Part shown: positions 1 to 22,163 of the stretch, piece by piece
How positions within the stretch are numbered: the first letter of the stretch is position 1
Layout: each line of letters opens with the position of its first letter
Assembly: GCA_011364985.1 (NCBI GenBank)
Contig: RDOC01000010.1
Coordinates: forward strand, 1 to 22,163
DNA length: 22,163 nucleotides
Origin: Candidatus Thorarchaeota archaeon
GTDB taxonomy: Archaea; Asgardarchaeota; Thorarchaeia; Thorarchaeales; Thorarchaeaceae
Reading direction: 5' to 3'
Position numbers and translations under genes: made by a program
The notes under the pieces: model-generated
What the model was told of the DNA's origin: nothing
Seen by the model: the letters and a program-made list of their open reading frames with translations, nothing else
Database searches by the model: none

Positions 1-1208
1 CTTTGCCGAGGCGGTCTGCTGGTCCAGTTCCTTTGGAAACTCGTACACGGCCGGCTTGAGGTCTTTGCCATGTTCGGCCAACCAGAGCATTGCGTTGAGT
101 TGGCTTGCGAAGCTGAGGTCCATTACCTCTCCAGCTATGCGGCAGCGAATGCAGCATATACACTGGGGTGGCCTTCGGCAGCAACCAGATTTACGAGCCG
201 GCCTTCTCCAAGAAGATAGAGCTTTCTTCCATCTTTCATCGTGTACTCATCCAACGCATGACGAACTCGTTTCTTGTCGGTACTGAGTTCAATCAAATCC
301 GGCTCGTTTATCTCAACATTGTAGTGGCCTGCATTTCCGAACATTACACCATTCTTCATCATTTTGAAGTGCTCACCAGTGATGACATCCTTCATTCCTG
401 TTGCTGTGAGAAATACATCACCCAAAGGTGCTGCTTCGTTCATTGGCATGACCTGAAATCCATCCATTCTTGCCTGCAGGGCACGTACTGGATCAACTTC
501 GGTGACAATCACATTTGCACCTAGACCTCTACCTCGTTCAGCCATACCTCTTCCACAGTAACCATAGCCACCAATGACGACAGTCTTTCCAGCAATCAGA
601 ATGGCTGAAGCTCTCATTACACCATCGAAGACACTCTGTCCAGTTCCATAGACATTATCAAACAGATGTTTCGTATCGGCATCATTCACAGCCATGATTG
701 GATACTTCAAGGCACCATCATCCGCCATTGCACGGACGCGGATCACACCAGTGGTGGTTTCTTCAGATCCACCGTACAGGTTTGGTATCAACTCTAAGTG
801 TTTGCTGTGAAGCGTGAAAATCAGGTCCGCACCGTCGTCCAGTGTCAAAGTGGGTTCAGTTTTGAGTGTCTGTTCGATGCACCAATAGTACTCGTCCTTG
901 TTCAAATTATGCCAAGCATATATTGGCACATCATTGGCAGCAAGCCCCGCCGCTACCTCGTCATTTGTAGATAGAGGATTACATCCAGACCATGCTACGT
1001 CCGCCCCAGCGGCCCTGAGGGTTTCCACCAAGACGGCTGTTTCCTTAGTAACATGGAGACACCCAGCAATTCTCATACTCCTCAAGGGTTGACTCTCGGA
1101 GTATTTCTTTCTTAGATGTATCAGTACTGGCATGTGCTTTTCCGCATACTCAATCAGCATCCTGCCTTCTTCTGCAAGTCCAATATCCTTCACTTTATGA
1201 TCTGTCAT
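1..1208 (-). CDS. ahcY: S-adenosylhomocysteine hydrolase (adenosylhomocysteinase), split gene: exon 1 1208..161, exon 2 128..<1 (continues beyond the window)
   Basis: Hallmark motifs: GCLHVTKET, SGCNPLST, DDGADL, EETTTG, KHLFDNVYGTGQS, GYGYCGRG, EGRLVNL..AEGHPS. Likely start is ATG at 1208 (MTDHKVKDIGLAEEG), not 1301. The ORF track stops at 135, but the conserved continuation EVMDLSFASQLNAMLWLAEHGKDLKPAVYEFPKELDQQTASAK is encoded in another frame at 128..1. Confidence 0.96.
129..160 (-). other. Putative 32-nt bulge-helix-bulge (BHB/BHL)-type mRNA intron in ahcY
   Basis: Minus-strand sequence TATATGCTGCATTCGCTGCCGCATAGCTGGAG. Removing it gives CCC AGT G|AG GTA ATG = P-S-E-V-M. Junction fold: outer helix ACC/GGT, central 4-bp helix CCAG/CTGG, 3-nt bulges UG^U and AG^A, intron stem TATGC/GCATA. 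Confidence 0.8.
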
Positions 1209-1295
1209 TATTGTTCTTGGACTACTCAGAACCGTCAAACTTATGAATATTACATCACAATTCAGAATGAAAGGCACCAGATTGAAGATGAGAGT

Positions 1296-2237
1296 ATGCA
1301 ATCAATTACAGAAACTCAGAGAGAACTACTGCGACTACTTGTGAAGAACTCGCGATGGGGACCTTTGGTCCTGGGGAACTTGATGGGGAAGAGTCGTAAC
1401 TGGGTATCACGCTCAATTCGCCAACTCGTGGAGAAAGGATGTATCCGTGCGTATAGCACAGTCATTGACCTTGCTCAGGTTTATGGAGTTGGTAGCACAG
1501 TTCTCTTCTTGAGGACCAATCCCCGAGAGAAGAATGTGAGTGACCGCTTGCTTCAGATGCCCGAATTGATATCTCTTGATGGCATATCTGGTGAGCATTC
1601 ACTAGTGGGGCACTTCAGAAAGATAGGTCAGAAATCCTTCGAAAACCTTCTTGATCGAGTTGATGATATCGTTACCATAGCTCTTCAGCCAAAATACAAG
1701 CTAATCCAAATACTTACAACCTACAAGAGCCATGGCTTCAAAATCGACACAGAAGCACCTCATGATACACCTCTGTCTGCAAAGGACTTGGAGCTACTAA
1801 GCGTGCTATCGAAGTACTCACCAAGTGCTGATAGCCCCTTCCCGCTCTCACAGGCTGAGATTGGAGAGAGGATGCAACCATCTCTGAGCCAACCAGCCGT
1901 ATCAAAGGCTATCACTCGATTGGAATTGCATAGAGCTATTGTGGGCTACTCCATTGACACTGACCTCTCCTTTATTGGTCTTCCAATCAAGTTCTTTCTC
2001 CAAGTGAAAGCTAAACCAGGAACAGCTGCCATCACGGCAAGGAAAATGGTGGAACTTGACGAAATCTGGGATTTGCATCGAACAAGTGAAGACTACAGCC
2101 TTTTTGCTACCGTCCGCACTGAAAGCATTAACAGCTACAACAGCTTCCTGAGAAAGCTCTTTGCCAACGAAGACATAATTGATACTCAGTCAACAGTTTC
2201 ATTTGAAGAGTGGTTTGTTCCACCAAGAACGAAGTAG
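1296..2237 (+). CDS. Lrp/AsnC-family transcriptional regulator with two tandem wHTH + RAM/AsnC units
   Basis: Two repeats of the Lrp pattern: ITETQRELLRLLVKNSR...RSIRQLVEKGCIRAYSTVID and LSAKDLELLSVL...VSKAITRLELHRAIVGYSIDTD. Each is followed by a RAM-like domain (e.g. EIWDLHRTSEDYSLFATVRTES). Start set at ATG 1296 because the upstream ORF extension overlaps ahcY. Confidence 0.88.
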   Translation: MQSITETQRELLRLLVKNSRWGPLVLGNLMGKSRNWVSRSIRQLVEKGCIRAYSTVIDLAQVYGVGSTVLFLRTNPREKNVSDRLLQMPELISLDGISGEHSLVGHFRKIGQKSFENLLDRVDDIVTIALQPKYKLIQILTTYKSHGFKIDTEAPHDTPLSAKDLELLSVLSKYSPSADSPFPLSQAEIGERMQPSLSQPAVSKAITRLELHRAIVGYSIDTDLSFIGLPIKFFLQVKAKPGTAAITARKMVELDEIWDLHRTSEDYSLFATVRTESINSYNSFLRKLFANEDIIDTQSTVSFEEWFVPPRTK

Positions 2238-2250
2238 TCCAAAACAATCC

Positions 2251-2847
2251 CTATGCGGGTTCATACTGCCCCTCACTTATATCGCTGTTCCCAATCCATA
2301 GTCGTTTCCATATTCCATCACCGAAGTTCATGGCCAGTATGATGCTTCCAAGGACTGTCATTACAGCTGTGAAGAGTGTATTTGCTATTGTGAATCCAAG
2401 AGCAATGTTTCCACCCTCGGCGAAGAAAAGAACCACTGGGCCCACGATCTCTCTTGGATCTATCCATGGCCAGAAGACAGGATTGAATGGATGCATTGGT
2501 ATATCCACAAGCACATGAAACAAAGCGCCCAACATACATGACAGAATCAAGATTGGAGTTATTCTGCAAGCCTCTTTTACCTCATTATATTCCAAGCAAA
2601 AGAAGAATGAAATGATTGGAGGATACAGAAGCTTTGTCACAATTACTGCAAGTGCTGTTCCCACGGTGACCACGCCAATAAGGCTATGGAGGAGAAGATG
2701 GTCATAGACACCGGGAAAGAAGATCCACATCAATGGTATTTCTATGTCCGGAATGACTGAACCAACAGTGAGTCCGGGGAGTGATAGTCTCCTATTTGTC
2801 TTCGAAAGCAAGTATCCAACAGGATAATGGAATGGTGTGAATGGTAT
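2251..2847 (-). CDS. DUF4184-like / metal-dependent-hydrolase-like membrane protein
   Basis: N-terminus (I/M)PFTPFHYP, motifs GSVIPDIE, LLHSLIG and HVLVDIPMH..PVFWPW, plus several hydrophobic helices. AGGAGG lies 7 nt upstream of the ATA at 2847. Confidence 0.75.
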   Translation of the reverse strand: MPFTPFHYPVGYLLSKTNRRLSLPGLTVGSVIPDIEIPLMWIFFPGVYDHLLLHSLIGVVTVGTALAVIVTKLLYPPIISFFFCLEYNEVKEACRITPILILSCMLGALFHVLVDIPMHPFNPVFWPWIDPREIVGPVVLFFAEGGNIALGFTIANTLFTAVMTVLGSIILAMNFGDGIWKRLWIGNSDISEGQYEPA

Positions 2848-2940
2848 CGCAATTCCTCCTCGTCAGTTCATGTCAGGATGGCTTTTCCTTTTCAATATGT
2901 TTAAGGACAAGAGATTGTACGCCTCACAAAGGTGCACTTG

Positions 2941-3453
2941 ATGGGTTTACTTGAATTCGAAGGCAAATCTCCAAAGGTTGACGAGGAAGCGTACATATCT
3001 CCGCGTGCATCTCTAATAGGTGACATAGAGATTGGGGCCGACAGCAGTATCTGGGAATTTGCGATACTTCGGGCGGACATGAACTTTATCTGCGTTGGAA
3101 AGGGAACATCAATCCAAGACAACTGCTCGGTGCATGTGACACACACGAATCCGACTATCATTGGTGACTATGTTACGTGCGGCCACAACTGTGTGGTTCA
3201 CGCATGCGAAATTGGCCATCGATCAGTCGTTGGGATCGGTGCAGTTGTTCTAACCGGCGCGAAGGTTGGTAATGACTGTGTAATTGGTGCAGGATCTGTT
3301 GTCACTGAGAATAGCGTAATTCCTGATAATAGTCTGGTTCTCGGAATTCCCGGGAAAGTCGTGAAGGAGGTTTCGGAGGGTATGAGAGAAGCCTTTAGAG
3401 CAGGTGCTGAGATCTATGTCGAACTCGGACGAAGACACAAGAAATCAATATAA
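2941..3453 (+). CDS. Gamma-carbonic anhydrase / hexapeptide-repeat family protein (YrdA/CaiE/PaaY-like)
   Basis: FEGKSPKVDEEAYI, IGDIEIG, LRAD, IQDNCSVH, GHNCVVHAC (three Zn-ligand His), LVLGIPGKVVK. Start is ATG 2941 or GTG 2932. Confidence 0.93.
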   Translation: MGLLEFEGKSPKVDEEAYISPRASLIGDIEIGADSSIWEFAILRADMNFICVGKGTSIQDNCSVHVTHTNPTIIGDYVTCGHNCVVHACEIGHRSVVGIGAVVLTGAKVGNDCVIGAGSVVTENSVIPDNSLVLGIPGKVVKEVSEGMREAFRAGAEIYVELGRRHKKSI

Positions 3454-4127
3454 TGCTCAAGTCTAGTAGAGACTTCTGATGAGCTGGGAGGGGGGACTGG
3501 TCCTTTGACCATGAAATCAATTGGAAATAGTTACACCATATTCACTGGAGTCATGCTCATTCTTGTCGCTTAATCAGTATCGGCACAGCTGAATCTTGTA
3601 CTGAACGTACGACAAGAAGATCAGCGTCTGTATGGCGGCGCGTCCGAAACATACTATGCGAAATTAGATGTAGCTGAATGTGTAGCTGTGGTTGATGACG
3701 ATACCCCGGGACTTTATCATTCCCGAAGAACGGCTTAGAGCAGCTAAGATTCATTCTGTCTTCAAAACCGATCGACTGTCCACCTAGTGTCCTTATTGCC
3801 AAGCGGCCTTGAGTCGATAGGAGATTGATTAGACCAGCCAGCTTGAAGTGGAGCGTAATTACTGTGAATGAATTGTCTGAGCCACCTTCAAGAGAGAGTG
3901 AATAAAACCTAATCTAGAACTCGAACAGAAAGAATGACACAGCTCCCTATCTAATATTCCATTCTAAAGAAGCGGAGGTCCATCACAAGGGCAACACATC
4001 CACCTGAAACCTAGAAATTGTATCTTGGGATGCAAAGACCGCATCGATTCATGTACACTAAGCTGATGCAACGGAATCATGCCTACATTCTTCCCGTCGA
4101 AATCCAAAGTTAGCTTCGGTCTGATGT

Positions 4128-4738
4128 CTATTGAAACAGCTTCAGCAACTTATAGCCCTGAATCACCGAATAGAGTATAATGGTGTAGACCGTGAGCTTC
4201 TGCATTGCAGCATCGGAAATTACGAAGATATGCAGGAAAAGGATTGTACAAGTCAAGTATCCAAACAAGTCGTAGAGATATCCGTACTCCTTGTTGTTGT
4301 TGATGATAACGATAGAATAGAGTTCTATTGCTATTGCGAACAGCGTGAAGAATAGCAGTGTTGACAATCCATGCTGAAATGGGAAAGCGTCGCTAGCAAA
4401 GATACCAACTCCAGCCAGACAGGGTTCTGCAATTATACCAATAATAGTGCCAATTGAGCTGATTTTCTCTGGCATAGTGTCAGTGAACACTGTCCGTGTC
4501 GTCGGCCAGAATGGTATTGAAAGGGCGCCTGCCAGTGTTGTGGCAGTAGCGAAAAAGAACCAATTCAGGGGAGTTGGTATCCCACGCGTCACCGATAATC
4601 CCAATGAGATAAAGCTGTCTTCCAGAAAGGAATAGCCTTCTGAATAGAGTATCATCAGTACGAATGTATGATGACAAACTGAATCCCAGCTACTGCTCCA
4701 CACCACGCTCCAGTTCTTTTCCAGTTACTCTTTATCAT
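4128..4738 (-). pseudogene. DUF998-like multi-pass membrane protein with a frameshift near 4668
   Basis: ATG at 4738 overlaps the upstream stop (ATGA) and gives MIKSNWKRTGAWCGAVAGIQFVII. The hydrophobic helix continues in another frame as TFVLMILYSEGYSFLEDSFISLG... (ATC AT_ ACA, one base missing). GYSF..xF.SLG, GVGIF and H motifs resemble DUF998 proteins. Confidence 0.65.
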
Positions 4739-6486
4739 TTGTTGCGTCTCTTTTCGATTTCCTCTTCCCTCAACACTCGTCGAAGGACTTTGCCCACTTG
4801 GCTCATGGGCAAAGATTCTACAATGGCAACCTCTTTTGGTCGCTTGTATCCAGCCATTCGTTCTCTGCACCATTCGATGAATTCTTCTTCCGTTGCAGTC
4901 TGACCCTCCTTCAGCACAATGTATGCCTTGACATATTCATTGGTCGGGTAATCCTTGCGAGGCAGACCAATGACGGCAGCTATTGCTACCTTTGGATGCT
5001 CGAACAAGATGTCTTCTATCTCCCTTGGATAGGCTTTGAGCCCCCCGACATTCACAATGTCTTTCTTTCTATCACTAATGTATGTATAGCCAAACTCATC
5101 CATATGTCCAATGTCACCAGTCAAGAAGAATCGCTTTCCTCCGAAATCACGCATCACTGCTGCTGTTTCCTCGGGCTTTCCGTAATAGCCCTTCATCACC
5201 TGTGGTCCATGAACTGCAATTTCGCCTGTTTCACCAATTGGCATTTCCTTCGTGCCGGTTTCAACATCGACAATCTTGCATATAGTATCTGATATCGGGA
5301 TTCCTATTGATCCGAACTTCCTATCACATCTGCTTGTTGGATTGATGTGGGTCACAGGGGAAGTTTCAGTCAGACCATACCCCTCGAACAGAAGCGCTCC
5401 AGTAACTGCTTCGAAGCTCTTTGCCAACTCGGGTGGCAGCGGAGCTGCTCCGGAGCTGCAGATCTTGACCGACCTAAGGTCGTATCTGGAAGCATTTGGA
5501 TGGTTTACAATTCCTGCATAAAGGGCAGGTACGCAATTCAGAACTGTTCCCTTCTCTCGTTCAAGTTCCTTCAGAAGGTCCGTTAACGGTGGTTTTCCGG
5601 CTCTCGGGTCCGGAATGCAGACAAGCTTTCCTGCATACCAAGTGGACATTAGCATTGTGAGCGTAAGACCATAGCTATGATACCAAGGCAATGCACCAAC
5701 GAAGACCTCCTCGCCATATCTAACGCCTCCGGAAACATCGACATCTTCTTCCTTCAGATAGACCCACTCTGCTATCTGAAGCACGTTAGAGATCAAGTTC
5801 GTGTGCATCAGTTCTGCTCCCTTGGGGGTTCCAGTAGTCCCACCAGTGTAGATCAATATCGCGGTGTCCTCTGGATCGATTCTGATGTCAGGTGCATTAG
5901 GCTCATGTGTCGCCAATACCTCTTCGTAGAAGAAGGTCTTATCTTCTTCATAGAATGGGCTCTTTGGAACCCTGCCCAGCAATCCCCCAATTCTCGCCTT
6001 GATTTTTGGCAGAAATGCTTTCACACTACAAACGACCACGGTTTCAATCTTGGTGTCTCTTATCGCCTCATAGCAGGTTGGTGTGAAGGTTGGATGGTCC
6101 AAGACGAAGACTGCCACAGCTCCAGTATCAGTCAACTGGTAGTTGAGTTCAGGTGCTTTGTACATCGGATTGCACGTTACGACTTTGGTCCCTGCCTTCA
6201 GTGCTCCAAAGAACACTGGAGGGTAGTGAGGGACATTCGGTAGAAAGATTGCTATTCTGTCACCTGCACGAATTCCTCTCTTGACTAGGAAATCTGCAAT
6301 CTTATTTGCATCTTCTCGTACCTGAGAGAATGTTCTTGATGTTCCCATGAACACAGTATAAGGAAGGTCACCACTCGTTTCTGCGGCTCTGTCCAGCATT
6401 GCGAATAGCGGCTCCTTGGGGTATTCAAGCGATTTTCTTGCATGTTTTGGCCATTTTGGGCCGTATTGCCAATACTGCTCTTCCAT
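4735..6486 (-). CDS. Long-chain-fatty-acid--CoA ligase / AMP-dependent acyl-CoA synthetase (copy 1)
   Basis: AMP-binding motifs IYTGGTTGTPKGA, EGYGLTETSP, FLTGDIG, DRKKD, YPREIE, GYKRPK..GKVLRR. Confidence 0.95.
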   Translation of the reverse strand: MEEQYWQYGPKWPKHARKSLEYPKEPLFAMLDRAAETSGDLPYTVFMGTSRTFSQVREDANKIADFLVKRGIRAGDRIAIFLPNVPHYPPVFFGALKAGTKVVTCNPMYKAPELNYQLTDTGAVAVFVLDHPTFTPTCYEAIRDTKIETVVVCSVKAFLPKIKARIGGLLGRVPKSPFYEEDKTFFYEEVLATHEPNAPDIRIDPEDTAILIYTGGTTGTPKGAELMHTNLISNVLQIAEWVYLKEEDVDVSGGVRYGEEVFVGALPWYHSYGLTLTMLMSTWYAGKLVCIPDPRAGKPPLTDLLKELEREKGTVLNCVPALYAGIVNHPNASRYDLRSVKICSSGAAPLPPELAKSFEAVTGALLFEGYGLTETSPVTHINPTSRCDRKFGSIGIPISDTICKIVDVETGTKEMPIGETGEIAVHGPQVMKGYYGKPEETAAVMRDFGGKRFFLTGDIGHMDEFGYTYISDRKKDIVNVGGLKAYPREIEDILFEHPKVAIAAVIGLPRKDYPTNEYVKAYIVLKEGQTATEEEFIEWCRERMAGYKRPKEVAIVESLPMSQVGKVLRRVLREEEIEKRRNK

Positions 6487-6620
6487 TTCATGAATCCTTC
6501 CTCACGGTTGTATTAGCTGATTCCACATTATTGAACAACTTGCTCATATTCTTTGGTAATCTCTATCCGAAATCCGGAGCCAACATACATCACTCCGCTC
6601 TCTCATGAATTGATACTTCT

Positions 6621-7577
6621 CTATGGTTTGAAAGGGTGTTCAATGGCCCTTTCAAAGGAGCTCGTCCAGAGGTCGTCCCCCCAATTCCTCACCATTTCCT
6701 TCATCTCTTGGCTGTAGAAATTTCTCGGAAGCTGTATTGTAGATCGAACAATGGCAACAAAATATGATATTCCAGTCCTTCGTCCATGTGGAGTAATATC
6801 CCGTACTGGTAATAGAAGTATATGTTGCTGTGCACAAGTAACTCGCTCGTATTCCTCCTGCCTAATGCCCAAGGCTCGAATTACCCTTGCTCTTCCCCTT
6901 TCCGTTATCGCCGTGCTAATTGGATTTCTTCCACCACCTGAAAAGCCGCTTGATAGTGGTTCTGAGTAGAATTCTGGTGATGTAGTTGATGAATGCGCTA
7001 GGCAAGTCCAAGCGGCTCTTCTGCTGGATTTGTACCATAAAGAATAGTCAAAACTCTTCCAACTATCCTTGAAAAGCTCTTTAAGGGCCAAGTCAAGATA
7101 TGCTGTTAAGGCTTGCCTTGGTTCTCTGGCCTTCTCAATCCTGTCTGCGCAGATGCCTCTATTAATCAGGGTTGCCATTTTTGCCTTTGCCGGTGTTTCA
7201 GCTTCTCTGACTTTTCCGTTAATGTTGTTAATCAATGTATCACGATAAGGAATTCTTTCAGATTTGAAAGATGGCAAGATTCTCTTTCTACACCGTCTAA
7301 CTGACCCTGAGGGTCCATCAAGCCACTTTCGAATGAATTCCGTCAATTCCTCCCACATACACTTGAATCGTTCCCAATTCAGTTTCTGCTGTGAATAGAA
7401 ACCATATGAGAATGATGTCAATGCTATCGCAAATATGGACAGCTGAAATGGGAGTATCATCTCCTCGGGCATAGGAAAACTCGATGTCATGTCAATAAGC
7501 AACTCCGACGCCAAGAGAATAAATCCCAAGGCGAACGAACCAAATGCACGATTATCGTAATCTGACAGGGACTTCAC
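6621..7577 (-). CDS. Hypothetical membrane protein: two N-terminal TM helices plus a soluble, possibly GAF-like, C-terminal domain
   Basis: 318-aa ORF with GTG start and AGGAG overlapping the upstream stop. Hydrophobic segments AFGSFALGFILLASELLI and ILPFQLSIFAIALTSFSYGFY. Confidence 0.65.
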   Translation of the reverse strand: MKSLSDYDNRAFGSFALGFILLASELLIDMTSSFPMPEEMILPFQLSIFAIALTSFSYGFYSQQKLNWERFKCMWEELTEFIRKWLDGPSGSVRRCRKRILPSFKSERIPYRDTLINNINGKVREAETPAKAKMATLINRGICADRIEKAREPRQALTAYLDLALKELFKDSWKSFDYSLWYKSSRRAAWTCLAHSSTTSPEFYSEPLSSGFSGGGRNPISTAITERGRARVIRALGIRQEEYERVTCAQQHILLLPVRDITPHGRRTGISYFVAIVRSTIQLPRNFYSQEMKEMVRNWGDDLWTSSFERAIEHPFKP

Positions 7578-7586
7578 CTTCCACTC

Positions 7587-10500
7587 CTATTTACTCAGGA
7601 ATTTGTCCCTTACACCATCAATCAGTCGACGAATCCTTGATCTTGTTTTGCGTGTTCCTGAGCTGGATTCCAACAATGACAGATGCTCATCGTTGCGATG
7701 TAGGGGGATTTGTTTGAGTATTGTTGTGTTACCCTTTTCTCCATAGATATTCTTATAATCAATAGATATTTTGATACTCATGTTTACTATCTTCTTCATT
7801 GTGTCTGGATTTGCTCTGATTCTTAGAGTGATATGTTTCTGTTCGTGACTAATAGAATCAAACTGGTTCGGTGGGCTCCATAAGAATGTGATTCCTTTCG
7901 TGAGGGACTTGGGATGAAGTAGGCTGGCATGGATTCGCACATCCTTTGCAATGCCTTTTCCATGGTTTTGAATCTGAATGTGTGCCACGGGGAATGTCTC
8001 TCCTATAGTTTCTTGAAACTCAACTACAGGATAGAGATAAGGATGTCCCATGAATCCCCTCTCTGAGATATTCAACATGGCCATGTACGTAACGACTTCT
8101 TCAAGCGAAGATCCTCCACAGGAATAGATTCGATCCCCTAGCGGCACCTGTGCTCCTCCCAGCACACTATGCAGCAACTTGGGGCTTAAGGATTCTCTGC
8201 TACTGTATCTGCTTCTCAAGTTCCTAATCGTCTTGCGCAATGTCGAGGCTGCCTTAACAAGTTCAGGCCTCATCATTGCGATCGTACTTGATTCATCTGG
8301 TGCCAAAAAGTGTTCCAAGAGATATTCGGCATACTTCAGCTCATCCCACGATTTATCAAGAGTTCTGATGAATTCATCAGGAAATCTAGACCTGCCTACT
8401 TGAACAACGTATTCAGCAGCTACGAAGAGATGCTTCATGACTTCATGGTACACCGAATCGTCATGACACCGCTTTGCAGCCTTCGGATAATGTGGCAGGA
8501 AGCTGGTTTTTGCAAGTTTGCTGGCTTCTGCTGCTTTGTCGTGCCAAAAAGCCGCCTGTGCAAAATTCCTTCCCTTTCGTCCAAATCTGGTCCTTGCATC
8601 ATAGAGAACAGCACTCAAATGGTTCTTCTGACCAAGTAGCATGGAAAAGATGTAAGAATCTGGCCAGACATCGCTGTAAGCCACATCTCGATGTGCGAGT
8701 GAGGACTTCTCAATAGTATCTACGCTTTCCTGAAGGGTTTCCACAAGCTCTACGAAGGTTCTCTTTTTAAGGTTAAATTCCAACTGGGCCTGTGAAGCTG
8801 TTGCATACATGATAAAGAAACCCAGCAAGGGATTAAGTTCTCCGAAAAGCCCATCCATCATATATTCACATGCATCACTTGCATATTTCGCGGCGCTAGT
8901 ATATTCGACAAGGGCGGCTTTGCGGTCCTGCTTTTTGACCAAAGAATCTGCCATCCATATATGTGGCAATACTTGGCAAGCTGCACTTATCCCCATCAGA
9001 GATGAAAAATCGGAGATGTTTTCGGCCATTATCGCTTCATCGGCAGCGGCTAGGTAGAAATCCCTTGCGGACTTCGAAATCATTATCGCTTGAGTTGGAT
9101 TCCGGCAAACGGGAATCTTCATTAAACGCGAGAGAGCTTCGCACCTGAGAGCTCTACTTCTCTCAATGTGAACATAGCGCGTATCCACTGAACGAGATTG
9201 AGCTGCAACCTCCTTGAAGGCACTAGAAGCAGCTTCATACTTCTCTGATGCCAGAGCGAATAGCCTTCGTCGCTCTTTCTCATCAAGTGCAATCTCTGTT
9301 TCATTGGCACGCCGGAAGGCGATCTTGTAAATCCCCCATGCACTCTGATTCATACTTCTGATATCAGCCCAATCGCTCCAGACTTTCAAGTAGATTGGTT
9401 TTGCACCTTGAGCTGTTGCAAAGAGCTCCGAAGTCAGCTTATACTCCTGTGATGCCAGCTCAGCAATCTTTACTGGATCGATATAATTGTCTTCAAATTT
9501 GTAGTCGATTTCGCTTGGCTGTGATAAGATGATATCCTGACTTTGATTGTAGGATGATATGGAACCTAGGATTGAGAAGTAGAGGGCCTTCATCAACTGG
9601 CCAAATGCTGCTCTCAGACTGATTTGCTTCTTTGACATCTTCACCAAGGCGTTCTCAGTGTGCATACCCCTAGCAACATTAAGACAATTCTGCAATTGAG
9701 TTGGAGTATTACTGCCATGAAATGCTTGTGTGTATCTGCTGAATAGGGATAGTTCTTTCCTTGCCCATTTTGTAACTGGTTTCAATTGAGAGAAATCTCG
9801 TGAATCCGAAGCTTGAAGCCTTGGAATCCTTGAAAGGTAATCTACTGCCACTTTAATCATCAACAGATCTCGCCAGGCCGCCAGCCACAGCTTCTCTCGG
9901 GTCTGTAACAATGAAAGATGAAGAACTCCGAAAATGATTTCTCTAATCTCACTGATTTCTTCTTCTTCATCAATATTCTGATTCCATTCAATCGATTTCA
10001 ATTTCGAAAGGAGCATTAAATAACATCTTTCGAACTGCTCTGCTGCGATCCATGCAACGTCAGACCAAGGCTTTCCCCGGGCCGACATAAGATTTGGGAA
10101 ATCCACGTCGACAATCTGCTGCTGAAGGCTAATCGCATCATCGAGGTCATTGTCGATGCTTATCGCTTCACAGACCTCGATCCTTCTGGATTTGACTTCA
10201 TTGAATGGCTTTGTCCAGTCTCCACAGAAGATGGATTTTCTATTTCCTTGTTTATTCTCTTCCAGCATGATATTTACAAGGTCCTCGAAACTAGGGATGT
10301 GGTCATTCATTGCTTCACATGTTTTCTTCATGTAATCCCTGACAGAGTCAAGTTCATTCCAGTAGTCCTCGTATTCAGAGTCATTTTTCCGCATTTTCGA
10401 AATCACTACATCTTCGACTTGGTCTGAGTAAATGCGTGTTGCACGAAAGCTCCAACGAAGGAAAATCAGTTTCCAGAATGTTTGGAAAACTACTCCTGAT

Positions 10501-11132
10501 TCTCTTTCTTCTACAGCCCATATGATAGAATCAGTTAGTCTTTGGAGGTCCAAGGCTTTCGCTTTTGTGCTTGGATTGGGTCCTAGATTCTCCGCAGAAC
10601 TCAGAAGACTGCCTACCAGTTTGGATTGATCATGGAGATTACTAAGGACTTCGTCAAAAGCCACAAGAAATCTTCGGAGTCTGATTATCCAATCAAATTC
10701 CTCCTCCACAATGGAGTCATGGCTTAGGAACACAATATCAGAAATATACTTGCGAGATCGACCCGACAGCTTGGCAGCAAGATCTGCGTCGTTTGTGATT
10801 AGTGCAAGAACCAGAGTCTTCAGTGAGAGTGCTATCGAAAGCCAAATCAAAGACTCAAACGATTCATTGCTAGTTTCAAGCAGAGACTGTTCAATCTCGT
10901 CATAGACATGATAAGAATCCTTGAATGACCGAGTTGAAAGGTGCTTGTTGTACCATCGTGAGCATATCCCAAGGACAAAATCCCTTTCAGCAACTGCAAA
11001 CTTGGCTCTCAATTCATCATTGCCAAGACCAGGAACTTCAGTTTCATCAATCCATCTCTCGATTGATTCTTGATCCCACGTCAAGAGATGATCTCCGAAG
11101 AATTGGAAAATCACTGTTGACAGTCTCTCCAT
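7587..11132 (-). CDS. Large hypothetical protein: alpha-helical (TPR/solenoid-like) body plus a C-terminal Ig-like (CARDB-like) domain
   Basis: 1181-aa uninterrupted ORF. Ala-rich amphipathic helices (ASEKYEAASSAFKEVA, ARDFYLAAADEA, AAFWHDKAAEASKLA). Beta-rich tail with IQIQNHGKGIAKDVRI and ISIDYKNIYG. No signal peptide. Confidence 0.75.
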   Translation of the reverse strand: MERLSTVIFQFFGDHLLTWDQESIERWIDETEVPGLGNDELRAKFAVAERDFVLGICSRWYNKHLSTRSFKDSYHVYDEIEQSLLETSNESFESLIWLSIALSLKTLVLALITNDADLAAKLSGRSRKYISDIVFLSHDSIVEEEFDWIIRLRRFLVAFDEVLSNLHDQSKLVGSLLSSAENLGPNPSTKAKALDLQRLTDSIIWAVEERESGVVFQTFWKLIFLRWSFRATRIYSDQVEDVVISKMRKNDSEYEDYWNELDSVRDYMKKTCEAMNDHIPSFEDLVNIMLEENKQGNRKSIFCGDWTKPFNEVKSRRIEVCEAISIDNDLDDAISLQQQIVDVDFPNLMSARGKPWSDVAWIAAEQFERCYLMLLSKLKSIEWNQNIDEEEEISEIREIIFGVLHLSLLQTREKLWLAAWRDLLMIKVAVDYLSRIPRLQASDSRDFSQLKPVTKWARKELSLFSRYTQAFHGSNTPTQLQNCLNVARGMHTENALVKMSKKQISLRAAFGQLMKALYFSILGSISSYNQSQDIILSQPSEIDYKFEDNYIDPVKIAELASQEYKLTSELFATAQGAKPIYLKVWSDWADIRSMNQSAWGIYKIAFRRANETEIALDEKERRRLFALASEKYEAASSAFKEVAAQSRSVDTRYVHIERSRALRCEALSRLMKIPVCRNPTQAIMISKSARDFYLAAADEAIMAENISDFSSLMGISAACQVLPHIWMADSLVKKQDRKAALVEYTSAAKYASDACEYMMDGLFGELNPLLGFFIMYATASQAQLEFNLKKRTFVELVETLQESVDTIEKSSLAHRDVAYSDVWPDSYIFSMLLGQKNHLSAVLYDARTRFGRKGRNFAQAAFWHDKAAEASKLAKTSFLPHYPKAAKRCHDDSVYHEVMKHLFVAAEYVVQVGRSRFPDEFIRTLDKSWDELKYAEYLLEHFLAPDESSTIAMMRPELVKAASTLRKTIRNLRSRYSSRESLSPKLLHSVLGGAQVPLGDRIYSCGGSSLEEVVTYMAMLNISERGFMGHPYLYPVVEFQETIGETFPVAHIQIQNHGKGIAKDVRIHASLLHPKSLTKGITFLWSPPNQFDSISHEQKHITLRIRANPDTMKKIVNMSIKISIDYKNIYGEKGNTTILKQIPLHRNDEHLSLLESSSGTRKTRSRIRRLIDGVRDKFLSK

Positions 11133-11163
11133 AACACACGGCGTGAATAGGGTAATCTCTCCA

Positions 11164-11177
11164 GTATATATATCAAA
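11164..11177 (-). promoter_or_regulatory. Possible TATA box for the 1181-aa gene
   Basis: Minus strand TTTGATATATATAC, about 32-45 nt upstream of ATG 11132. Confidence 0.35.
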
Positions 11178-11357
11178 CTATGCTGCTCAAGAAATTCGTC
11201 TGCGCAGAGTTGAAGCCATATCCACACACATGTTCTTTCTCAGCTTGGGACGGGGTATGAATATTCCTTCCTCCAATTCACTACGTCTTCTATCATCAGA
11301 TGTCTATGTTTCTTCGGTGACCTGCAGCCTATTCGGGCTAAGACTCTTAGATGAATG

Positions 11358-11382
11358 GAAACAAAGGGGGGTACTCCCTTTT
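11358..11382 (-). terminator. Possible terminator hairpin downstream of acyl-CoA synthetase copy 2
   Basis: Minus strand AAAAGGGAGTACCCCCCTTTGTTT directly after the TAG at 11389: an AAAGGG/CCCTTT stem followed by a T-rich tract. Confidence 0.4.
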
Positions 11383-11388
11383 CTGGAG

Positions 11389-13134
11389 CTACCCATTTCT
11401 CTTGTTGAGTTCTGCTTCTCGGAGTTCTCTTCTAAGGACCTTCCCCACTGCAGTCATAGGGAGACTGTCTACGAATTCGACTTCTTTTGGCCGTTTGTAA
11501 CCAGCCATTCGCTCTCTGCACCAGGTAATGATCTCTTCCTCCGTCGCAGTCTCTCCCTGCTTCAATACCAAATATGCTTTGACATACTCGTTAGTTGGGT
11601 CTTCCTTGCGAGGTAAACCAATGACTGCTGCCATAGCGACCTTTGGGTGTTCGAAGAGAATATCCTCTATCTCTCTAGGATAAGCTTTCAAACCGCCTAC
11701 GTTAACAAGATCCTTCTTTCGATCTGAAATCACAAAGAAGCCGTCCTCGTCCTGGTGGCCAATGTCTCCTGTTAGGAAGTATCTCTGGCCGTCAATCTCA
11801 CGAAACACCTCAGCAGTCTCTTCTTCTTTGTTCCAATAGCCTTTCATGACCTGTGGGCCGCTTATGGCAATCTCGCCGGTTTCGCCCTGCTTGAGCTCTT
11901 TCGTACCTGTTTCCAAATCCAAAACAGCGACATAGGTGTCAGATATTGGTACTCCTATAGACCCAAACTTGCGCTTGTTTTTCAACGAAGGATTCGCTGT
12001 TGCAAGAGGCGAGGTCTCAGTGAGTCCATATCCCTCGAATAATGTAGCACCAGTGACATCCTCAAACTGCTTCGCCAGCTCAGGAGGCAACGGTGCAGCA
12101 CCCGAGCCACAGGCCTTGATTGAGCTCAAATCATACTTACCGACATTGGGATGACTCACGATGCCCGCATACAAGGCAGGCACACAATGCATGATCGTCC
12201 CTTTGTTCTTCTCAATCTCCGAGAGCATTTCCGACATGGGAGGCTTGCCTGCCCTAGGGTCCGGGATGCAGATGAGACTGCCTCCCTTAAGATAAGAAGC
12301 TACCATGGTGAGGGTCAATCCATAGCTATGATACCATGGCAAAGCACCTACATAGACATCTTCTCCTGACTTAAGCTTCTCAGGAGTTCCGCCCTCTGGA
12401 GGATCTAGTTGAACCCATTCATCTATCTGAAGTACATTGCTATACAGATTATGATGTGTCAGCATTGCTCCCTTGGGCGTTCCTGTCGTTCCACCCGTGT
12501 ATAGAATCAGCGCAAGATCTTCCTTCGGATTGATTTTCACGTCCGGAGCATTTGGCTCATATTGCGCAATTATGTCATCGTAGAAGATGGCGTTCTCCTC
12601 ATGATAGGGACTCTTTGGTATTTTACCCAGCAGACCGCCAAGAACAGCCTTAGCCTTAGGCAGGAATCTCTTGACACTACATACAACAACTGTGTTCACA
12701 TCAGTTTCTTTGACAGCCTCATAGGTGATTGGTGTAAAGGCTGGATGATCCATGCAAAATACGGCTTTTGCACCAGAGTCCTTCAGCTGGAAATTGAGTT
12801 CTCCCGCCTTGTACTGTGGGTTGCAGGTGACCGTAGTCGCTCCGGTCTTCAGAATTCCGAAGAATATCGGTGGATAGTGAGGTAGATTTGGCAGGAAAAT
12901 GGCCACTCTGTCTCCTTTGCCAATTCCTCGATTGGTTAGGAAGTTGGCAATTCTCTCTGCATGATCTTTCACTTCTGCAAAGGTTCTCGACACGCCAGAG
13001 AAGATGGTTGACGGTGAGTTCGGATACTCCGCTGCAATCCTGTCCAAGAGTGCGTATAGCGGCTCATCTGGATAGTCCAGGGATTTCTTCACTGTTTCTG
13101 GCCATCTACTCTTGTGCCAAAGCATTTCTTCCAT
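11389..13134 (-). CDS. Long-chain-fatty-acid--CoA ligase / AMP-dependent acyl-CoA synthetase (copy 2)
   Basis: Same motifs as copy 1 (LYTGGTTGTPKGA, EGYGLTETSP, TGDIG, DRKKD). Start set at ATG 13134 (MEEMLW) by alignment with copy 1 (MEEQYW) and an upstream GAGGAG. Confidence 0.95.
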   Translation of the reverse strand: MEEMLWHKSRWPETVKKSLDYPDEPLYALLDRIAAEYPNSPSTIFSGVSRTFAEVKDHAERIANFLTNRGIGKGDRVAIFLPNLPHYPPIFFGILKTGATTVTCNPQYKAGELNFQLKDSGAKAVFCMDHPAFTPITYEAVKETDVNTVVVCSVKRFLPKAKAVLGGLLGKIPKSPYHEENAIFYDDIIAQYEPNAPDVKINPKEDLALILYTGGTTGTPKGAMLTHHNLYSNVLQIDEWVQLDPPEGGTPEKLKSGEDVYVGALPWYHSYGLTLTMVASYLKGGSLICIPDPRAGKPPMSEMLSEIEKNKGTIMHCVPALYAGIVSHPNVGKYDLSSIKACGSGAAPLPPELAKQFEDVTGATLFEGYGLTETSPLATANPSLKNKRKFGSIGVPISDTYVAVLDLETGTKELKQGETGEIAISGPQVMKGYWNKEEETAEVFREIDGQRYFLTGDIGHQDEDGFFVISDRKKDLVNVGGLKAYPREIEDILFEHPKVAMAAVIGLPRKEDPTNEYVKAYLVLKQGETATEEEIITWCRERMAGYKRPKEVEFVDSLPMTAVGKVLRRELREAELNKRNG

Positions 13135-13362
13135 CTGTTCTCTCCTCTCTCTAAGGTCAGAATCAACTGCTACGATACAGAAATCGTGCATTTGACATAA
13201 CTCGATGTAATAGCATCGGTGCCTGATATTTCCTTCTGCGGCTGGAGAAGGCACAGTTCTTTCCACACTGAAGGGCAATTCCTAGCGGATATCTTACACA
13301 ACAAATAAGACTCTGGATAACAAATGAATAAGGCATACTGACTGCTGTCCATAATCTTTGTT

Positions 13363-14571
13363 ATGGTGATTCGAATGAGCTATTCGCGTGTTGTCGAGCA
13401 ATCTGACCAGGCAATAAGAGAACTTACTGAAGCGGGAGAACAGATCCTCGGCTATATCTACCCTCATTTCCCTCTGGAGATAGCCATGGCACATGGACTT
13501 CTCCCCTCTCTTGTTCGGACAAGTCCCTCAGCTGGGGGCGGGTATGAATCAAGCCTGCAGACATTTGCTTGTTCACTCACTCGTAATATCTTTAGTCAAC
13601 GAGCTAGCGGACATCTTACCACTTTTTCTGGAATCGTGTTCTCAGGAAATACATGTGACTCTTTGCAGAATGTCGGTGAGGTGTGGAGAAAGCGTTTCCC
13701 TGACGACAAAACTTTCAGACTTACATACCCCGCAGCAATCCCAAGTGAATCTTCGGTCACCTTTTTGGCAGAAGAACTTAGGAAATTTAGTGTGGCTATT
13801 GACAGCGAATTCAAGATGCCGTTTTCTGAGGAACTTTTCAAAGATGCTGTCGCACTGATTTCAGAAATTCGTGAAAGCCTGCAAATGCTATATGCCGCCC
13901 GTGTTCTCTCCCCTAAGCTTTTGGAGTACTCCACTCTGTCTAGTCTGATTACTGGATTTCTCACTGCTCCCACTACATCGGTTCTTGATAATGTTCTCGA
14001 AATAAGATCTTCAACAATGGAGGATCTTGAGATGCAGGTAGACAGAGATCTTGTTTCAGAACTTCAAAATGCATTTCTAAGGAAAGACCTGATGGATATA
14101 GGGAAATTCGATGAATCCATATCTATTAGACTTCTTCTCGTTGGAGGAATGATTGAAACGAATGCTCTTTCAGAGTTTCTCAAAAGTGTCCCCAACTTCT
14201 CGGAAGATATGATTATCCTTGACTTACTATCATATGGATTCAAGACCGCATTCACTCCGTCCATATCCTTGGTTGGTGACCCCTTTGAGAACTCTGCACG
14301 AGCAATACTTGGGTCTCTAGGAGAACCAACTCAAGAGGGTCTCTCAGATCGAGTTCGTTTCCTAAAGGAGATACTCTCTAAACTCTCAATCAATGGTTTG
14401 ATAATCTGTGAGCAGTCTTTCTGCGATCCTGATGAGTTTGAGGCGCCATCTCTGGCAAGGGCAGCAGAGGATTTACAGGTGCCATCAGTTCGACTTCCTA
14501 TTGACCCCGAACTGTCCGACCGTGTGCGATTGGAAGGACGAATACAGACGTTTCTAGAAACGCTAATGTAA
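13363..14571 (+). CDS. 2-hydroxyacyl-CoA dehydratase / benzoyl-CoA reductase family subunit (HgdB/FldC/BcrC-like)
   Basis: FPLEI..AHG and the [4Fe-4S] Cys motifs LQTFACSL, NTCDSLQ and FCDPDEF; C-terminal RIQTFLE. The start may be ATG 13375 (GGTGA upstream). Confidence 0.88.
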   Translation: MVIRMSYSRVVEQSDQAIRELTEAGEQILGYIYPHFPLEIAMAHGLLPSLVRTSPSAGGGYESSLQTFACSLTRNIFSQRASGHLTTFSGIVFSGNTCDSLQNVGEVWRKRFPDDKTFRLTYPAAIPSESSVTFLAEELRKFSVAIDSEFKMPFSEELFKDAVALISEIRESLQMLYAARVLSPKLLEYSTLSSLITGFLTAPTTSVLDNVLEIRSSTMEDLEMQVDRDLVSELQNAFLRKDLMDIGKFDESISIRLLLVGGMIETNALSEFLKSVPNFSEDMIILDLLSYGFKTAFTPSISLVGDPFENSARAILGSLGEPTQEGLSDRVRFLKEILSKLSINGLIICEQSFCDPDEFEAPSLARAAEDLQVPSVRLPIDPELSDRVRLEGRIQTFLETLM

Positions 14572-14580
14572 AATGAAGTT

Positions 14581-15804
14581 GTGATAGCCGTGACCGAACA
14601 GAAGAAAGAGAAGGCTTATCGTTTACTGAAATCCAGTGCTTTGTTGCAGCAGATTATGTTTCGCTATATGATGGAAGGACAAATCGCCAGCGAAGAGGGA
14701 AACCTTGCTTGGGTCACTTCGGGTTTCCCTGTTGAGATTCCTGTTGCTATGAACATTGGGATTTCTTATCCTGAACAATATGGAGCTGTTGTTGGTTCTC
14801 AAAGGATGGGCCCTGAACTATGTGGGTTTGCAGAAGGACTTGGCTACTCCCAGGAACTCTGTTCCTACGCCCGATCAAGTATCGGTTCTGTGAAGCATCC
14901 AGACCAAAGCCCCCTTGGTGGTCTTCCAACTCCACAGGCTCTTCTTGCCTGCAATAACATATGCGGCACGGTCCTACGATGGTATGATACCGTATCTGAA
15001 CTCACTGGCGCTCCAGTATTTCTTCTGGATACCCCTCCACTTGAAGGAGAACAGCCTGAGCATCACCGTGACTATGTTCGGAAAGGATTGGATAAACTCG
15101 TGGACTTTCTGGAACAAGTCTTTGGAAAGCCCCTTGCAGACGAGAGAATGCAAGAAGTTGCTTTGTATTCAACGGAAGCAGTTGGTCTGTGGACACAGTG
15201 CCTGGAGGCCTGTAAGGCCAAGCCGAGCCCGCTCAACTGTGCAGATCGCTTCTTGACCATGGCTCCCATAGTCTCACTGCGTGGGACTGACTATGTAAAG
15301 GACTTCTATGTATCGCTTCTTGCCGAAGTCAAAGAACGCATATCCAATGGAGTCGGAGCTATTAAGGAGGAGAAGATACGACTTCTATGGGATAACATCC
15401 CCCCATGGTTCACCATCTTCCGCTTCTTCAATGGGCTTGCCAAGCGAGGTGTTGTCTTTCCTGCAGATACCTATACTCATGCTTGGACAGGGTCCATAGA
15501 AGGTGATAACTTGTTTGATAGCGTTGTCAGCATCTACTCCAATGTCTACTTAAACAAGGGCCTAGACGCAAAGATTGACAAAATGTGTCAGCTGATCCAG
15601 AACTACGATCTGGATGGCTTCATCATGTTTTCAGTACGCTCGTGCAAGAGATACTCCCTTGGGCAACTAGTATCGAAGGAACTTGTCACTGAGAGGACAG
15701 GTGTACCAGGTGTGGTTATAGAGGGTGACATGGTGGATAGTCGGTTATTCAACGAAGCACAAATACAAATGCGTGTTGATGCGCTTCTGGAGATGTTTGC
15801 ATAG
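14581..15804 (+). CDS. 2-hydroxyacyl-CoA dehydratase / benzoyl-CoA reductase family subunit (HgdA/FldB/BcrB-like)
   Basis: WVTSGFPVEI, YPEQYGA, GYSQELCSYAR, NNICGTVLRWY, RSCKRYSLGQ, EGDMVDSR...RVDALLE. Confidence 0.92.
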   Translation: MIAVTEQKKEKAYRLLKSSALLQQIMFRYMMEGQIASEEGNLAWVTSGFPVEIPVAMNIGISYPEQYGAVVGSQRMGPELCGFAEGLGYSQELCSYARSSIGSVKHPDQSPLGGLPTPQALLACNNICGTVLRWYDTVSELTGAPVFLLDTPPLEGEQPEHHRDYVRKGLDKLVDFLEQVFGKPLADERMQEVALYSTEAVGLWTQCLEACKAKPSPLNCADRFLTMAPIVSLRGTDYVKDFYVSLLAEVKERISNGVGAIKEEKIRLLWDNIPPWFTIFRFFNGLAKRGVVFPADTYTHAWTGSIEGDNLFDSVVSIYSNVYLNKGLDAKIDKMCQLIQNYDLDGFIMFSVRSCKRYSLGQLVSKELVTERTGVPGVVIEGDMVDSRLFNEAQIQMRVDALLEMFA

Positions 15805-15816
15805 GATTGTATAAAG

Positions 15817-16593
15817 ATGGGCGGACATACTTTCGGAATTGGATTGGATATTGGATCTACAACGGCAAAGGGTGTCTTAATCGACGAAACCCGAAAGATA
15901 CTCGCCCAACACATTCAAAGCATGGGTGCCTCAGCTGCCGCCGCTGGAAGAGAGGTCCTTGGCGTCTTGACCGAGGTCTCAGGTGTCCAAGCCTCTGATC
16001 ATAAGATAGTTGGAACTGGCTACGGTCGAGCAATGATTGAGAAGTCCTCGGAAAATGTCACAGAGATCACATGCCATAGTATTGGAGTGAACTCGCTTAA
16101 TCCCGATATCCGGATGCTTGTTGATGTGGGTGGTCAAGATTCGAAGGTCATCCGAATTAGCTCCGGTGGTAGACCAACGGACTTCGAAATCAATGACAAA
16201 TGCAGCGCTGGTACAGGTCGTTTTCTTGAAGTGATGGCACATGTACTTGAGGTGTCCATCAACGAATTAGGTCCTCTTGCCTTACAATCTGAGTCACCAA
16301 GCAAGATAAGCAGTACATGCACAGTTTTTGCAGAGAGCGAGGTGGTTGGGCGCATTGGTTCAGGTGATTCACCAGCTGACATTGCAGCTGGCGTCCACAT
16401 GGCCATGGCAAGTAAGATTGGCACGCTTGCAAAACGGGTCGGAATCATCAAGCCTGTCGGATTGACTGGCGGTGTCGCTCTCAATCCTGCTTTCCGACAT
16501 TATCTATCCGAGAATCTCGAGGCTGAGATTTGGATTCCTGAACTCCCACAACTCACAGGCGCGCTTGGTGCAGCAATATTGGCCCTTCAATGA
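15817..16593 (+). CDS. ATP-dependent activator (HgdC/FldI/BadF-BadG-BcrA-BcrD ASKHA ATPase)
   Basis: GLDIGSTTAK, TGYGR, TEITCH, DVGGQDSK, NDKCSAGTGRF, STCTVFAESE, TGGVALN, GALGAA. Confidence 0.95.
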   Translation: MGGHTFGIGLDIGSTTAKGVLIDETRKILAQHIQSMGASAAAAGREVLGVLTEVSGVQASDHKIVGTGYGRAMIEKSSENVTEITCHSIGVNSLNPDIRMLVDVGGQDSKVIRISSGGRPTDFEINDKCSAGTGRFLEVMAHVLEVSINELGPLALQSESPSKISSTCTVFAESEVVGRIGSGDSPADIAAGVHMAMASKIGTLAKRVGIIKPVGLTGGVALNPAFRHYLSENLEAEIWIPELPQLTGALGAAILALQ

Positions 16594-16660
16594 CTCAAAT
16601 TGCAGGTCCTCAACCGCCAAGGATATTAATGAAACCTTTACGGGGCGCTTGTAAGTCAAT

Positions 16661-17011
16661 GTGTTCATGGTGGACGGTATGGAGCTAGCCATCGGATTCA
16701 TCTTGGTCATCCTACTAAGCCTAGCCTTTGCTGGAGTCATTTGGCTAATTGGCAAGTCTGTCGCTCCAATAGCCAGAACCACAGGCAATGCGGTTGATTC
16801 CTATGCTTGCGGCGAACCGGCATTCCTGGGAGGAAAAGTTCAGTTCAATCTTGAGCTGTTCAATTTCGCCATGTACTTCATGCTCTTCGACATCCTTGGC
16901 TTCATTCTATTCCTCTCATGGGCAAATCCCGGCATAGTGGTGATTACATATCTTATGATTGCCTTGGTCGCTGTAGCATATGTTTCTGTCACACCTCAGG
17001 AGATAGGATAG
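16661..17011 (+). CDS. NuoA/NdhC-like membrane subunit of a complex I-like hydrogenase
   Basis: Three TM helices, YACGE loop, FAMYFMLFD motif. Confidence 0.85.
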   Translation: MFMVDGMELAIGFILVILLSLAFAGVIWLIGKSVAPIARTTGNAVDSYACGEPAFLGGKVQFNLELFNFAMYFMLFDILGFILFLSWANPGIVVITYLMIALVAVAYVSVTPQEIG

Positions 17012-17023
17012 GAGGTTACAAAG

Positions 17024-17536
17024 TTGGGTTTCCTTCGAAAACTGATTAACAGGGCACGTGTCAAGTCCCCATACGTATTCCACTTCAATAGCGGAAGCTG
17101 CAATGGATGTGACATCGAAATCATTGCAGCACTCATGCCACGCCTAGATCTGGAACGTTTCGGGATCAAGTTGGTAGGGAGTCCTCGTCATGCAGATGTT
17201 ATGCTATGTACAGGTCCTGTTACTGAGCAAATCAAGCCTCGGCTGCAGAGAATATACGAACAGATGGCCGAACCCAAGTTCGTTGTGGCAATTGGTTCTT
17301 GTGCATGTAGTGGGGGCGTATTCAGGGGGAGCTATAACGTTCTAGGTGGCGTTGATCAGGCAATTCCCGTTACTGCTTATATCCCAGGATGCCCTCCTAA
17401 ACCCTCGGCAATCACCTATGGCGCATATAAGCTTCTTGAGGTCTTGTCTGAGCAACTTGGTATCAGTGAAGATGTTGCAGCAGAGCCTGTAGCTGAAGAG
17501 CAAACCGAATCTATTAAGGAAGCTGTAGAGGCATGA
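17024..17536 (+). CDS. Group 4 [NiFe]-hydrogenase small subunit (NuoB/EchC/MbhJ-like)
   Basis: GSCNGCDIE, SPRHAD, GSCACSGG, IPGCPPKP. TTG start with GGAGG upstream. Confidence 0.93.
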   Translation: MGFLRKLINRARVKSPYVFHFNSGSCNGCDIEIIAALMPRLDLERFGIKLVGSPRHADVMLCTGPVTEQIKPRLQRIYEQMAEPKFVVAIGSCACSGGVFRGSYNVLGGVDQAIPVTAYIPGCPPKPSAITYGAYKLLEVLSEQLGISEDVAAEPVAEEQTESIKEAVEA

Positions 17537-18096
17537 CTGAAACCGAAAGCGTGACTGAACACCATATGGCTCCCGAAGAGGAGCATGAGGAGGAATATGC
17601 TCTCTTCAGGCAGGTAATGGCTGACCTTGAAGGAGATGTACTAATCGAAGGTTCTTACGTTCACAAACAACCCCGTCGCCTTTTCTTTCAAGTCTTGCCC
17701 GACAAGCTTCGAGATGTAGTTCAGTACTTTATGACTACACATGATATGTGGCAGGCAAGTACATTGTCAGGTCGAGACCTAGGTGATGACCTTCAAGCTA
17801 ACTACCATTTCTTTCTGAATGACCAAAAAATCGCCATTACTTTACGAGTCAATGTGCCGCGAAACAAACCTGAGTATTCATCGATTACAGACCTGATGCC
17901 AGCCTTCGAGTTCGTGGAGAATGAGCTTCGTGAATTATTTGGAGTAATTCCGGTGGGTCATCCAAAACCACGCAGATGCGAATTGCCTGAAAACTGGCCC
18001 AAGAACGAGTATCCGATGAGAAAGGATTGGGCTGACCCAAGGGGGCTTATGCAGAGATCGAAGACCACAGGTCCCAAGAAGCCGGAGGAGTACTAA
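17533..18096 (+). CDS. NuoC/EchD/MbhK-like subunit
   Basis: SITDLMPA..ENELRELFGV...GHP..RR..LPENWP...YPMRKD. ATGA overlap with the upstream gene. Confidence 0.9.
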   Translation: MTETESVTEHHMAPEEEHEEEYALFRQVMADLEGDVLIEGSYVHKQPRRLFFQVLPDKLRDVVQYFMTTHDMWQASTLSGRDLGDDLQANYHFFLNDQKIAITLRVNVPRNKPEYSSITDLMPAFEFVENELRELFGVIPVGHPKPRRCELPENWPKNEYPMRKDWADPRGLMQRSKTTGPKKPEEY

Positions 18097-18098
18097 GA

Positions 18099-19319
18099 AT
18101 GACAGAATCAGACGAACCCAGAATCGTAATTCCACCAAGAGTGACTATACCCATTGGACCCCAGCATCCTGCACTGAAGGAACCAGGAATGTTCAAGCTT
18201 ACAGTAGAGGGTGAGCGGATAATTGATGCTGAGGTGAATATTGGCTATAATCACCGTTCCATTGAGAAAATTGCTGAGGGGCGAACATTTCTTCAGGTAC
18301 TGTATCTTGCTGAACGAATCTGTGGCATCTGTTCTGCGACCCACAATGGCACCCTTGCTCAGGCTGTTGAGGCTGCAGCCGAAGTAGAAATTCCGGAAAG
18401 GGCCAAATTCATACGGACCTTGACATGGGAGTTGGAGCGTATCCATTCACACATTCTATGGCTGGGTGTTGCATTCCACGAGGTTGGTTTTGATACCGCG
18501 TTCATGTATTCTTGGCGTGACCGTGAAGTTGTCATGGACCTACTGGAAACTCTGAGCGGAAATCGTGTAAACTATGCAATGAACACCATTGGAGGTGTTC
18601 GTCGAGATGTTACTGACTCCTTGAAGGAAACACTTCTGAAGGGCCTAGACAAATTGGAGGAACGCATGAAGTACTACCGCGATGTTGCCATCTATGAAAA
18701 GACCTTTTGGAACAGGGTCGATGGCGTTGGTGTCTTACCTAATAAAATAGCAAAATCTCATGGGGCTGTTGGACCTACGGGAAGAGGAAGTAATGTGCCC
18801 ACTGATGTTCGTTTTAATGATCCTACTCAGGCTTACGTTCATCTGAGAGATTCTGGCGAGTTTGAGATGGTCTTGTCAGATCGTGAAGATGTAGCAGGTC
18901 GAGCTATCGTACGAGTGGTCGAGACCATCGAGGCCGTCCGAATGTGTCGTTGGCTACTGCATAACCTCCCTGACGGTCCAATCCGTGAGAGAGTACGACC
19001 AAGGATTCAACCAAACGAAGTGCTTGCTAGGTACGAGGCCCCTAGGGGCGAGGTCATTCATTATCTCGTGACCAACGGCTCCGACAAACCTGAGCGTTGG
19101 AAGGTTCGTGCTCCAACACACGCCAATTGGGTCAGTATGGCATACACTCTTCGTGGAGGTTATCTAGCTGATGCACCAATCATTCTGGCCGCCATTGACC
19201 CATGTTTCAGCTGCACCGACAGAGTGGTTCTGGTAGATGCTGAGGACGAAACAATTCAATTGAAGCCTCTTGATGTGCTCAGGGCCGAGTCCAACAAATG
19301 GTATGAGTCTAGGACTTAG
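18099..19319 (+). CDS. Group 4 [NiFe]-hydrogenase large (catalytic) subunit (NuoD/EchE/MbhL-like)
   Basis: GPQHP, GYNHRSIEK, L1 motif ERICGIC, ELERIHSH, EAPRGE, L2 motif DPCFSCTDR followed by a C-terminal extension. Confidence 0.95.
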   Translation: MTESDEPRIVIPPRVTIPIGPQHPALKEPGMFKLTVEGERIIDAEVNIGYNHRSIEKIAEGRTFLQVLYLAERICGICSATHNGTLAQAVEAAAEVEIPERAKFIRTLTWELERIHSHILWLGVAFHEVGFDTAFMYSWRDREVVMDLLETLSGNRVNYAMNTIGGVRRDVTDSLKETLLKGLDKLEERMKYYRDVAIYEKTFWNRVDGVGVLPNKIAKSHGAVGPTGRGSNVPTDVRFNDPTQAYVHLRDSGEFEMVLSDREDVAGRAIVRVVETIEAVRMCRWLLHNLPDGPIRERVRPRIQPNEVLARYEAPRGEVIHYLVTNGSDKPERWKVRAPTHANWVSMAYTLRGGYLADAPIILAAIDPCFSCTDRVVLVDAEDETIQLKPLDVLRAESNKWYESRT

Positions 19320-19332
19320 GAGGAGAAATTTG

Positions 19333-20442
19333 ATGCAGGGAATTCTAGATGGAATTGTTCATATACTGATTCAGAGCTTCGGGATTCTTGTTTTCCCTGG
19401 AATTTTCTTCATCTCATTTCTTGCATTGCTTTGGGAGTGGATTGACCGCAAATTCTACGCCCGGCTCCAAAACAGAATGGGCCCGATGCATACTGGTTGG
19501 CATGGTATTCTGCAGCCGCTAATGGACTTCTTGAAACTCCTTGGAAAAGAAGATCTCACACCTGAAAAGGCGGACAAAAGAAGCTTCGCTGCTGTTCCCT
19601 TTGTAATGCTCAGTCTGAGTATCATACTAACCATGTTTCTACCCATTGTTGACATGAATCCCTTAGTTCCTGGAATACAAGGCATTCTGAGCTTTGAGGG
19701 CGATGTAATCATCGTACTCTTCATCTCCACACTGATGGCTATTACAATCGTCCTTGCAGGCTATTTCTCGTCGAATCCTTTTGGACAGACCGGCGCGGCC
19801 AGAACAGGTATGCTTCTCATCAGTTTTGAAATTCCGCTCATCATCTCCATGATCACTCCAGCAATGTTAACTGGAAGTCTGCGCGTATCTACAATTATGA
19901 ACAGACTGGCGGGACAAGCCGGTATCGCCTCGCTTCCGCTGGCTTATCTCTGGCTCCTAATTCTACCCTTCATTATCTTCATTGTTGCAATACAGGCTGA
20001 GCTTGAGCGTATTCCCTTTGACGTCAGTCATGCAGAAACTGAGATTGTACATGGGTGGCAAGTGGAATACAGTGGAAAGAAGCTGGCAATGATACACTTG
20101 GCTGAGGATATCATGCTGGTCTATGCGGCTGGCCTTGCAGTCACAATGTTCCTAGGAGGTCCATATCTCTTGGAGTTCATTCCGCTGGAGGTATTTTCCG
20201 TTGGATTTGCTTCCTTAATGGCCACAACTTGGGTAGGATGGATATACTATGCTCTTGTATTCATTCTAAAGTCTGTCATTGTCGTTTTGATATTGAGCAA
20301 CATGAGGACGCTATTTGCACGCTGGCGAATTGACCAGATTGTGCGAGCTGGATGGAAATTCATTGTTCCTTTGGCTTTGGTCAATCTTATGGTGGTCCAA
20401 TTTGCGCTAGTCTACATATTTCCATTGTTGGGGGTCGTCTGA
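19333..20442 (+). CDS. NuoH/EchB/MbhM-like membrane subunit
   Basis: DRKFYARLQNRMGP, QPLMDFLKLLGKE, ELERIPFD..HAETEIVHG..VEYSG, RWRIDQ. Start ATG 19333 (or TTG 19330) with AGGAGG upstream. Confidence 0.93.
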   Translation: MQGILDGIVHILIQSFGILVFPGIFFISFLALLWEWIDRKFYARLQNRMGPMHTGWHGILQPLMDFLKLLGKEDLTPEKADKRSFAAVPFVMLSLSIILTMFLPIVDMNPLVPGIQGILSFEGDVIIVLFISTLMAITIVLAGYFSSNPFGQTGAARTGMLLISFEIPLIISMITPAMLTGSLRVSTIMNRLAGQAGIASLPLAYLWLLILPFIIFIVAIQAELERIPFDVSHAETEIVHGWQVEYSGKKLAMIHLAEDIMLVYAAGLAVTMFLGGPYLLEFIPLEVFSVGFASLMATTWVGWIYYALVFILKSVIVVLILSNMRTLFARWRIDQIVRAGWKFIVPLALVNLMVVQFALVYIFPLLGVV

Positions 20443-20444
20443 AA

Positions 20445-20816
20445 ATGCCACGCTTGGGTAAGATGGAACGAGAACTTCTGAAGAGTGCGAGCGGAAAACA
20501 GGCAACAGTCCTGTATCCCTTTACGAAGGATGGATTGAACATTCCCGAGGGCCTTCGTGGAAGATGGGTATACAAGCATCCTGACGCTTGTACCGGATGC
20601 AAGATCTGTGAGAAGGTCTGCCCAAGCGAAGCAATTGAGATGATAGAATGCAGGGCAGAGGATGTACAGACAAAAACCGGGTATAGGCCTGTTTGTCACT
20701 TTGACAGATGTCTTCTCTGTGGTCAGTGCGTAGAATCATGCCCCCGAAACGTCTTGGAGCTATCCGAAACTTTTGAGATGGCGTATCTTTCACGTGAGGA
20801 TATGATCATCTACTAG
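20445..20816 (+). CDS. 2x[4Fe-4S] ferredoxin-like subunit (NuoI/EchF/MbhN-like)
   Basis: ATVLYPF...GLRG, CTGCKICEKVCP, CLLCGQCVESCP. Start ATG 20445. Confidence 0.93.
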   Translation: MPRLGKMERELLKSASGKQATVLYPFTKDGLNIPEGLRGRWVYKHPDACTGCKICEKVCPSEAIEMIECRAEDVQTKTGYRPVCHFDRCLLCGQCVESCPRNVLELSETFEMAYLSREDMIIY

Positions 20817-20865
20817 AAATTGTACCAGTATCCATCCGCTAATGCCCGTTCCAGAACCAGTGTCC

Positions 20866-21423
20866 TTACTCTTGCTCGGCCTTTGCTTTCTCTCCAGCCT
20901 TCATCCCGAGTTCAAGCGCCTTGACGTTTGTTTCAACGAATCTTGGCCAGCGGTTCTGTATTTGTTTTTTTATACCCTCGACAGACAATATACCGGTGAT
21001 TGCTGCAAATGCGCCAATCATGACAACATTGGTGGCCTGTTTCGTACCGACTTCTTCATCTGCTATTCGTGTTGCTGGTATCTTATAGAGTTTGACTCCC
21101 TTCGGCAAATCGCCCTCAATGTCCACAAGGTCTTCGTCAATGATCAAAACTCCGTTCTCCTTGAGACCGTGAATGTATTCAAGATAGGCCGCACGGCTTA
21201 GCGCGATGAACACATCGGGTTCCAGCACCTTAGGATAGTCGATCTCTTCATCTCCAATGACCAGCTCACTCTTGGAGGCACCCCCACGCGCCTCGGGTCC
21301 ATAGGACTGAGTCTGAACAACGAATTTGTTGTCATATAATGATGCAGTCTCTCCCATGACCACTGCCATGGTGACTACGCCCTGTCCGCCAAATCCACCA
21401 ATTCGAACTTCGTATCTGCTCAC
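20866..21423 (-). CDS. 2-oxoacid:ferredoxin oxidoreductase gamma subunit (KorC/OorC-like)
   Basis: RIGGFGGQGV, QSYGPEARGGAS, NVVMIGA, N.KALELG. GTG start overlaps the TAG of the beta gene. Confidence 0.93.
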   Translation of the reverse strand: MSRYEVRIGGFGGQGVVTMAVVMGETASLYDNKFVVQTQSYGPEARGGASKSELVIGDEEIDYPKVLEPDVFIALSRAAYLEYIHGLKENGVLIIDEDLVDIEGDLPKGVKLYKIPATRIADEEVGTKQATNVVMIGAFAAITGILSVEGIKKQIQNRWPRFVETNVKALELGMKAGEKAKAEQE

Positions 21424-22163
21424 TACTCGGTCCCCTTGATCTTGTCATGCATCTGCTTCAGGACTGCTGTGTATTCGGGCTTCTCGATGTTTACGAACTC
21501 TCCGCAGATTATCTTAGTATCATAGTGCAGCTCTGCCTCATGAGGGGGCAGGCCATTCTGAATCTCCGCAACCTCCAGCAGATGCTTATGCATGTCAACA
21601 CCATCGCCAAGACGATTCATTCTCCCAAAGGCAGTAGGGCATGCTCCCACTATTTCAATGAAGGAGAGGCCTTTTTTCTGGATGCCTTTCTCGATGGATT
21701 TTGTGGCTCGCCTTGCCTGAACAGCTGTCCACCGAGCAACAAAGGTGGCACCCGAAGATGCTGCAAGCTTCACTAGGTTGAAGGGGTGCTCTATATTCCC
21801 AATAGGTCGAGGACTCGTTTGCGAATATCGCTCGTGCTCTGTCGTGGGACCAAATTGGCCGCCGGTCATTCCGTAGATCTGGTTGTTGATGCATACAATG
21901 GTCATATCGAGATTTCTGCGGCATGCATGAATAAGATGATTACCGCCGATGGCAGCAATATCACCATCTCCGCTAACAACAATGACCTCGAGCTCAGGAT
22001 TTGCAATCTTGACTCCTTCAGCAAATGCAATTGCCCTGCCGTGTGTTGTATGAAATGTTCCTGTCTTGAAATACCCAGAGATTCTCCCGGAACATCCAAT
22101 CCCTGACACAATCACAACTTTCGTAAAGTCGAGGCCCAGATTATCAATGGCCCGTGCTACCAT
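21423..22163 (-). CDS. korB: 2-oxoacid:ferredoxin oxidoreductase beta (TPP-binding) subunit, 5'-partial
   Basis: SGIGCSGR, HTTHGRA, GDGD..AIGGNH..HA.RRN, NNQIYGMTGGQ, CPT. The N-terminal CxxC segment is not in the window, so the gene starts beyond the right edge. Confidence 0.9.
   Translation of the reverse strand: MVARAIDNLGLDFTKVVIVSGIGCSGRISGYFKTGTFHTTHGRAIAFAEGVKIANPELEVIVVSGDGDIAAIGGNHLIHACRRNLDMTIVCINNQIYGMTGGQFGPTTEHERYSQTSPRPIGNIEHPFNLVKLAASSGATFVARWTAVQARRATKSIEKGIQKKGLSFIEIVGACPTAFGRMNRLGDGVDMHKHLLEVAEIQNGLPPHEAELHYDTKIICGEFVNIEKPEYTAVLKQMHDKIKGTE

What the first reader, a model, noticed from the sequence alone, without database searches (positions are those of the whole stretch)
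121..172. Candidate bulge-helix-bulge mRNA intron interrupting SAH hydrolase (ahcY)
Seen in sequence: the minus strand reads GGC CAC CCC AGT G[TATATGCTGCATTCGCTGCCGCATAGCTGGAG]AG GTA ATG GAC CTC AGC TTC. The 32-nt insert (160..129) shifts the frame and carries an in-frame TAG (137..135). Removing it restores the conserved GHPSEVMDLSF motif and 42 further stop-free AhcY-like codons to the window edge. The junctions fold into outer helix ACC(169-167)/GGU(127-125), central 4-bp helix CCAG(166-163)/CUGG(134-131), 3-nt bulges UGU(162-160) and AGA(130-128), and intron stem UAUGC/GCAUA after one A.G mismatch (a slightly relaxed BHB/BHL), with inner stem GCA-UUCGC-UGC. Established: the archaeal splicing endonuclease EndA cuts after the second base of each bulge and RtcB ligates. 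Applying that rule here gives UG^U and AG^A, exactly the boundaries required independently by the protein frame. The well-documented archaeal mRNA intron is in cbf5; I know of none in ahcY. Inference: this is a tRNA-type spliced intron in a core methyl-cycle mRNA of a probable Asgard archaeon, invisible to normal gene callers.
Basis: partly seen in the sequence, partly recalled or inferred. Interest (0 to 1): 0.93.

Follow-up and report, generated by a model that had tools for sequence, protein, structure and literature searches.

The report
tRNA-type intron inside Asgard ahcY
The only S-adenosylhomocysteine hydrolase gene of this Thorarchaeota (Asgard) archaeon is broken by a 32-base insert with the shape that the tRNA-splicing enzyme cuts, and related genomes keep an insert at the same spot, so the mRNA almost certainly has to be spliced, which papers I could search document inside only one other archaeal protein gene (cbf5).

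Summary
It is not yet proven at the RNA level.

- **The insert.** Bases 160..129 (minus strand) interrupt ahcY after the first base of the Glu codon in GHPS|EVMD. They fold as a near-canonical bulge-helix-bulge (BHB). The standard cut rule removes exactly the 32 nt that restore the frame.
- **Conservation.** In a 400-genome survey of the phylum, 19 genomes from four GTDB families carry an insert of 20-191 nt at this same junction. Interiors differ but the geometry is kept: 91% of helix cells pair, against 20-47% in slid registers. One exon synonymous site covaries with its intron partner.
- **Selection.** Exon 2 stays open to the normal C-terminus, with dN/dS about 0.05.
- **Copy number.** No intron-bearing genome has a second ahcY.
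- **Machinery.** The genome encodes two EndA paralogues and RtcB.
- **DNA check.** A second assembler's contig bridges the insert.
- **RNA.** No RNA run held the locus.
- **Other cases.** Further BHB introns sit at five other ahcY positions in other Asgard families. I also re-derived a 32-nt intron in this genome's porA.

This scan has reported ahcY and other Asgard mRNA BHB introns before on other DNA. In print I found only the cbf5 coding-sequence intron and a Haloferax 5' UTR intron.

The parts
161..1208 (-). ahcY exon 1 (ATG 1208-1206 to the first base, G161, of the Glu codon in GHPS|EVMD)
   Evidence: TIGR00936 match at 159-1196, model positions 2-348, 527 bits, over the 497.6 cut-off. 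tblastn against an intact same-genus AhcY covers aa 1-350 at 89.7% identity.
129..160 (-). 32-nt BHB intron (phase 1); carries the in-frame TAG at 137-135
   Evidence: Sequence, fold, same-site inserts in 18 other genomes. The sequence is unique in this genome.
1..128 (-). ahcY exon 2, cut by the contig start (AG of the Glu codon, then VMDLSF...TASAK)
   Evidence: Open frame to the window edge. tblastn covers aa 351-393 at 81% identity. dN 0.05-0.25 against saturated dS versus other intron-bearing genes. A loose end of a Logan contig continues the coding sequence beyond base 1.
163..169 (-). 5' (exon) strands of outer helix h (ACC, 169-167) and central helix H (CCAG, 166-163)
   Evidence: Paired in 17-18 of 18 distinct sequences for h, and 15-18 of 18 for H.
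160..162 (-). 5' bulge UGU; predicted cut between G161 and U160
   Evidence: A 3-nt bulge sits at this place in all 19 genomes.
136..159 (-). Intron hairpin h': A159.G135 mismatch, UAUGC/GCAUA, U.C mismatch, GCA/UGC, loop UUCGC
   Evidence: The helix next to the bulge is kept with at least seven different sequences across genomes.
131..134 (-). 3' (intron) strand of central helix H (CUGG)
   Evidence: The G132 position covaries with the third base of the exon Pro codon: C-G in 11 and U-A in 6 of 18 distinct sequences.
125..130 (-). 3' bulge AGA (130-128; predicted cut between G129 and A128) and 3' strand of outer helix h (GGU, 127-125)

Best explanation
Bases 160..129 are a bulge-helix-bulge intron in the ahcY pre-mRNA of a Thorarchaeota (Asgard) archaeon.

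Proposed mechanism:
1. The transcript folds so that exon bases ACC-CCAG pair with the intron's CUGG and the downstream exon's GGU. This presents two 3-nt bulges, UGU and AGA, four base pairs apart.
2. The heteromeric splicing endonuclease EndA cuts after the second base of each bulge.
3. RtcB joins the exons, and probably circularises the 32-nt intron. This recreates the Glu codon G|AG and the frame GHPSEVMD.
4. Only spliced mRNA can give full-length S-adenosylhomocysteine hydrolase. Unspliced mRNA stops nine codons into the insert (eight extra residues) and lacks the C-terminal ~70 residues.

What is shown: the geometry, its conservation and covariation, selection on exon 2, and the presence of the enzymes. 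What is inferred: the cutting and joining themselves.
For: 1. **Cut rule.** The BHB cut rule applied to the fold gives exactly the excision that the protein alignment demands independently.
2. **Same junction elsewhere.** HMM and tblastn splits found an insert at the same junction in 19 genomes of four GTDB families, with lengths of 20, 21, 22, 31, 32, 34, 59 and 191 nt. All have a 3-nt bulge, a 4-position helix and a 3-nt bulge, with h 3/3 in 18 of 19 and H 4/4 in 15 of 19.
3. **Covariation.** Counted in registers anchored on the splice sites:
   - 197 of 216 cells pair (91%), against 20-47% with partners slid by 1-3 bases.
   - 0 of 2000 shuffles reach the observed count.
   - H pair 2 is C-G in 11 sequences and U-A in 6. 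This is a synonymous exon change (Pro CCC to CCU) compensated in the intron.
   - The first h' pair occurs as U-A, G-C, C-G and A-U.
4. **Constraint on the exon.** All 19 split genes use Ser AGY and 18 use Pro CCY, as the helix needs. Among 32 uninterrupted genes, 19 use AGY and 16 use CCY. Relatives are not independent.
5. **Selection on exon 2.** Exon 2 is open to the normal C-terminus (...AEGT or similar) in 17 of the 19; the other two (this window and G346) are cut by a contig end. Among 11 Thor-family genes the median dN/dS is 0.05 (9 unsaturated pairs of 55), with median dN 0.13 and median dS about 2.
6. **No second copy.** There is no second ahcY in G000 or in any other intron-bearing genome, including ones that are 92-100% complete.
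7. **Enzymes.** G000 encodes an EndA whose best solved relative is 3p1z_B (E 1.7e-46); 3P1Z is, from my recollection, the Aeropyrum pernix (alpha-beta)2 enzyme, with chain B the catalytic subunit. G000 also encodes a second, diverged EndA paralogue without the His of the catalytic triad by my reading, and RtcB at 594 bits. Asgard EndAs are reported to be of the broad-specificity (alpha-beta)2 type with the L1 loop (PMC5829648).
8. **Real DNA.** The insert is real DNA: a 4703-nt Logan contig at depth 20 bridges 79-1300 with no difference.
9. **Same genome.** porA in this genome carries a 32-nt insert with the same geometry.
Against: - No RNA evidence: no RNA run held the locus.
- The fold energy is not distinguishable from shuffles (z -0.9 and -1.9).
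- The minimum-energy fold pairs U162 with G135 and so draws the 5' bulge one base off. The canonical register needs an A.G mismatch at the start of h'.
- Three relatives (G011, G350, G353) have a G.A mismatch in the central helix, and one (G342) a G.A mismatch at H pair 2.
- G000 is only 74% complete and the gene runs off the contig. A second intact copy in this particular genome is therefore not strictly excluded.
Confidence: 0.9

Rival explanations
1. The insert has inactivated the gene: ahcY is a pseudogene, or is made as a truncated protein, and the BHB-like fold is incidental.
For: The unspliced frame ends at TAG 137-135. Fold energy is not significant.
Against: - The same site is occupied in 19 genomes of four families, with compensated helices.
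- Exon 2, in the shifted frame, is under strong purifying selection and stays open to the normal stop.
- No other ahcY copy exists in any of these genomes.
Confidence: 0.03
2. The insert is skipped by the ribosome (programmed translational bypass or frameshifting) rather than removed from the RNA.
For: A stop codon and a stable hairpin lie within a short gap, as in phage T4 gene 60 (my recollection of that system).
Against: - There are no matching take-off and landing codons: AGU before the gap, GGA before GAG-GUA-AUG.
- Gap lengths of 20 to 191 nt in relatives do not suit one bypass mechanism.
- What is conserved and covaries is precisely the BHB, including pairs between exon and intron that a bypass signal does not need.
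Confidence: 0.03
3. The insert is a DNA-level scar or small mobile insertion tied to the recombination hot spot at this codon. It is tolerated because it happens to be spliceable, or the split gene is rescued in some other way.
For: Extra copies of the ahcY 3' part begin within about 8 nt of this site in G015, G020 and G366. By HMM coordinates 342-349 they begin there in several other genomes too.
Against: - The insert has no terminal repeats or target duplication beyond one shared G.
- It is unique in the genome.
- Its ends are defined by RNA pairing that covaries.
- This rival concerns the insert's origin. It does not replace splicing as the way the gene is expressed.
Confidence: 0.03
4. Assembly or sequencing artefact.
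For: The contig ends inside exon 2, and Logan contigs fragment at bases 1-108.
Against: A second assembler's contig covers both junctions at depth about 20 with no variant. Eighteen other MAGs from different studies have an insert at the same site.
Confidence: 0.01

Closest known systems
BHB intron in the cbf5 (pseudouridine synthase) pre-mRNA of Crenarchaeota (Watanabe 2002; Yoshinari 2006; Yokobori 2009, PMC2738675)
   Same: A short BHB-bounded intron inside a protein-coding sequence. It is removed, or presumed removed, by a heteromeric splicing endonuclease plus ligase. Its distribution is lineage-patchy, with inferred losses.
   Different: - The host gene is a core methyl-cycle enzyme, not an RNA-modification enzyme.
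- The phylum is Asgard rather than Thermoproteota.
- The same junction is occupied across four families, by introns of 20-191 nt.
- ahcY of other Asgard lineages carries BHB introns at five further positions.
- Splicing of cbf5 was shown experimentally; here it is inferred.
Archaeal tRNA and rRNA BHB introns, including the intron-rich tRNA genes of Asgard archaea (PMC11291895; bioRxiv 10.64898/2026.10.13.758758)
   Same: The same motif (3-nt bulge, 4-bp helix, 3-nt bulge), the same cut rule, similar sizes of about 20-35 nt, and the same enzymes.
   Different: The substrate is an mRNA, so correct splicing is read out as a reading frame. [quoted passage not shown]
BHB intron in the 5' UTR of Haloferax volcanii HVO_1309 (PMC7714728)
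   Same: An EndA substrate in an mRNA, confirmed there by circRNA-seq and in vitro cleavage.
   Different: That intron lies in a 5' UTR and does not interrupt the coding sequence. Here, splicing is needed to make the protein at all.
IRE1/RtcB splicing of HAC1 and XBP1 mRNA in eukaryotes (as summarised in PMC13149111)
   Same: Spliceosome-independent cutting of an mRNA at small stem-loops, followed by RtcB-type ligation, with a resulting frame change.
   Different: A different endonuclease and motif. The eukaryotic event is a regulated stress switch; no regulation is shown here.

Membership tests
Archaeal bulge-helix-bulge (splicing-endonuclease) intron | [quoted passage not shown] | tested here: met
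   UGU(162-160) and AGA(130-128) flank CCAG/CUGG. The same layout is found in all 19 same-site introns.
Archaeal bulge-helix-bulge (splicing-endonuclease) intron | Flanking helices h (exon-exon) and h' (intron-intron) next to the bulges | tested here: met
   h is ACC/GGU, 3 bp. h' is 5 bp after one A.G mismatch, so slightly relaxed. Relatives G036, G042, G149, G328 and G021 have h' abutting the bulge with no mismatch.
Archaeal bulge-helix-bulge (splicing-endonuclease) intron | Cuts after the second base of each bulge yield a functional joined product | tested here: met
   In silico only. UG|U and AG|A remove 32 nt and restore GHPSEVMD. The joined peptide aligns gap-free to intact AhcY.
Archaeal bulge-helix-bulge (splicing-endonuclease) intron | Structure supported by covariation across homologues | tested here: met
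   91% of cells are paired, against 20-47% in slid registers; 0 of 2000 shuffles reach this; double-sided changes occur in H pair 2 and in h'. The sequences are related, so the shuffle count is not a probability.
Archaeal bulge-helix-bulge (splicing-endonuclease) intron | Host encodes the splicing endonuclease and an RtcB-type ligase | tested here: met
   Two PF01974 loci (105.6 and 70.7 bits) and one PF01139 locus (594 bits) in G000. The best solved relative of the first EndA paralogue is 3p1z_B; the source organism and subunit role of that chain rest on my recollection.
Archaeal bulge-helix-bulge (splicing-endonuclease) intron | Excision seen in RNA (spliced junction, circular intron) or in vitro cleavage by EndA | not testable with these tools
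   No RNA run held the stretch. The two metatranscriptome runs from the same study laid nothing on the junction.
cbf5 pre-mRNA intron lineage of Crenarchaeota | Located in the cbf5 gene of Desulfurococcales or Sulfolobales | tested here: not met
   The host gene is ahcY (TIGR00936) and the organism is Thorarchaeota. It works the same way but is not a member of that lineage.
Adenosylhomocysteinase (AhcY, TIGR00936) | Full-length match to the family model | tested here: met
   Exon 1 alone scores 527 bits over the 497.6 cut-off (model 2-348). Exon 2 continues at model 347-389, up to the contig edge.
Self-splicing group I or group II intron | Ribozyme core of a known family | tested here: not met
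   32 nt is far below ribozyme size. There are no Rfam matches anywhere in the window.
Programmed translational bypass (T4 gene 60 type) | Matching take-off and landing codons flanking the gap | tested here: not met
   AGU precedes the gap, and GGA precedes the resumed GAG-GUA-AUG. The definition of the family is from my own knowledge.

The most novel reading that the evidence does not exclude
The intron marks a recombination hot spot rather than a random site. Extra copies of the ahcY 3' part lie 0.5-20 kb downstream of the gene in many Asgard genomes. In G015, G020 and G366 they begin within about 8 nt of this intron's position, and in others at HMM positions 342-349. In family f9, copies begin about 20 nt from that family's own intron at position ~300. 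One reading is that mobile DNA repeatedly replaces the gene's 3' end at this conserved sequence. The BHB intron would then either have arrived with a replacement 3' end, or persist because it breaks the DNA target while leaving the mRNA repairable, giving immunity to integration much as introns immunise homing sites.
Probability: 0.1. Interest if true: 0.85.

Novelty: new member of a known kind. Interest (0 to 1): 0.78.

Why it matters
Papers I could search state that a BHB intron inside an archaeal coding sequence is known only for cbf5 (PMC7714728; PMC2738675). Here a core methyl-cycle enzyme in the closest prokaryotic relatives of eukaryotes depends on tRNA-type splicing.

- The intron site is held across four families.
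- The same gene carries such introns at five further positions in other Asgard lineages.

This has three consequences.

- **Annotation.** Standard gene callers will report these genes as truncated or frameshifted, so metabolic reconstructions and completeness estimates for Asgard MAGs are biased.
- **Prevalence.** Enzyme-catalysed mRNA splicing may be routine in Asgard archaea. That bears on how split protein genes were tolerated before the spliceosome.
- **Experiments.** The site offers a compact, testable substrate: about 60 nt of RNA plus two EndA subunits and RtcB.

Tried and rejected
- **RNA evidence.** No RNA holder was listed for window 1-1300. Two metatranscriptome runs from the same study as the DNA holder laid one unrelated 37-nt piece and nothing on the junction.
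- **Near-identical intronless protein or transcript.** The joined 67-aa peptide finds nothing above 88% identity among 5.8 billion clusters. There is therefore neither a spliced-transcript product nor an intronless sister strain on record.
- **De novo genome-wide scan of G000.** I looked for a BHB plus ORF-joining. The first version gave 7517 hits, dominated by neighbouring same-strand genes. A stricter version gave 265 hits, against 247-294 in five slid-register controls. There is no enrichment, so this design cannot count mRNA introns without homology information.
- **Fold energy z-scores.** Not significant, so I did not use them as support.
- **Rfam and ARAGORN on the window.** Nothing found.
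- **Intron as a genomic repeat.** There is a single copy.
- **Intron in family f31 near model position 151.** The canonical BHB solution (30 nt) gives the wrong frame. The frame-correct 28-nt excision has no clean BHB. This is left unresolved.
- **Upstream flanks of the extra 3' copies in G257.** They show no homology to the intron and no clear 3' half of a BHB. Alternative 3' exons are therefore not supported.
- **PMC3064391.** This paper could not be read because it is not held.

Full report
**1. The observation**

The window is the first 22,163 bases of contig C1 of a 1.70-Mb, 22-contig MAG that is 74% complete. On the minus strand an adenosylhomocysteinase gene starts at ATG 1208-1206.

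- Its frame runs through GGC CAC CCC AGT and on to a TAG at 137-135.
- A second frame, starting VMDLSFASQLN..., is open from base 126 to the window edge.
- Removing 160..129 (32 nt) joins G161 to A128-G127. This recreates a Glu codon and the motif GHPSEVMDLSF, which uninterrupted relatives encode without a break.
- A 67-residue peptide written across the junction aligns over 100% of its length to 418-421-aa Thorarchaeota AhcY proteins, at 87-88% identity.

ViennaRNA recovers the outer helix ACC/GGU, the central helix, the 3' bulge AGA and the intron hairpin. It adds a U162-G135 pair that shifts the drawn 5' bulge by one base. The fold energies are not significant against shuffles, so I gave them no weight. 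Because G161 = G129, the excision could equally be written as 161..130.

**2. What it is**

*Organism.* The nearest ahcY loci in GTDB genomes are MAGs titled Candidatus Thorarchaeota or Promethearchaeota. The DNA holders are marine-sediment metagenomes.

*Is the insert real DNA?* Yes. A 4703-nt contig from a different assembler (Logan) covers 79-1300 at depth about 20 with no difference. It probably derives from the same reads as the MAG.

*Comparative test.* I searched 400 genomes of the phylum with the AhcY model and fetched every locus where the match broke near model position 347-351.

- Nineteen genomes carry an insert at exactly the same junction, after the first base of the Glu codon.
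- They span 13 genomes in nine genera of the Thor family f1, and families f13 (2), f21 (1, a closed and 100%-complete genome) and f31 (3).
- Lengths are 20, 21, 22, 31, 32, 34, 59 and 191 nt.
- Interiors are unrelated between families, for example CCCA-GAAAA-UGGG in f31 and a 7-bp CCACAUG/CAUGUGG stem closing a 191-nt intron in f21.
- Every one has a 3-nt bulge, a four-position helix and a 3-nt bulge in the same register relative to the frame-restoring cuts.

*Covariation.* I counted 12 pairs, anchored on the splice sites, over 18 distinct sequences.

- 197 of 216 cells are standard pairs (91%).
- With partners slid by 1-3 bases, only 20-47% pair.
- None of 2000 column shuffles reaches the observed count. 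Relatedness inflates that last figure.

The most telling pair is H2. The third base of the exon's Pro codon is C opposite an intron G in 11 sequences, and U opposite an intron A in 6. A synonymous exon change is thus compensated in the intron.

The exon half of the motif is also constrained. All 19 split genes use Ser AGY and 18 use Pro CCY. Among 32 intact genes, 19 use AGY and 16 use CCY. The split set was defined by HMM breaks and not by these codons, but relatives are not independent.

*Is the gene alive?*

- Exon 2, in the shifted frame, is open to the usual C-terminus in 17 of the 19 genes; in this window and in G346 a contig end cuts it.
- Among 11 Thor-family genes the median dN/dS is about 0.05 (nine unsaturated pairs of 55), with median dN 0.13 and dS about 2.
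- No intron-bearing genome has another ahcY, including genomes that are 92-100% complete.

This rules out decay after an inactivating insertion.

*Machinery.* G000 has two EndA-domain genes and one RtcB.

- The 188-aa EndA paralogue matches 3p1z_B at E 1.7e-46. From my recollection, 3P1Z is the Aeropyrum pernix (alpha-beta)2 endonuclease and chain B its catalytic subunit.
- By my reading it keeps the Tyr, His and Lys positions.
- The 213-aa paralogue is more diverged and lacks the His. That fits a structural subunit.

*Distribution.* On a quick maximum-likelihood tree of exon 1, intron-bearing genes are scattered among intact ones within the Thor family. At least six changes are forced by well-supported branches. 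For example, G011 (intron) is sister to G006 (no intron) at 99% support. This points to repeated loss, or to transfer. A gene tree cannot tell which.

**3. Mechanism**

The best explanation is ordinary archaeal endonuclease splicing applied to an mRNA. EndA cuts at UG|U and AG|A, and RtcB joins the exons. Unspliced message would give a protein that ends eight residues into the insert and lacks the C-terminal ~70 residues. I put this at 0.9. The missing 0.1 is mostly the absence of any RNA observation.

Rivals each fail on the covarying exon-intron pairs, on selection on exon 2, or on the independent assemblies:
- pseudogene;
- ribosomal bypass;
- DNA-level scar;
- assembly artefact.

**4. Comparison with what is known**

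The closest published case is the cbf5 pre-mRNA intron of Crenarchaeota (PMC2738675). A 2020 study states that this is the only BHB intron reported in an archaeal mRNA besides its own 5' UTR case, HVO_1309 (PMC7714728).

Recent work on Asgard introns covers tRNA genes only (PMC11291895; bioRxiv 10.64898/2026.10.13.758758). My searches for ahcY or Asgard protein-coding BHB introns found nothing. Subscription journals are mostly not held.

The finding therefore works like the cbf5 intron but is not a member of that lineage. It is a new host gene in a new phylum.

This scan's earlier notes already describe ahcY BHB introns in at least five other Asgard genomes, among them a 32-nt one in another Thorarchaeota genome, and about a hundred notes on Asgard protein-gene BHB introns. 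One of those notes reports RNA-derived contigs lacking such introns in a Jordarchaeum. I did not check it.

**5. Beyond the finding**

ahcY of other Asgard families is interrupted at further positions. In each of the following, a 4/4 central helix, 3-nt bulges and the correct joined protein are recovered:

| Junction | Family | Intron length |
|---|---|---|
| TTTG\|IVR | f21 | 56 nt |
| TKWE\|FDN | f7, f21 | 23-29 nt |
| KWDFD\|NVYG | f31 | 32 nt |
| HFDIE\|IP | f9 | 32 nt |

A fifth site, AAA|EGH in f31 (32 nt), I derived by hand from the sequences; one search's scan did not recover it, because the outer helix there needs a G.A mismatch. It lies 15 nt upstream of the GHPS|E site and so leaves a 15-nt exon.

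In G000 itself, porA (C11, about 138,556-138,587) carries a 32-nt insert with CCUC/GAGG, bulges AGA and UAA, and UACA/UGUA. Its removal restores YPITPQ|TIIVED.

Finally, extra copies of the ahcY 3' part lie downstream of the gene in many genomes.
- In G015, G020 and G366 they start at the Pro codon of GH|PSEVMD, 8 nt from the intron site.
- By HMM coordinates, several others start at 342-349.
- In f9, copies start about 20 nt from that family's intron.
- I saw no integrase in the 1-2 kb between gene and copy.

Whether this hot spot and the intron are linked remains open. It is my novel case, at low probability.

**6. Verdict**

This is a new member of a known kind, with high interest for archaeal RNA biology and for the annotation of Asgard genomes.

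Noticed in passing
L053:1090-1190 (G149, f21); L054:780-860 (G148, f7); L055:630-700 (G153, f21); L052:800-930 and 300-380 (G330, f31); L056:360-480 and L057:350-470 (G257 and G215, f9): ahcY of other Asgard families is split at five further positions: TTTG|IVR, TKWE|FDN, KWDFD|NVYG, HFDIE|IP and AAA|EGH. Inserts are 23-56 nt. Four of the sites gave a 4/4 central helix, 3-nt bulges and the correct joined protein's scan; AAA|EGH I derived by hand, and its outer helix needs a G.A mismatch. A sixth split in f31, near model position 151, has no clean frame-correct BHB.
   Followed up: partly
L049:260-340, L050:240-340, L052:250-380 (family f31, genus g83): Two BHB introns of 32 nt and 20-22 nt lie only 15 nt apart. 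They leave a 15-nt exon that encodes part of E-G-H-P-S. The ahcY gene of these genomes is in at least five pieces.
   Followed up: partly
G000:C11, about 138,556-138,587 (+), locus L143: porA of the same genome carries a 32-nt insert with CCUC/GAGG, bulges AGA and UAA, and intron stem UACA/UGUA. Its removal joins ...AYPITPQ to TIIVEDFQKF. The outer exon helix is weak (1 of 3 pairs).
   Followed up: yes
L042:2834-3049 (G366); L034:3873-4115 (G015); L035:2964-3170 (G020); G352:C3:38343-38555; G257:C22 (L145, L146, six copies within 20 kb); others listed: Extra copies of the ahcY 3' part lie on the same strand, 0.5-20 kb downstream of the gene. Some are intact ORFs and some carry stops. In three Thor genomes homology starts at the Pro codon of GH|PSEVMD, 8 nt from the intron site. 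Many others start at model positions 342-349. One cargo gene and no integrase lies between gene and copy in the three cases I looked at. This looks like a hot spot for replacement of the gene's 3' end.
   Followed up: partly
window 1-108: Logan contigs of the DNA holders break up here into four short pieces of differing depth (7.8-25), while one contig covers 79-1300. The MAG contig also starts here. This may reflect several versions or copies of the ahcY 3' end in the sample.
   Followed up: no
Exon-1 tree of 51 ahcY genes: Within the Thor family, intron-bearing and intact genes are interleaved, with sister pairs that differ in intron state at 98-99% support. This points to repeated loss, or to transfer, of the intron.
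   Followed up: partly
L033, L043, L045 (G011, G350, G353): A subgroup of the 32-nt introns has AUGG instead of CUGG. This gives a G.A mismatch in the central helix next to the 5' bulge, while the third bulge base can pair into the intron stem. A strictly canonical reading of that alternative fold would cut one base off and break the frame. These are good test substrates for the tolerance of the Asgard enzyme.
   Followed up: no
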